A DNA stretch of 64,000 bases from Planctomycetota bacterium (GCA_947501605.1 CANMWZ010000003.1:96001-160000); one strand, 5' to 3'. Shown: positions 1 to 64,000, counted from the stretch's first letter. A program made the numbers and translations. Notes: generated from the sequence alone by a model not told the origin.

Positions 1-152
1 ATGCCAAAACACACCCAGAAGATTGCGGCGGCACCGAGAGCAATCGGCAGCATGGAGCGCCGCACGATGCGAGCCAGCCGCAACGGGTCGAGCCGCCGCG
101 GCCCTTGCCCTCCCGGCGTGGGTTCCACTGCGGGCGTCGTAACGGCGTGCAT
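1..152 (-). CDS. N-terminal fragment of a probable membrane-anchored protein (runs off window edge)
   Basis: Open frame on the minus strand from ATG at 152: MHAVTTPAVEPTPGGQGPRRLDPLRLARIVRRSMLPIALGAAAIFWVCFG..., a basic stretch followed by a hydrophobic segment. Same strand as and downstream of thiE. Confidence 0.4.
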   Translation of the reverse strand, partial: MHAVTTPAVEPTPGGQGPRRLDPLRLARIVRRSMLPIALGAAAIFWVCFG

Positions 153-196
153 GGGCAGAAGGATCGCACGCCGCCCATCGCCGCTCAACCTCGTGG

Positions 197-859
197 TCAG
201 CGGCGCAACACGGCGGCGAATGCGGCCACGACACCGGCAGCTGCTGCTTGTGGGTCGCGCGCCTGGGCAAACAGGGACATGACGGCTACGCCCACCGGGC
301 GTTGCTTCTGTGGCAGAGCCGCGATTTCGTCGGCGCCCGTAGCCTCGATACCGCCGAGCCAGACGACCGGCAGACTGGCCACGGCCGTCAGCGCAGCGGC
401 AGTGGCAACGCCGAGCGGCACGGATTGGGGCTTGGCCCGCACCGGCCAGATCGGCGACAGCAGCGCAAAGTCTGCGCCCGCCGCCACTGCCTCAGCCAGC
501 TCTGCCGCGTCGTGGGTGCTGACGCCCAGCACGCGGTCGTGCCCCAGCGCCCGCCTTGCCGCCAGCGGGCGCAGCGAATGATGCCCTACCTGAGCACCGT
601 CGAACGCCCCCGCCGCCGCACAGTCGACGCGATCATTGACCAAGAGCATGCCGTCGCACGACGCCAGGACCTGGCGGAGGCGCTCCCCAAGCTCGGCGAG
701 TTGGCGCGCCTTCAACAGCGGTTCGCGAACCTGCACGGTTCGCACACCCCCGCGCACTACCGCCTGCACCTGTGCTTCGATGCGAGCCTCATCGCCACGA
801 CCATCGGTGACGAAGACGACGCGCAAGACGGCTGGATCGAACGCGTGCGTCACACCCAC
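197..859 (-). CDS. thiE: Thiamine-phosphate synthase (ThiE/TenI family)
   Basis: VQVRE, LLVNDRVD, GAQVG, LGVSTH, ALLSPIW and WLGGI motifs of TMP synthase. Confidence 0.85.
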   Translation of the reverse strand: MGVTHAFDPAVLRVVFVTDGRGDEARIEAQVQAVVRGGVRTVQVREPLLKARQLAELGERLRQVLASCDGMLLVNDRVDCAAAGAFDGAQVGHHSLRPLAARRALGHDRVLGVSTHDAAELAEAVAAGADFALLSPIWPVRAKPQSVPLGVATAAALTAVASLPVVWLGGIEATGADEIAALPQKQRPVGVAVMSLFAQARDPQAAAAGVVAAFAAVLRR

Positions 860-1962
860 CCACGACGGCGAAACCAGCCCAACATCGCGAGCGCGATGGC
901 GAGCATGCCCCCCATTGCAATCGGGTAGCCAAAGCGCCAGTGCAGCTCCGGCATGTAGTCGAAGTTCATGCCATAGATGCCGACCATGAACGTCAGCGGG
1001 ATGAAGATCGTCGCGATCAGCGTCAGCACCTTCATCACCTCGTTCAGCCGGATGCTGGCAGAGGCGAGGTGCAACTCGGTCAAGCTGGCGCCGAGTTCGC
1101 GGTAGTTCTCGAGGAGGTCGAGCAACTGCACCACGTGGTCGTAAACGTCGCGGAGATAAACCCGCGTCTCCGCAGTCACCCGCTTGCTATCCCCGCGCAT
1201 CAGCGCCGACATCACTTCGCGAAGCGGCCAGAGGGCTCGTCGTACTTCGAGAAGTTCTCGGCGCACGCAGTGCAGATCCCGAACCACATCGCCTGGGGTA
1301 TTGCCCGCGATGATCAACTCTTCGACGGCCTCGAGGCGGTCGCCAAACGCTTCCAGCTCGGGGAAGTACGAGTCGACGATCGAATCCACCAAGGCATACG
1401 CCAAGTAGTCGATGCCGTTGCGCCGCAGGCGGGAGGTCTTGTCGCGCAAGCGATGGCGAACCGGATCGAACGAGTCGCCGCGATGCTCCTCGAAGGTCAA
1501 GATGAAGTCGTCGCCCAGGAACAGGCACAACTGCTCGGTCGCACCGGCGTGCGCCTCATCGAGTACGCGAAGGACGAGAAACTGGTGCTCCGGGTAGTCC
1601 TCGAGCTTTGGCCGCTGGTGCGTGTGCACGACGTCCTCGAGGGCCAAGCGGTGCAGCGAGAACAACTGGGCAACCTTCTTGAGCAACGCCAGATCGCCCA
1701 GACCGGCGACCGACACCCAGAGCAGACCACTCCGCCCACGAAGTTCGGCGACGCGCTCGATGGCGACACCCCGTTCCTCAATCACATCGCCTTCGGCGAT
1801 CCACGTGAGCGACAGGACTGGTACCGACGCCGAGGGATCGACGTGCAGGGTGCCCGGCGCCGCGCCGATCGCACCCCGCCGAGGCTTGCGCTCCCCAGAT
1901 TCTGCCGAGGCTTCCGCCGTCGGCGTTGGCTCGATTGCCCGACCTGGTTCGATAGACGACAT
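850..1962 (-). CDS. corA: Magnesium/cobalt transporter CorA
   Basis: LHRLALED, QRPKLE, YLRDVYDH, NEVMKVLT, GIYGMNF signature, MPEL, two C-terminal TM helices. Confidence 0.95.
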   Translation of the reverse strand: MSSIEPGRAIEPTPTAEASAESGERKPRRGAIGAAPGTLHVDPSASVPVLSLTWIAEGDVIEERGVAIERVAELRGRSGLLWVSVAGLGDLALLKKVAQLFSLHRLALEDVVHTHQRPKLEDYPEHQFLVLRVLDEAHAGATEQLCLFLGDDFILTFEEHRGDSFDPVRHRLRDKTSRLRRNGIDYLAYALVDSIVDSYFPELEAFGDRLEAVEELIIAGNTPGDVVRDLHCVRRELLEVRRALWPLREVMSALMRGDSKRVTAETRVYLRDVYDHVVQLLDLLENYRELGASLTELHLASASIRLNEVMKVLTLIATIFIPLTFMVGIYGMNFDYMPELHWRFGYPIAMGGMLAIALAMLGWFRRRGWV

Positions 1963-1983
1963 CGTAGATGCGAGACGGCGACC

Positions 1984-3876
1984 CTAACCGTGCCGCGCCC
2001 ACTCCTCCAGACTGTAGAGCACGTTCTGCGGGATTGGCGCTCGCGCACGGTCGTTCAGTTCGCGCACGATGTCCTCGAGAGTCAGTCCTTCAGCCAGACC
2101 CGCGCGCAGTGTGACCTGGTCCAGCTTGAACTGGTGCACATGGTCGCTCTTCTGCCGCTTGGCAAACCGATCGAATGCGTGAACCGCCTCATGCACGTCA
2201 TCACCGGGGAACATCAGGATCTCGAAGTCCGGATTGACCAGCACCGTGCTGCGCGTGCCGCCGGCCTTGGCCGCCGACTCGGCTTCGAGCAGATCCGCTC
2301 CGAGTTGCGACAAGCGCAACGCGACAGGCCGACCATCACGAAGGCCGATATCGACCAGCCCCAGAGGATAGAGCCGGCGCTTCACCCACAGCAGGAGGTT
2401 GCGGGCCATCTGCTGCAAGTTCTCGCTCGGCGCATAGGCCGCCCCTTGGCAGCGCGCAGCGAAGAACTCCTCCACTTGAGCGCCATCGAGTTGCGCGAGG
2501 TAGGCGTTGCGCGCGAGGAACGGCAAGCACGTCATCTCCTGCCACACCATCGGTTGGCCGCGACGCAGCAGACGCAACAGCACACGCCGCATGCGCACGT
2601 GGTGAAAGGACTCTCCAGGCAGCGATCGATCCTCGATGAAATGCTGGAGCAAGAGCTTCTGTTGGTCCGCTAGCGGGGCACGGTCGAACTCCATGCCTTG
2701 TGGCGTCGGTCGCAGCGCGCGCTCGCCGCGGCGGTCGATGAGTCGCCGGAACAGGCAGAACTTGTAGACCAGTTCGAGCTGCGCCTCGGGCTGGAGGAAC
2801 CCACCGGCGATCGGTAGCAGCGATCCAGCGATGCGCTTGTGACTCGCCTTGAACAGGTCGCCTTCGGCGGTGAACAGCACGGTGCTCTGGTGCAGTTCAC
2901 GCAGGAACCGTCCGACGTTGCTGGCCAGATTCGCACCGCACGAGAGCTCTTCCTGCACTTCCACTGCGTGCTTGTTCGCGTGCTTCAACAGTTCTTCGAG
3001 CACGACCTCGTGGAACAGCACGAACGCGTTCTCCATCGGCTGGATGCCAAGGCGCAGCAGCGGCAACGGCGCAACGGTTCCGAGCATCGACTCTTCGAGG
3101 CACTTGCGACACAACTCCGCATCGGGGACCTCGCCGTCGTCAAACTCGGCCGCGAGTTCCTCCCAACTCGACAGGCCGCCATGCTTCAACATCGAAACCT
3201 CGAAGGCGGCTGCAACTTCCTTCGGCAACTTGCCGCGGCGCGATGCGATTGCCGAGCCCATCGCGTAGAGCTTGTAGATCTTGCGGGCATGGTCCGCGGC
3301 CTTCTCGTCGGCGCCTTCGACCGGCTTGCCGTTCTTGCCGGCCTTGGTCGCCTTCTGGTTGCGCGCGCGGAAGTGCCGCGCATCCAAGAATCCCTGGAGC
3401 GTGATCAAGTCCTTGAGCGCACTGCGCGCGCGAGCCCGGTGGTCGATGACGCAACGAGCGAGTTCGGCGGGTACCGCGTAGCCCTGAGCCTGATAGTCGG
3501 TCCAACGTTTGTCGTTGGCCGGGAACAGCATGCCCTCGCGCTGCAGCGCCGCTAGGCACGCTTCGAGATCGAATCGACTCTTGAACGCTTGCCCCTGCGT
3601 CGAGAACAACTGCTGCACGGAGATCACCGAGCCTGGAGCCTGCAGAAACGGCTCGAGCAAATCCTGCAGCTTCCGCGGCAACTGCTGCAGACGCCGCAGC
3701 ACGGTGGCTTCGTCCTCCATCGCCGCTGACAGCGAGCCAACGAGCGCGGCTCGCGACGGCGACTTGCCACCGGCCGGCGCGCTTGCAGCGTCAGGACCGA
3801 GCCAAGCAATCACGGTTTCCCGCAACACATCGGCGGCGGCGTCGTGCAGCAAGGTTCGCAGGTCGAGCGACTTCAT
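1984..3876 (-). CDS. XPB-associated protein with C-terminal Helicase_C_3 (XPB N-terminal-like) domain
   Basis: C-terminus VLVNPDFEIL...FDRFA...HQFKL...IPQNVLYSLEEW parallels the XPB N-terminus. ATG at 3876 overlaps the XPB stop (ATGA). Confidence 0.8.
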   Translation of the reverse strand: MKSLDLRTLLHDAAADVLRETVIAWLGPDAASAPAGGKSPSRAALVGSLSAAMEDEATVLRRLQQLPRKLQDLLEPFLQAPGSVISVQQLFSTQGQAFKSRFDLEACLAALQREGMLFPANDKRWTDYQAQGYAVPAELARCVIDHRARARSALKDLITLQGFLDARHFRARNQKATKAGKNGKPVEGADEKAADHARKIYKLYAMGSAIASRRGKLPKEVAAAFEVSMLKHGGLSSWEELAAEFDDGEVPDAELCRKCLEESMLGTVAPLPLLRLGIQPMENAFVLFHEVVLEELLKHANKHAVEVQEELSCGANLASNVGRFLRELHQSTVLFTAEGDLFKASHKRIAGSLLPIAGGFLQPEAQLELVYKFCLFRRLIDRRGERALRPTPQGMEFDRAPLADQQKLLLQHFIEDRSLPGESFHHVRMRRVLLRLLRRGQPMVWQEMTCLPFLARNAYLAQLDGAQVEEFFAARCQGAAYAPSENLQQMARNLLLWVKRRLYPLGLVDIGLRDGRPVALRLSQLGADLLEAESAAKAGGTRSTVLVNPDFEILMFPGDDVHEAVHAFDRFAKRQKSDHVHQFKLDQVTLRAGLAEGLTLEDIVRELNDRARAPIPQNVLYSLEEWARHG

Positions 3877-5621
3877 CGCTTGGGATCCTCGTTGGCCTTG
3901 GCCATTCCGGTCGCCGCGCCGACCCCGCCCGCTGTAGCGCCCGCTGGCAGGAAGGTAGCGGCCTCGACGATCGCGTAGGCGTAGCCCTGTTCGGTCAAGA
4001 ACAGCTGCCGCTTCTGCGCGAACTCCTGTTCCCGTGTCGCAGGACTCACCAGCGCGTAGAAGCACGCCGTGCCGCCGTCCTCTTTAGGACGCAGGATGCG
4101 GCCCAGACGCTGGGCCTCTTCTTGGCGGCTTCCAAACGTGCCGGAGACCTCGATGGCGACGTTCGCATCGGGCAAGTCCACCGCGAAGTTGCCAACTTTG
4201 CTGACGACGAGCCTCTGGATCGAACCGGAGCGAAAGCCGGCGTAGAGCCGCTCACGCTCGACATTCGGAGTCTGGCCGGTGATCAACGGCAACTGGAACA
4301 CCGTGGCGAGTTGTTGCAGCTGCTGAAGGAACTGGCCGATCACGAGCACTCGATCGTTGGCGTGCTTGTGTAGCAGCGCCCCCACCACATCGAGCTTCCG
4401 CTCGTTCTCGCTGGCGATGCGGAACTGCTGGCGTGCGCCGGATCGTGCGTGGCGCTGGGCGCGCTCCGGGCCCAACGGGACCCGTACTTCGAAGCACTGA
4501 GCCGTGGCCAAGAAGCCCGCGCGCTCGAGCTGCTTCCACGGCACCTCGTAGCGTTTGGGCCCGATCAACGAGAACACCTCGTCTTGGCGGCCATCTTCGC
4601 GAACCAGAGTCGCGGTCAGGCCAAGTCGCCGCCGCGCTTGAATGCCTGCAGTCGCGCGAAACACCGGTGCCGGTAGCAGATGCACTTCGTCGTAGACGAT
4701 CAAACCGAAGCCGCCCTTGTCGAACACATCGAGATGAGTGAAGGCTGCAAGCTTGTCCTTGCGGTGCGTCAGGATCTGGTAGGTCGCGACAGTCACGGGT
4801 CGGATCGCCTTCTGCTCGCCGGTGTACTCGCCAACCTGGTCTTCACGCAGGTCGGTCTTGTCCAGGATCTCGCGCACCCACTGGCGCACGGCCACGGTAT
4901 TGGTCGTCAACACCAGGGTGTTGGTCTGAAGCAACTGCATCACGCCGATACCCACCACGGTCTTGCCACCACCGCACGGCAGCACCACCACGCCGCAGCC
5001 ACCGAGATCCGAGCCGCCGCGATGGAACGCCGCCGCGGCCGCCTGTTGGTAGCCCCGCAAGGCGAAGGCGTGGCCCTGTTGGGTTTCGCTGCGCAGCGCG
5101 AACGACAACGCGTCGCCGCTCACGTAGCCCGCGCGGTCGTCGACTGGATAGCCCAAGCGCACAAGCATCTGCTTGACCGCCCCCCGGTCTGCTTGCTGTA
5201 CCCGCAGGGTGCCATCGCGATGGTGTGCAACCAGCTTCTGCAGTTGGTCGTCGGCCGCAAGTTCGGCAAGCAAGTCCGCCTCGGCGCACGTCAATACGAG
5301 CTCGCCGCTGCCATCCTTGGCCGATTCGAGTTGCAGCAGGCCGTAGCGCCGGTGCCACTCGGTCAACTGCGCCAGTACCGGTCGCGCGATCGGGAAGCGC
5401 GAGTTCAAGATCAGCCAATCAACGATCGAGGCGAGCGTCTCGCCCAGTGCCGCCGCATTCCACACGCTGACTGCCGTGATCTTGTAGAAGTGGACGTACT
5501 CGGGCGACTTCTCCAGTTCGGCAAAGCGCTGGAGTCGATCGCGCGCCATCTCGTAGCCCGGGTGCTGCGTTTCCAACAGCACGGTGCGGTCCTGCTGCAC
5601 GATGAGGGGGGCTTCGGTCAC
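3873..5621 (-). CDS. DNA repair helicase XPB/Ssl2/Rad25 family
   Basis: N-terminal PLIVQQDRTVLLE..FAELEKSPEYVH; Q-motif LRGYQ; Walker A LPCGGGKT; DEVH; GLTAT; XPB-specific RED motif (LVREDG); QRLGRILR. Confidence 0.93.
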   Translation of the reverse strand: MTEAPLIVQQDRTVLLETQHPGYEMARDRLQRFAELEKSPEYVHFYKITAVSVWNAAALGETLASIVDWLILNSRFPIARPVLAQLTEWHRRYGLLQLESAKDGSGELVLTCAEADLLAELAADDQLQKLVAHHRDGTLRVQQADRGAVKQMLVRLGYPVDDRAGYVSGDALSFALRSETQQGHAFALRGYQQAAAAAFHRGGSDLGGCGVVVLPCGGGKTVVGIGVMQLLQTNTLVLTTNTVAVRQWVREILDKTDLREDQVGEYTGEQKAIRPVTVATYQILTHRKDKLAAFTHLDVFDKGGFGLIVYDEVHLLPAPVFRATAGIQARRRLGLTATLVREDGRQDEVFSLIGPKRYEVPWKQLERAGFLATAQCFEVRVPLGPERAQRHARSGARQQFRIASENERKLDVVGALLHKHANDRVLVIGQFLQQLQQLATVFQLPLITGQTPNVERERLYAGFRSGSIQRLVVSKVGNFAVDLPDANVAIEVSGTFGSRQEEAQRLGRILRPKEDGGTACFYALVSPATREQEFAQKRQLFLTEQGYAYAIVEAATFLPAGATAGGVGAATGMAKANEDPKR

Positions 5622-8600
5622 GACTCCTCCACTGTTGTCGTCTTGCGCTTCTTGCTGCGGTTGGCCGGAGTCGGCGCGTCCGCGACCTGTGCCAACCGGA
5701 GTTTCAAGAAACGGCCCGTGTGACTCTGCGGCAGTGCGGCGATGTCCTCCGGCGTCCCTTGTCCGACAACAGAGCCGCCCAGATTGCCGCCTTCAGGACC
5801 CAGCTCGATCACGTGGTCGGCCGCGGCGATGACATCGAGGTGGTGCTCCACCACGATCACCGAATCGCCACGTTCGAGGAGTCGCTGCAGCACCCCCAAG
5901 AGCTTCTGCACGTCGTCCATGTGCAAGCCCGTCGTCGGCTCGTCGAGCACGTAGACCATGTGTTCGCGCGGAGTGCGAGCCAACTCGGCGACCAACTTGA
6001 GTCGCTGCGCTTCGCCGCCAGAGAGTGTATTGGCCGGTTGCCCGAGCTTCAGGTAGCCGAGACCGACGTCCGCGAGCAACGTCAACGACCGTGAGATACG
6101 TGGATGATTGCCGAAGAACTGCAGCGCTTCGTCGACCTCCATGGCCAGCACCTGCGCGATGTTCTTGTTGCGGTACTCGACCGCCAGCGTCTCTTGGTTG
6201 TAGCGCTTGCCACGGCACATCTCGCAAGTCACCCAGACGTCCGCGAGAAAGTGCATCTCGACCTGAATGTGGCCCTTGCCCTCACACGTACCGCAGCGAC
6301 CGTCAGCGACGTGGAACGAGAAGCGGCCTGGACCGAATCCCTTTTGCTTGCTCAGCGGGACCTGCGCGAACAGCTCGCGGATGGGACCGAAGATCTCGGT
6401 GTAGGTTGCGGGGTTGGACGACGGCGTGCTACCGAGCGCAGCCTGGTCGACGACGGCGAGTCGACACTCGTGTTCTTCGCCATCCGCCCAAACCAGGTCG
6501 GCGGTGCCGTCGCGAAGCTGCGGCACGAGCGCATCGAGCACCAGCGAAGACTTGCCGGAGCCCGAAACTCCCGTGACCGCCGTCATCACCCCGAGCGGAA
6601 CATCGACGTCGACGGCCTTCAGGTTGTGCACGGCGATGCCGCGTAGTTGCAGATGGCCCGAGGGCACCCGTCGTTCGCGAGCCTGGGGCAACCCTAGAAC
6701 ACCGCGCAGATATCGACCCGTCAGGCCATCGCTCTGCGCCACCTCGAGCGGAGTCCCGCACGCCACCACCGTGCCGCCGCGCGAGCCGGCGCCCGGGCCA
6801 AGGTCGAGCACGTAATCGGCAGCGCGGATCACCGACTCGTCGTGTTCCACCGCAATAACGGTGTTGCCGAGGTCGCGCAGTTCGAGCAGCGTCGCCAGCA
6901 ACCGCTCGGTGTCGCGCGGGTGCAGACCCACCGTCGGTTCATCGAGCACGTACAGCACGCCCATCAGCTTGTTGCCGAGCTGGGTTGCGAGGCGGATGCG
7001 CTGCGCTTCGCCGCCGGACAACGTCGCCGCCGAACGATCCAGCGTCAGGTAGCCCAGACCCACTTCGTGCAAGAACGACAGTCGATTGCGCAGCTCCTTG
7101 TGGATCTCCGCCGCGATCCGCGCGTCTTTCGGATCGAGCTTCCAGTTGTGCAGCAAGCGCAGAGCCTCCTCCACCGTCGACGCACAGACTTCGGGCATGC
7201 GAACGCCGCCGACTCGGACCGCGCGCTGCGCCTCGCCCAAGCGCTCGCCATGGCAGGAGGGACAGGAGCCGACGCGCATCACGTCGCGGAAACGCTCGTC
7301 ACCGCCCGACTGTTCGTCCTTGCCGTGGTACCACTCCTCGACCTGGCGAGCGAGGCCCTTCCACTTGACCTGCATGCGCCACGTGCGCGACTTGCCGGCC
7401 TCGCGCTTCTTGAAAACGATCTCGAACTTCTCTTCACCGAGCCCACGCATCAACCACTGGCGGTCTTGCGGTGCGAGCTTGTTCCATGGCGTTGACAAGT
7501 CGACTCCGCGTTGCTCGGCGACGACGCGAGCCACATCGGCGTAGTAGCCGCTCCCCGTAGTCAGGAACGTGAAGGCCGCCCCCTTGTGCTTGATGGCGCC
7601 GCCAAAGACCGGCTTGTCCGGACGATTGACCAAGAGCGACTCGTCGCAAACCACGACCTCACCAAGCCCGGCGCACTGCGCACATGCACCCGTGTGGTGA
7701 TTGAACGAGAACCAACGCGGGTGTGGCTGTTCGTGGCCGAGGAAGCCGCACTGCGGGCAACTGCGATTCTCGCTGTAGACCGCCCGGGCACCGGCATCCT
7801 CACCACCCACCACTTGCGCGATGACAAGACCGTGACCTCCGTGAGCGTGAGCGGCCCGCACGCACTGCTCGGCGCCATCGACGACGCGAACACGATCGTC
7901 GAACGACACGCGATCGACGACGAGGAACAGCTCCTTTGGTGAGTTCTTGGGCCAAGCGGCATCAAGGCGGAGCTCGGCGCCATCGAAGAGCACGCGAATG
8001 AAGCCTTGTTCCTGCCATTCCGCGCGCAGCGCCCCGAAGTACGACGCGGCCTTCACCAGCGACTCGTCGCTGTCGCTGCCAAACTCTTGCGGCACGGCGA
8101 CCTGAGCCAACAGGTAGCCCCGGCGCCCCTTCCACTTCTTGCCAACATCCTGGGCAATTCGACTTGGCGACCAAGCCACCAGTTCTTGCCCGTGCGCGGG
8201 GCAGTGCGGACGGCCGATGCGCGCGTAGAGCAGACGAAGGTAGTCGTGGATCTCCGTCGTCGTCGCCACGGTCGAACGCGGACTGCGGACACCGTGCTTC
8301 TGATCGATCGCGATCGCCGGCCCGAGTCCATCCAGCACATCCACGGGCGCGCGGTCCATGCGCCCGAGAAATCGACGAGCATAGGTAGACATGCTCTCCA
8401 AGAACCGGCGCTGGCCCTCTTGGAACAGCGTGTCGAACGCCAGACTCGACTTGCCAGAGCCAGAGGGTCCGGTCACGACCGTGAACCGATCGAGCGGCAA
8501 CTGGCAGTCGATGCCTTTCAAGTTGTGAGTGCGAGCACCACGAACAGTGATGTGTGTGGGCCGCACCGTGCGCTGCGGCACGGCGGCCTTGGCCTTCTTC

Positions 8601-11521
8601 GCCGCCAAGGTGCTGGATCGGGTCTCGTTCGACGAGTTCTTCCTGGGCGCAAACATCGCTCGCAGGGCGCGGCCGGTGTGAGAGGCCTCGACTTCCATCA
8701 CCTGCTCGGGCGTTCCGGTCGCTACGACCGTGCCACCACCGGCGCCACCTTCCGGACCAAGGTCGACGATCCAGTCGGCGGCGCGAACGACGTCGAGGTT
8801 GTGTTCGATCACCAGCAGGGAGTTGCCGGCATCGCACAACCTCTGCATGCAAAGCAACAGCTGACCGATGTCGTGAAAATGCAGGCCGGTCGTCGGCTCA
8901 TCGAGCACGTAGAGAGTCTTGCCCGTAGCCGGCCGCTGCAGTTCGGTCGCAAGCTTCACGCGCTGGGCCTCGCCGCCAGACAGCGTCGTCGATGGCTGCC
9001 CGAGCTTCAGGTAGCCAAGCCCCACGTCCTGCAGCGCCCGTAGCGCCCGCGCGATCTTTGGTAGTTCGGAAAACAGCGTGAGGGCTTCGTCGACGGTCAT
9101 CTCGAGGACGTCGTGAACACTCTTCTCCTTGAATCGGATCTCCAGAGTCTCGGGATGGAAGCGGGCCCCAGAACACTGCTCACAAACCACCTCGACCGGC
9201 GCGAGGAAGTTCATCTCCAAGGTCTGAACCCCAGCACCCTCACAGGCCTCGCAACGACCACCGGCGACGTTGAAGCTGAACCGGCCCTTCTCGTACTGAC
9301 GCAGCCTGGCTTCTGGCAACTGCGCGTAGAGGTCGCGAATGTGGGTCCAGACATCCGTGTAAGTCGCTGGGTTGCTCCGCGGCGTGCGGCCGATTGGTGA
9401 CTGGTCGATCTCGACCAACTTGTCGATCTGCTCGACGCCGGTTACGCGCTTGCAGCGAGCACTCTTGGGCGGCTCGCCGCTGAGCACGGCAGCCACCCAC
9501 GGCTTCAGCACGTGATGCACGAGCGTCGATTTGCCCGAGCCGGAGACACCCGTGATGGCAACGAAGCGACCGAGCGGGAGATCCACGTCGAGACCGCGCA
9601 GATTGTGAAAGCGCGCACCCTCGATGCGGAGATGCCCCTTGTCCTCGCCGCGGCGCTCCTTGGGCATCGGCACCGTCAACTCGCCGCGCAGGTACTTGCC
9701 GGTCAGCGAGTTTTCGTTCGCCTCGACTTCTGCCGGCGTTCCGGCGGCAACCACCTCGCCGCCACCGGCGCCAGCGCCCGGACCGATGTCGACGAGCCAA
9801 TCGCTCTTGCGCATCGTGTCTTCATCGTGTTCGACGACGACCAGCGTGTTGCCGCGATCGCGCAGCGCCAAGAGCGTGCGCAAGAGGCGGTCTTGATCGC
9901 GCGAGTGCAGACCGATCGACGGCTCGTCGAGTACATAGAGAATGCCACGAAGCCCGGCACCGACCTGCGCTGCGAGCCGAATGCGCTGCGACTCGCCACC
10001 CGAGAGCGTGCGGGCCGGGCGAGACAGCGTCAGGTAGCCAAGGCCCACTTCTTCGAGGAAGACGAGTCGTCGCTCGATCTCGCGCACGATCTCACGGCCG
10101 ATCTCGAGATCGTTGCCGGCAAGTCGCACGGCTCGGATCCACAGTAGCGCCTGCTCCACCGGCAACCCCGACACCTCGGGCAGGCTGCTTTCTTGGAACA
10201 TCACCGCCCGCGCCGCCGCGCACAGCCGGTCGCCATCGCAATCGGGGCACTTCACTGCCGCGCGGTAGCGGTCGAGATGCCGCGCCCGCGACGGACGGTA
10301 GACGCGTTCGAGGTGACCAAGGATGCCCGGGAACGCAATGCGATCCATACCGGACGACTCGAACGTCGCCGAGCGCCGCTGCCAGCGGAACTCGAACGTC
10401 TTGGTCCCGCTGCCGTGCAACACGACCTTCCTTGCCTTCGCCGTCAGCCTTTGCCACGGCGTGTCGACGTCGAAGCCGAAGGCATCGCCGACCGTTTGGA
10501 GGTGCGCCATCGTCAGCGTGCTGTAGACCAGCTTGCCTTCGTCGGTGAACACCGACAAGGCACCCTCGCGCAGCGACTTGCTGGCGTCGGCTAGGAGCAG
10601 AGCCTCGTCGAATCCGTAGATTTCGCCGAGCCCTTCGCACCGCTGGCACATGCCAATCGGGCTGTTGAACGAGAACAGGCGGGGCTCCATCTCCGGCAAG
10701 CCGCCGTGACCGTCTGGACAACTCCGCTTCGCCGAGAACACGCGGTAGCCGGCGTCCTCCCACGCGAGCGCGCAGGTGCTGTCGCCGAGCGCCAGCGCTT
10801 GCTCGACGGCTTCGGCAAGACGCGAGCGCGTTTCCGTGGCCACGGTGAGTCGGTCGACCACGAGTTCGATCGTGTGGTAGACGTAGCGCTCGAGCACGAT
10901 GTCCTCGTCGAGGCGCCGCACGACCCCGTCGATCCGCGCGCGTACAAAGCCCTTGCTGCGCCATTCGACGAGCTCCTTGCGGTACTCGCCCTTGCGCTCG
11001 CGAACCACCGGCGCGAGGACCATCACAGCAGTGCCTCGGTGATCGACAATCATCGCCTCGACGATGCGATCCGGCGACCAGGCCTCGATCTTGGCACCGC
11101 ACTCGGGACAGCTCGGAGTGCCAAGGCGCGACCACAGCAAGCGCAGGAAGTCACTTACCTCGGTGAGCGTCCCGACGGTGCTGCGCACACTGTGACTGGT
11201 CGACTTCTGGTCGATGGAGACCGTCGGCGAGAGGCCCTCGATGAGGTCGACCTTGGGCTTCTCCATGCGCCCCAGAAACTGCCGCGCATACGAACTCAGA
11301 CTCTCCAGGAAGCGACGCTGGCCTTCCTGATAAATCGTGTGGTAGGCGAGGCTCGACTTGCCGGAGCCCGACACGCCCGTGAAGGTCGACAGTGCATCGC
11401 GCGGGAACGTCAGATCGACGCCCTTCAGGTTGTGCTCCCGAGCCCCTTTGACCACTACATAGCCACGGTCTGGACGGGGCACCGCAGGCGCGTCGGGGGT
11501 CGATTTGGACTTCGGTCGCAC
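5618..11521 (-). CDS. uvrA: Excinuclease ABC subunit A, double-length (two fused UvrA units, about 1970 aa)
   Basis: Four Walker A (GVSGSGKS x3, GPSGSGKS), four LSGGE signatures, four LDEP Walker B, duplicated Zn-finger CxxC sets and FSFN motifs. GTG start at 11521 chosen because TAGGAT lies upstream; the ORF extends to 11563. Confidence 0.95.
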   Translation of the reverse strand: MRPKSKSTPDAPAVPRPDRGYVVVKGAREHNLKGVDLTFPRDALSTFTGVSGSGKSSLAYHTIYQEGQRRFLESLSSYARQFLGRMEKPKVDLIEGLSPTVSIDQKSTSHSVRSTVGTLTEVSDFLRLLWSRLGTPSCPECGAKIEAWSPDRIVEAMIVDHRGTAVMVLAPVVRERKGEYRKELVEWRSKGFVRARIDGVVRRLDEDIVLERYVYHTIELVVDRLTVATETRSRLAEAVEQALALGDSTCALAWEDAGYRVFSAKRSCPDGHGGLPEMEPRLFSFNSPIGMCQRCEGLGEIYGFDEALLLADASKSLREGALSVFTDEGKLVYSTLTMAHLQTVGDAFGFDVDTPWQRLTAKARKVVLHGSGTKTFEFRWQRRSATFESSGMDRIAFPGILGHLERVYRPSRARHLDRYRAAVKCPDCDGDRLCAAARAVMFQESSLPEVSGLPVEQALLWIRAVRLAGNDLEIGREIVREIERRLVFLEEVGLGYLTLSRPARTLSGGESQRIRLAAQVGAGLRGILYVLDEPSIGLHSRDQDRLLRTLLALRDRGNTLVVVEHDEDTMRKSDWLVDIGPGAGAGGGEVVAAGTPAEVEANENSLTGKYLRGELTVPMPKERRGEDKGHLRIEGARFHNLRGLDVDLPLGRFVAITGVSGSGKSTLVHHVLKPWVAAVLSGEPPKSARCKRVTGVEQIDKLVEIDQSPIGRTPRSNPATYTDVWTHIRDLYAQLPEARLRQYEKGRFSFNVAGGRCEACEGAGVQTLEMNFLAPVEVVCEQCSGARFHPETLEIRFKEKSVHDVLEMTVDEALTLFSELPKIARALRALQDVGLGYLKLGQPSTTLSGGEAQRVKLATELQRPATGKTLYVLDEPTTGLHFHDIGQLLLCMQRLCDAGNSLLVIEHNLDVVRAADWIVDLGPEGGAGGGTVVATGTPEQVMEVEASHTGRALRAMFAPRKNSSNETRSSTLAAKKAKAAVPQRTVRPTHITVRGARTHNLKGIDCQLPLDRFTVVTGPSGSGKSSLAFDTLFQEGQRRFLESMSTYARRFLGRMDRAPVDVLDGLGPAIAIDQKHGVRSPRSTVATTTEIHDYLRLLYARIGRPHCPAHGQELVAWSPSRIAQDVGKKWKGRRGYLLAQVAVPQEFGSDSDESLVKAASYFGALRAEWQEQGFIRVLFDGAELRLDAAWPKNSPKELFLVVDRVSFDDRVRVVDGAEQCVRAAHAHGGHGLVIAQVVGGEDAGARAVYSENRSCPQCGFLGHEQPHPRWFSFNHHTGACAQCAGLGEVVVCDESLLVNRPDKPVFGGAIKHKGAAFTFLTTGSGYYADVARVVAEQRGVDLSTPWNKLAPQDRQWLMRGLGEEKFEIVFKKREAGKSRTWRMQVKWKGLARQVEEWYHGKDEQSGGDERFRDVMRVGSCPSCHGERLGEAQRAVRVGGVRMPEVCASTVEEALRLLHNWKLDPKDARIAAEIHKELRNRLSFLHEVGLGYLTLDRSAATLSGGEAQRIRLATQLGNKLMGVLYVLDEPTVGLHPRDTERLLATLLELRDLGNTVIAVEHDESVIRAADYVLDLGPGAGSRGGTVVACGTPLEVAQSDGLTGRYLRGVLGLPQARERRVPSGHLQLRGIAVHNLKAVDVDVPLGVMTAVTGVSGSGKSSLVLDALVPQLRDGTADLVWADGEEHECRLAVVDQAALGSTPSSNPATYTEIFGPIRELFAQVPLSKQKGFGPGRFSFHVADGRCGTCEGKGHIQVEMHFLADVWVTCEMCRGKRYNQETLAVEYRNKNIAQVLAMEVDEALQFFGNHPRISRSLTLLADVGLGYLKLGQPANTLSGGEAQRLKLVAELARTPREHMVYVLDEPTTGLHMDDVQKLLGVLQRLLERGDSVIVVEHHLDVIAAADHVIELGPEGGNLGGSVVGQGTPEDIAALPQSHTGRFLKLRLAQVADAPTPANRSKKRKTTTVEES

Positions 11522-11616
11522 GGTTTGAAACCTGCTGATCCTAGCAGTGGGTCCGACCGGCACCAGCGGGACAGACGGAAGTCTCCTGCCCCTCTCCGGG
11601 GTAGGCTCCGCGCCCC

Positions 11617-11958
11617 ATGACCGACCCCGAAGCCGACGACGACGCCCCGCTCCACCTTGAACACGACCTGTTGATCCGAATGCGCCTGTCGAACCGAGCG
11701 CTCGGCGTGAACGCCGAACGGGTTGCCATCGAAGAGCTAGCCGACCAGTTGGAGGCAGCGGTGCTCGAGGCCGGGGTCGGCGAGTACGACGGCGACGAGT
11801 TCGGTGGCGGAACCTGCGTGTTGTTCTTCGCTGGTGCCGACGCGGACAAGCTCCTGGCAGCGATGACTCCGCTGCTCAAGAGGCACCCGATGGGGCGATC
11901 GGCCACCGTCACGATCCAACGTGGGAGCGATGCCGCTCCCGAAGACGTCAAGTTCTGA
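11617..11958 (+). CDS. Small acidic hypothetical protein
   Basis: 113-aa ORF with natural composition (GEYDGDEFGGG..LFFAG.DADKL), divergent from uvrA, TAGGCT 9 nt upstream of the ATG. Confidence 0.7.
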   Translation: MTDPEADDDAPLHLEHDLLIRMRLSNRALGVNAERVAIEELADQLEAAVLEAGVGEYDGDEFGGGTCVLFFAGADADKLLAAMTPLLKRHPMGRSATVTIQRGSDAAPEDVKF

Positions 11959-11991
11959 TCGCTGCCAGCGGCGGCGGCCGCTGCAACCTGC

Positions 11992-13497
11992 TCAGTTGCC
12001 GAGCAGAACGTCGACCATGTTGCTGCCAACAAGACCAAGGGTCGTGGTCGCAGATGGCGAGAACCCGAAGTACTGGAAGTACAGGTGCTGACCGACGAGG
12101 CCTGGATCGTTGGGCATGGTGTAGCTCCGCCCGGCGACGCCAAAGGTGCTGACGATCGACTCGGTGTAGTCGAGCGACACGCGCAAAAGGCAGCCCTCAA
12201 CGCCGAGTGGCGTCATGTCCACTGGCAGCGACGCCCCACTCCACGTCGTCGACGACAGCCCGATCGCGAACCAACCCAACTGCGGCGTCGCGGCATGCAA
12301 GTTGGTGGCAATCACCGACATCGGCATCGCGATCTCGGGCAGACCGCTGACCAACAGCGTCGGCACTTGTAGACCGCCACAGCCAGCGCCGACTGCGGTG
12401 ATCGAACCGATCGTGTGCAAGGCCAAGGCTTGCAGACGCGCAGCAGTGAAGTCTGCACGCAGTGCGTCGGTGCCAGAGTTTCCCCCACTCGTCGCACTGC
12501 AACCACCGTGCGTGTGTACGCCGATCATCTGTCCCGTTGACTCCAGCAGCACTGCCGACCCGGAGTTGCCGCCAGTGGTGTCGGTGTCATAACGCAGCGC
12601 GGTGGCGGTGGCCGTCGACTGACGGTTGCCGAAGTGCGTCTTCTGCACTTGGTTCCAGGTGGACGACCCGCTGGTGCCATTTCCGGTGCCATAGCCAGTC
12701 ACCCGGATCTGCTGCCCCGCAACCAGCGGCGGCGCCGGGACAATCGAGTACCAACTTCCCTGTGCCTGCCCGGGATAGAGCTGCGTGTTGCTGTTGCGCA
12801 CCGCACTCATCGTCGCCCAGTCCGCCCCAACGCCGCCGTTCAAGCTCTGCAAGAACGTGGACAACGCGTACTGGTCGTTGGGATGCGAGGGCACCGGTGT
12901 GCCACTGGCGGTCGAAAGCGGCACGTTGAAGTGCAAGATCTTGCCCGCCGTGCCAGACGTCATGCAGTGCCCAGCCGTCCCGGCCGCAAACGCCGAGAAC
13001 AGCCACGCGGAACAGCTCGCGTTGAGCCTTCCTGAGCGCGGATCGTTCGAGAGCACCCGATCGTCCGTCGTGCCGCAGATCGTGTCGACGTCGACCACTG
13101 TGCCCACATCAAGGACCGCCACCGAATCGATGCGCGCCCGGTTACCGGTGGTGGCGGCACCGGCAACGAGCTCGATGCGCAAGGTCGGCCCCACGAATTG
13201 GCACGAGTAGCAGCCGTAGTCAGCAATCGAGCGGGCGTCATGCCACTGCACCCAGTCAGGTCGTACGGGGGCGTAGATCTTGAGCTGCGAACCGGGAGGC
13301 AGGTTCACATCGGCAAAGTGCAACTGCAGCCAATCGCCGGCCACCGTGACGTCCGTGGTCCAGAGCACGCGCGGCGCCGGGTCCAGATTGCTCACCAGCC
13401 CCGAATCGCGGTTCATCGCCACGGTGCGAAGCGGCGACAAGGCCTCCTGGCAGAGAGCGCTCGCGACCAACGACAAGGCCACAACGAGATGGTGCAT
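11992..13497 (-). CDS. Secreted trypsin-like (S1) serine protease with N-terminal pro-domain and C-terminal beta-rich domain
   Basis: Signal peptide MHHLVVALSLVASALC; catalytic TAGHC, GADWA, GGNSGS; mature region starts ICGTTDDR. Confidence 0.85.
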   Translation of the reverse strand: MHHLVVALSLVASALCQEALSPLRTVAMNRDSGLVSNLDPAPRVLWTTDVTVAGDWLQLHFADVNLPPGSQLKIYAPVRPDWVQWHDARSIADYGCYSCQFVGPTLRIELVAGAATTGNRARIDSVAVLDVGTVVDVDTICGTTDDRVLSNDPRSGRLNASCSAWLFSAFAAGTAGHCMTSGTAGKILHFNVPLSTASGTPVPSHPNDQYALSTFLQSLNGGVGADWATMSAVRNSNTQLYPGQAQGSWYSIVPAPPLVAGQQIRVTGYGTGNGTSGSSTWNQVQKTHFGNRQSTATATALRYDTDTTGGNSGSAVLLESTGQMIGVHTHGGCSATSGGNSGTDALRADFTAARLQALALHTIGSITAVGAGCGGLQVPTLLVSGLPEIAMPMSVIATNLHAATPQLGWFAIGLSSTTWSGASLPVDMTPLGVEGCLLRVSLDYTESIVSTFGVAGRSYTMPNDPGLVGQHLYFQYFGFSPSATTTLGLVGSNMVDVLLGN

Positions 13498-13639
13498 GGC
13501 GCCAAGGCTACCGGACTCCGCCACCGCCGTCACCCTTGTCGGCAGCCCTACGTCCGCCCGAGCGGATTCAAGCGATGGTGTCGCGCCGATCGATACGCGG
13601 TGAAGCGTGCCGTCGCACGCACCACCACGGACCCACACG

Positions 13640-14656
13640 ATGTCGCGCATTGCCCTCCTGATCGCCGCCCTCCTGCTCGCTAGTTGCGGCCTGTTCCGCA
13701 CCGACGACAGAGCTTCCACCACCCCATTGCCCAGCCCCATGGTGGAGACCGCGCCAAAGGCGCAGGTCAGGATCCCCTATGCGCTCGCGCGCTGCATCGT
13801 CAGCGGCAAGATGCTTCTCGAAGACGCGGTGACGTTCGTGGTCGACGGCCGCACGTTCCGCACCTGTTGCCCGAAGTGCCAGCAGACGATCGAAGAGGAC
13901 CCGGAACTCTGGGGCCATCAGGTCGATGCCGCCACGATCGCCGACCAACTTCGCGACTACCCCCTGGGCACGTGCCTCGTCTCGGGCAAGCCGCTGCCCG
14001 AGTCCGCCGTCTCAGCCCTTTGCGGCTCGACTCTCGTGCGCCTCTGCTGCACCGGCTGCAAAGCCCGCTTTGAAGCCGAGCCGACGCACTATCTCGCGCG
14101 CCTCGACACTGCGAAGTGCGTCAGCTACGGCACGGCCACCATCAACACGACGAACTGGACGCCCAAGCAGACGACCCAGTGGATCCAGGATCAGTTGCCG
14201 GACTACCCGCTCACCAATTGTCCGATCTCGGGCAAGCCGATCGATGAGAGTGGCGCCCCCTACGACATCCTGCTCGACGGTACGCTGGTTCGACTGTGTT
14301 CTGAGAAATGCGCCACCAAGGCCGAAGCTCGCGCTGCGGAGATCGCCACGGCGGTGCAGAGCGCGGCCTTCGCCCAGCAGAAGGCCGAGTATCCGTCGAG
14401 CCAGTGCGCGGTATCGGGCAAACCGCTTGGTGACCGCGCCAGCTCGACCATGCTTGGCACGACTCTCGTACGGACCTGCACGTCCTCGTGCATGAGTCAC
14501 CTCGTCGACAATCGTTCGGCACTCGTCGCGACCTTGCGCGCGGCGCGCATCGAAGCCAGAGTCGCCACCAAGCAGAATTGCTGCAACACCGGTGGCACTT
14601 GCTGCTGCGCAAGCGAGGACTCAGCGCCTGCCTCGGACGGCAGCACCGGCAAGTAG
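13640..14656 (+). CDS. Lipoprotein with four TRASH/YHS-like Cys metal-binding repeats
   Basis: Lipobox LASC; four repeats Y(P)xxxCx(V/I)SGK...R(T/L)CxxxC; Cys-rich tail CCNTGGTCCC. Confidence 0.75.
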   Translation: MSRIALLIAALLLASCGLFRTDDRASTTPLPSPMVETAPKAQVRIPYALARCIVSGKMLLEDAVTFVVDGRTFRTCCPKCQQTIEEDPELWGHQVDAATIADQLRDYPLGTCLVSGKPLPESAVSALCGSTLVRLCCTGCKARFEAEPTHYLARLDTAKCVSYGTATINTTNWTPKQTTQWIQDQLPDYPLTNCPISGKPIDESGAPYDILLDGTLVRLCSEKCATKAEARAAEIATAVQSAAFAQQKAEYPSSQCAVSGKPLGDRASSTMLGTTLVRTCTSSCMSHLVDNRSALVATLRAARIEARVATKQNCCNTGGTCCCASEDSAPASDGSTGK

Positions 14657-14788
14657 CAGGGTCGCGGACGCGGTGTCGACTGCGGACGAAGTACGACGGA
14701 TCCAGCACCTCGGTGCCGTTGGCTCACGGTGCGCTCGGCGCCCTCGCCCCGCAAACGCCAGCGTAGCCCGTCCTCAATCGGTGGCTGC

Positions 14789-15619
14789 TTACGGCAGGAA
14801 GCGGCGGACGTCGTCGTGGAGGATGGCATTGCTGGCCAGAATCCGCCCGCCATAGAGCCAGGCGTCGCCGCCGTCGATGTCGGTGACCCGCCCCCCCGCT
14901 TCGCGGACCACGATCGCGCCAGCGGCGACGTCATACGGGGCCAGATCGAACTCCCAGTAGGCGTCGTAGGCCCCGCGCGCGACGAAGCAGAGGTCGAGTT
15001 CCGCCGATCCAAATCGGCGCACATCGCGGCAGTGCGGCATCACCCGTCGCAGGCGCTCGATGTTGTCCACCGCGCCCTGCTCATCGCGACGATAGGCAAA
15101 GCCCGTGGCGAGGAGCGCGTCGGCGAGCTCGCTGGTCGACGACACCCGCAACGGTGTGCCGTTGCAGGTCGCGCCGAGACCAAGAGCGGCTGAGTAGGTC
15201 TGCTGTAGGACGGGCGCATGCACGACACCCACCACTGGCACCGACCGGTAGGCGAGCCCGATCGCAACCGCGAAGAACGGGAGTCCGTGCACAAAGTTGG
15301 TCGTGCCGTCGAGTGGATCGACGATCCACGTCCAGTCCGACTGGCTGCTCTTCTGACCTTGGACCGTGAGCACGCCCTCTTCGGCGAGGACGGCGTGGTC
15401 TGGATACTGCTGCAGCAAGCCGCCGACGACCACACGTTCGGTTTCGCGGTCGGCCTCGGTCACCAGTTCGCGGCGGAAACTCTTCGACCGGGCGCTGCCG
15501 CGCGCTGCCTGCAAGCGCAGCAGCACTTCGCCCCCTTGGATCGCGAGCGCGCTAGCTCGGGCGCGCCACTCGGCAAGCTGCTCTGCCGTGGCCGGCACCG
15601 CGATCGTCCGATCACCCAT
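14789..15619 (-). CDS. suhB: Inositol monophosphatase family protein
   Basis: LVTEAD, AEE, WIVDPLDGTTNF, RRFGSAELDL, PYDVAAG. Confidence 0.9.
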   Translation of the reverse strand: MGDRTIAVPATAEQLAEWRARASALAIQGGEVLLRLQAARGSARSKSFRRELVTEADRETERVVVGGLLQQYPDHAVLAEEGVLTVQGQKSSQSDWTWIVDPLDGTTNFVHGLPFFAVAIGLAYRSVPVVGVVHAPVLQQTYSAALGLGATCNGTPLRVSSTSELADALLATGFAYRRDEQGAVDNIERLRRVMPHCRDVRRFGSAELDLCFVARGAYDAYWEFDLAPYDVAAGAIVVREAGGRVTDIDGGDAWLYGGRILASNAILHDDVRRFLP

Positions 15620-17009
15620 CCGAGGCGCCTCGATCGAGCGCCTCGACGATGCGTTCCTGCAGCGTCTTCAGCATCCTGTTGACGCCGTCCTTGCGCGGGT
15701 CGTAGTTCATCAAGATCGCGAACGCGCAACGCGAACCGTCCTTGCGCTGGAGAATGCCCGACAGCGACGAAGCGCCGCGGATCCAGCCGGTCTTGGCTTG
15801 CACGCGGCCGCGCACTGGGCTGTTCTGGAAGCGACCCGACAGCGTGCCGGTCTCGCCGCCGACCGGCAGAGCCGCGAGGAACATGTCGGCGTCGCGCGAG
15901 GCGACGATCTCGCGCAACGCCGTGACCAAGAGCCGCGGCGTCACTTCGTTGCCGCGCGACAAGCCGCTGCCGTCAATCTGAACCAAGGCCTCACCGGCGC
16001 CCCCGAACTTGCCATCGAGCGTCGCACGCACGGCGGCGAGGCCACCTTGGAGACTGCCATCGCCACTCAGTTCGGCACCTAGCACGCGCACCAGTTGTTC
16101 CGCGTCGAAGTTGCTCGATTCCTCCAGCATCCTCACCAAGGCAGGCTGTAGCGGCGTGCGATGCCTGTAGAGCTCCGGAACATCGATCGCGGCAGCGTCT
16201 GCCGTCACGCGAATGCCGCCTTGCGCGAGCGCCTGGAGCACGCCGCGCTCGAACCACGGCAACGGATCGCGCACCGCCGTCTGGGTGACGACCTGGGTCG
16301 AACCCTTCCACATCTTGCCCTGCACGCGCAAGCGGTCACCAAGATCCATCGCCCCATAGACCGCCCCCTTCTTGGCCGCGACCACCGCGATGCTGCCGTC
16401 CACCGGCATGTCGAGGAAGGGAGCGACCAGGAGTGCCTCGGCAGTGGCTCCCGCGGGGCGGACCTGCAGCCGAAACGTCCCTTGCTCGAGCACGAAGCCG
16501 CCGGTCGGAGCGCAGTAGTAGGTGTCGAGCTGGTCCTGTGGCCAGGTCGCCGGCCGCCCGGGACCTGTGAAGACGCCTTGCTGCAGTTCGACCGCGCGCA
16601 CGCTGCGAACACCGCGCTGGATCAGTGCCGAGACCAGCCCTCGCCACAGCGCTTCGGGCCCGTGCTCGGTGCCGGTGATGAGGTTCGGGTCGCCGCCAGC
16701 GTGGACGACGAGCCGGCCCTGGCGCAACTCGAAGCGCGTGCCGAACTCGTAGCTGTGGCCGAGGCCATGCAACACGGCGGCGGCGCTCAGCAGCTTCATG
16801 TTGCTGGCCGGCACGAAGCGCTCGTCCTGACGATGGCGATAGCGCCACGTGCCGTCGATCTCGATCGCGGCAACGCCAGTACGAACCCCCTGGCCCTCGG
16901 CCTCCGCAACGGCGGCCGACATCAGCGCCGCGCTGCGTTGCGCGATCGCCGTCGCAGCACATGCCCAGAGCACAACCGCAGTCATGCGAACGTAGCAGCA
17001 GCCACCCAT
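15612..17009 (-). CDS. dacB: D-alanyl-D-alanine carboxypeptidase/endopeptidase (PBP4, peptidase S13)
   Basis: PASNMKL (SxxK), GGDP, SSN, DGSGLSR, KTG motifs; signal peptide. Start may be 16985. Confidence 0.9.
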   Translation of the reverse strand: MGGCCYVRMTAVVLWACAATAIAQRSAALMSAAVAEAEGQGVRTGVAAIEIDGTWRYRHRQDERFVPASNMKLLSAAAVLHGLGHSYEFGTRFELRQGRLVVHAGGDPNLITGTEHGPEALWRGLVSALIQRGVRSVRAVELQQGVFTGPGRPATWPQDQLDTYYCAPTGGFVLEQGTFRLQVRPAGATAEALLVAPFLDMPVDGSIAVVAAKKGAVYGAMDLGDRLRVQGKMWKGSTQVVTQTAVRDPLPWFERGVLQALAQGGIRVTADAAAIDVPELYRHRTPLQPALVRMLEESSNFDAEQLVRVLGAELSGDGSLQGGLAAVRATLDGKFGGAGEALVQIDGSGLSRGNEVTPRLLVTALREIVASRDADMFLAALPVGGETGTLSGRFQNSPVRGRVQAKTGWIRGASSLSGILQRKDGSRCAFAILMNYDPRKDGVNRMLKTLQERIVEALDRGASDG

Positions 17010-17096
17010 GGCGGGTTCTTATCGCAGATCCCGCATCGCGATGCCACCGTGCGACCAGCGCGTGCCTCGACCCGCTACACGCAGTAGGCTGCGCCG

Positions 17097-18473
17097 ATGC
17101 GATGGTTCTTGTTCGTCGCCGCTGCGGTCGCCGCTGCGGTCCCTGCCCAGTCGATCCCGCTGCTGCTCGTCAGCGGCCAGAACAACCATGACTGGAGCTA
17201 CACCTCCGCCGAAATCCAAGGCGCGCTCGAAGACTGCGGCCAGTTCGCAGTCACCCGTACGAACAAACCACACCAGGACCTCGGGGCACTCGATCTGTCG
17301 AAGTTTGCGGCCATCGTGCTCGACTACAACGGCGACCGCTGGGGCAGCGACGCCGAGCGCGCTTTCCTGGCTGCAGTAGAAGGCGGCACAGGCGTTGTCG
17401 TCGTTCACGCAGCCAACAACGCCTTCCCCGGCTGGAAGGAGTACGAGGCCCTGGTCGGGCTCTGCTGGCGCGACGGCACTGGCCACGGCGCCTATCATCC
17501 CTTTGCCGTGCATGTCGTCGACGCTGCCCATCCGATCACCCAAGGCATCGATGACTTCCACATGCATCCGGACGAGCTCTACCACCAACTCGTACCCATG
17601 CCTGGCGCCGACTACCGCGTGCTGATGTCGGCGTTCAGCGACCCAAAGACCGGCGGCACGGGACGCTTCGAGCCAATGGCTACCGTCGCCCACTACGGAA
17701 AGGGTCGAGTGTTCCATACGCCCCTGGGGCACACGTGGACGGGGCAACTGCCCACGCGCGCCACGTGGCGCGACCCTCAACTGCGGCACTTGCTCGCCCG
17801 CGCCACGGAGTGGGCGGCGACGGGAGCCGTGACGCTGCCGCCCAGTGCGCCAAACTGCCTCAGCACCGCGGAAGCGCAGGAGGGCTTTGCGCTGCTGTTC
17901 GACGGACGCACGCTCGACGGCTGGCGCGGCTACCAGCAAAAGGGCACACCGGCGCAGGGTTGGCGCGTTCGCCATGCGGCCATCGAACACCAAGCGCAGG
18001 GCGGCGGTGGTGACCTGATCACCGCGGATCGATTCTCCGACTTCGATCTTCGTTTCCAATGGCGCGTCGAGTCTGGTGCCAACTCGGGAGTCATCTGGCA
18101 CGTGCTGGAAACCGAAGAACAGACCTACATGACCGGACCCGAGTACCAGATCTACGACGACCTCACCGAGAAGCCCGAGCCGCAACACGGTGCAGGAGCC
18201 CTCTACGATTTGGTGCCGAACACCGGCGCCAAGATCCAACCAGCTGGCACCTGGAACGACGGCCGTATCCTGCTGCACAAGGGTCGCGTGGAGCACTGGC
18301 TGAACGGAGTGCGGCTGCTCGACGTCCCATGCGTCGGGCCCGAGTGGGAAGCGATGGTCGCAGCAAGCAAATTCAGGGCGTGGCCATTCGGTCGCGCGAC
18401 CAACGGCCACATCGCCTTGCAGGATCACGGCGACGGCGTCGCCTACCGCAGTTTGAGGATCAAGCGCCTGTGA
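17097..18473 (+). CDS. Exported ThuA-like domain + DUF1080 (3-keto-disaccharide hydrolase-like) fusion
   Basis: Signal peptide; HDW, HPDELY and [12 protein letters not shown] (ThuA); [25 protein letters not shown] and GHIALQDHG (DUF1080). Confidence 0.85.
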
Positions 18474-19852
18474 GCTCCAAGGAGACAACCGCATCGGTCC
18501 TGCTGATCGAAGACGACGACAGCTTGCGTCGCGTCTGGAGCGACGAGCTGCAGCGGATGGGCTTTGCCGTGAAGGCGCTGGCTCGTGCCGAACCGGCGCT
18601 CGATGCAGTGCGCCTCGAGCCACCCGACGCCATCCTGCTCGACCTCAATCTGCCGGGAATGCCTGGCATGCAGGCGCTGGAGAAGCTCCTGGCGATCGAC
18701 AACACCCTGCAGATCATCGTCTGCACCGGCCACGGCACGGTGCCGCTGGCGGTCGATGCCATGCGCCGCGGCGCGATGGACTTCTTGGCCAAGCCCGTCA
18801 GTCTCGACGTGATGGAGCAGACGGTGCGTCGCGCGACCGGGACCGCCTCGCTGTTGCAAGAGAACGCCCGGCTGAAGCGAATCACCGCATCGGCCGCACC
18901 GGTCGGAACGATCACGTTGAGTCCCGCGTCGCAACGCTTAGACGCCACCCTGCAACGCGTTGCGCAAACCCAACAGACGGTGCTACTGCTCGGCGAAAGC
19001 GGCACCGGCAAGGAGCTCGGCGCACGCCGGATCCACGCGCTCGGACAACGGGCGCACATGCCGTTCGTCGTGATCAACTGCGGTGCGATGCCGCGGCACT
19101 TGATGGAGAGCGAACTGTTCGGCCACGTGAAAGGTGCTTTCACGGGCGCCGAACAAAAGCGCCTCGGACTGTTCGAAGCCGCTTCGGGTGGCACGATCTT
19201 CCTCGACGAAATCGCGGAGTTGCCCCTCGACCTGCAGCCGGCCTTGTTGCGCGCCGTGCAGTTTGGTGAGATTCGGCCGGTGGGCAGCGATGTGGTTCGG
19301 AAAGTCGACGTCCGCGTGATCGCAGCCACCCACCGCGATCTCCACGCGATGATCCAGAGCGAGCGCTTCCGCGAGGACCTCTACTATCGTCTCGCCGTGC
19401 TCGAAGTGAGAGTGCCGCCCTTGCGCGAACGCACCGAGGACATCGGCGAACTTGCTCGGCTGTTTCTCGGCCAGCAGAACGCCCGCAACGGCCGCACCCT
19501 CATGCTGTCGCCAAGCGCCGTCGGTCGGCTCGAGCGGCATCCATGGCCCGGCAACGTCCGTGAGCTGGAGAACGTCATCGTGCGCTTGTCGGTGCTGGCG
19601 GCGGGGCCAGAGCTTAATGCCGCCGATGTCGACGAGTTTGCGATCGGCTCGCGGCCGCAGGCTCAGAGCGGGCCGCTGCCAACTTTGTCCCTGCGCGAAC
19701 TGGAGAAGACCGCGATCCAGGAGGCAATGCGACGCTTCGATGGCAACAAACGCAAGGCGGCCGAGGCCCTCGGGGTGGCACTCAAAACGCTCTACAACAA
19801 GCTGAATGCCTCAGACGGAGCGGAGGACGCCGACGAGCCAGAAGCGCAGTGA
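18470..19852 (+). CDS. Sigma-54-dependent response regulator (NtrC family)
   Basis: Receiver ([14 protein letters not shown]); [27 protein letters not shown]; Fis HTH. GTGA overlap with the upstream gene. Confidence 0.92.
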
Positions 19853-19877
19853 GGGCACGGAGGCCGCGCTACCGCAG

Positions 19878-20378
19878 TCAGCCGCGATCCCAGACCCCGG
19901 ACTTGCCACCGGATTTGTGCAGCAGCTCGACGCGCTCAATGCGCGCCGAGCGGCAAGCGCCCTTCACCATGTCGTAGATGGTCAGCGCAGCAACCGCTGC
20001 GGCGGTCATCGCTTCCATTTCCACGCCGGTTGGTCCCGTCGATCGTGCCTCGGTGACGATGCCGATCGCATCCTCGCCGATGGACTCGAAGTCCACCTGC
20101 ACGTGGCTGAGCTGAAGGGGATGGCATAGAGGCACCAGCCGCGAGGTTTCCTTCGCGCCTTGAATGCCAGCAAGGCGGGCAACCGTGAGCACATCGCCCT
20201 TTGGCATCGTGCCGGCCATCACCATGGCGCGAACTGGGGCCAGCATCGATACGGACGCCGCGGCGCGGGCCAAGCGCACCGTTGCGGGCTTGTTCGACAC
20301 ATCGACCATGCGGGCGCGGCCGTTGCCGTCAACGTGGCTGAGCTGTCCTGCCGGAGAATCGTCAACCTCGTCGTTCAC
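19878..20378 (-). CDS. moaC: Cyclic pyranopterin monophosphate synthase MoaC
   Basis: LSHVD, MVDVSNK, KGDVL, LVPLCHP, TGVEMEA, YDMVK, KSGGKSG. Confidence 0.95.
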   Translation of the reverse strand: MNDEVDDSPAGQLSHVDGNGRARMVDVSNKPATVRLARAAASVSMLAPVRAMVMAGTMPKGDVLTVARLAGIQGAKETSRLVPLCHPLQLSHVQVDFESIGEDAIGIVTEARSTGPTGVEMEAMTAAAVAALTIYDMVKGACRSARIERVELLHKSGGKSGVWDRG

Positions 20379-20622
20379 TCGAACAGCGTAGCGGAACGCC
20401 GGAGGGGCAAGGACGATGGATCCAAAAGGACGCTGGCATCGGCTGGCGGCTGCGACGTATAGGTTGCTCCGTCGTCGATTCGGCCTAGTGCAAGGACGCC
20501 CTTCCCTGAGGCACCGGATTCGATCGATCCGCGCACCGGCGTAGGTCGATGAATCCCGATCGGACGAACCGTCGGACCACGTGTCGGACACCCGTCGAAC
20601 CAACCAAGACACCGGAGACCGC

Positions 20623-22962
20623 ATGCTTCGCATCCTGTCGGCCCGCACCCTGTTCAGCCTCTTCCTCCTGGCGACCGCAGCACCTGCGGTGGCCCAGGAT
20701 CTGGCTGGCAAGGTCGCCACGCTTCTCGCCCAGGCGGACGCCGCCCCACTCGACCGCGCCTTTGACTTCGGGCTGCAGATCCTGGACACGACCGACGACG
20801 AACGAACAGACCCGCTGCGGGATGCCATCGTGCACAGCGCGCAGTCGGTCGGCGACCACGGCCGCATCGCCGCCGCGGTCGCCATGCAGAAGTTGAAGGC
20901 CGACGCCACCTACGGCAAGGACATCTTCGACCTGCTGCAGTCCGTGACGACTTCGACCAAAGCCGAGGCGCGGGCTGCGGCGATGGCGCTGCTCGGCGAA
21001 GAGCGGTTCTTCAACACCCGCATCCTTCCCGATGTGCGCAAGGTGCTGGAGGACAACTGCAAAGACGAACTGGTGCCATCCCAGGTTCGAATCGAGGCAG
21101 CGGTGGCGCTCTGGCACACGGGTTCGAGTGCGCAGCGGTCCATCGCCAAGACGGCGCTGGAGCAGTTCCTGCGGTCGACCGATCGGGAGCTGCGCGTCCG
21201 CGGCGCGTTGGCCCTGGCCGATCTCAACGTCGCCGCCGGGGACGCGTGGACCGTTCTCCGCGACATCCAGCTCGAGCCCAACGACCTCGGACGCCGCGCC
21301 CGCCTCTATCTGAAGCGCGAAGAGGAGCGCCGTGAGTTCGAAGCGATGCTGACCAAACTGGTCGAGCAGAAGAACCGTCCCGACCAGATCGACAGCACGG
21401 ACGAGTACCGAGTGCTCACGGAGTTGCGCCAGCGTGTGCACGCCAACCACGTGAACGGCAGCCAGGTCAAGGACGACGAGCTGATCGAGTACGCAGCCAA
21501 GGGCATGTTGCAGGGCCTCGACCCCCACAGTGTGTTCTTCACCAGTGAGGAGTTCCGCAGGTTCTTCTTTGACCTGCACCCCGAGTACGGCGGCATCGGC
21601 GCGTTCGTCAACTTCGACCAGGACAACGATTTCTCCATCATCCGTCCGATCTACTCGGGCCCTGCCTACAGCGTCGGACTGAGGTCGGGCGACAAGATCC
21701 TCGAAGTCGACGGCTGGGAGACCGCAGGCCACACGAGTGAGGACATCATCGGGCGCCTCAAGGGCCGACCAGAGACCCAGGTCTCGCTCAAGGTGTTCCG
21801 ACCGGGCTGGCAGGCCGCGGAGACCATGACCATCGTCCGCCGTCAGATCACCGTGCCGTCGGTCAACTACACGATGTTGCCAGGCAAGGTTGGCTACATC
21901 GAGCTGGTGACGTTCGGGGCGGCAACCTCCGAAGAGATGGAAGTCGCGCTGCGCTCCGTGATGCAGCAGGGCGCGATCGGCATTGCCCTCGACGTCCGCA
22001 ACAACACCGGCGGCTTCCTCACGCAGGCCCGCGAGGTGGTCGAGAAGTTTGTCGCCGGTTCCAAACTCGTGGTCTACACCGAAGGCCCGAGTGAGCCGCG
22101 GCGCGACTACAAGACGCGCAACACTGCCATCTGCGATCTGCCGCTCGCCGTTCTGACAAACAACCTGTCGGCGTCCGCCAGTGAGATCACCGCCGGTGCA
22201 CTACAGGATCTCGGCCGAGCGACGATCGTTGGCCAACGCACGTTCGGCAAGGGGACCGTGCAGAACATGATGGCGCTCGCCAGCGACCCAGGGGAGCGAT
22301 TCGAGGACCTCAATGACGACGGGTCGTGGCAAGAAGGCGAGCCGTACACAGACAGCAACAAGAACAGCAAGTTCGATGTCGGCGCGCACATCAAGCTCAC
22401 GGTGGCGAAGTACTTCCTGCCGAGCGGCAGGTGTACGCACCGAGAGTTCGACAAGGACGGCAAGATCGTGGATCCAGGTTGGGGCGTCACGCCAGAGTTC
22501 GAGATCGAGCTGCTGGAGCAGAAGCCCGAGGACGCGTGGAAGAACAGCGCGGTGTTCGCCTTGCTCAAGAAGGCCGTCTTCCGCGAGTACGTGAAGAAGC
22601 ACCTGAAGGCCAATGAGGAGCTGTTCCGCCAACTCGCCGAGGGCGACGAGGGCAACCCAAAGAAGTACCCGGACTTCGACGCGTTCTATTCGAGCCTCGA
22701 CACCAAGCTGTCCGAGGACGATGTGCGACGGTGGATCCGCTACGAGGTCCGCGATCAGGTCAGCGACCTACGGGGCGCGACCTACCCGGGGCAGCGCGCA
22801 CTTGGAGACCCACAGGAGGACGCACAATTGCAGGAAGCTGTCCGACAGCTGATGAAGAAGGCGGGCAAGGACATCCGCGAAGTCGATGCCTACAAGAACG
22901 TGCTGAAGATCTCGTTTGACGAGAACAAGGCCGCTGCCACTGGCGCCGAGCCGCACAAGTGA
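20623..22962 (+). CDS. Carboxyl-terminal processing protease (S41) with N-terminal HEAT-like region and PDZ domain
   Basis: Signal peptide; LDPHS, YGGIG, PDZ GLRSGDKI, LDVRNNTGG, SASASE (catalytic Ser), TFGKG (Lys). GGAGA RBS upstream. Confidence 0.9.
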   Translation: MLRILSARTLFSLFLLATAAPAVAQDLAGKVATLLAQADAAPLDRAFDFGLQILDTTDDERTDPLRDAIVHSAQSVGDHGRIAAAVAMQKLKADATYGKDIFDLLQSVTTSTKAEARAAAMALLGEERFFNTRILPDVRKVLEDNCKDELVPSQVRIEAAVALWHTGSSAQRSIAKTALEQFLRSTDRELRVRGALALADLNVAAGDAWTVLRDIQLEPNDLGRRARLYLKREEERREFEAMLTKLVEQKNRPDQIDSTDEYRVLTELRQRVHANHVNGSQVKDDELIEYAAKGMLQGLDPHSVFFTSEEFRRFFFDLHPEYGGIGAFVNFDQDNDFSIIRPIYSGPAYSVGLRSGDKILEVDGWETAGHTSEDIIGRLKGRPETQVSLKVFRPGWQAAETMTIVRRQITVPSVNYTMLPGKVGYIELVTFGAATSEEMEVALRSVMQQGAIGIALDVRNNTGGFLTQAREVVEKFVAGSKLVVYTEGPSEPRRDYKTRNTAICDLPLAVLTNNLSASASEITAGALQDLGRATIVGQRTFGKGTVQNMMALASDPGERFEDLNDDGSWQEGEPYTDSNKNSKFDVGAHIKLTVAKYFLPSGRCTHREFDKDGKIVDPGWGVTPEFEIELLEQKPEDAWKNSAVFALLKKAVFREYVKKHLKANEELFRQLAEGDEGNPKKYPDFDAFYSSLDTKLSEDDVRRWIRYEVRDQVSDLRGATYPGQRALGDPQEDAQLQEAVRQLMKKAGKDIREVDAYKNVLKISFDENKAAATGAEPHK

Positions 22963-22992
22963 TTGTGCGAGGCGCAAGGTGATGAGCGCGCC

Positions 22993-24594
22993 TCAGTTGC
23001 CACCGACCGTCGCGGTCACCACCGCGATGGTCTCGGGAGTCTTGTCGGCTGCGTCGTAGAGCCGAACGAACCGTGCCGCGTGCTCGCCGGTCTCGCCGCG
23101 CAGAGCATCAACCCAGTGCGGAGGCACGGTCTGGTAGTGCAACCAAGCCACGACCTGCAGAGTCCCGTGCGCTGACTCGGGCAAATCGATGCGATAGCCC
23201 ACCGCATCGCCCCCAGCGGTGAAGTCGATATCGCTGCCGATGCCGACGGGGATCGTCGCCTCCGCATGCGGGCCATCGTGGCGATAGCCGCGCGGCAGCA
23301 GCCGTGTGTCCTTCTGCCGCTGCGACATCCTCGCCAGCGAGGTTGTTGGGTTGCCCTCAGGGTCCGCCGCGATCAACTCGTAGACCGGCACGTCCTGTGG
23401 CGACTGCACCAGCGTGACATGCGGCAATCCGTGCTCGTCGGCGATATCTCGCAAGCGCCCGTCGTCGGTGAAGGCGCCACTTTCAAACACCACGGCACCA
23501 GCAGAACGCACCTGCACATGCAGCCAGGCCCGCCGCGATGGATAGCCCGACGGAAACTTGTGTCCGCAGCGATTCTGCACTCGCACCGAAAACGACAGCG
23601 TAGCACCCTCCCGCTGCAGTCCTTCGACCTCGATACTTGCAGTATCCTCGCCCAACTGCCGCTTGGTCGAAGCTGCCGTGCGCTGCAACGCTTCGCTGCT
23701 GGCCTCGACCCCGAGTTCCTCGCGGTTGTCCGCCAACAGCCGCAGCATGAAGGCGTTGCCGCCGACGAACGCATGGGCACGATAGCCGTCGCGCACCGGG
23801 ATCAGGAACTCGCGGCCCATCGGGTTGCGAGCGATGCGCGTGCGACCCGTCTCAGGCATGTGACACTGCTGGCACGTGCGCGAAGTCTCGGTCGCACCGG
23901 TCTCGTCGCTGAACTCACTGTTGCGCCATTCGAAGTAGGGTGTCTGCTCGGGGAACAGGGCACCGTGGTGCGCAGTCGTGAGAGTGTGGCACGTGCCGCA
24001 CAACGCCGACGTGCGCACATGCGACGCCTCCACTGGCGTGTAGCCGACCATGTTGCGCATCGGCGCTTCGACGGGATGCGCGAAGGGTCCGAAGATCTTG
24101 CGCTCCTTTCCGAGCACTGGCTGGCCGGACAACGTCGACTCCGTGCCAAGCCCTTCGCTGGTGATCTGATGGCACACGGTGCACGACACGCCGTCGCTCG
24201 CCAGTTTGTTGCTTTCGAGATCGTGAAGGCGTGGAGCCGGTTGCCCCGCCAACACTCGATCGTGGTGCGCCATGGGCGCGTGGCAGCGCAAACAGAGTTC
24301 CTGCAACTCCTCGCTGCCTCGCGACTCTCGCTCGAGTTGGGCGCGGAAGTACGGATCGCGATAGCTGTTGGCCATCAGCGTCGATTGCCACAGCCCATGC
24401 GGCGAGACGTCGTCACCGGTGCTGGATCGCATCGCACTGGCGGTCGGCGAAACCGAATGGCAAATGCTGCAATCACGCCCCAAGCGGAAGTGCGAATCGC
24501 CGGCTGCTGCGGGACGCTGCGTCAGCAGCGAGCCAGTTAGAAAACCGGCTCCGCACACGAATCGGACGACACGATGGCGCAACGACGGGTTCAC
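22993..24594 (-). CDS. Exported multiheme c-type cytochrome (5 CxxCH)
   Basis: CSICH, CLRCH, CTVCH, CGTCH, CQQCH; C-terminal GHKFPSG beta domain. GTG start lies 7 nt after TACGCT. Confidence 0.85.
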   Translation of the reverse strand: MNPSLRHRVVRFVCGAGFLTGSLLTQRPAAAGDSHFRLGRDCSICHSVSPTASAMRSSTGDDVSPHGLWQSTLMANSYRDPYFRAQLERESRGSEELQELCLRCHAPMAHHDRVLAGQPAPRLHDLESNKLASDGVSCTVCHQITSEGLGTESTLSGQPVLGKERKIFGPFAHPVEAPMRNMVGYTPVEASHVRTSALCGTCHTLTTAHHGALFPEQTPYFEWRNSEFSDETGATETSRTCQQCHMPETGRTRIARNPMGREFLIPVRDGYRAHAFVGGNAFMLRLLADNREELGVEASSEALQRTAASTKRQLGEDTASIEVEGLQREGATLSFSVRVQNRCGHKFPSGYPSRRAWLHVQVRSAGAVVFESGAFTDDGRLRDIADEHGLPHVTLVQSPQDVPVYELIAADPEGNPTTSLARMSQRQKDTRLLPRGYRHDGPHAEATIPVGIGSDIDFTAGGDAVGYRIDLPESAHGTLQVVAWLHYQTVPPHWVDALRGETGEHAARFVRLYDAADKTPETIAVVTATVGGN

Positions 24595-24810
24595 CTGCAG
24601 GAGCGTAGACGTGAATTCCCCAAGCGCCAGCGGCAGTGGCCGCCCCAAAGGGCCCAGGAATGCGCCGCGAGCTCCGTTCCGAATCTTCGGACGCCGCGGC
24701 GACTTCGTTCCTTGCCCGCGACCGTCGTTGCTCGACCTCGCGCGGCGGAGAGGTCCCAATCCAGTTCTATTGAGCCAGATCCGCCAGTCGGCCCGGCACC
24801 CTGGTAGCCT

Positions 24811-25560
24811 TCAATTGCTCGTCTTCGGCGGAAGGAACTCACCAAGGAACTGCGGCAACATCTTGCGCCACGTCACCCAGTCGTGACGCCACTCTTTGCC
24901 CCACGCGTCGACGCGATTGGGGATGCGCTTCTGGCCGAGGACACGCTCAACGTTCCAGCTCTGGGCCGGATCTTCGAACTCGCCTTGGCCGTGCGCGAGG
25001 AGAACGAACCGCTTGCGTAGCAACTCGAGTTGCGCGCCCTCCAACTGGGGCACGAAATGCAAGGGCGAGCAAGCGTGGTAGTCCGGCGTCGGGCGCCCCT
25101 CGACAAACCGAGTCATGTCGTAGGTGCCGCTCATGCAGATGGCGAGTTGGAAAAGATCCGGGTGACGACAAACCGCCGCCAATGCGTTGAATGCACCGAT
25201 CGAGGCGCCGGCCGCATAGATCTGGGCATTGGGGTCGTTGCAGTCACGGCGGATCGCCGGGACGACTTCGCGGGCAATCGCAGCATCAAAGCGGTTCTGC
25301 ACCGCAGCGGCCTGGTCCAGGGTGTCGCACTCCTGGAGCCACGCTTGGCCGGCGATCGAGTCGATGCAGTAGACCTTGAGTCGCAAGTCCTGGATGTACT
25401 CGCCGATCGCCTCGATCAAATGGAAACGCTCCGGCTCCTCGGCATCGCCGCCTGCCGTGGGGAACAAGAGCAGCGGCTGCCCCATGACGCCGTAACGGAC
25501 GAACGTGATCTCACGGCCACCGAGAGCCGGCGAGCGCCAGCTGATCTTGTGCTTGCTCAT
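24811..25560 (-). CDS. Putative esterase (alpha/beta hydrolase)
   Basis: GASIG nucleophile elbow, MSGTYD, HDWVTWRKM. ATGA-coupled to the ATP-grasp gene. Confidence 0.85.
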   Translation of the reverse strand: MSKHKISWRSPALGGREITFVRYGVMGQPLLLFPTAGGDAEEPERFHLIEAIGEYIQDLRLKVYCIDSIAGQAWLQECDTLDQAAAVQNRFDAAIAREVVPAIRRDCNDPNAQIYAAGASIGAFNALAAVCRHPDLFQLAICMSGTYDMTRFVEGRPTPDYHACSPLHFVPQLEGAQLELLRKRFVLLAHGQGEFEDPAQSWNVERVLGQKRIPNRVDAWGKEWRHDWVTWRKMLPQFLGEFLPPKTSN

Positions 25561-26801
25561 GCGTACTGCTCCCCGAGTTCCTTCTTGCCGACTTGGACAG
25601 CCTGAAAGAAGCGTTCACTGAACTCGTCGACTTCGTGGGCGGGATAGATGTGCGCGACTTTCTTGCGCACTGCCGAGCGGCAACCGTCGCTGCCAAACCA
25701 CGCCAGTGCGGCATCGGTCAGCGGTCGCAACTGCTTGCTGCAGAACTCGTCAAAGCGCTCCGAGTCGAGCCGCTTCTTGGCGATCGCACCGTAGCGCTTC
25801 AGCTTCTCGGCATAGGGCAGCTTCTGGGCCGCCACTTCCTGGAAGGGCGCGAAGTCCAGCGTCTGCCGCATCGGCCGCTTGGTCGCAGCGCAGTACACGG
25901 CCCAGCGCAGGTTGGCGAACACGTACCACGGCCAGTGGCAGTGGATCGAGTTCACCTGACTGTCGGGGCACGGATTCGCGAAGTCGATCGGGTGGAACGT
26001 ACCCTTGGTGCGAAGCGCCTCGCACGAGTTGAAGTCCCAGCCAAAGAACGCATTGATGAGCAAGCACGTGTCGACCATCACCTGCGCATCGGCGTTGCTG
26101 CAGAAGTCGCGATCGGCCAAGTAGCGACCATGCAGCGGCTGCGACGGGTCGTACTTCATCAAGCGCACCTGCGGGCCGATACCGACCGCGCGCACGAACA
26201 AGTCGTAGCCGGCCACGGACTGCTGCAAGTGCATGAGGTGCTTGTCACTCTGGTCGTAGATCTCGCGCAGCTCAACCTCATCCCTGATCTGACTGACGCC
26301 CTGCCAGCCCCCGCCATCGAATGGCTTCATGAACATCGGGTAGCCGATCTGCGCGCCCTGCTGGCCGAGGTCGAACAACCGAGCGTGGCTCTGCAGCGTG
26401 AACTCGAGGTCCGCCTTCGGCTCATAGTTCTTCTGCGGGACCATCAGCGTTGGCGGGATGGGCATGCCGAGCGCCATCATCGCGCAGTACGTCGAGTGCT
26501 TCTCGTAACTCTGCACGGACCATGGGTTGTTGTAGACGTAGAGCCCGTCCATCAAGACCGACTTCTTGATCCACTCGCGGCGCAGGTTGAACCAGTGCGT
26601 GAGCCGATCCACCACCAGGTCGAACTTGCACGGCGCCTGCAGCGAGAACGGCTCGAGCGTCATGCGCTCGACATGGAAGTTCACGGTGTCGGAGCCGACC
26701 TTCACCTGCAACTTGCTCTTGGCGAGGATCTCCTCGAACGCGAGCGGCCAGCAGATGTCGGCACCGAGCGAGAGACCGATGTTGCGAGTGAGGTTGGCCA
26801 T
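25557..26801 (-). CDS. ATP-grasp fold ligase (RimK/glutathione synthetase-like)
   Basis: NNP..EKH, IGYPMFMKPFDGGGWQGV, LQQSV, NSCE, PIDFANPCPD. Confidence 0.8.
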   Translation of the reverse strand: MANLTRNIGLSLGADICWPLAFEEILAKSKLQVKVGSDTVNFHVERMTLEPFSLQAPCKFDLVVDRLTHWFNLRREWIKKSVLMDGLYVYNNPWSVQSYEKHSTYCAMMALGMPIPPTLMVPQKNYEPKADLEFTLQSHARLFDLGQQGAQIGYPMFMKPFDGGGWQGVSQIRDEVELREIYDQSDKHLMHLQQSVAGYDLFVRAVGIGPQVRLMKYDPSQPLHGRYLADRDFCSNADAQVMVDTCLLINAFFGWDFNSCEALRTKGTFHPIDFANPCPDSQVNSIHCHWPWYVFANLRWAVYCAATKRPMRQTLDFAPFQEVAAQKLPYAEKLKRYGAIAKKRLDSERFDEFCSKQLRPLTDAALAWFGSDGCRSAVRKKVAHIYPAHEVDEFSERFFQAVQVGKKELGEQYA

Positions 26802-26892
26802 GCGTCGCGGCAAGAGTCAGGGGCGCGGCACTATGCCAAGAAGGGCGGGCCGAAGGAACAAGGGCGGGCACCCTTCCGAGTTCGCGGCGCCG

Positions 26893-28029
26893 TCACTCGT
26901 AGACCATCCACAGCGGACCCGGGAACAACCAGGTCAATCCGTCTCGAAGCCGGTCGCGCCAGTTCTCCCAGTTGTGGCCGTCGTTCGCTTCCTGGAGCCG
27001 CACCGCCATGCCCGTGTCCTGCAAGGTCGGGACCAGGGAGCGATTGAAGTAGATCAGCGATTCGTAGACGCCGCAGGACAAGAACACCTGCTCCGACGGC
27101 TTACCAGGTGCCCGACGGAACTCGTTGACGAAGGCCACTACGGGATCGAAGACGGGCCCACGTCCGTGATCGCCGATCTCGGTGAACACGAACGAGCCAG
27201 ACTGCAGCAGCAGGCGACCGAAGACACCTGGATTTCGCCATGCACAGTGCAGACTGGCGACGGCGCCGAAGCTCGCGCCGCACAACCCGCGAGCGCCCGC
27301 GTGCTTGACCAGCGGGTACTCGGCTTCGAGTTGCGGCACCAGATCCTCGACCAAGAAGCGAGCGTGTCGATCGTCGGCCGCGTACTCGTGCATGCGATCG
27401 GGAGACTGGATCAGCGCCGCCACGAGCGGCGGCAGTTCGAGACGGTGGATCAGGTTGTCCAGCACATGCTGCAGATCCGCGAAGCCGAGGTAGTCGCGCC
27501 CGTCGTGAACTACGAGGAGCGGATAGCGGCGCGTCCGGCGGAACCGCGCCGGTAGGTAGACCTGGATCGGACGCTTCTCCCCAAAGGCCACACTGTCGAT
27601 CGTGCGCTCCTCGATCGACCCAGGACGCGCGTCCGGATCCTCCGTCGACCACTCCGGTGGACGATAGCCTTCGCCATAGACCACAGAGTTGGCGCCGAAC
27701 GGATCGCGCGCCGATTGCGCATTGAGCGGATCGCGGATCAACGCGCCGCGCCCGTACATCATCACGCCGAGCTTGTACTCCATGCGCGAGCCCGGCGGCA
27801 GGTCGACCTGCAGCACGAACACGCTCGAACCGCGCAAGCGGCGGAACGGCAAGCTCGGCGGCAAACCGTGGATCCAATGCTGCAGCGTCACTTCCTGACC
27901 GTCGCCTTGGTAAAGGAAGGTCACAGTTCGCCCTTCGACGCGCGGAAACGTCGTCTGTGCGACGAGCCGTTCGAGTGCGTGCGGCCCCATCGTCGCCGCC
28001 TGCTCGATCTCCTGAAGGATGCTGCTCAT
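26893..28029 (-). CDS. Fes (enterochelin esterase)-like alpha/beta hydrolase with N-terminal Ig-like domain
   Basis: RMEYK..DPLN, VYLP, YPLLVVHDG, GASFG, QSGS, GHNWENWR. ATGA overlap with the upstream gene. Confidence 0.85.
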   Translation of the reverse strand: MSSILQEIEQAATMGPHALERLVAQTTFPRVEGRTVTFLYQGDGQEVTLQHWIHGLPPSLPFRRLRGSSVFVLQVDLPPGSRMEYKLGVMMYGRGALIRDPLNAQSARDPFGANSVVYGEGYRPPEWSTEDPDARPGSIEERTIDSVAFGEKRPIQVYLPARFRRTRRYPLLVVHDGRDYLGFADLQHVLDNLIHRLELPPLVAALIQSPDRMHEYAADDRHARFLVEDLVPQLEAEYPLVKHAGARGLCGASFGAVASLHCAWRNPGVFGRLLLQSGSFVFTEIGDHGRGPVFDPVVAFVNEFRRAPGKPSEQVFLSCGVYESLIYFNRSLVPTLQDTGMAVRLQEANDGHNWENWRDRLRDGLTWLFPGPLWMVYE

Positions 28030-28985
28030 CGCGACTCCTCCAGAACTTCGCCGGCGGCATTGAGGCGACGACTGCCTCGATGTGGGTGCCACTCTGCACC
28101 GTTCCAATCGATGCGATCGCCATCGTCGAGCAGAATGCACGCGTCCGGTTGCAGACGACGCGCGAGCAGGCGAAGCGACAGCCGATTGCGCAGATCGAGC
28201 CGCTTCTTGCTGTGCGGCAACGGCACGATGCCTGGCAGAATGCCGAGGCCGTTCTCCATCACCTCGGTGTCAACCACACCCTGGGCGCTGCTGTGCGCCT
28301 GATGGAATAGCACCACGCGTCGCGACAGCACCATCGCGCCGGCAGACCAGGCAACCACCGGGCGATCCCCCCAAAGCGTGAGCAGATCGAACAACTGCAA
28401 ACGGTGCAGCAACACGCCCACATGGCCTCCTGCGATGCAGAGCACCGCCGCCGATGCCAGTTGGTGCTCGAGTTCGCGACGGTGGGCGACAACGGAATCG
28501 CGCTCGCCCGGGTGGAAGCGCTGCTCGAAATCGACATGAACCGCCGCAATCCGATCGACGTGTTCGCGGTCGAGCGCCTGCAACATCGCGATCGCTCCCT
28601 CGGTCTCGGGCTCGACGAGGGACGGGTCCCCGCCATGCTGCAGGAGTGCTGTGGCCGCAGTGACCAGACCCTCGAGCCGCAAGCGGTAAAGCTCTTGCAG
28701 GCGACGCAGGGTGTCGTGGCGAAGGCGCATCGCATCGAGCAACTCCGGATCGGCGGCAAAGATGCGCTCGACGCGCCCCCAGATCTCGAGGTTCAACACC
28801 GACCGCTGCATGTGGTCGCGAAACTCGCCGTCCTCGGATTCGCGCTCTTCCCACCCGGCGGAAACGAAGGCGATTGGCGCGCGTCGTGACGAGGTCAAGC
28901 TCTCGACGGCAGTCCGCACGATCGGAACGTGCCGCTGCGGCCCGAGGACCACGGCGCGGCGGATGGCGGACTTCGGCTGCCTCAT
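28026..28985 (-). CDS. Peptidase S51 (cyanophycinase/PepE-like) class I glutamine-amidotransferase-fold protein
   Basis: IAGGH, AWSAGAM nucleophile motif, GLGIL..LPH. Confidence 0.7.
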   Translation of the reverse strand: MRQPKSAIRRAVVLGPQRHVPIVRTAVESLTSSRRAPIAFVSAGWEERESEDGEFRDHMQRSVLNLEIWGRVERIFAADPELLDAMRLRHDTLRRLQELYRLRLEGLVTAATALLQHGGDPSLVEPETEGAIAMLQALDREHVDRIAAVHVDFEQRFHPGERDSVVAHRRELEHQLASAAVLCIAGGHVGVLLHRLQLFDLLTLWGDRPVVAWSAGAMVLSRRVVLFHQAHSSAQGVVDTEVMENGLGILPGIVPLPHSKKRLDLRNRLSLRLLARRLQPDACILLDDGDRIDWNGAEWHPHRGSRRLNAAGEVLEESR

Positions 28986-29054
28986 CAGCAGCGCATCATG
29001 CAGCGCCAGCCCGTCGCGAGGAAGATGGCATCCCGCCACCTTGGCCCAGCAAGG

Positions 29055-29474
29055 TCAACCGCGCTGGGCGATGCGATCCAGCGTGTTTCGGTGGCGCTCG
29101 GCGAAGACCGATTGAAAGTCGAACCCCTCGACGAAATCGAGCCGCGAATCGCACGGACGGCGGCTCAACAGCTCGGCATCGATCAGGTTGAAGACGATCT
29201 CGCCGAAGTCCTCACTGCCGCGGATACCCCACTGTTCGAACACGATCGGGGCCATTGGCCCGAACTGGTCCGAGGCGAAGTCCTGAATGAAGTACAGCAG
29301 CTCACGTCCACCGACATGGCGGTCTTCGCCAGTCAGTTGATCCTTGCCCAGATGCGACATCGTGTAATCGAGTGCATCGAGGACGAAGTAATAGGCATTG
29401 CGCGAGAACCGATGGTCTCGCAGACGCATGTCCTCGATGCGATCCTCGAGGACGTCTTGCTCCGAAACTCCCAT
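29055..29474 (-). CDS. Minf_1886-like (Verrucomicrobia/Planctomycetes-restricted) protein
   Basis: AYYFVLDAL, RHVGGRELL, FGPMA..VFEQWGI..SEDFGEIVFNLI, DSRLDF. Confidence 0.8.
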   Translation of the reverse strand: MGVSEQDVLEDRIEDMRLRDHRFSRNAYYFVLDALDYTMSHLGKDQLTGEDRHVGGRELLYFIQDFASDQFGPMAPIVFEQWGIRGSEDFGEIVFNLIDAELLSRRPCDSRLDFVEGFDFQSVFAERHRNTLDRIAQRG

Positions 29475-29588
29475 GGCAACGGCTCCTAAGGGCACGGATG
29501 TCAGGCCACTTGGCTCTGCATCTATCGACCGAACAGGAACCGCCCTTGAGTCGCAGTGGACCGACCAAGTCCACCATGACTCCCCCCG

Positions 29589-30692
29589 TCACAAGCCTTG
29601 GGCCGCGTTGCTGACGCGCCGACTCCACTGCAGCAGGAGTCCGGTCAACGCTTGCTCGGGCGGGATCTGCACATCGAGATCCTGCTCCGCGCACAGTGCC
29701 AACGTCAGCAAATCGGTCCATGGTTGCGACTGTGCCGCAGGGTAGGAACCGTCGGCGTCACTCGCAAGAGCACGCAACTGCTGGCTGCCGTAGTCGCGCA
29801 CGGACTTCAAGAAGGCCCGGGCCAGGATCTGGCTAGAACCCGGCCCATCGCCGAGTGCCATGAGCTGCCGGATCGAGTGTGACACCCGCAACGGCTTGCT
29901 GCGATCGCAGACCTCCTGCACCAGATCCTGCACCTGTACCGCCTGTTCGGTGCAGGCCTCCAGCGCGCGGCCGAGACTGCCGCGAGCGCCCAAGATCGCC
30001 TTCGTGAAAAATCGCTCGCGCCCCGGAATTCTGCGAGCCAACTCGCGTGCGAGCACGTCATCGTCGAGACGGCGTAACCCTAGACGTTCACAGCGGGATC
30101 GCACGGTGGGCAGGAGCAACTCCGGCCTGGATGTCGCCAGGAGCAGATAGGTGTCCTGGCCAGGCTCTTCGAGCGTCTTCAACAAGGCGTTCTGGCCCTC
30201 GATGTTGAGCGCAGAAGCCGGATCGAGGAGCACCACTCGCGCGCGCCCCTCGACGGCATGGCGGAGCAACGTGTCGAGCAAGACGCGGACGGCGTCGACC
30301 TTGACCTCGCGCTTGTCGGGCTCGGGCGACAACACATGAAGGTCGGGGTGGGCGCCGCTCTGCACGCGACGGCAGGTGCGACACACACCACACGGCATCT
30401 CGGAGTCCAGATCGGAAGGACACAGCAGCGCAGCAGCAATCCAGCGCGCGACGACACTCTTGCCCGAGCCTTGGGGCCCCGCCACCACCAGCGCATGGTG
30501 CATCCGCAAGCTTCGCGCTTGGCGCGTCACCCGAGCGAGCAGCGCACCTTGCGCTAGCGGCGTCACGAGTCGGGTGTCGACCACCTTCGTCGCCGCCTCG
30601 CCAACGGACTTCTTGGCGCTGGGCTGATTGGACTTGGGCTTCTCCGCGCGCCGGGTCACGACAACCACCGCAGGACACGCTGCTGCAGACAC
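29589..30692 (-). CDS. holB: DNA polymerase III subunit delta-prime
   Basis: HALVVAGPQGSGK, Zn motif C..PCGVCRTC, HPDL, NALLKTLEEP, PTVRSRC; follows tmk. Start uncertain. Confidence 0.9.
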   Translation of the reverse strand: MSAAACPAVVVVTRRAEKPKSNQPSAKKSVGEAATKVVDTRLVTPLAQGALLARVTRQARSLRMHHALVVAGPQGSGKSVVARWIAAALLCPSDLDSEMPCGVCRTCRRVQSGAHPDLHVLSPEPDKREVKVDAVRVLLDTLLRHAVEGRARVVLLDPASALNIEGQNALLKTLEEPGQDTYLLLATSRPELLLPTVRSRCERLGLRRLDDDVLARELARRIPGRERFFTKAILGARGSLGRALEACTEQAVQVQDLVQEVCDRSKPLRVSHSIRQLMALGDGPGSSQILARAFLKSVRDYGSQQLRALASDADGSYPAAQSQPWTDLLTLALCAEQDLDVQIPPEQALTGLLLQWSRRVSNAAQGL

Positions 30693-31270
30693 GCCTGCAC
30701 CGCGGCGAAGGGCCAGCGTGCGTCGACCACGACGATGGACGGATCCCGCCTGGCGACTTGCAGGTAGGCGTCGCGCACACGCTGATGGAACGCAGGGCTG
30801 CGAGCTTCGATGCGATCCTGCGCGCGGGCTGCGCGACGACGCAAGGACGTGGCAATGTCGACGTCCAGAACGAACACCGCGTCGGGCAAGTAGGGCCCGT
30901 GCGCACGGCGCGTGAGATCGACCACTAGATCGAAGTCAACGGGTGGCTCGGCAGCCAGGCATTGGTACGCCAGCGTCGACGCGTAGCAGCGCTCGGCGAC
31001 GAGGTCCTCACCGCGCTCCAGGGACGGCCGAATGACGCGCGCGACGAGTTCGGCCCGCGCCGCCGTGAACAGCAGGACTTCGGTCAGTGGGAGCAGGTCG
31101 CCGGTGGCAGGCGACAGCAGCGTCTGCCGCAGACCTTCGCCGACCGGAGTCGAGCCAGGTTCGCGCAAGTGCTGCACCGTCCGACCACGGGCGCGCAAGA
31201 ACTCCACCAGCGCCCGCGCTTGCGTGCTCTTGCCGCCGCCATCGGGTCCGTCGAGCACGAAGTACGCCAT
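30656..31270 (-). CDS. tmk: Thymidylate kinase
   Basis: DGPDGGGKST, REPG, LLFTAAR, ERCYASTLAYQ, PD, DRIE. Confidence 0.93.
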   Translation of the reverse strand: MAYFVLDGPDGGGKSTQARALVEFLRARGRTVQHLREPGSTPVGEGLRQTLLSPATGDLLPLTEVLLFTAARAELVARVIRPSLERGEDLVAERCYASTLAYQCLAAEPPVDFDLVVDLTRRAHGPYLPDAVFVLDVDIATSLRRRAARAQDRIEARSPAFHQRVRDAYLQVARRDPSIVVVDARWPFAAVQACLQQRVLRWLS

Positions 31271-31278
31271 CTCGGTTC

Positions 31279-32517
31279 CTACAACAAACCTTCGACGAGG
31301 GTCCGGATCTCGGGCTTGTCCGCCATGTCGTCGCTGAGCGAACGCGTCATGTAACTGACTGCAGCTCGAGTACGCGCGCTGAGGAAGCGGCCAACCTCGG
31401 CGCGGCTCAGCCCTTCTTGGACACACAAGAACGCGAGGACCTTGCGCGCAAGACTCACCTGCCGGCCTTGCCCCTTGCCGAGCAGGTCCGTCGAAGAGAC
31501 GCCAAGCCGCTCGCAAACGCGATCGCGAAGGCGCGTGAACGTGCGCCCCGGATCGATGAGCTCGAGGTACTTCTTCGGCAGACCACCCTCGCGCGAGCGA
31601 GCCCATGCTGCACGGATCTCAGGGAAGGTGCCGGACGCCCGTTGCGCCAGCCCTTCGATGGCCTCGGCGCGGCCGTTGCGCGACGGAGCTCCTTCGAGCG
31701 CTCGTAGATAACGGAGTCGGCCGGACGGACCTGGCGGGTCGATCTTGGTGACGAAGCCCGCCATCATCATCGTGCACAGCGACGGGTCGAGTTCGCGGAT
31801 CTCCTTGGGGTGCCAGCGCGACGCGAAGATGGTCAGCTTGCCCCCGGCTTCTCGTGCCTGCAGGAGCTGCGCCAAGAAGCTCTGCAGCCGCGGCTTGTTC
31901 GAGCAACGGTGCACTTCGTCGACGATCAACAGTGCAGGTTCCTGCAGTTCCTGTTGCAGCGATGCGACGCGTTGGTCGAGATGCACCGACTGGAAGGCCT
32001 TCAGCAACAGCGGCAGATCGAACCAAACCGACTTCACGGCATCGCGGAAGTTGCGCAAGAGGAAGGTCTTCCCGACCCCGCTCGGGCCATGGAAGACAAA
32101 CAGGGCGGCCTGCAGTTCGCGCGGCGCCGGCGCCGAGTTCGGGGCAAGCCGGTCGCTCGGAACCTGCGATTGCGCCAGGCTGCGGAGCACGAGCCAAGCA
32201 GTCCGGTTGCCGTCATCCACCACCGGTTGCTGCGGGGAGACATCGAGCGCTTGGAGTTCGCGCCCCTCCTCACCTTCCTGCAGTTCGACCTGCACGGCGG
32301 TCCCGATCTCGCGCGACAGGATCTCCTGCAGCATCGGCCGGAACAGTCGCTGCACGCGATCGCGGACCATTCGGCTCTTGGCTTCGAGGTAGACCACGCC
32401 GCGTTCGAGCAGCACCGGCCGCAGTTCACCGAGCCACGCCTGGTAGGCCGCGTCGCCCGCTGACCGGCGCAGGGCCTCCTGCACGTTGGTCCAGCTGAGC
32501 TTGAGCAGATCCAGCAT
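31279..32517 (-). CDS. DnaA-like protein (divergent paralog)
   Basis: Domain I (W..V...L......YQAWL), VVDDGNRTA, GPSGVGKT, LLIVDEV, and a C-terminal domain IV-like helix (ARKVLAFL..LSRAEVGRFL). Upstream of tmk-holB. Confidence 0.8.
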   Translation of the reverse strand: MLDLLKLSWTNVQEALRRSAGDAAYQAWLGELRPVLLERGVVYLEAKSRMVRDRVQRLFRPMLQEILSREIGTAVQVELQEGEEGRELQALDVSPQQPVVDDGNRTAWLVLRSLAQSQVPSDRLAPNSAPAPRELQAALFVFHGPSGVGKTFLLRNFRDAVKSVWFDLPLLLKAFQSVHLDQRVASLQQELQEPALLIVDEVHRCSNKPRLQSFLAQLLQAREAGGKLTIFASRWHPKEIRELDPSLCTMMMAGFVTKIDPPGPSGRLRYLRALEGAPSRNGRAEAIEGLAQRASGTFPEIRAAWARSREGGLPKKYLELIDPGRTFTRLRDRVCERLGVSSTDLLGKGQGRQVSLARKVLAFLCVQEGLSRAEVGRFLSARTRAAVSYMTRSLSDDMADKPEIRTLVEGLL

Positions 32518-32633
32518 CGGGGTCAGGTCCGGGGTCAGGGCAGGTTCGAAGCGAGCTGGGAACGCCGCAAGCTAGATGCCCGGGACGGAAGAGGCAAGCC
32601 TGCAGTCGTCGTCCGCGCAGCACCGTCCAGCGT

Positions 32634-35597
32634 TCAACGGTCCTGCCATTCGAGCAGGAGCGCCCGGGCCTCGTCGGCTGCCTTGGTGGCAGGAAGTTCG
32701 GCCACGACGCGAGTGGCGAGGGCTCGGGCCCGTTCGAACTCACGGCCCTCGGCGCGCAATCTTGCAGCCAGCAGCAGCAGCTCACCGCGCTCTTCGCGCT
32801 CGCCCGGTTCCTCGGTCGCTGGCCGCTCGGCGCCACGGGCAGTGTACTTGCGATCGAGCACCGGCGACACGGCAGCCGCAACCTCGTACTCACGCGCAGC
32901 CTCGGGGGCGCGGCCGAGTTTCACCAGGGCGTCGCCCATCCGCACGTGCTGCTCGCGTCGGAACGGATCGATGCGGTTGCACTCTTCGAGGTACCGCAGT
33001 TCGGCCTCGCGATTCCCCGCTTCGCGTTCGAACTCGGCGAGCAACCATCGCGGTGCGTAGGCACGCGCCGTGCGGCGGCAGTAGCTCTTGAGCTCCAAGA
33101 GACTGCTCTCGCGCCGATCCGTCTCGCGGTAGAGGCGCGCCAGCAGCAACTCGGGTGCATTGTCCTGCTCGGTGCAGTTGGGCCAGCAGGCCTTGGCGGA
33201 CTGAAACTGCCGCTCGGCACCCTCCTCGTCGCCTGTTGCCAGCAGCGCGCGGCCAAAGGCGATACGCGAGTCGAAGTCGTCGGCTCCGGCGGCAAACCCG
33301 CGAGTCCACGCCTCGAGCGCTTCGGGCATCGAGTTGCGCATCGCCAACAGCGAAGCCCGCACCAGCAAGGCACGACCATTGTCGGGTTCACGCTGCAACA
33401 CCAAAGCAAGGTGAGGACCGGCATCGACCGGATTCCTGCGCTGCACGAAGGCCCACGCCAGATCGATGCGTACTTGTAGGTCGCTCGGTTCCTTGGTCGC
33501 GCGCGTCAACAGGCGGTGAACGGCCGCATCGTCGAAGTGCGGCACCAGCTTCATGCCGCGCAGCTTCTCCTTGTCCACGAACTCTAGGAACTGCTGGTCG
33601 AACGTTGCCGACGAGATCCCCAGCGCGCGTTGGAACGCTGCTTCGTTGTCCAGATCGTCACCAAAGGCGCGGAGCAGTTCGATCGCTTTCGCAAAGCCGA
33701 AGTCTCGCGCAATCAGGTCGACGATCAACCCACCCTGGTAGTAGCCGAAGAGAATGCGCTCGCCGCGAAACAAGCGATTGAGTAGACGAACAGGCGGGAT
33801 GTCGCGGTTGTGGAACGCGTCGAACAACTCGCGGTCCATGCCGCGTTCGAAGGTGCGATCCCGCTCCTTCTCCTCGTGCACCGAGAAACCTTCGGTCAGC
33901 CAACGGGGCACACGGTGCTTCGATACTCCCAGGGTCAGCACGTGCGCATACTCGTGCCACACCGTCGCCTCCCACATGAAGTCCTGCTTGCGCAGATCGG
34001 TGTCGCCAGGGGACACCAACGTGAGGAACGGGCCGAAGCACGCGCCGAGCGCGGTGAAGCCACGAAAGCCGATCGTCCGCACCGAGAAGTCATCCCAGGT
34101 ATGGAACACCTCTACCGCGACCTTGCGGTCCGGTTGGTATTGGTACTTGCTACCCAGCGTCGAGAACGCTTCGAGGCACAAGGGCATCAAGTACTCAAGC
34201 ATCACGTTGCGGTCGTCGCGATGCACCGACACGACGAAGCGCTCGTTCTCGACCCGATCGTACTGTTCGTCGAGCAGTTGCTGCACCGCGAGCGCGTTGG
34301 TGCGCCAAGGGTCGACGTAGCCAGCGTCCTTTGCCTTTGCGCGCAGCAGCACCTCCTTGGCGCGGGCGCCCTGGCCGGTGTAGATCAACGCCTTGGCGAG
34401 ACCGTGCAACGACGGCACGTCATCTGGCTCGGCGGACAGCGCGGCTTCGAAAAAGGGAATCGAGTCCGCGAAGCGATAGAGCGCCACGAGGTGTTCGCCG
34501 AGCACGCGGTCGACGTCCGGCTGCTTCTCGTCTCCCACGAGTGCGCGTTCGCGCCACTTCGCGTAGTCCTCCTCGTCGTGCAACAGCCAGGCAACGGCGG
34601 CGCGGTGGGCCAGAGCGTCCTTGTCGCGGCCATCGACTGCGAGCGCCTGGTCGAGCACCTCGCCGGCGTCCTGGTAGCGCCGGTCATCGAGCACCCGAGC
34701 CCCTCGCTGCACGATGGCCGCGACGCTGCGGGGATTCTGGCCGAGCACCCGCTCGAGAAGCCGCTCGGTCTTGCCGCCATCGAGGACGAAGTTGGACGAC
34801 CGCAGTCGGTAGAGCCACAGCAGCGCCTCCTCGACGTCGCCGTGTTTCTCGAGCACGGTGTTGAGGTCGCGCTCGCCACTGGGAAATCCACGAGCCTCAC
34901 CGTAGACCTGAAAACGCAAGATGCCGAGAGTCATGCGCGCGAGCCACAAGTCAGGCTGCAGTTCGAGCGACCTCACGAGATCGGCACTGGCGGCCATGAC
35001 CTCCTCGGGCCCACCAAGCCGCCAGCGACAGCGCGCCTGATGCGTCAACTGCAAGGCGTCCGTGGGCGCCGGCAACTTGCCCGCCTCGCTCCAGATGGCT
35101 CGCGCGTTCTTGCGCTTGCCCATCGCCCACTCGATCTCGCCGAGTTCGTAGCGAGCCTCCAAATCCGCAGGCTCCTTCGTCCGGATCTCCTGCCAGAAGG
35201 CCGCCGCTGCTTCGTACTGGCCAACCGCTCGTAGAGCACGCGCGAGCAATGCACGCAGATCGCGACGCTGTTGCTCCTGTTCGGGCAGGTCGCGAATGGT
35301 GTCGATGACCTGCTGGTAGAGACCGCGGCGAAGCTCGATTGCCAGAACGCCAGCGCGAGCCGAGAGCAGCACCGCAGCAGTCGGGCGATCGCTTTCGTTC
35401 GCCTCTTCGCGCGCGTCGAGAATCTCCTGGAACGAGTTCTCTGCCGAGCGCAGTTCGCCCTTGGTCAGAGTCTTCTGTGCATCCTGCAGCAGGATCGTGA
35501 ACTCGTTCTCTGGATCCTGCGCCCTCAGCAGGGCGACGTTCGCGACGAAGATTGCCGACGCGAACAGCGCCGCCCGGACCTGGAACCGCAATGCCAT
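32634..35597 (-). CDS. Exported TPR-repeat protein with central peptidase MA-like (HExxH) domain
   Basis: Signal peptide, many TPR-like helices, WHEYAH..VPRWLTEG..E zincin motif. Confidence 0.8.
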   Translation of the reverse strand: MALRFQVRAALFASAIFVANVALLRAQDPENEFTILLQDAQKTLTKGELRSAENSFQEILDAREEANESDRPTAAVLLSARAGVLAIELRRGLYQQVIDTIRDLPEQEQQRRDLRALLARALRAVGQYEAAAAFWQEIRTKEPADLEARYELGEIEWAMGKRKNARAIWSEAGKLPAPTDALQLTHQARCRWRLGGPEEVMAASADLVRSLELQPDLWLARMTLGILRFQVYGEARGFPSGERDLNTVLEKHGDVEEALLWLYRLRSSNFVLDGGKTERLLERVLGQNPRSVAAIVQRGARVLDDRRYQDAGEVLDQALAVDGRDKDALAHRAAVAWLLHDEEDYAKWRERALVGDEKQPDVDRVLGEHLVALYRFADSIPFFEAALSAEPDDVPSLHGLAKALIYTGQGARAKEVLLRAKAKDAGYVDPWRTNALAVQQLLDEQYDRVENERFVVSVHRDDRNVMLEYLMPLCLEAFSTLGSKYQYQPDRKVAVEVFHTWDDFSVRTIGFRGFTALGACFGPFLTLVSPGDTDLRKQDFMWEATVWHEYAHVLTLGVSKHRVPRWLTEGFSVHEEKERDRTFERGMDRELFDAFHNRDIPPVRLLNRLFRGERILFGYYQGGLIVDLIARDFGFAKAIELLRAFGDDLDNEAAFQRALGISSATFDQQFLEFVDKEKLRGMKLVPHFDDAAVHRLLTRATKEPSDLQVRIDLAWAFVQRRNPVDAGPHLALVLQREPDNGRALLVRASLLAMRNSMPEALEAWTRGFAAGADDFDSRIAFGRALLATGDEEGAERQFQSAKACWPNCTEQDNAPELLLARLYRETDRRESSLLELKSYCRRTARAYAPRWLLAEFEREAGNREAELRYLEECNRIDPFRREQHVRMGDALVKLGRAPEAAREYEVAAAVSPVLDRKYTARGAERPATEEPGEREERGELLLLAARLRAEGREFERARALATRVVAELPATKAADEARALLLEWQDR

Positions 35598-35657
35598 GCA
35601 ACCACGATAGGACGCCAGACCGCACGGGTCGAGTCGCCAACACGATCGTTCGACTCG

Positions 35658-37013
35658 CTACTGCAGCCCGTACTCGCGAATCTTGCGGTAGAGAGTTCGC
35701 TCGCTGATGCCCATCGACTTCGCCGCCTTCTGCCGGTTGCTCTGGCACAGTTGGAGGGCGACGCGAATGTGGTTCTGCTCGACCTCCTGCTGCGTGTGCC
35801 CGGCGAGGAACTGCCAACTGTCCTGCCCGACCTGAAGCGGCGCCCAGATTTCGGGCGGAAGGTCGTTGCGGGTCAGGATGTTGCCGCGAGCACGGACGAC
35901 CATGGACTCTATGGCGTTCTTGAGTTCGCGAACGTTTCCAGGCCAGTCGTACTGGACCAGCGGCACCAGCGCGTCGCGGTCGATATGCTCGACGCCCTTG
36001 CCGTGCAGCTGCGCGAAGTGCTTCAAGAAGTGGTCGATCAGCAGCTTGATGTCCGCACGCCGCTCGCGCAGTGGTGGCAACTCGATCGTCACCACCTTGA
36101 GGCGGAAGTACAGATCTTGGCGAAACGAGCCGTCCTTGACCTTTTGCAGCAACTCCGCGTTGGTGGATGCGAGCACGCGCACGTCCACCGGGCGCATGCG
36201 GTTGTCGCCCAGGCGCGCAACCGCGCGCTCCTCGAGGACACGTAGCAGCTTGACCTGCGTCTGCAGCGGCATGTCCCCCACCTCGTCAAGCAGCAGCGTG
36301 CCGCCGTTTGCGTACTCGAACTTGCCTTCGCGATCGGCAACGGCACCGGTGAAGGCGCCCTTGATGTGACCGAACAGTTCGCTCTCGATCGTGCCCTCGC
36401 TCATTCCCCCACAGTTGATCGGTACAAACGGCTTCTGATGGCGAGGCGACAGCTTGTGCATCGCATGCGCGATCAACTCCTTGCCGGTGCCGGATTCACC
36501 GAGGATCAGTACGGAGGCTGCCGTAGGCGCGATCTGGCGCACGGTGTCGAGCACGCGGCGCATGCGCGGGTCCTGGCCGACGATGCCCTCGATGCCAAAC
36601 GATCGCTCGAGCTGCCCGCGAAGATCGTCGTAGCGCAGGTCCTTCTGGTGGTCTTCGAGACACTTCTTGACCTTGGTGCGCAGGTCCTTGAGGTCGACTG
36701 GCTTCTCGACGTAGTAGGTGGCGCCCTTCTCCATCGCCTGCACGGCGACGTCGCGGCTACCGTGACCGGTCAACATCACGACGCGGCAGTTGGTGTAGCT
36801 GTCCCGCGCGGCTTGCAGCACGGCAAAGCCGTCGAGGTCCTTCATCACGAGGTCGGTGACGACCACTGCGAAACGACGGTTCTTCAGGATCTCGACGGCC
36901 GCGCGACCGCTATCGGCCGCGGTGATCTCCACCGGCAGGCTCTCCAGCGCAGCGACGAGTGTCTGCCGCAACGCGTCGTCATCATCGACGACCAGGATCG
37001 GATCCGTAGTCAT
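35658..37013 (-). CDS. Sigma-54-dependent response regulator (NtrC family)
   Basis: [50 protein letters not shown]. Confidence 0.93.
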
Positions 37014-37029
37014 GCCCAGTTCTCCGTGT

Positions 37030-37788
37030 TCATGCCGGTCCGTTCGCGTCGGTTGGGTTGCGCCACGGCCACCGCATTGTGAACTGCGTGCCTTTGCCAA
37101 CCTCGGACGTGAAGGTCAGCGTGCCGCCATGCTCCTCGACGACACGGCGAACGGTCGGCAAGCCGAGTCCGGTTCCGGTCTTCTTGGTGCTGAAGTAGGG
37201 TTCGAAGATGCGCGATTGCAGCTCAGGGGCGATGCCAGATCCGGTGTCGGTGACGCGGATCAAAACGTCGTCGCCATCGCGCAAGCTCGACACCAGGACT
37301 TGCCCCCCGGCAGGGGTTGACTCCCCGGCATTGCGCAGCAAGTTGACTACCGCAGCCTGAAGGTGATCCCAGTCAGCCGGGATCTTGCCCACGCCACCCG
37401 GATAGAAGCGCAACGAAACGCCGCGCTCCGTCAGTTCAGGCGCATGGAATTCGACGACCGCCTGGATCCGCTGATCGAGGTCGACGGGCGAGAGCTTCGG
37501 CTCCGGCGAACGGGCGAAGCTCAGAAACTCCTCGAGGATCTTCTGCAGCCGCCGGACTTCCGCCTCGACGGTGCCGATCCGCTTCTGCGTGCGCCTGTCG
37601 CGCGTCGTCTCCGCGTCTTTGAAGTCCTCGAGTACCAGCTGCAGGTTCAGCCCGATGGTGCTAAGCGGGTTGCGAACCTCGTGGGCAAAGCCCGCCAGCA
37701 GTGCGCCGAGCTCGGCGAGGCGCTGCGTGCGGATCCTCGCTTGCCGTTCCTCGCGTCCTTGGTTCTGCATGGGGAGCCGAGCGACCAT
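37030..37788 (-). CDS. Histidine kinase core (HisKA + HATPase) without sensor domain
   Basis: AHEVRNPL, NLLRNA, DTGSGI, FSTK, GTGLGL; only about 35 aa precede the H-box. Confidence 0.88.
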   Translation of the reverse strand: MVARLPMQNQGREERQARIRTQRLAELGALLAGFAHEVRNPLSTIGLNLQLVLEDFKDAETTRDRRTQKRIGTVEAEVRRLQKILEEFLSFARSPEPKLSPVDLDQRIQAVVEFHAPELTERGVSLRFYPGGVGKIPADWDHLQAAVVNLLRNAGESTPAGGQVLVSSLRDGDDVLIRVTDTGSGIAPELQSRIFEPYFSTKKTGTGLGLPTVRRVVEEHGGTLTFTSEVGKGTQFTMRWPWRNPTDANGPA

Positions 37789-37842
37789 AGATACTGGGAG
37801 GAGGCGAGTCAAATCGGCAGGCCCTCGCTATCTTGCGCCGAA

Positions 37843-38940
37843 ATGCCAGCCCGACGGATCGAGCTTTCCCGATCGCGCAGCCAGGAGGTGATCGCCAACA
37901 CCGCCGAGTCGCTGCGCCGGGGCCAGCTCGTGGCGCTCCCTACCGAGACCGTGTACGGCCTCGCGATGCGACCTGGCGACGCCAACGCGGTCGCGAAGGC
38001 GCAGGCGCTGCTTGGCTCCAACCGAGGCCGACCGTTTGCGACCTACCTGGCCGACGCATCGGCGGCTGAGGCCCTCGCCGACGTCAGCGACCCGCGGGTA
38101 GGCCGGCTCTGTGCTCGCTACTGGCCCGGACCCCTCGCGCTTTGGTTGCCAAGCAGGTCCGGCGGCACGATCGAACTTTGCGTGCCGGCGCACGACTTCA
38201 CCCGCGCGGTCATCCGGGCGGTCGGCGAGCCAGTGTGGTTTGCGCCGCTGAAGGTCGGCAATGAAGCGCCGCTGTGCGACCCTGCGACCATCGAAGCCCG
38301 CTTCGGTGCGCAACTCGACCTCCTGCTCGACGCCGGGCCGACGCCGCTCGGAAACACCGCGACCGTGGTGCGCTGCACCGGCGCGGAACTCGAAGTGCTC
38401 CACGAGGGGATCTTGTCGCGGGCCGAGATTCTGGCCACGGCCGCGAGCACCGTGCTGTTCGTGTGCACCGGCAACACCTGTCGCTCGCCCCTGGCAGAAG
38501 TACTGGCGCGCGAGGTGGTCGCCAACGCGCTCAACCTCTCGGTCGGGCGGGTCGCAGCGCGCGGATTGCGCTTCCAAAGTGCCGGCACGGGCACGATGAA
38601 CGGTGTCCCCGCCAGCGAGGGCAGTATGGCGGCGGCGGCCGAAGTCGGTCTCGACCTGACTTCGCACAGCAGCACACAACTGCAGAAGGATCTGGCCCTG
38701 AAGGCGACGCGCATTCACTGCTTGTCGAACTCGCATCTGCTCACACTGCTCGACCTCGTCCCCGAGGTCGAGGACCGCGTCTCCTTGCTGCGACCTGACA
38801 ACGAAGACATCGCCGACCCCTACGGCGGCAATCTGAAGACCTACCGCCAAGCCCGCGACCAGATCGCGGCAGCGGTCACTTCGCGCCTGCCCGAGTGGCT
38901 CGCGCTGTTGCCGAGGATTGCTCAAGAGCCGTCGCGCTAG
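37843..38940 (+). CDS. Sua5/YrdC-like domain fused to low-molecular-weight phosphatase (YwlE-like)
   Basis: PTETVYGL and YWPGPL (YrdC); FVCTGNTCRSPLAE, SAG and DIADPYGG (LMW-PTP). Confidence 0.88.
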   Translation: MPARRIELSRSRSQEVIANTAESLRRGQLVALPTETVYGLAMRPGDANAVAKAQALLGSNRGRPFATYLADASAAEALADVSDPRVGRLCARYWPGPLALWLPSRSGGTIELCVPAHDFTRAVIRAVGEPVWFAPLKVGNEAPLCDPATIEARFGAQLDLLLDAGPTPLGNTATVVRCTGAELEVLHEGILSRAEILATAASTVLFVCTGNTCRSPLAEVLAREVVANALNLSVGRVAARGLRFQSAGTGTMNGVPASEGSMAAAAEVGLDLTSHSSTQLQKDLALKATRIHCLSNSHLLTLLDLVPEVEDRVSLLRPDNEDIADPYGGNLKTYRQARDQIAAAVTSRLPEWLALLPRIAQEPSR

Positions 38941-39018
38941 CGCCGGGGGCTCGGCAGTGGCCGGGTGCGAAGCCGCCGCGCGCCCAGTTGCCGCGCGCGC
39001 GCCCATCGGGGCAGTCAC

Positions 39019-40068
39019 TCACCAGCGCAGCAGCAGGAGTTCGCTGCAGAAGCCTGGCCCCATCGCCAGCATGATCCCTGGACTGCCAGCCGGCGGCCGC
39101 TTGCGCGCCATCGTGTCCTCGAGAATCAGCAGCACGGAAGCACTCGACAAGTTGCCGACGCGAGCCAGGTTTTCCCAGCTGCACGAAAGCTCTTCGTCGG
39201 CAAGCCCAAGACCGTCCTGCAGCGCCTGCAGCACCTTGGGGCCACCCGGGTGACAAACCCAGCTTCTCACGTCGGCGCGCTTCAAGCCGCGGCTCGACAA
39301 GAAGGCGTCGACGTCGCCCGGCACCCGTTCTTGCGCGACGACCGGAACCTGCGGCGACAGCACGATGCGAAACCCGTGCGCGCCGATGTTCCAACCCATC
39401 ACATCCTCGGTATCGGGATAGAACACCGAGCGGGTCGCTTCGATCGTGGGCCCATTCGCTTCGCAGTCCTTACCGACGACGATGGCCGCGGAAGCGCCGT
39501 CGCCAAAGAGGCCACTGCTGATCAGGTTGGCAACCGAGGTATCGTCGCGCTGCAACGTCAAGGAGCAGAGCTCGACCGTGAGCACGACGGCCTTGCCGCT
39601 TGGCTCCCCGCGCACGAAGTCTGCTGCACGCGACACGGCAGCGGCACCTGCAGCGCAACCGAGGCCAAACATGGGGACGCGACGAACATCCGATCGCATT
39701 CCCATCCTGTTCATCAGCCGGGCCTCGAGCGACGGGCTCGCGAGCCCGGTCACCGTCGAGAAGAAAAACGCGTCGACGTCCTGCGGCCGCAAACTGGCGC
39801 GATCCAAGGCGGCCCGCACCGCCCGTTCCCCGAGATCCAAGGCGCAGCGGAGCCACGCGGCGTTGAAATCGGTGAAGTTCTTCAAGGCCCCATACTGCTC
39901 GATCGGCAGCGACAGATGCCGACCGCGCACGCGCGTGTTCTCGAACAGCTGCGGCAGGCGACGCGCAGCAGGCGCATCGGCGGCAAACACACCTTGCAGG
40001 TAGCGAGCGAGCGTCGCTTGGTCGTAGTAGTGTTGCGGCAGCGCGCTGCCAACGGCGGCGATTTTCAT
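39019..40068 (-). CDS. Type III polyketide synthase (chalcone-synthase-like)
   Basis: Catalytic Cys (GLGCAAG), His (CHPGG), Asn (GNLSS); VELCSL, LFGDG, MGPGF. Confidence 0.93.
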   Translation of the reverse strand: MKIAAVGSALPQHYYDQATLARYLQGVFAADAPAARRLPQLFENTRVRGRHLSLPIEQYGALKNFTDFNAAWLRCALDLGERAVRAALDRASLRPQDVDAFFFSTVTGLASPSLEARLMNRMGMRSDVRRVPMFGLGCAAGAAAVSRAADFVRGEPSGKAVVLTVELCSLTLQRDDTSVANLISSGLFGDGASAAIVVGKDCEANGPTIEATRSVFYPDTEDVMGWNIGAHGFRIVLSPQVPVVAQERVPGDVDAFLSSRGLKRADVRSWVCHPGGPKVLQALQDGLGLADEELSCSWENLARVGNLSSASVLLILEDTMARKRPPAGSPGIMLAMGPGFCSELLLLRW

Positions 40069-40802
40069 CAACGAAACCTTGGGATCATGTACGGGACAGA
40101 GCGACGGTAAGCCGCGAAACGCTCGCCATAGAGTGCCAACCAGCGACGTTCCTTGAAGCGCGGACCGACAGCACAGTAGCTGGACCAAGCCACCGTGAGC
40201 AGCAGCCAATCGAGGCTCCAGCACGGCGCGGTCCAAAGCACCAACGCAAAGCCTAGATAGATAGGCTGCCGACAGCGGGCGAACAGCCCCAGGGTCGGCA
40301 TGCCGCCATAGCGGACCTCGCGGCCCGACCAAACAGCCGTCCAGCCAGCAGCACCGGTCTGGAGCGATAGGCCCGCGTCGTAGAGCGCCTTCACCAGGAA
40401 CAACCACGCGCCCACAAACAGCGTGACGTGCATCGCGAACAACGCACCTTCTGCTCGGGGCCAGACCACACCGCTCGGAGTCCACAGCCAGAACGCCACC
40501 AACAACTGCAGGGAGGCCAAGGTCGCGTAGGTCGTCGTCGCAAAGCGTCCAGCACACCAGGGCGCGAGAGCACGCAACGCCGCACGGCCAGAACGACTGA
40601 GCATCCACGAGTGGAGCAGCGGAAACTGCATGATCAGCAGCACATCAACGACAACCGCGGTGGTGCCGCCAAAGGGACCACTCCAAAGCTGCAGCCCGGC
40701 CGACAACGAGAACGCCATCGAGCTGACGGCAGCCAAGAACATGCCGTGGCAAAGCAGCCCGAGGGTAAGGGCGAGCGCTCGTTCGCGAGTGCGCTGGCTC
40801 AT
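40068..40802 (-). CDS. Membrane methyltransferase, ICMT/MddA/nurim-like
   Basis: Multi-TM; QFPLLHS, TYATLASLQL, RQPIYLGF, KERRW..YGERFAAYRRSVP. TGATG-coupled to the PKS. Confidence 0.75.
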   Translation of the reverse strand: MSQRTRERALALTLGLLCHGMFLAAVSSMAFSLSAGLQLWSGPFGGTTAVVVDVLLIMQFPLLHSWMLSRSGRAALRALAPWCAGRFATTTYATLASLQLLVAFWLWTPSGVVWPRAEGALFAMHVTLFVGAWLFLVKALYDAGLSLQTGAAGWTAVWSGREVRYGGMPTLGLFARCRQPIYLGFALVLWTAPCWSLDWLLLTVAWSSYCAVGPRFKERRWLALYGERFAAYRRSVPYMIPRFR

Positions 40803-41524
40803 GCGTGTTCCTTCTGGAATCCCATGCAGTAGCCCACAGCAGTGCTGCGGCTCCGGCGCAGGGCGACAACACCCGATCGCAACGAGGCCCACAGCCGTGG
40901 GCTCTCACCGCCTTCATGCGTCTTGTGCAGCGCTGCGGCGCGGGCTGCGGCCATCAGCTCGGCGGGCGTGACGAACTGATCCGCGCAGTGGGTCCCGCGC
41001 GGAATCAGGCCGAGACCTTCGGCACCCCACACCGCGAGCACGCGTGCTCGCCATGTGCGATTGATCGTGTTGACGAACATCGCGCCGCCTGGGCGCAACA
41101 CGGCCGCCGCCATCGCCACGACCGCTGTGGGATCGTCGACGTGCTCGAGGACATCGTTGAGCAAGACCAGATCCGCCCAGCCATCCACGACGGGGCTCGC
41201 GTTCAAGTCACCGCAGACGAAGTGCACGCCGGCAATGCCCAGCGTTGCACCCTCGCGCACCGCCGGCAAGCAGCGATCCACCGCGATCACGCGCGCACCC
41301 TGCTGGGCGATCGGGACGGCCATGAGGCCACCACCACAACCAAAGTCGACAACGTTGCGGGGACCGCTGGCGCCAAACCAGTCGCACTGCCAGGCCCGCA
41401 GATACTCGAGCCGCACCGCGTTCACGGCGCGCAACGACGCATAGGTGCGGTTGTCCTCGGACCACCACCCGGGTGCCGCGAACACGTCCGTCGCCTGGGG
41501 CTGTTGCACTTGATTCCTGTTCAC
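40799..41524 (-). CDS. UbiG-like SAM-dependent O-methyltransferase
   Basis: WW...LRAVNAVRL, VDFGCGGG, VLEHV, NTINRT..GAE.LGLIPRGTH..FVTP.EL. Confidence 0.85.
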   Translation of the reverse strand: MNRNQVQQPQATDVFAAPGWWSEDNRTYASLRAVNAVRLEYLRAWQCDWFGASGPRNVVDFGCGGGLMAVPIAQQGARVIAVDRCLPAVREGATLGIAGVHFVCGDLNASPVVDGWADLVLLNDVLEHVDDPTAVVAMAAAVLRPGGAMFVNTINRTWRARVLAVWGAEGLGLIPRGTHCADQFVTPAELMAAARAAALHKTHEGGESPRLWASLRSGVVALRRSRSTAVGYCMGFQKEHA

Positions 41525-41949
41525 TCGAACACAACGCGCCGCAGAACCAAGGTGCCGCCGGGCACGGCGATGCGCAGCAGCTCTGGTGCAACCTCGGCCG
41601 ACAGCGCCTCGCTGCCGTCGAGATGCAGACCGTCTGGCGCGAGAGTCCACGTGCCCGACAAGGTCTGGAAGGCAACCCCATCGTCTTGCTCCACCAGAGC
41701 CGCACCGGAGTAGCGACCACTCGCTTGAAACCAGTAGTAGACCTTGCGCAACGACAGCGCCGCTTCGCCGCGCACTTCGATCGACTCGAACAGCCCGTGG
41801 AAGTCCGCCGCGGCGGCCGCGGTCCATACCGTTGTCGCAAGGGCGTCCTTTGCCACCACGGCGCGGTCCGCCGTCGCCACGACGTTCGAGCCGATGCAGC
41901 AGGGCAACAGCAGGAGTGCCGCCAGCACCGCGGTTGAACTAGCGCGCAC
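41521..41949 (-). CDS. Small putative lipoprotein (beta-rich, possibly lipocalin-like)
   Basis: Hydrophobic leader ending LLPCC; YWF..SGRY, SGTWTL beta-strand pattern. Overlaps both neighbours. Confidence 0.6.
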   Translation of the reverse strand: MRASSTAVLAALLLLPCCIGSNVVATADRAVVAKDALATTVWTAAAAADFHGLFESIEVRGEAALSLRKVYYWFQASGRYSGAALVEQDDGVAFQTLSGTWTLAPDGLHLDGSEALSAEVAPELLRIAVPGGTLVLRRVVFE

Positions 41950-43108
41950 GGGCAGCTCCAGTCGAAACCCGAGCACGCAGCGCCACCCAAACCAGGACAT
42001 CGGGCTCCATGCTGATCAACCCGAGCTGGCTCGGCACCGGCACGGCAAAGTCCGGCAGGTGCAACGTCGTCTGTCCCTCGACCGAAACGCGGCGGCTCGA
42101 GTCCACGGAGAGCTTCACTCGCAGGCTCACGGCCTTCTTCTGGCCGCGAATCTCGAACGTGCCGTTCACGCTGCCGGAGACAGTCTCCTTGGCTGCGTCA
42201 ATCCCGCCGACGTCGGGTGTGAACGACTCGATGGTGTAACGGACCTCGGCGTGATGCTCGGTGTCGAGGTGTTCCCGCATTGCCGTGTCGCGGCCCTCGA
42301 CGCCGGTCGCCAGCGTCGTCGCTTCGCAAGCGATCCATCCGGTCCAGGCGCCCGCTTGGTCGGCGAGGTTGGCGGCAAACGAGCCAGTGATCTTCGACGT
42401 CACGCCACTGAAGTCATGCAGCGTGCTCTTGGCGTCGAAGCCGACCCGACTCAGCTCCGGTAGGATCTCGAACTGCTGCACCTGGTCGAAATGGAAGGCA
42501 CGACTCGGCAGCTGAAAACCAAGGAACGCCTTCGGCTTCTGTGTCGACGGGACCACAGGATCGGATCGGGATTCCGGCACCGGCGCAGCCGGCGACGGCT
42601 CCGATTCCACCGCAGGCAGCGTGACGGCGGCAACCGCAGACGGCACGGGAGAAGACTCCATGTGTTCGCTGGGAGCGCGCGATTCGAGCGACGCCAATTG
42701 GCGCTCGAGTCCCTGCAGGCGGCCCGACTGCGCGCCGAGCGCTCGCTCCAAGCTCGCGATGGCGAGCAGGACGGCTTTCGACTCCGAGGTGCTGCGCTCC
42801 TCTTGCTGGCCCATCGCCGTCCCGAACTCCCCCAACTGCTGCCCCAACGCTTTGGTCAGAGCCTGCAAGTCCGTCTGCATGCTGCGAAGGTCATCGCGAA
42901 CGATCGCCAGGCCATCGTCCTTCGGCGCATCGTCGTGGAACTCGATGCGGATCCGGTCTTTCACCAAGAGGCTGGCACCGATGCCGGCAACGCCGACTGC
43001 GAGCACCGCGACCACACCCACCACGCTGAAAATCGACACTGCCATCGACAGAGTCTCGGCAAGGGTCGTGCCGCGGACAAGTCGCCGAGGTCGTAGACCT
43101 GGCATCAT
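41939..43108 (-). CDS. Membrane-anchored YceI-family (lipid/polyisoprenoid-binding) protein with coiled coil
   Basis: N-terminal TM, coiled coil, Pro linker, then SRVGFDA..LHDFSG, TGVEGRDTAMR, GTFEIRG. Start could be 43045. Confidence 0.75.
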   Translation of the reverse strand: MMPGLRPRRLVRGTTLAETLSMAVSIFSVVGVVAVLAVGVAGIGASLLVKDRIRIEFHDDAPKDDGLAIVRDDLRSMQTDLQALTKALGQQLGEFGTAMGQQEERSTSESKAVLLAIASLERALGAQSGRLQGLERQLASLESRAPSEHMESSPVPSAVAAVTLPAVESEPSPAAPVPESRSDPVVPSTQKPKAFLGFQLPSRAFHFDQVQQFEILPELSRVGFDAKSTLHDFSGVTSKITGSFAANLADQAGAWTGWIACEATTLATGVEGRDTAMREHLDTEHHAEVRYTIESFTPDVGGIDAAKETVSGSVNGTFEIRGQKKAVSLRVKLSVDSSRRVSVEGQTTLHLPDFAVPVPSQLGLISMEPDVLVWVALRARVSTGAARAR

Positions 43109-43495
43109 GGTGTGGTTCTGAGCGGCGACCGGCACCATCGTGCCGCTCGAGCCAACCGGGGACGCTCCGGGTTCCCTGGTAATCGCTTCACAGATCGCGC
43201 ACTTCTTGCATTGGCCCACGGATCGTCCGTCGCCTCCGGGCGCGCAACCCTCGGCTAGGGCCGCGACGGCACATCGTCGGCGGCGACGTGGCAGCTTGAA
43301 GCGCCAGTGGCTGCGGCCAGCCCCGACGGCCGATGGCGGCGTTGTGAGCGCTCCGCGGGATCTGCGGATTCCGCTACGAGTCGGCTCCGTGCCTTCGAAC
43401 TGCGCTGCTCGGCCGCTCTCGCGGGCCAATGGGGAAGCCCCTTCTAGGCTCGGCCGAGCGGAGCCTCGCAGAAAACTGAGACCGGCAAGCGGAAT

Positions 43496-43511
43496 TGGCA
43501 CGGCGCGTGCG
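43496..43511 (+). promoter_or_regulatory. Sigma-54 (-24/-12) promoter candidate
   Basis: TGGCACGGCGCGTGCG, i.e. GG-N10-GC with TGGCACG, about 17 nt before the MMPL start. Confidence 0.65.
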
Positions 43512-43527
43512 CACGATTGGGTTGCCG

Positions 43528-45462
43528 ATGCCGATGAGCCCCCACCCAACTGCGACCCGCTGGCGCTGGCTGCTGCTGGTGCCAATCATGGCGTGGCTCC
43601 AGTCCGTCGCACACCAGCTGCCGATCGACCGCCACAACACGGCAATGAAGGCCCCGTCGAGCAAAGAGGCTGCCGCGACGGCGCAGTTGCACGGGACCTT
43701 TGGCAGCCAGGACCACTTGGCGTTGGCCTTCCTGACGAGGTCGCGCCAACCCGTAGCGCCGGTCGAGCGCCAAGCGCTGAATCAGCTGGCCTTGCGCCTT
43801 CGGTCCGAAGCGGACGTCGTGAGCGTCGCCAAGTTGATGGAACCGCGGCTTGACCTCGCCCTCCTCCAGTTGCACATCGAACCCGAGGCCGATGTCGAGT
43901 CGCTGCTTCAGGTCGCAAAGATGCTAGGGCCCGTGACGATGCGAATGCTGCCCGCCGGCATCGCGGTGGCCGAGGCCGCCATCGCCCGCGGCGTCGCGGC
44001 CGACCGCGAACGACTGGTGCCCGCGATCGTCGTCACGCTGTTTGCGGTCCTTCTCCTGGTCTATCGCAGCTTCGCCCACGCAGCAGGGGCGTTGCTGCCG
44101 GCACTGCTCGCGATCCTGCTGCTCGGAGCCGGTCGCTACGCGCTCGGTCAGAAACTCGACCCGATTGCCGTCTTGCTCGACCCGGTGTTGCTGACGATCG
44201 GCATCGCCTCGGCGGTTCACGTTCTCGCCGCCTTCCGCACGCTGCGCCGCGAAGGCCTCTCCCCGCAGGAGGCAGCCGCTCGCGCCGGCCGCGAGTTGCT
44301 GTGGCCAGCAACCTTGGCTACGGGCACGACGATGCTCGGCTTCTGGTCCCTCGCGTTCCATCCGATCCCGGCGGTTGCGAACTTCGGCGCCCTCGCGGCG
44401 ATCGGAACGGGCATCGTGCATGTCCTCGCCTTGACCCTGCTCCCGCGTTGGCTCAGCGAGTTCCCGGCACGGGTAGCAGCGCTGCCGCTTGGCGCCAGCG
44501 GCGCCAGCGCCTACGCGCACTGGCTCCGACGACAACGCAAGCCGATCGTGTTCGGGGCTGCGGCCCTCGCACTGATCGCAATCAACGCTCTACGCAGTGT
44601 CCGCGTCGACAACGACCCGATGGCAGTCCTCCCGCCGCATGCCACGTGCCGAAGCGATCTCGCCGAGATCGCTGACCACCTCGGCGGCGCGGAACAGTTC
44701 GATCTCCTGGTCGAGAATGCCGCGACGCACCTGGGCCCCGAGCAACTGCTCCCCTTCGTCGCCGCCGTCGCCTCGACCACACCCGCCGCCGGCCCGGCTG
44801 GCCCGCCGCGCGCCGCCCTCAACGGAACGGTCATGGTGCCGCTGCTACTCGCTCCGTCTGGGAGTGAGGCCCGCACCGCGCTGTTTCGTTCCACTGAGGA
44901 GCGCGCCCGCGCCCTCGACCTTCGCGGCGTGCAGATCGCCGGCAGTGCCGTACAGATCGCGCGCGACTCCGAACGCCTCGTCTACGGCCAGCTATTCGGC
45001 ATGGCGCTGGCACTGGTGATGCTGAGCCTCACCTTGTGGGGCGCGCTGCGCTCGTTTCGCATGGCCATGCTCGGGATGATCCCGAACGTGCTCCCGTGCT
45101 TGCTGCTCTACGGCACGCTCGCGATGTTCGACCGGCCGCTTGGCGTTGCCAACGCGATGATCGGCAGCGTGATGCTCGGTCTCATCGTCGACAACACGAT
45201 TCACTTCCTGCACCACTTCCGCCACGGCAGTGGCAATGGCGTGGCTCGCGTCCAGCACGCCATCGAGCGCATCGCCTCGCCGATGATTGGCTCCAGCATC
45301 GTGCTGGTGATCGGCTTCGGCGCGGGCCTGTTGGGCGGCATGGAATCGACGCACGAGTTTGCCATTCTGGCGGCGGCCACCATCGGACTCGCCCTCGTTG
45401 GCGATGGCGTGCTCTTGCCGGCGCTGCTGCTGTCGACCACCCGCCACGGGGAAGGGGCATGA
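43528..45462 (+). CDS. MMPL/RND family transporter
   Basis: Two TM-rich repeats (TIGIASAVH; MLGLIVDNTIHFL), each preceded by an extracytoplasmic loop. Start 43528 or 43534. Confidence 0.85.
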   Translation: MPMSPHPTATRWRWLLLVPIMAWLQSVAHQLPIDRHNTAMKAPSSKEAAATAQLHGTFGSQDHLALAFLTRSRQPVAPVERQALNQLALRLRSEADVVSVAKLMEPRLDLALLQLHIEPEADVESLLQVAKMLGPVTMRMLPAGIAVAEAAIARGVAADRERLVPAIVVTLFAVLLLVYRSFAHAAGALLPALLAILLLGAGRYALGQKLDPIAVLLDPVLLTIGIASAVHVLAAFRTLRREGLSPQEAAARAGRELLWPATLATGTTMLGFWSLAFHPIPAVANFGALAAIGTGIVHVLALTLLPRWLSEFPARVAALPLGASGASAYAHWLRRQRKPIVFGAAALALIAINALRSVRVDNDPMAVLPPHATCRSDLAEIADHLGGAEQFDLLVENAATHLGPEQLLPFVAAVASTTPAAGPAGPPRAALNGTVMVPLLLAPSGSEARTALFRSTEERARALDLRGVQIAGSAVQIARDSERLVYGQLFGMALALVMLSLTLWGALRSFRMAMLGMIPNVLPCLLLYGTLAMFDRPLGVANAMIGSVMLGLIVDNTIHFLHHFRHGSGNGVARVQHAIERIASPMIGSSIVLVIGFGAGLLGGMESTHEFAILAAATIGLALVGDGVLLPALLLSTTRHGEGA

Positions 45463-46688
45463 CCAAGATCCATGACGTGCTCATTCTCGGCGCTGGCCCG
45501 GCTGGGACGGCCCTGGCTTCGCACCTAGCCCGAAGCGGCTTCGACGTAGCGCTGGCCGACAAGAAGTCCTTCCCGCGAGCGAAGCCATGCGGTGAGTTTC
45601 TCAGTCCGGAATGCCGCCCGTACCTGCAAGAACTCGGCGTCGAAAATGCCCTGCTGCAACAAGGCACGCGCAGGATTCACGGCATGCACTTGTGCAGCGG
45701 TGAATGGCGCGCCCGTGGTCGGTTCCGATCACTAACCTCCGCGCCGTACAACGACGCAGGCTATGCCATTCGCCGCGAGATCCTCGACACCGAGCTCCTG
45801 CGAGCCGCTCGGGCCCGCCCAGAGGTAACTTGGCTCGAACGCCACGAGTTCCGCACCTTGTTGCGCGACGCCAATGGCGCAGTCAGCGGTGCAGTGCTTC
45901 GCGACCAGACGGGTGCCGAGCGCGCGGTTCGGGCGCAGACGACGATCGGCGCCGACGGTGTCCACTCGCGGGTCGCACGCCAACTCGGCGTCCAGCGGCA
46001 AATCCGGTGGCTGGATCGGCTCGCTCTGGTCGCGCACTTCGACGGCGTCGTACCGGCGGCCGAGGCCGAAGTGCACTTCCTCGACAACGCGTACTTCGCC
46101 GCGACTACCGTCGATGACGGCTCGTTCCACCTCAACCTCTTGATCGATCGAAACGCGCTGGCCGATCGCGACGGCGACCTCGACGCCTTCGTGCAGGAGC
46201 ACATCGCGGCGGCGCCGATGTTGGCGCGACGCATGAGTAATGCCAAGCGACGTGGCCAGTGGAAGGGCATCGGTCCGCTCGCGTTCCGTACGACGAAGCA
46301 GACCTTTGCCGGCGGCGCACTGGTGGGCGATGCCTGTGGCTACATCGATCCCCTGACCGGCGAGGGCATCTACTTCTCACTGCACGGGGCACGATCCCTG
46401 GCGAACGCTCTTGCCGTGGCCCGGCACGAGCCGCACCGAGCCGCCGCGGCAATGCGCGGCTACGAGCAGGAACGTCGCAGAGAGATCGCTCCGCGACTGC
46501 GGCTGGCAGCGCTGCTGCAGCGCGGAATCCGCCATCCCTTCCTGGTGCGCAGTTGCCTGTCCGCACTGGCAGCCTGGCCTCGACTCTGCGACTTGCTGGT
46601 GAACCTGACCGGCGATGCCGTGCACCCGCGCGACTTGCTCCAACCAGCCTTTTGGCGGCAGTGGCGCGAGGCGGCGCCGAGCTCATGA
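45459..46688 (+). CDS. FAD-dependent oxidoreductase (geranylgeranyl reductase/flavin monooxygenase-like)
   Basis: GAGPAG, FPRAKPCGE, RREILD, GADG, VGDA..IDPLTGEGI. ATGA-coupled. Confidence 0.87.
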   Translation: MTKIHDVLILGAGPAGTALASHLARSGFDVALADKKSFPRAKPCGEFLSPECRPYLQELGVENALLQQGTRRIHGMHLCSGEWRARGRFRSLTSAPYNDAGYAIRREILDTELLRAARARPEVTWLERHEFRTLLRDANGAVSGAVLRDQTGAERAVRAQTTIGADGVHSRVARQLGVQRQIRWLDRLALVAHFDGVVPAAEAEVHFLDNAYFAATTVDDGSFHLNLLIDRNALADRDGDLDAFVQEHIAAAPMLARRMSNAKRRGQWKGIGPLAFRTTKQTFAGGALVGDACGYIDPLTGEGIYFSLHGARSLANALAVARHEPHRAAAAMRGYEQERRREIAPRLRLAALLQRGIRHPFLVRSCLSALAAWPRLCDLLVNLTGDAVHPRDLLQPAFWRQWREAAPSS

Positions 46689-47383
46689 GTTGGCGCACGG
46701 GAGTCGCGATCTTTGGACCGCTTGGCGCTGCGGCGCTGGTGTTTCTGCTGCAGCCAAAGCTGGCGCGGACGCCGTCGCCGGTCAGTGCCCGCGGGACGTC
46801 GACGTTGGAACTGCCGATGCCCGTTCGCCGTGGGGCGGTCGAGGCTGGCACCTACGACATCGTGCCGACGCGCGGTCGCTTCGTGCTGTCGGCGCATAGC
46901 CGATCCTTCGCAGTGCGGGCCCGGAGCGACCAGGTGACGGGTTGGCTGCGGCAGGGCGAGAGCGCCCCGGACACCTTGGAGGTCGACGTCGATCTACGCA
47001 CGCTGGACGTGCTGGAGCCCGAGTCTTCGCCTTTGGCCGGCGGTGAGAAGACCGTCGCGGACGACCATCTGCGCCGCCTGCTGGGGCTATCCACATACAA
47101 CCGGTTGCGCTTTGCCGGCCGCGCCCTCATGGCGACCGCCGTCGCCGAGTTGCCGCTTCATCGCGTCGACTGGAGTGGGAGGATCTCTCTGGGTGCCCCC
47201 GGACAGAGCTTCTCCATGCAGCTCTGGCATGTGGCCCTTGGCAACGGACGCATCCATGTGCAGGGCACTGCCACCGTCGCCGGCGACACCCTCGACCTTC
47301 CGAATCTGTACTACCTCGGGCTGCTGCCGGATCCGGTCGCTGTGACCCTTGGGTTCGATCTGGAGTTCGCCGCGAGACCTTGA
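46685..47383 (+). CDS. Membrane-anchored protein, probable divergent YceI-like beta-barrel
   Basis: N-terminal TM; GTYDI, VTGWL, LEVDVDLRTL, DDHLR..L, LRF pattern. ATGA-coupled. Confidence 0.55.
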   Translation: MSWRTGVAIFGPLGAAALVFLLQPKLARTPSPVSARGTSTLELPMPVRRGAVEAGTYDIVPTRGRFVLSAHSRSFAVRARSDQVTGWLRQGESAPDTLEVDVDLRTLDVLEPESSPLAGGEKTVADDHLRRLLGLSTYNRLRFAGRALMATAVAELPLHRVDWSGRISLGAPGQSFSMQLWHVALGNGRIHVQGTATVAGDTLDLPNLYYLGLLPDPVAVTLGFDLEFAARP

Positions 47384-47456
47384 TCCGAGCCCTCTGCATC
47401 CATTGCGCCTCGATTTCCGCCGGACGAGCGTCCGATGGAAGCTGGCAGCCCCGACC

Positions 47457-49040
47457 ATGATCGCCCCACAGCAGCGCCCGTCCAGTTCCCTGCGCCGCGT
47501 CTTCTGGGTCGCGTTGCTGCCGCTCTCGCTCGTCATCCTCTCGAGCTTCGCGGTCATCTTGCTGATGGTCGGGCGCGTGCACACCAACGTGGAGTGCATG
47601 TACGTCGAGACGCGGGAGATCGCGCATGCCCGAAGCCTCGTCGACGAACTTCGCGGCATCGAGTCGTGGGTCACGGCAGCGCCCACTCTTGAGGACTCCG
47701 AACGCAAAGTTGCCGACGCCGACGCCCGCCAGCACCTCGCGACGGCGAAGAGCATTCTTGCCGGGTTCGATCCGCAAGAAGTCGGGCTCGGCGTCGAGAG
47801 CGCCGAGGGACCCGATCCGTCCGACCCGCGGCACCAATCGAACGAGAATCGACTCGCGCGCGTCGTTCGTACCGAACTCAACCTGCTCGAGCGACTCCTG
47901 GACGATCCTCACACCGGACTCGAACTCGCCGACCCACACGTTCGGGCGGCTTCGCGTGCCGCGATGACACTCTATGGCGAGATCGAGGACGAAGCGCGAG
48001 CACTCGGTGCGAGCCTCGTCGAGAGCTCGGAAGAATTCGTCCACATCGTCTTGGTCGTCGCCGCCATGGCCGGCGTGATGCTGCTGGCTGCAGCCACGCT
48101 GTTTCAGCGCCGGATCCTCCGCCCGCTCGCCGAACTCCGAGATGGCGTGCGCCAAGTCAGCAGCGGCAACCTCGATCTCAAGCTGACGATTCGCCACAAC
48201 GACGAACTCGGCATGCTGGCCAACACGCTGCTGGCGATGACGGAACGGCTACGCAAGTACCAGGAGGACCTCGAGGAGCGCGTGAAGCAGCGCACCAGTG
48301 AACTGCTGCGCACCGCGAGGCTAGCCGACCTCGGCACCCTTGCCGCTGGTGTGGCGCACGAGATCAACAATCCCCTGGCCGCGATCGCGACCTGCGCCGA
48401 GGGCTTGCTGCGGGATTCGCAACGCGCACTCGCCGCCGCCGAGAACGCCAACGGCGCCCGCACCGCCGCACCCTCGGCCCGGGACTCGACCAGGACTCGG
48501 GACTATCTGCAGATCATTGCCAAAGAGGCGATGCGGGCCCGCGACACCACGGCTCGCCTGCTTGCGTTTGCACGGCCAGAGTCGGGTCGACGCGATCCGG
48601 TCTGGCTGTCGCGCGAGGTATCCGAGGTCGTGACCATGCTCGAGCATTCGGCGGGCCGCGCCGGAATTCGCCTCGAGCTCGAACTACAGAAGGACCTCAG
48701 CCCAGTTCTCGGCGACCCCGCAGATCTGCGCCAAGTGGCCTTCAACCTGATCAAGAATGCGATCGACGCCAGTCACGACCGCGGGACGATCACGATCCGC
48801 ACGCGGATGCTCGACGGGCTCGTCGTGCTCGAGGTTGTCGACGAGGGTGTCGGGATCCCGCCCGCTCTCCAAGATCGGATCTTCGAACCGTTCGTGACCA
48901 CCAAGGAGCCGGGTAAGGGGACCGGACTCGGGCTTGCCATCAGCCACCGCATCGTGACCGATCACGGCGGCAGCCTACGGGCAGAGAATCTGCAGACCCG
49001 CGGCGCCTGCTTCACGATGACGCTGCCACCGCTGCCCTGA
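47457..49040 (+). CDS. Membrane sensor histidine kinase with HAMP domain
   Basis: Two TMs flanking a helical periplasmic domain; HAMP (RPLAEL..NDELGML), [26 protein letters not shown]. Confidence 0.92.
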
Positions 49041-49072
49041 GGGCCCGCAGCACAGAACGGTCTGGCGAGCGT

Positions 49073-50314
49073 TCAGCGATCCGGCGTCGGCGGCGAAAGG
49101 ACGGGCGACTTCTTGCCGAACGGATCGCCGAGCAGCGGGTCAAGGCACAGGCGTGCACCGTTCGTCAGATCGAAGCGCGCACCGGACCACGTCACGGCAC
49201 CGCTCTCAGTAGCCTCCCAGATGCGGCTGGTCCCCGCAGTGAGCGCCGCCGCAGCATCCTCTTTCAACTCGCCGGCCAAGTTCCCCGTCGACGGCGAGAG
49301 GAAGAATGTCACGCGGTGTCCCGGCTGCAGCGCCACGTCGCCCGATACGGTGTGCCAGGTCACATCGCGCGAGCCGTGATTGAAGATCGTAGCCCGACCG
49401 CTGTAGTCGCCAGGCTCGATTCGTCGCTCGAGCCGGATGCGAGCCTCACCGAGTCCAACATCCTCGATGGGCGCCGCGGGCGCTGCCATCTCCAGCTCAG
49501 AACCATCGGGCAACTTGCAGATCAAGCCTTGGTTTGCGACCGCGAGGTCCATCCAAGTGAAGTCACTCAGAGTGACGATGGCAGCTGTCTCTTCCAGCTT
49601 GTCGACGCGCAGCGCCGCCGTGCCAAAGGACATGAACCGCGTGCCACCGTAGACCAGCAAGAGAAACTCTCCGGTCTTGCGGACCTGGATCTCCGAACCA
49701 ACCGGAAGCCCGCGCGCATTGTCGTAGTGGTAGAGCGGGATGAAGGCATCCTCGGTTGGGACTTTGAACCAGACGCGTTCGGCGTGACGCACCAGCACGA
49801 CGGTCTCTGGTTCGTACGGCAGCGTGACCGGTCGCTTGGCTCGCACCCAGGCTGGCCAGTCAGGCGCTGTTGGCAGCGCCGGCGGCGGCAATTGCCCTGC
49901 ACCCGTTGGCAGCATCAGTCCGCCGCCAACCGCTGGGTTGTTGCCGTAGCCACCGAGGCTCGGCGGGAACACCGGAAAGCCCTGGTACGACTCCGGCCTG
50001 ACCCAAGTCGGGAACAGCCCGGAAGGGTCGGCCGACTGCATGCCTGGCAGCGGCTCCAGCGACTGCGGCCGCACGGATCGCGGATCGTAGATCGGCACGT
50101 TGGTGCCTCCGGGGCCCTGCCCCTGTCCTGCCGATCCCTGATTCCACTGCGAACCTTGTTGCTGCTGTGGCTGCTGCTGCGGTTGCTGCGAGCCGGGCCA
50201 CGGGTAGGAGGGGAAGATCTGCGCCGTCAACGGCGCACCGCCCAAGACGGCCAGCATGGTGAGGGTCAGAGTCGAAGCGAGCGGAGTCCTGGGCATCGTC
50301 GTACGCGTCGTCAC
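49073..50314 (-). CDS. Exported hypothetical protein with Q/P/G-rich N-terminus and possible FecR-like beta domain
   Basis: Signal peptide, QQPQQQPQQQQ, LPVGSEIQV..GEFLLL..GGTRF. GTGA overlap with the pfk stop. Confidence 0.6.
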   Translation of the reverse strand: MTTRTTMPRTPLASTLTLTMLAVLGGAPLTAQIFPSYPWPGSQQPQQQPQQQQGSQWNQGSAGQGQGPGGTNVPIYDPRSVRPQSLEPLPGMQSADPSGLFPTWVRPESYQGFPVFPPSLGGYGNNPAVGGGLMLPTGAGQLPPPALPTAPDWPAWVRAKRPVTLPYEPETVVLVRHAERVWFKVPTEDAFIPLYHYDNARGLPVGSEIQVRKTGEFLLLVYGGTRFMSFGTAALRVDKLEETAAIVTLSDFTWMDLAVANQGLICKLPDGSELEMAAPAAPIEDVGLGEARIRLERRIEPGDYSGRATIFNHGSRDVTWHTVSGDVALQPGHRVTFFLSPSTGNLAGELKEDAAAALTAGTSRIWEATESGAVTWSGARFDLTNGARLCLDPLLGDPFGKKSPVLSPPTPDR

Positions 50315-51357
50315 ATGCTGCTGATCGGCAGGAAGAAGGTCTCGTACCGATCCAGAAACTGGTCGGTGAGAGTTTTCCGTTCGGCGACGGCCTCATGCAG
50401 CGGCACATCGATCACCTCGCCAGCGCGCAGCGCGGCCATGAAGCCATAGCGGCGCTCGAGCACGAGGCGGGCGGCCTTGGCGCCAAGGCGCAAAGCAAAG
50501 ATGCGATCAAAGGCGATCGGTCGTCCCGCTCGCTGCAAGTGCCCCATCACTACCGCGCGCGATTCCCAGCCGATGCGCTTCTGGATGCGCCGGGCAAGCA
50601 AGTCGGCGACGCCGCCAGTCTTGTACTGACCGAACTCATCCTTCTCCATCGACGACAGGCACTCGCCATTCTCGAACACGCGGCACCCTTCAGCGGCGGC
50701 GACGATCGCCGCTCGCGCGCCCGCCTTGCGGAACTTCTCGAGGTTCTGGCACAGCTCTTCGATGTGAGCCGGACGCTCCGGCACCAAGATCGCCTCGGCC
50801 CCGGCAGCGACACCGCTGTAGGCCGTGATCCAGCCGGCGTGTCGGCCCATGCACTCGACCACGATCACGCGACTGTGCGACTCTGCAGTGCTACGCAGGT
50901 CGTCAATCGCGCGGGTGACCACTTCGACGGCGGAAAAGAAGCCGAACGTGAAGTCGGTGGCCGACAGGTCATTGTCGATCGTCTTGGGCACTCCCACGAT
51001 CGGCAACCGGTGCTCGGTCCATAGTCGATCTGCAGCGCCTAGCGTACCTTCACCGCCGATCGCGACGAGCGCATCGAGGCGGTGCCTCGCTACCGTGGCG
51101 AGCACGCGCGGAACATCGCGCTCCGGATCGCGGTACGGGTTGTCGCCGCTGCTGCCGAGCAAGGTGCCACCGTGGACCAGCAAGTGCTGATAGTTGACGC
51201 CATCGAGCGACTCGGCACGGTCTTCGATCAGGCCACGCCAGCCATCGCGAAAGCCGACGAGTTGCACGCCTTGTGCCACGAGTCGCCGACCGAGGCCGCA
51301 GATCGCGGCATTGAGGCCAGGCGCGTCGCCGCCGCCCGTGAAAACACCCACGCGCAT
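50311..51357 (-). CDS. pfkA: 6-phosphofructokinase (group III type)
   Basis: TGGGDAPGLN, GGTLLGS, GGEGT, PKTIDND, MGRHAG, GHLQR. Confidence 0.92.
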   Translation of the reverse strand: MRVGVFTGGGDAPGLNAAICGLGRRLVAQGVQLVGFRDGWRGLIEDRAESLDGVNYQHLLVHGGTLLGSSGDNPYRDPERDVPRVLATVARHRLDALVAIGGEGTLGAADRLWTEHRLPIVGVPKTIDNDLSATDFTFGFFSAVEVVTRAIDDLRSTAESHSRVIVVECMGRHAGWITAYSGVAAGAEAILVPERPAHIEELCQNLEKFRKAGARAAIVAAAEGCRVFENGECLSSMEKDEFGQYKTGGVADLLARRIQKRIGWESRAVVMGHLQRAGRPIAFDRIFALRLGAKAARLVLERRYGFMAALRAGEVIDVPLHEAVAERKTLTDQFLDRYETFFLPISSM

Positions 51358-51358
51358 C

Positions 51359-52024
51359 TCAGTTCCCTCCCTCGTCATCGTCAATTGGATACTTCGGCCC
51401 AGTGAATGGCGGGGGTTCGGGTTCGAACGCAGCCGACTTGTCGCCCTTCTTTGCCAGCTTGCCGAAGAAGCCCTGGAACTCCAGTTCGAACTCGACTCGA
51501 TTCCCGTCGGCGAGCTGCACCATGTCGGTGAAGCGTTCGCGCAGGACCTGCCGCAGTCGCTGGCTGGCGTTCAGATTGGAGGCCCCCTCCGCACACTGGA
51601 ACACCGACATCACAACGATGCGACGAGGCTGAGCGCAATCGACCTGCACTCGCAAGCGCGTGATCTCCGGCAGCGCCTCGCCGGCGTTGCGCAGTCCGGA
51701 CTCCAGCGCCTCCCTCGCGACCTTCACCTGACCGGAAGCCGATTCGCTGACAATATGTGTGAGTGGCCCGGGACCGGGCGATCGCCGCACCAGCCATGCA
51801 AAGTTGCAGAGCAGCAACACCACGGCACCGAGGAACAGGCCCCACGAAACCGGCGTCGCCAGGGGCAGTTGGACCGTGCGCAGGTCCAGTCCGGGGATCA
51901 ACTCGAGCCCAAAGACCGCGGGGCGCACGAAGGCCACCACGATGGCGGCGGCGCTCAGCGTTCCGACGACCAAGTTCGCCAGCAACAACAACCGAGTGCC
52001 GACTCTGCTGGGTTCGCTCGCCAT
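51359..52024 (-). CDS. Membrane protein, AmaP (alkaline shock membrane anchor)-like
   Basis: Two TMs followed by SGQVKVAREALE. Location next to accBC matches known amaP/asp23 neighbourhoods. Confidence 0.5.
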   Translation of the reverse strand: MASEPSRVGTRLLLLANLVVGTLSAAAIVVAFVRPAVFGLELIPGLDLRTVQLPLATPVSWGLFLGAVVLLLCNFAWLVRRSPGPGPLTHIVSESASGQVKVAREALESGLRNAGEALPEITRLRVQVDCAQPRRIVVMSVFQCAEGASNLNASQRLRQVLRERFTDMVQLADGNRVEFELEFQGFFGKLAKKGDKSAAFEPEPPPFTGPKYPIDDDEGGN

Positions 52025-52040
52025 CTCCTAAGCGCCTCGA

Positions 52041-53387
52041 TCAACGCGGCGCGAAGTAGCGGTCAATGAAGCCCGTGTCGATCTCGCCCGAGGCGAAATC
52101 GGAGTGCTCGAGGATGCGCAAGAACAGTCCAGCGGTCGTCGCGATGCCATCGACCGTGAGTTCTTGGAGGGCGCGCCGCGCGGTCTCGAGCACGAGCTTT
52201 CGCGTCGGCCGATGGATGATCAACTTGCCGACCATCGAGTCGTAGTGCGGCGGCACGGTGTAGCCCTGATAGACGTGGCTGTCCCAGCGGACGCCCGGCC
52301 CGCCCGGGGCCAAGAACGTCTTGATGAGCCCCGGCGACGGCTTGAATCCTCGATCTGGATCCTCGGCGTTGATCCGAAACTCCATCGCATGGCCCTGCAT
52401 GCGGATGTCCTTCTGCTCGAACGAGAGCCGTTCGCCAGCGGCGACGCGGATCATCTCGCGAATCAGGTCGGTACCCGTGACCATCTCGGTCACCGGGTGC
52501 TCGACCTGGATGCGCGAGTTGATCTCGATGAAGTAGAAGTTCTTGTCCTTGTCGAGCAAGAACTCAACGGTGCCAGCCGAGTAGTAGTTGGCGGCCTTCG
52601 CCAGCCGGATCGCGGCGTCACCCATCGCCTGGCGGGTCACCTCGTCCAGCACGGGACACGGGCTCTCTTCGACCAACTTCTGGTGGCGGCGCTGCAGCGA
52701 GCAGTCGCGCTCCCCCAGATGCACGATGTTGCCGTGCTGGTCACCCATCACCTGGATCTCCACGTGCCGCGGCTTCTCGATGTACTTCTCCAGGTAGACC
52801 GTGCCGTCCTTGAACGCCTTCTCGGCTTCGCTTCTCGCCGCGTGGAAACCGGTGACCAGGCTCGGCTCGTTGTGGGCGACGCGCATGCCGCGGCCACCGC
52901 CACCAGCAGCGGCCTTGACCAACACCGGGAAGCCGATCTTGCGCGCAATGGCAAGGGCCTCGTCCTCGGTCTCGATGGGACCGTCGGAGCCCGGCACACA
53001 CGGAACCCCCGCCTGCCGCGCCAACACCTTGGCGGCGACCTTGTCGCCGCAGCTTGCGATCGCCTTTGGCGATGGCCCGATGAACTTGATGTTGCAGCTC
53101 TGGCAAACCTCGGCGAAGTGCTCGTTCTCCGACAAGAAGCCATAGCCCGGATGGATCGCCTCGACGTCCGCGATCTCGGCCGCGGCAATCAACGCCGGAA
53201 TGTTGAGGTAGCTCTCGGAGCTGGCCGCCGGACCGATACAGATCGTCTCGTCCGCGAAGCGGAGGTGGAGCGAATCGCGGTCGGCCTCGGAGTAGACCGC
53301 GACGGTCTCGATGCCCATGTCTTTGCACGCGCGCAGGATGCGGAGTGCGATCTCGCCGCGGTTGGCGATGAGGATGCGCGAGAACAT
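52041..53387 (-). CDS. accC: Acetyl-CoA carboxylase biotin carboxylase
   Basis: [51 protein letters not shown]. Confidence 0.97.
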
Positions 53388-53394
53388 GCGTTGG

Positions 53395-53928
53395 TCAGCG
53401 AATCAGGAAGAGGGGTTGACCGTACTCGACAGGATCGCCGTTCTTGACCAGCACCTCGAGGATCTCGAACTCCCGCTCGGCCTTGATCTCGTTCATGACC
53501 TTCATCGCCTCGATGATGCACAGGGTCGACTCGGGATTGACCCGATCCCCTGGTTTGGAGAACGGCTCGGCCTCGGGTGAACCAGCGCGATAGAACGTGC
53601 CCAGCATCGGCGACTTGAAGACCTCGCCCTGCGGTTCCTTGGCGACGGCGACGCTCTGCCCAGCACTCGCGGGCAGCATCGAAGCTGGCGTCGGAGCTGG
53701 CGCCGCCATCGCGGTCGGCGCCGCATAGGCGACCGAATGCGGATCTTTGCGCCGGACGCGCCAGCGCGTGCCGGTCTCTTCGATCTCGACCTCGACGACA
53801 TCCTTCTCCACCATCAGCTCGATCAGACGCTGAAGTTCGGAGAGGCGGTCCTTGCCGCCCGATGCGCGCACCGTCTGTGGCTTGGCCGGGGACTTCTTGG
53901 ATGACTTCTGGTTCGGACGCTTGGCCAT
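53395..53928 (-). CDS. accB: Biotin carboxyl carrier protein
   Basis: [20 protein letters not shown] (biotinyl Lys), VEYGQPLF. Confidence 0.95.
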
Positions 53929-54045
53929 TCTGATTCGAGTTCCGTCGGGGACGGCACGGAAGGAAAGCCGCAACGAGAACTGGAGTCCAGAGCAGAATGG
54001 CAGCGGCGTGAACCCGCGGGTTGGTGGCTATGCTGTGCGCCTTCC

Positions 54046-55509
54046 ATGAGCGACCTAGGTATCGACCTGCAGCCCCGCGAGATCACCCGACGCCTCGACG
54101 AGTACATCGTGGGCCAGACGAAGGCCAAGCGTGCGGTCGCGGTCGCACTGCGAAACCGTTGGCGCCGGCGTCAACTGCCCGCCGACCTCGCCGCCGATGT
54201 CTATCCAAAGAACATCCTTCTGATCGGTCCAACGGGGGTCGGCAAGACCGAGATTGCTCGGCGCTTGGCGACGCTGGCGCGCGCGCCCTTCGTCAAGGTC
54301 GAAGCCACCAAGTACTCCGAGGTCGGCTACCACGGTCGCGACGTCGAGTCCATGGTTCGCGATCTTGTCGATGCCGCCGTCGCACTGGTGCGCGCCGAGA
54401 AGGTCAAGGAAGTCGAGGGCAAGGCCGCCGCCGCCGCCGAAGAGCGCCTCTACCATGCGCTGCTCGAGATGCGGCAACTGCACGACTACCTCGACCCAGG
54501 CGCTGGCGAAGCTGGCGCGCAGGAAGGTTCGGCGATGTGGCGCGCGCGCCCGTTCGCCGGTCGCACCGCGGCAACTCCGGTCACGGCGGCTGGCGATCCC
54601 GCGATCGCCGCCCAAGAACGCGAGCAGCAGCGACGGGCGCTGCGCGAACAACTGCGCACACGCTCGATCGAACGCGACGCGATCGAGATCGAGCTCCGCG
54701 ACAGCAAGACGCCGACCCTGAGCGTGATGGGACCGCAGGGCAATGAGACGATGGGCATCGACACGCAAGCCCTGCAGGAAATGTGGGGACGCGCACCGCA
54801 GGTGAAGATGAAGCTCCGCAAGCTGCCCATCGCCGAAGCCCGCGCCATCCTCCACGAAGAAGAGGCCGACAAGCTGCTCGACATGGATGCGGTCTGCAAG
54901 GACGCGCTCGACCGCGCGCAGAACGATGGCATCATCTTCGTCGACGAGATCGACAAGATTGTCGGCTCCGGCGGCGGCGACGGCCCGGACGTCTCACGCG
55001 AGGGCGTGCAGCGCGACCTGCTCTCGGTTGTCGAAGGCTGCGCCGTCTACACCCGCTACGGCCATGTACGCACCGACCACGTCTTGTTCCTGTGCGCCGG
55101 CGCCTTTCACTTCCACAAGCCAAGCGAGTTGATCCCCGAATTGCAGGGTCGCTTTCCGGTCCGCGTCGCCCTGCAGTCGCTGACGGAAGCGGACTTCGTT
55201 CGGATCTTGACCGAGCCGAAGAACGCGCTCACCAAGCAGTACCAATCGCTATTCGCGACCGAAGGCGTGAAGCTGGAGTTCACTGCCGATGGTGTCGCGA
55301 CGCTGGCTGCAGTCGCCTTCCGCGCCAACAAGACGACCCAAGACATCGGCGCGCGACGCTTGATGACCATTCTCGAGAAGTGCCTCGAAGACCTCTCGTT
55401 TGATGCTGGCGACCGCCGCGGCCAGACCATTCGCGTCGATGCTGCCGTCGTCAAGGACCGCCTCGGCGAGGCCGCTGACGACGAAGACCTCCTGCCCTAT
55501 CGCATGTGA
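54046..55509 (+). CDS. hslU: ATP-dependent protease ATPase subunit HslU
   Basis: LRNRWRR, PKNILLIGPTGVGKTEIARR, EVGYHGRDVE, DEIDKI, GVQRDLL, PELQGRFP, IGARRL. Confidence 0.95.
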   Translation: MSDLGIDLQPREITRRLDEYIVGQTKAKRAVAVALRNRWRRRQLPADLAADVYPKNILLIGPTGVGKTEIARRLATLARAPFVKVEATKYSEVGYHGRDVESMVRDLVDAAVALVRAEKVKEVEGKAAAAAEERLYHALLEMRQLHDYLDPGAGEAGAQEGSAMWRARPFAGRTAATPVTAAGDPAIAAQEREQQRRALREQLRTRSIERDAIEIELRDSKTPTLSVMGPQGNETMGIDTQALQEMWGRAPQVKMKLRKLPIAEARAILHEEEADKLLDMDAVCKDALDRAQNDGIIFVDEIDKIVGSGGGDGPDVSREGVQRDLLSVVEGCAVYTRYGHVRTDHVLFLCAGAFHFHKPSELIPELQGRFPVRVALQSLTEADFVRILTEPKNALTKQYQSLFATEGVKLEFTADGVATLAAVAFRANKTTQDIGARRLMTILEKCLEDLSFDAGDRRGQTIRVDAAVVKDRLGEAADDEDLLPYRM

Positions 55510-55554
55510 TCTAGGCCGCGACCAGGACCTGGAGCAGGGGATCCTGGTTCGGCG

Positions 55555-55579
55555 GGAACGATCGCCGCGACGACTCGTA
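55555..55579 (+). promoter_or_regulatory. ECF sigma promoter candidate (GGAAC-N16-CGTA)
   Basis: AAC/CGT consensus with a 16-nt spacer, 25 nt upstream of the ECF sigma start. Confidence 0.6.
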
Positions 55580-55604
55580 GACCCGGCCCCCCGGAAACCG
55601 GACC

Positions 55605-56186
55605 GTGATCGACCTACCTGATTCCATCGTGATGCTCGCGCGCGACGGCGACGATGCCGCCGCCCGCACGATCGTCGAGGCGCTCCACCGGCCGATTTTG
55701 GCCGTCTGCCATCGCTTCCTTGGCAGCCGCTACCGCGAGCAGGTCGAAGACGCGGCCCAGGACGTGTTCCTCAAGGTCTTCCGGGCTCTGCCGCAGTTCG
55801 ATCCCACCCGCGCACGCTTCACCACCTGGGTCTACACGTTCGTGCGCAATCACTGCTTCGACGTGCTGAAGAAGCGCCGACTGCCGACCCTGTCGCTGTC
55901 GCCGACCCACGACGACGAGCCTCAGCGGGACCCTCAGGACCGACGCGAACGCCCGCCCGGAGCGGAGCTCGAGGCCAGCGAACTGGGCGCGCAGATCCAA
56001 GCGGCCCTGCAATCGCTGGGCGAAGATCAGCGGATGACGTTCGTGTTGCGCGAGTACGAAGGTCTTGACTACGCCGCGATCGCAGTCGCAACCGGAGTGA
56101 GCGAAGGCACGGTGAAGTCTCGGCTCTTCCGCGCCAAGGAAGCACTGCGGGCACACCTCGAACCTTGGCTGGGATCCGACTCATGA
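55605..56186 (+). CDS. ECF RNA polymerase sigma factor
   Basis: EDAAQDVFLK, FTTWVY..RNHCFD, LREYEGLDY, GTVKSRLFRA. Confidence 0.93.
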   Translation: MIDLPDSIVMLARDGDDAAARTIVEALHRPILAVCHRFLGSRYREQVEDAAQDVFLKVFRALPQFDPTRARFTTWVYTFVRNHCFDVLKKRRLPTLSLSPTHDDEPQRDPQDRRERPPGAELEASELGAQIQAALQSLGEDQRMTFVLREYEGLDYAAIAVATGVSEGTVKSRLFRAKEALRAHLEPWLGSDS

Positions 56187-56818
56187 CCGACACTTCCGAC
56201 CCGTCCTTGCCGGAGTTCCCTAGCGAAGCGGACTGGCTGCTGGCCACACCGCCAGAGTTCGCCCCCGAGTTCGTCGGACACACGATGGCGCGCTTGCGTG
56301 ACGTCGGACTCGTGCGACGCGGAGCCGACGACGAGGCCGCCGACCGCGCGTTTGCGCGGATGCATGTGCCACAGGAAATCCTCGCGGCCCACAGCGTCCC
56401 GCCGCCGAGCCCGAGCTTCGTCGACCAAGTGATGTCGGCGCGTTCCCTCGATCGAGACCTTGCTGTAACTCGACTCCTGCCGCACTACCAGGTGCCGATT
56501 GGTTCGCCCGAGTTCGTCGCGCGGACGATGGCCGCACTTCGCCGCGAGCCCGTCGCCCTGGTCTTGCGCCATCGTCGCTATGCCGCCGTGGTCTGCATCG
56601 CGATCGCGACCGCCGCCGCAGTCGTCGTAGCCCTGATGCTGCCATCCGACTCAGGTAGCTTCGAACGACTGCTAGCCAACCAAGACAGCCAGAGCGTCGC
56701 GGGAAACAGCCCGTCCGTGTTGAGCCACCTGCTGGCATCCGCGGGGACTTTGGCGGATGGCCTGCCGATCCGCGCACCCGAGGCTTCGTTCTTGTGGCTG
56801 GCGGAGGAAGGCCGGTGA
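56183..56818 (+). CDS. Putative membrane anti-sigma factor
   Basis: ATGA-coupled to the ECF gene; three P.FV..(T/V)M repeats; single TM. Confidence 0.7.
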   Translation: MTDTSDPSLPEFPSEADWLLATPPEFAPEFVGHTMARLRDVGLVRRGADDEAADRAFARMHVPQEILAAHSVPPPSPSFVDQVMSARSLDRDLAVTRLLPHYQVPIGSPEFVARTMAALRREPVALVLRHRRYAAVVCIAIATAAAVVVALMLPSDSGSFERLLANQDSQSVAGNSPSVLSHLLASAGTLADGLPIRAPEASFLWLAEEGR

Positions 56819-58218
56819 GCCGCCTTTTGCAACCACTGGCAATGGCGCTGCTGTTCGTCGCTGCGGCACTCTCATCGCAGCAAGCAGCCCCGACCGAAGC
56901 AGAGTCCGTCGCAGCAATGCAGCGGCTCGACCAAGCCCTCAGCGGTACGTCGGCCGAGGCATACCTCAGCGAGTTCGCGCCAGAGCAGGCCTTTCTCCAC
57001 CAAGTCCATGCGCGCATGGTGCGGGCGCGGCTCGCCACCGGCCACGCCATGAAGCGGGAGACGCGGGTCTTGCGCTGGCGCGTCGTCGGCGAGCACGCAG
57101 TGGTCGTCGTCGAGCACGTCTCGACCCTGGTGCCAGCAACTGCCAACTCGACCTCGATGTGCGAGCACGCGCTGGTCGCCTTGCGCCGCATCGATGGCCG
57201 CGTGTGCCCCGTGTTCTCCGTCGAATTGCCGGAGCCCGACTTCGAGCCGGACCGCATTGTGTGTCCGTTCTGCAACTATCAGGTTGACGCCGCACAAGGT
57301 TGGATCGCGGTCCCGCTCGGGACCGAACGCAGCGCTTCTGTAGAGGGCACGGTGTTCGTCCAACTCGGCACCGGCATCGCCCTGGAGGTCTCGGTCCAGA
57401 TCGCCGAACGCGCACAATCGGCACAGAGCTTCCTCGAACCACTGGTCGCCGCGCTCTGCCGCAGCACGAACGCCCAGTGCGTGCACGGCATTGCGGCTTG
57501 GAGCCCACCGTCGATGGCCAAGCTCGGGGATGCCATCACTGGCGCTCGGGCTGAAATCAACCTGCCCCACGGCGATCAGACCGTGCTCCACGCAGTGGCC
57601 ATGGGCCGACTCGGCCACATCCTCTTGTTGCGTGGCTCGACGGCAGCGATTGCGCGCGAGCAGGCTTCCATCGGCACCATGCTCCGTGGCTACCGGTTGT
57701 TGTCCGTCGACAACGCCGTAGCCGAACAGGCAGCGATCGCGCTCGACCACCACTGCGGTGGGGTTCTGGCTGGCACCGACTACCGCAACAGGCGACATCA
57801 AATCAGCGCGTCTGGTCCGAAGGGATGGCTCACCATGGAGCGGTGCAGCGGGTTCTTGTTCGAGGTTGCGTTCACCAGCCCCGATCAGAACGGTCGTGTC
57901 ACCGTGCGTGGCCTCGCGCCCCCCCCCGGCCTCCAAGGATGGACGCGCGGCAAGGCCGAGCGCTGGCTCGACGACTTGTGCCTGCGCGGCAAGCGCGAGA
58001 TCGATGCCGCCCGCGACTCGGGATGGCTCGAGGACGGCGACGGCTTTGAGCAACGGACCATGACACTTCGCCACACGGGCGAACCAACGGCACCACCGCA
58101 GTTTCTTCGCCTTCTGCTGCAGCGCGGCCAACTGATCGTGGCCGATGGCTTCAGCAAGTCGCGCTCGGACGACCCAGCGGTGGAGACGGCAGTGGGCTCT
58201 CTTTCCCCACTTCGCTGA
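56815..58218 (+). CDS. Exported hypothetical protein (ECF operon)
   Basis: GTGA-coupled; signal peptide; CPFC motif. Confidence 0.65.
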   Translation: MSRLLQPLAMALLFVAAALSSQQAAPTEAESVAAMQRLDQALSGTSAEAYLSEFAPEQAFLHQVHARMVRARLATGHAMKRETRVLRWRVVGEHAVVVVEHVSTLVPATANSTSMCEHALVALRRIDGRVCPVFSVELPEPDFEPDRIVCPFCNYQVDAAQGWIAVPLGTERSASVEGTVFVQLGTGIALEVSVQIAERAQSAQSFLEPLVAALCRSTNAQCVHGIAAWSPPSMAKLGDAITGARAEINLPHGDQTVLHAVAMGRLGHILLLRGSTAAIAREQASIGTMLRGYRLLSVDNAVAEQAAIALDHHCGGVLAGTDYRNRRHQISASGPKGWLTMERCSGFLFEVAFTSPDQNGRVTVRGLAPPPGLQGWTRGKAERWLDDLCLRGKREIDAARDSGWLEDGDGFEQRTMTLRHTGEPTAPPQFLRLLLQRGQLIVADGFSKSRSDDPAVETAVGSLSPLR

Positions 58219-58270
58219 ACCGCGCCGGCAGCCAGCCGACGCGAGCGACGACGGGCTGGGGTGTAGGGTG

Positions 58271-58843
58271 CTACTGCTTGCTGGCCTCGACCGTCGGCGG
58301 CGGCGTGGTGGTGGTCGGTAGGACCGCGGACCATTGCGCTTCGAGGCCCGCCAGCTGCGCCAGCTTTTCGCGCAGCGCCGCGAGCTTGGCCATGCCCGCC
58401 ACTGCTTTGGCCTCGAACTCCTGCTGGGCGCTCGCGAGCTGAACATCGAGCTGGGCGCTCTGTTCTTGCAGAGCCCGAAGCCTCAGTTCCTTGGTGCCGG
58501 CCTCCGCAATCGCAGCGCGCAAGACCTCCAGATCCTGTGCCACTGCGTTCAACTGGGCGGTCAACGCCTCGCGCTGTTGCTCCTTGGCGGTCAACTGCTG
58601 CTGCTCGTGGGCCACAGACCGCAGGGCGTCGCGCCGGCGCGCGGCCAAGTCAGCCGCCGCATCGCGAAGGACGCGCAGCGCGGGCTCATCCTCGGCGATC
58701 GTCAACGTCAGCAACTGCCGTTCTCTCTGCTGCCCCTCGAGCACCAGTCTCTGCCGCTCCACCTCGCGTCCTCGCGCCGCCCGACTGACGCTGTTGTCCA
58801 CCGGACCGGTGCAGGCGGCGGCGACTGCCAGCACGATCGTCAG
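58271..58843 (-). CDS. Coiled-coil putative lipoprotein
   Basis: IVLAVAAAC lipobox-like leader, long heptad A/E/Q/L-rich helix, T/P tail. Start uncertain. Confidence 0.55.
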   Translation of the reverse strand: MTIVLAVAAACTGPVDNSVSRAARGREVERQRLVLEGQQRERQLLTLTIAEDEPALRVLRDAAADLAARRRDALRSVAHEQQQLTAKEQQREALTAQLNAVAQDLEVLRAAIAEAGTKELRLRALQEQSAQLDVQLASAQQEFEAKAVAGMAKLAALREKLAQLAGLEAQWSAVLPTTTTPPPTVEASKQ

Positions 58844-58958
58844 CGCTGTTCCGACTCGCGAAAATCCGACGGTAGCGCGTCGGCAAGCTGCTATCGTCCT
58901 CGCCCCGAACTCTTGACCATCGCCCGCGGCCTGCGGGCCAGATCGACTGAGGTTGTCC

Positions 58959-59429
58959 ATGGAACGCACACTGATCCTGTTGAAGCCCGACGCCGTCCAA
59001 CGTGGCCTATGTGGCACGCTCTTGAGCCGCTTCGAAGAGAAGGGCCTGAAGATCGTCGCCATGAAGTTCATGAAGATCACGCCTGATCTCGCGGGCAAAC
59101 ACTACGAAGCGCACAAGGAGCGCCCGTTCTACCCGGGCCTCGTGAAGTTCATGACCTGCTCGCCAGTCGTGGCCCTCGCCCTCGAAGGCAACAACGCGAT
59201 CAAGATCTGCCGCACGCTGATGGGGGCGACCAACAGCGCCGAGGCGGCGCCGGGCACCATGCGCGGCGACTTTGGCGTCAGCCGCAGCTACAACCTCGTG
59301 CACGGCAGCGACAGCCCGGAGGCCGCAAGCCGCGAGCTTTCGCTGTTTTTCCCAGAAGGCATCGTGTCCTGGGACAGTGCCGCCTGGAACTGGGCCTACG
59401 ACCCGATCGAAGAGCTCAAGAAGAGCTGA
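58959..59429 (+). CDS. ndk: Nucleoside diphosphate kinase
   Basis: ERTLILLKPDAV, HYEAH, PGTMRGDF, NLVHGSDS; GAGG RBS. Confidence 0.97.
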   Translation: MERTLILLKPDAVQRGLCGTLLSRFEEKGLKIVAMKFMKITPDLAGKHYEAHKERPFYPGLVKFMTCSPVVALALEGNNAIKICRTLMGATNSAEAAPGTMRGDFGVSRSYNLVHGSDSPEAASRELSLFFPEGIVSWDSAAWNWAYDPIEELKKS

Positions 59430-59441
59430 GCCGCTGTTCGC

Positions 59442-60977
59442 GTGACCGACGCCCCCATCGGCAAAGGCCGCGGCTTGACCGCCACCGAATTGGCACTTGC
59501 TGCGGCCGAACTGGCTCCCGCCTTGTGCGGCGCCGAGGTCCTTGACGCGAGCCCGATCGTCGACTGTGACGACCTCTTGCTCGTCCTGCAGCGCGAGGAC
59601 GGCAAGCTCTTCTTGCACATTGCGCTCGGCCAAGACCGAGCCCGCATCGCGCCAACGTCGCGTCGCTTCCGTCGCGATGAGCAACAGCCCGGGCCGCGGA
59701 CGGACGCGTTGCGAAAGCACGTGCAGGGCGCGCGAATCGTGGGCATCGAGCACGAAGCGGGCGAACGTCGGCTCGAACTTCAGCTCAAGAGCCAAACCGG
59801 ACAACCGCTGCGTCTGGTGGTCGAGTTGTTCTCAGCGCGCGGACTCTGGGCCCTCTGCACCGAGAATGGGACCGTGCTCGAGCTGTCGCGTCCGGTGACG
59901 ACTGCCGTACGCACCATGCAACACGGCAGTCACTACGCGCCGCCGCCGCCGCGAACGAGTTCGCTACCCGATGCGGCCACGGACACCAAGCGGAACACCG
60001 ACCCACCGCCGCGCTTTGCGCCCCCGGTACTCGCCGCCATCGACGCACACTTCGCGCCAGCCGACGAACGGCACGCACACGATGCCGATCGTCAGGCAAT
60101 GCAACATGCCTGCGACCGGGCAATCGCCCGCGCCAACCGCAAGGCCTTGGGACTGCGCCAGCAACTGGCTGAGGCAGACCGTTCGTCGAGCCTTCGCCAG
60201 GAAGCCGATCTCATGCTCGCTTACATGCACGGCGTCCAGCGCGGCGCCGCGAGCATGGCAGTGCCCGATCCCACCGGCGACGGCACCGTGAGCATCGACC
60301 TCGACCCGGCGCTGCCTGTCCAGGTCCAGGTCCGGGCCCGCTACGAGCGAGCCCGCAGACTCGACGATGGCCGCGCCATCGCCGAACAACGTCTCGCTGC
60401 GACCGAAGGGGACCTCGCGGCACTGCAGGCGATGCAGCAGCAGGTGGGCAACGCGGCGCCTCACGACGGCGGGCTTGTGGAAGTGCGGTCGCAACTGCGC
60501 AAGCTCGGTCTCTTGCCCAAACCGCCTGTGCCGCCGTCCGTAGCCGTCGCGGCGAAGGCGCAGAAAGACAGGACCAAGGGCGAGAACGTACGTCGCTATA
60601 CCTCGGCCGAGGGCTACGAGATCCTGGTCGGCCGCGACAACCAGCAAAACGACCGCCTGTCGTTGCGCATCGCCAATGGCAACGACCTGTGGCTCCATGT
60701 CGGCGGCGGGCGACCCGGTTCTCATGTCATCGTTCGCCTGCCCAAGGGCAAAACCGCGAGCCTCGACACGCTGCTCGACGCCGGGACGTTGGCGGTGCAC
60801 TTCAGCAAGGCACGCGGCGAGCGGACCATCGACGTGCTCTATACGTTGGCGAAGAACGTGAAGAAGCCCAAGGGCCTGCCACCTGGTGCCGTGGTGCCGT
60901 CGCAGACCAAGACGATCACGGTGCGGCTCGACGAAGCCCGGCTGCAACAACTGCTCGACGGCACGCCCGAGGAGTGA
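59442..60977 (+). CDS. rqcH: NFACT/Rqc2 family ribosome quality control protein (RqcH/FbpA-like)
   Basis: NFACT-N (LRKHVQGARI..ERRLEL..VVELF), coiled coil, NFACT-R (ILVGRDNQQNDRL, DLWLH, GSHVIV, VKKPKG..PGAV). Confidence 0.85.
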   Translation: MTDAPIGKGRGLTATELALAAAELAPALCGAEVLDASPIVDCDDLLLVLQREDGKLFLHIALGQDRARIAPTSRRFRRDEQQPGPRTDALRKHVQGARIVGIEHEAGERRLELQLKSQTGQPLRLVVELFSARGLWALCTENGTVLELSRPVTTAVRTMQHGSHYAPPPPRTSSLPDAATDTKRNTDPPPRFAPPVLAAIDAHFAPADERHAHDADRQAMQHACDRAIARANRKALGLRQQLAEADRSSSLRQEADLMLAYMHGVQRGAASMAVPDPTGDGTVSIDLDPALPVQVQVRARYERARRLDDGRAIAEQRLAATEGDLAALQAMQQQVGNAAPHDGGLVEVRSQLRKLGLLPKPPVPPSVAVAAKAQKDRTKGENVRRYTSAEGYEILVGRDNQQNDRLSLRIANGNDLWLHVGGGRPGSHVIVRLPKGKTASLDTLLDAGTLAVHFSKARGERTIDVLYTLAKNVKKPKGLPPGAVVPSQTKTITVRLDEARLQQLLDGTPEE

Positions 60978-61011
60978 GCGACGGCGGCTCGCCACTGCTA
61001 TCCTCTCGACG

Positions 61012-62625
61012 ATGCGCGTTCTGTTGCCGTTGTTCGCCGCATGGGCACTCCTGGCGACGTCGTCCCCCTTCTGCTCGTACGCTTCCTGCCAGGCGCCCGC
61101 TCCGGAGGACAAAGCCCCTTCGCCGCCCGCCACGGCCGCTGCGAGCAAGTCCGTGCCGGGCGACCTCGGCGATCCCAGCCCGGTTCCGGATGGCGCACCG
61201 AAGTTGCTGTCGCTGGTGACGCGCCAGCGCCTCGCCGAGCACGCCTACTGGCTCGCCGACGATGCGCGGCAAGGCCGCTACACCGGCAGCACAGCCCAGC
61301 GGGCGACCGCCGACTACGTTCAGAAACAGTGGAAGGCCCTCGGCCTCTTGCCGCTCGGCGACAAGAAGACCTACGTCCAGTCCTATCCGTTGCAAGCGGT
61401 CGTGCTGCACCCCAGTTCGAGTGCTTCGATCGCCGGCGTCGAGATCCGCGATCTCGCCGTTCTACCGGCTGCGGACACCGAGAAGTTGACCCTCAGCGGC
61501 AAGGTGCTGTGGTGCGGCAAGGGCCGCGCCGAGGAAGCCGCCGCATCGAGCAAGGGCCGCATTCCCGTGGTCGTCTTCGAGAAGTCTGCGCGCAGCAATG
61601 GTCCTGGCGGCGACCTCCAAGCGATTCAGCGCTACAAGGACCTGGCGCAGCAACTTGCCAAGCTGGAGGCCCGTGCGGGCATCGTCTTGCTACCTGGTGA
61701 TCCGGGTGGGTTTGGCAACGCACTCAACTACTACGGGCTGATGCCCGACCATCCGCAGTTGTCGGTTGGCAGCGACGGCCGCAAGCAGGCGATGGCGGTG
61801 CCCCTCGTGGTGATCGCCGGGCCCAATGCGACCAAGGTGCTGACGGCTCTTGGCATCGAGATCGGCAACGATGGTGAGTTTGCCCCGGCTGGCGAACTGA
61901 AGGTCACGGCCAAGCTGGCGTTGCGCATCGATCGCTCCGCGACAACCACCGCGACCAACGTTTGCGCCGTGCTCGAAGGCAGCGACAACAAGGCGGAGGC
62001 CCTCGTTCTGTCCGCTCACCACGACCACATCGGCCGCCGCGTCGACGGCGATGCCTTCAATGGCGCCGATGACAACGCCAGTGGCACCGCCGGCCTACTC
62101 ACGCTCGCCGAGGCGTTCGTGAAGTGCGGCGAGCGCCCCTCGAGGTCGATTGTGTTCCTCTCCGTCAGTGGCGAAGAGCTTGGCCTCTGGGGCAGCAAGT
62201 ACTACAGCGAGCATCCGACCTGGCCGCTGGCTCGCATCGTCGCCAACATCAACATCGACATGATCGGCCGCGCCGAACCTGAGGCCGACGGCAGCAGGAT
62301 CCAGATCACGCCCAGCAAGGATCACGCGAAGTACTCGTCGATCGGTCGCCTGGCGGCATCGCTGGCCCCCAGACTGAAGATCTCCTTCACGAGTGGCGAC
62401 GCCTACTACGAACGCAGCGACCACTACAATTTCGCCGTGAAAGGCGTGCCCGTCGTGTTCCTCTGCGACGGCGAGCATCCGGATTACCACCAGGTCTCGG
62501 ACAGCGCCGACCGCCTCGACTATCCCCGGATGGAGTCCGTCGCCCGATTGCTTGCTTGGACCGCGTGGGATGTCGCTGCGGCCAAGGACAAACCCAAAGA
62601 ACTCGGCAAGCAGACGGACTGGTGA
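61012..62625 (+). CDS. Exported M28 family metallopeptidase with PA-like insert
   Basis: LADDARQGR, SAHHDH, GADDNASG, GEELGLWGS, NIDMIG, RSDH, HPDYH. Confidence 0.9.
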   Translation: MRVLLPLFAAWALLATSSPFCSYASCQAPAPEDKAPSPPATAAASKSVPGDLGDPSPVPDGAPKLLSLVTRQRLAEHAYWLADDARQGRYTGSTAQRATADYVQKQWKALGLLPLGDKKTYVQSYPLQAVVLHPSSSASIAGVEIRDLAVLPAADTEKLTLSGKVLWCGKGRAEEAAASSKGRIPVVVFEKSARSNGPGGDLQAIQRYKDLAQQLAKLEARAGIVLLPGDPGGFGNALNYYGLMPDHPQLSVGSDGRKQAMAVPLVVIAGPNATKVLTALGIEIGNDGEFAPAGELKVTAKLALRIDRSATTTATNVCAVLEGSDNKAEALVLSAHHDHIGRRVDGDAFNGADDNASGTAGLLTLAEAFVKCGERPSRSIVFLSVSGEELGLWGSKYYSEHPTWPLARIVANINIDMIGRAEPEADGSRIQITPSKDHAKYSSIGRLAASLAPRLKISFTSGDAYYERSDHYNFAVKGVPVVFLCDGEHPDYHQVSDSADRLDYPRMESVARLLAWTAWDVAAAKDKPKELGKQTDW

Positions 62626-62630
62626 GAGCG

Positions 62631-62699
62631 GCACCCGTTGCTCTGCAACGCAGGCACCCGTTGCTCGGCAACGCAGCAACCCGTTGCGCGGCAACTCAG
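62631..62699. repeat. 3 x 23-bp tandem repeat with internal palindrome CGTTGC-N3-GCAAC(G/T)
   Basis: GCACCCGTTGCTCTGCAACGCAG / GCACCCGTTGCTCGGCAACGCAG / CAACCCGTTGCGCGGCAACTCAG, lying between convergent genes. Confidence 0.85.
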
Positions 62700-63961
62700 C
62701 GGCTGCGTTCGAGTTTGAGCCATTCGCGCGGCGACAGGGCCCGTATGTCATCCGCCGTTCCAGCAGCGCCATCTTCACCTAGACACTGGACGTCGCAGCC
62801 GAAGTGGACGACGTGGAACACGTAGTCGCGGCCCCATGGATCCTGTTGGGCGCCAGACCAATAGGCATCTCTGCCCGCGAACTTCTCGCTCAACATCACA
62901 ACGGTCGGGACCGCACCGTCTTTGGCGCCGTCGACTAGCCACTCGGCTGCGGCCTTCTGCAAGCCGGCGACGTCGGCCTTGGCCTTCCGCCGCAGCTTCC
63001 ACAGTTCGCGATCGACCTTGGGATCCGCGCGCTTCTTGCAGTCCCACGCGACCAGCCACTCGTGATCGATCTTCTGGAAGCCGAGGTCCTCCGTGAGCCG
63101 CTTCTCCATGTGGCCAAAGTGGGCGGCGCCGTAGTAGATCCCGAGGTCCTTCTGGCCAGCCGCGATCTCCCGCTGCAGCACGGCGAGACACTTCTCGTTG
63201 CGGCCTTCGAGCAGGGTGCTGCCAGCGCCTGAGCTTGCCGCTTCGAGTCCCTCCAGTTGCGCCGCCATCATCAAGCGCAGCTGATGCCGGCCTTCGCCGC
63301 TGCGAAACGCCTCCACGATATCGACCGGCTTCGATGGCTCGGCGCCGTCCTCTGACTCATCGTCGGCGTGCTTGCTCATCATCTCCTTCTGCGCATTCAT
63401 GCCGATCTGCCACATCATCAGCAGCAGGCTCTCGCCGCGCTCCTCCATGGACGAGGCGAACTCCTCGGGCGTCATGTCGGCGTGCACGAAGTTGGCCGCG
63501 CCGTAGTCAACGCCGTCGAGCTGGAACTCGAGTTCCAGGCCATTCTTCATGCCTTGCTGCAGCATCGAGATGAACCCGCCACGCGCCTCGCCCTTCTTTG
63601 GCCGATAGTCCTCCGGACCAACCAGCTCATAGAGCAGGCGCCCACACGTATGGAAGCGCTGCTGCAACGCGGCGTAGTGCTGCGCGTCGGCGATGTGCAC
63701 CGCCGCGAACAGCCGCAGGGTGACGCCATCCTTGTTGCGGTAGGTCGTGATTGCCGTGTCGAAGTGACCACCGTCGCCTTCCGCAACGAACCGCGCAAAA
63801 TCCGACGGCGTAGCGTCCTTCGCGTCGCTCAGCGGCTTCTCGATCGGCTCCTGACCCGCAGCAGGCTTCGTCACCGGCTTGTCGACTTGGGCCCAGAGCG
63901 GCACTCCGAGCAGGACGAAGAGAACGCGAAAGAAAGCATGGGCCCGAGCGGCAGACATCAT
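62696..63961 (-). CDS. Exported conserved hypothetical protein (TraB-like core) with C-terminal GspG-like domain
   Basis: Signal peptide; AVHIAD..Y, LLYELV, RN..C, YGAAH; C-terminal DPWGRDY..LGEDG..GTADDI. Confidence 0.65.
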   Translation of the reverse strand: MMSAARAHAFFRVLFVLLGVPLWAQVDKPVTKPAAGQEPIEKPLSDAKDATPSDFARFVAEGDGGHFDTAITTYRNKDGVTLRLFAAVHIADAQHYAALQQRFHTCGRLLYELVGPEDYRPKKGEARGGFISMLQQGMKNGLELEFQLDGVDYGAANFVHADMTPEEFASSMEERGESLLLMMWQIGMNAQKEMMSKHADDESEDGAEPSKPVDIVEAFRSGEGRHQLRLMMAAQLEGLEAASSGAGSTLLEGRNEKCLAVLQREIAAGQKDLGIYYGAAHFGHMEKRLTEDLGFQKIDHEWLVAWDCKKRADPKVDRELWKLRRKAKADVAGLQKAAAEWLVDGAKDGAVPTVVMLSEKFAGRDAYWSGAQQDPWGRDYVFHVVHFGCDVQCLGEDGAAGTADDIRALSPREWLKLERSR

Positions 63962-64000
63962 GCGCCCATCATCGTCGCGCACGCGGGTCGCAAACAAGCC

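Follow-up and report, generated by a model that had tools for sequence, protein, structure and literature searches.

The locus studied here raises the question of whether a bacterial UvrA hands DNA lesions to an XPB helicase instead of to UvrB, or whether two independent machineries merely share an operon. In the window, by which we mean the whole 64,000-nucleotide stretch of Planctomycetota DNA that was analysed, a double-length uvrA gene is followed by xpb and by a gene for a partner protein (Table 1). The original prediction held that the three genes are joined by 4-nt GTGA and ATGA overlaps and that the UvrA is a single-chain dimer, and both statements are borne out: the overlaps can be read in the sequence, and the TIGR00630 model has two matches in a single frame, which together hold four sets of Walker A, signature and Walker B motifs. 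From this arrangement, and from the absence of uvrB and uvrC in the window, it proposed that UvrA passes lesions to XPB and its partner in a hybrid excision-repair system. Reading of the uvrA ORF offers three candidate starts, at 11563, at a GTG at 11521 (1967 aa) and at 11482. No sigma70-like promoter or terminator was found at 11400-12100.

Table 1. Positions of the genes and domains discussed, counted from the first nucleotide of the window.
Feature	Position	Strand	Remarks
Double-length UvrA (single-chain dimer)	5618-11563	minus	1981 aa; TIGR00630 twice, 2280 bits
UvrA half 1	8651-11461	minus	aa 35-971; both ABC motif sets intact; UvrB-binding domain; insertion domain of 120 aa
UvrA half 2	5699-8557	minus	about aa 1003-1955; both ABC motif sets intact; UvrB-binding domain; insertion domain of 127 aa
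UvrB-binding domain 1	10766-11077	minus	Pfam UvrA_inter, aa 163-266
UvrB-binding domain 2	7754-8191	minus	about aa 1125-1270; below Pfam pass, found by aligning to half 1
GTGA overlap, uvrA stop / xpb start	5618-5621	minus	Sequence read; -4 overlap in most related loci too
Bacterial XPB helicase/translocase	3873-5621	minus	582 aa; NF045503, SF2 motifs
ATGA overlap, xpb stop / partner start	3873-3876	minus	Sequence read; -4 overlap mostly in related loci
p52/Tfb2-like partner	1984-3876	minus	630 aa; tandem winged-helix domains, clutch domain last (predicted model)
Partner clutch domain	1987-2259	minus	aa 540-630; copy of XPB N-terminal fold (predicted model)
thiE	197-859	minus	Ancestral-block member
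corA	850-1962		Inserted between partner and thiE
dacB-suhB	14789-17009	minus	Upstream ancestral-block members
Acidic protein	11617-11958	plus	113 aa, without family match; between suhB and uvrA
Trypsin-like protease	11992-13740	minus	Between suhB and uvrA
Probable lipoprotein	13607-14656	plus	349 aa, repeated cysteine motifs, without Pfam match; between suhB and uvrA

The two halves of the window UvrA are 46% identical to each other in alignment, all four ABC ATPase motif sets are intact, and the insertion domains are matched by Pfam UvrA_DNA-bind in two stretches. Against NF001885/PRK00635, the curated long-UvrA model of 1809 positions, the protein scores 1300.8 bits, under the curated cut-off of 3054; long UvrAs of this type are what we take the chlamydial 'class IV' label to denote. 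The window protein likewise comprises two full UvrA units with all ATPase motifs and with UvrB-binding and insertion domains, but its halves lie nearer to canonical UvrA and its gene stands upstream of xpb.

Positions of the UvrB interface were mapped on to the window protein through PDB 2r6f, E. coli numbering being assumed equal to that of G. stearothermophilus. Residues R176, D205, R206 and D219, which we presume to belong to this interface, have equivalents in both halves of the window UvrA in the alignment. The same holds for R216 and E222, which the available text of PMC3025350 names as UvrB surface. Loss of the canonical UvrB-binding surface is therefore not seen in either half, an outcome that on its own terms counts against the original prediction, and the candidate idea of a degenerate site in half 2, where Pfam UvrA_inter gives a single stretch for the whole protein, was ruled out by the same alignment. 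Retention is general among XPB-linked UvrAs: the set R176/D205/R206/D219 is kept in both halves of all 30 proteins outside the family that we call f9 and of 15 of 18 within it, and outside f9 R216 is kept in both halves of 30/30 and an acidic residue stands at position 222 in one half of 25/30 and in the other half of 23/30.

Profile searches of the genome, which is 91% complete, identified the window uvrA as the sole uvrA, no second copy being found, and placed the only full-length uvrB match and the only uvrC match next to each other on contig C2 (C2:215802-217820 and C2:214014-215753, respectively). The original prediction was thus correct that uvrB and uvrC are missing from the window, which lies on contig C3, but their apparent absence from the genome is a window effect, and no extra uvrA is present to serve ordinary repair. 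The genome also encodes mfd, lexA, recA and a DinG-type helicase domain; with its uvrB, uvrC and mfd it resembles a UvrABC system built around a double-length UvrA. Of the 151 genomes of the class, 149 have uvrB, 149 have uvrC, 150 have mfd and 144 have XPB. Double-length UvrA occurs in about 19 of 30 hand-picked Planctomycetota genomes outside the class, two of these without an XPB match.

The helicase itself is readily classified. The window XPB scores 810.5 bits against NF045503 (cut-off 610), the same helicase family as the XPB/ERCC3 of Actinobacteria, and has a Helicase_C_3 N-terminal domain (aa 6-133), Walker A (aa 214), a DEVH box (aa 311), a RED motif near aa 341 and motif VI (aa 504). 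The partner, the identity of which the original prediction left open, has a single Pfam match, again to Helicase_C_3 (aa 545-628), and its C-terminus aligns with the XPB N-terminus at an hhalign probability of 99%. When its AlphaFold2 model (pLDDT 86.8) was submitted to Foldseek, ranks 1-20 were all p52/Tfb2 (best E 4e-7), at low global TM-scores of 0.20-0.31 and identities of 9-17%, winged helices being a common fold. In an independent wide structure search with the same protein, the best match was the XPB N-terminal domain (Z 14.5, rmsd 1.9, 91 residues aligned, XPB 71-163), with p52 next (Z 11.3, rmsd 11.4, 227 aligned); the match to 6tru_B has Z 10.3 and rmsd 3.6 over 154 residues. The model of a relative's partner (pLDDT 92.8) gave a best Foldseek E of 1.7e-9, to p52, and its residues 173-605 are colinear with p52 27-399 (6nmi_D; Z 13.9, 310 aligned, with an rmsd of 17.6 that is high globally). 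Pfam Tfb2 (PF03849) gave no match to the window partner at E 1e-5 and was matched below its cut-off by 4 of 17 relatives (best E 1.1e-5). On these predicted models the partner looks like the TFIIH subunit p52/Tfb2.

The resemblance to TFIIH extends to how the pair is laid out. As in XPB-p52 (Ssl2-Tfb2; PDB 8EBS, 7O4I, 6NMI and 6TRS), the bacterial XPB has an N-terminal domain and a RED motif, and in the predicted models the partner has winged helices followed, in p52 order, by a clutch of XPB N-terminal fold. In TFIIH, according to the accessible sections of PMC6422496, the p52 clutch shares the fold of the XPB N-terminal domain and binds that domain as a pseudo-symmetric dimer. The bacterial unit differs in consisting of two genes, no p8, p44, p34 or p62 being among the genes seen in the block, and in having a partner with about 170 extra N-terminal residues that include a further winged helix. 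It also differs at the other end, where p52 carries a p8-binding domain: the window partner and its closest relatives stop right after the clutch, most others carry about 60 more residues, and in the alignment rows listed for one relative these extra residues match XPB 72-292, which includes the next XPB domain, and not the p52 C-terminus. Archaeal XPB is likewise encoded with a dedicated partner, Bax1, as described in the part of PMC13024598 available to us; Bax1 is a nuclease, whereas the window partner matches p52 and no nuclease is among its listed fold matches.

The partner is not confined to the phylum. A search with its profile yields 2625 representatives at E ≤1e-10, and its neighbours in the Atlas belong to Chloroflexota, Spirochaetota and Myxococcota. 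In Synergistaceae-titled loci (L137-L145) the partner is upstream of xpb, not downstream. Proteins combining Helicase_C_3 with a WYL domain have been catalogued (PMC6789036, in the text accessible); in one related partner from Planctomycetota a WYL domain stands at the C-terminus (L253:6650-8695), whereas Pfam finds no WYL match in the window partner. A 2012 study states, in its available text, that homologues of p52 had not been found in bacteria (PMC3353954), and we found no report of a bacterial p52 homologue or of a uvrA-xpb operon in the literature covered, in which few subscription journals are represented.

The gene order was compared across 57 hand-picked loci, comprising 53 from the taxonomic order to which the window belongs, three from outside it and the window itself; a second, partner-less XPB copy in genome G043 was left out. 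In this set uvrA lies directly before xpb in 53 loci and is separated from it in four, the partner directly follows xpb in 56, and the junctions are mostly -4 overlaps. Elsewhere in the phylum uvrA is next to xpb in 13 of 40 loci, from eight families, and in 3 of the 24 top-scoring loci with enough flanking sequence; at least ten families outside the order keep the junction. Of 30 loci that bear titles from outside Planctomycetota and have 1.3 kb or more of upstream sequence, none has uvrA adjacent and 22 have the partner near XPB. The closest relatives of the window XPB are mostly titled Planctomycetota. The adjacency is thus not confined to the window genome, so that this possible ground for refuting the original prediction falls away, and on sequence comparison the order uvrA-xpb-partner is old. 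One short Paceibacteria-titled locus also has the uvrA-xpb link; it scores like a member of the order and is probably mislabelled.

These three genes belong to a larger ancestral block, dacB-suhB-uvrA-xpb-partner-thiE-thiL-tsaE, the functions of which are mixed. Of 54 scored loci, 42 have the partner adjacent to thiE and 7 more have it nearby; suhB is adjacent to uvrA in 27 of 49. With f9 set aside, the uvrA-xpb junction is kept in 34/38 loci, against 24/36 for partner-thiE and 9/31 for suhB-uvrA, and of the 13 uvrA-xpb loci beyond the order five have thiE after the partner and eight have none. In four of the 40 phylum loci suhB stands directly before xpb. That the uvrA-xpb junction survives beyond the outer junctions suggests some selection for co-location or co-expression, and selection for co-expression of uvrA and xpb is, from gene order, plausible. 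In the window itself the block is interrupted twice, by corA, an insertion that marks the window's sub-lineage of family f1, and by three genes between suhB and uvrA (11617-14656).

The overlaps, real as they are, weigh less than the original prediction implied. By a rough in-house gene caller, 591 of the 2326 co-directional neighbour pairs in the window genome (25%) can overlap by 4 nt, which rules out the overlaps as a sign of a dedicated complex. No LexA-type box common to the upstream regions of uvrA, uvrB, recA, lexA and mfd was evident. Over the region, contigs from four metatranscriptome runs give flat coverage, unrelated genes included, so that DNA carry-over is possible, and no listed contig bridges a gene junction by 31 bases.

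In 5 of 6 relatives that have no XPB, uvrA runs directly into thiE with all of its motifs intact, and the partner was absent from all nine XPB-less genomes searched (73-96% complete). On a quick IQ-TREE tree of UvrA half 1 (50 rows, SH-aLRT support only; truncated sequences, two from f1, were omitted, as were one of single length from f4 and 10 of the 18 from f9) the losses of xpb plus partner fall in at least three places, and the UvrA branch lengths are ordinary. By these comparisons xpb and partner have been deleted together at least three times with UvrA unchanged. This repeated clean loss argues against an obligate link between UvrA and XPB, and obligate co-occurrence is further contradicted by the four of 57 loci in which the two genes stand apart. 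Pairwise distances correlate most strongly between xpb and partner (r=0.86), and less so between uvrA and xpb (r=0.66) and uvrA and partner (r=0.61), kin not being independent. On sequence comparison, the robust unit is XPB plus partner. At one locus (L040, G015:C11) xpb is shortened internally and the partner survives only as a remnant, beside an intact uvrA; loss of the cassette is apparently in progress there. At another (L019, G043:C9) a second full-length XPB has neither partner nor uvrA nearby.

We consider it probable that the locus holds two separable modules within one old operon, a housekeeping UvrA that works with UvrB and a dispensable accessory made up of XPB and its p52-like partner. 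The single-chain UvrA dimer would act as the housekeeping damage sensor and load UvrB, with UvrC cutting and Mfd coupling repair to transcription; we infer this activity from motifs, interface residues and gene content. XPB and its partner would most likely associate as a heterodimer of the eukaryotic XPB-p52 kind, in which the partner clutch would pair with the XPB N-terminal domain and switch on ATP-driven DNA translocation, while the winged helices might anchor the pair on DNA or on another protein. What the data show is fold similarity, co-occurrence and co-loss, from which we deduce such binding and activation. The pair would most likely remodel stalled transcription complexes or branched DNA, although the substrate is a guess. 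The two modules would have stayed together mainly because the gene order of a block of mixed functions was inherited, perhaps with some benefit from co-expressing DNA-maintenance genes, and not through UvrA handing lesions to XPB.

It is unlikely, in our judgement, that the XPB-p52-like pair is a transcription factor with a TFIIH-like part in promoter opening or escape, not a DNA-maintenance enzyme, and that its adjacency to uvrA is pure gene-order inertia. The mixed functions of the block and the want of a shared LexA-like box upstream agree with such a role, but bacterial RNA polymerase opens sigma70-type promoters without an ATPase and has no need of one there. XPB-p52 does drive promoter opening in eukaryotes, as stated in the accessible part of PMC13024598. 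The available text of PMC10534295 describes a Mycobacterium tuberculosis ercc3 mutant that was 2.6-fold more sensitive to rifampin under starvation, and also mentions a CRISPRi screen that showed no rifampin effect. The WYL domain of some partners, on the account given in the portion of PMC6789036 at hand, points rather to sensing of nucleic-acid damage.

Another alternative leaves UvrB in place and gives XPB an auxiliary role, the XPB-p52-like motor aiding UvrA-UvrB much as Mfd does: it would open or track along DNA and deliver UvrA, which could then load UvrB without a lesion search of its own. Besides the junction retained in at least ten families outside the order, more often than the outer junctions, what speaks for this is the fate of the UvrA insertion domain, which XPB-linked UvrAs have repeatedly dropped while keeping their UvrB sites. 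It is missing from the linked UvrAs of families f2, f5, f26 and f9 and from half 1 in f8. The insertion domain is less important when a translocase, Mfd, loads UvrA (PMC3025350, in the passages available), and XPB could be such a loader. Four of these families (f2, f5, f8 and f26) have a second, unlinked UvrA. Of 25 f9 genomes, 24 have no UvrA match other than the linked copy, a protein of about 1320 aa from which the insertion domains are missing and in which the half 1 signature is altered (LSLGE); its half 2 keeps its zinc sites (L013, L014, L184-L199) and its UvrB site but has no full Walker A/B set in 18/18 proteins.

Several observations speak against this role. Family f9 retains uvrB, uvrC and mfd, so that an f9 without UvrB or Mfd is ruled out, and Mfd, present in all 25 f9 genomes, accounts for the same pattern. 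UvrA halves that have no insertion domain are also found where there is no linkage to XPB and in XPB-less genomes (G180, G184, G461, G462), which weakens the loss as an XPB-specific feature. Nor do the rates of XPB and partner track the degeneration of UvrA: identity to f1 is 27-57% for UvrA half 1 and 56-61% for XPB. What does track UvrA are UvrB and UvrC: f9 has the lowest UvrB and UvrC scores among full-length matches, which is not true of its XPB scores, and f9 UvrB has family-specific changes in its UvrA-binding domain 2, which is 41-42% identical to that of other families, these sharing 53-59% among themselves (L213-L219). With the clean, repeated loss of xpb and partner added, we regard an auxiliary coupling role as distinctly unlikely. 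As a separate observation, in f5 and f8 the additional UvrA, unlinked to xpb, is a double protein with a half 2 that has lost the UvrB-binding residues (2/2), and one gene of the split UvrA pair of f2 shows the same loss (L041, L042, L043); this suggests asymmetric dimers that bind one UvrB.

To the hybrid excision system of the original prediction, in which the double UvrA would pass lesions to XPB and its partner instead of to UvrB, we assign next to no probability despite the tight, conserved and overlapping three-gene arrangement, since both UvrA halves keep their UvrB residues, uvrB and uvrC are in the genome (and each in 149 of 151 genomes of the class), no second uvrA was found beside the one in the window, the block has no nuclease gene, and UvrA is unchanged once xpb is lost.

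With the preferred reading of two modules, the helicase pair becomes the interesting part of the locus, and the link to uvrA is less telling than it appears; conserved, overlapping DNA-repair neighbours can, as a caution, owe their position to an inherited order of genes. Family f9, with its reduced sole UvrA, offers a natural experiment on how little of UvrA is needed to load UvrB. Should the long shot come true that in Planctomycetota a TFIIH-like XPB-p52 motor is a second coupling factor for UvrABC, guiding the single-chain UvrA to load UvrB, it would explain the shedding of insertion domains by XPB-linked UvrAs in five lineages and the loss of all ATPase motifs from half 2 in one family, and would describe a bacterial pathway that unites UvrABC with the core of eukaryotic excision repair. 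A 2026 review, in its available text, still called the role of bacterial XPB elusive (PMC13024598), and purified bacterial XPB unwound DNA only with a large excess of enzyme, according to the accessible portion of PMC3353954. The co-encoded p52-like protein, of a kind that our models predict for bacteria and that we did not find in print, is the obvious candidate for the missing XPB activator and makes the function of bacterial XPB a testable question. Such a partner would put the XPB-p52 core of TFIIH outside eukaryotes.
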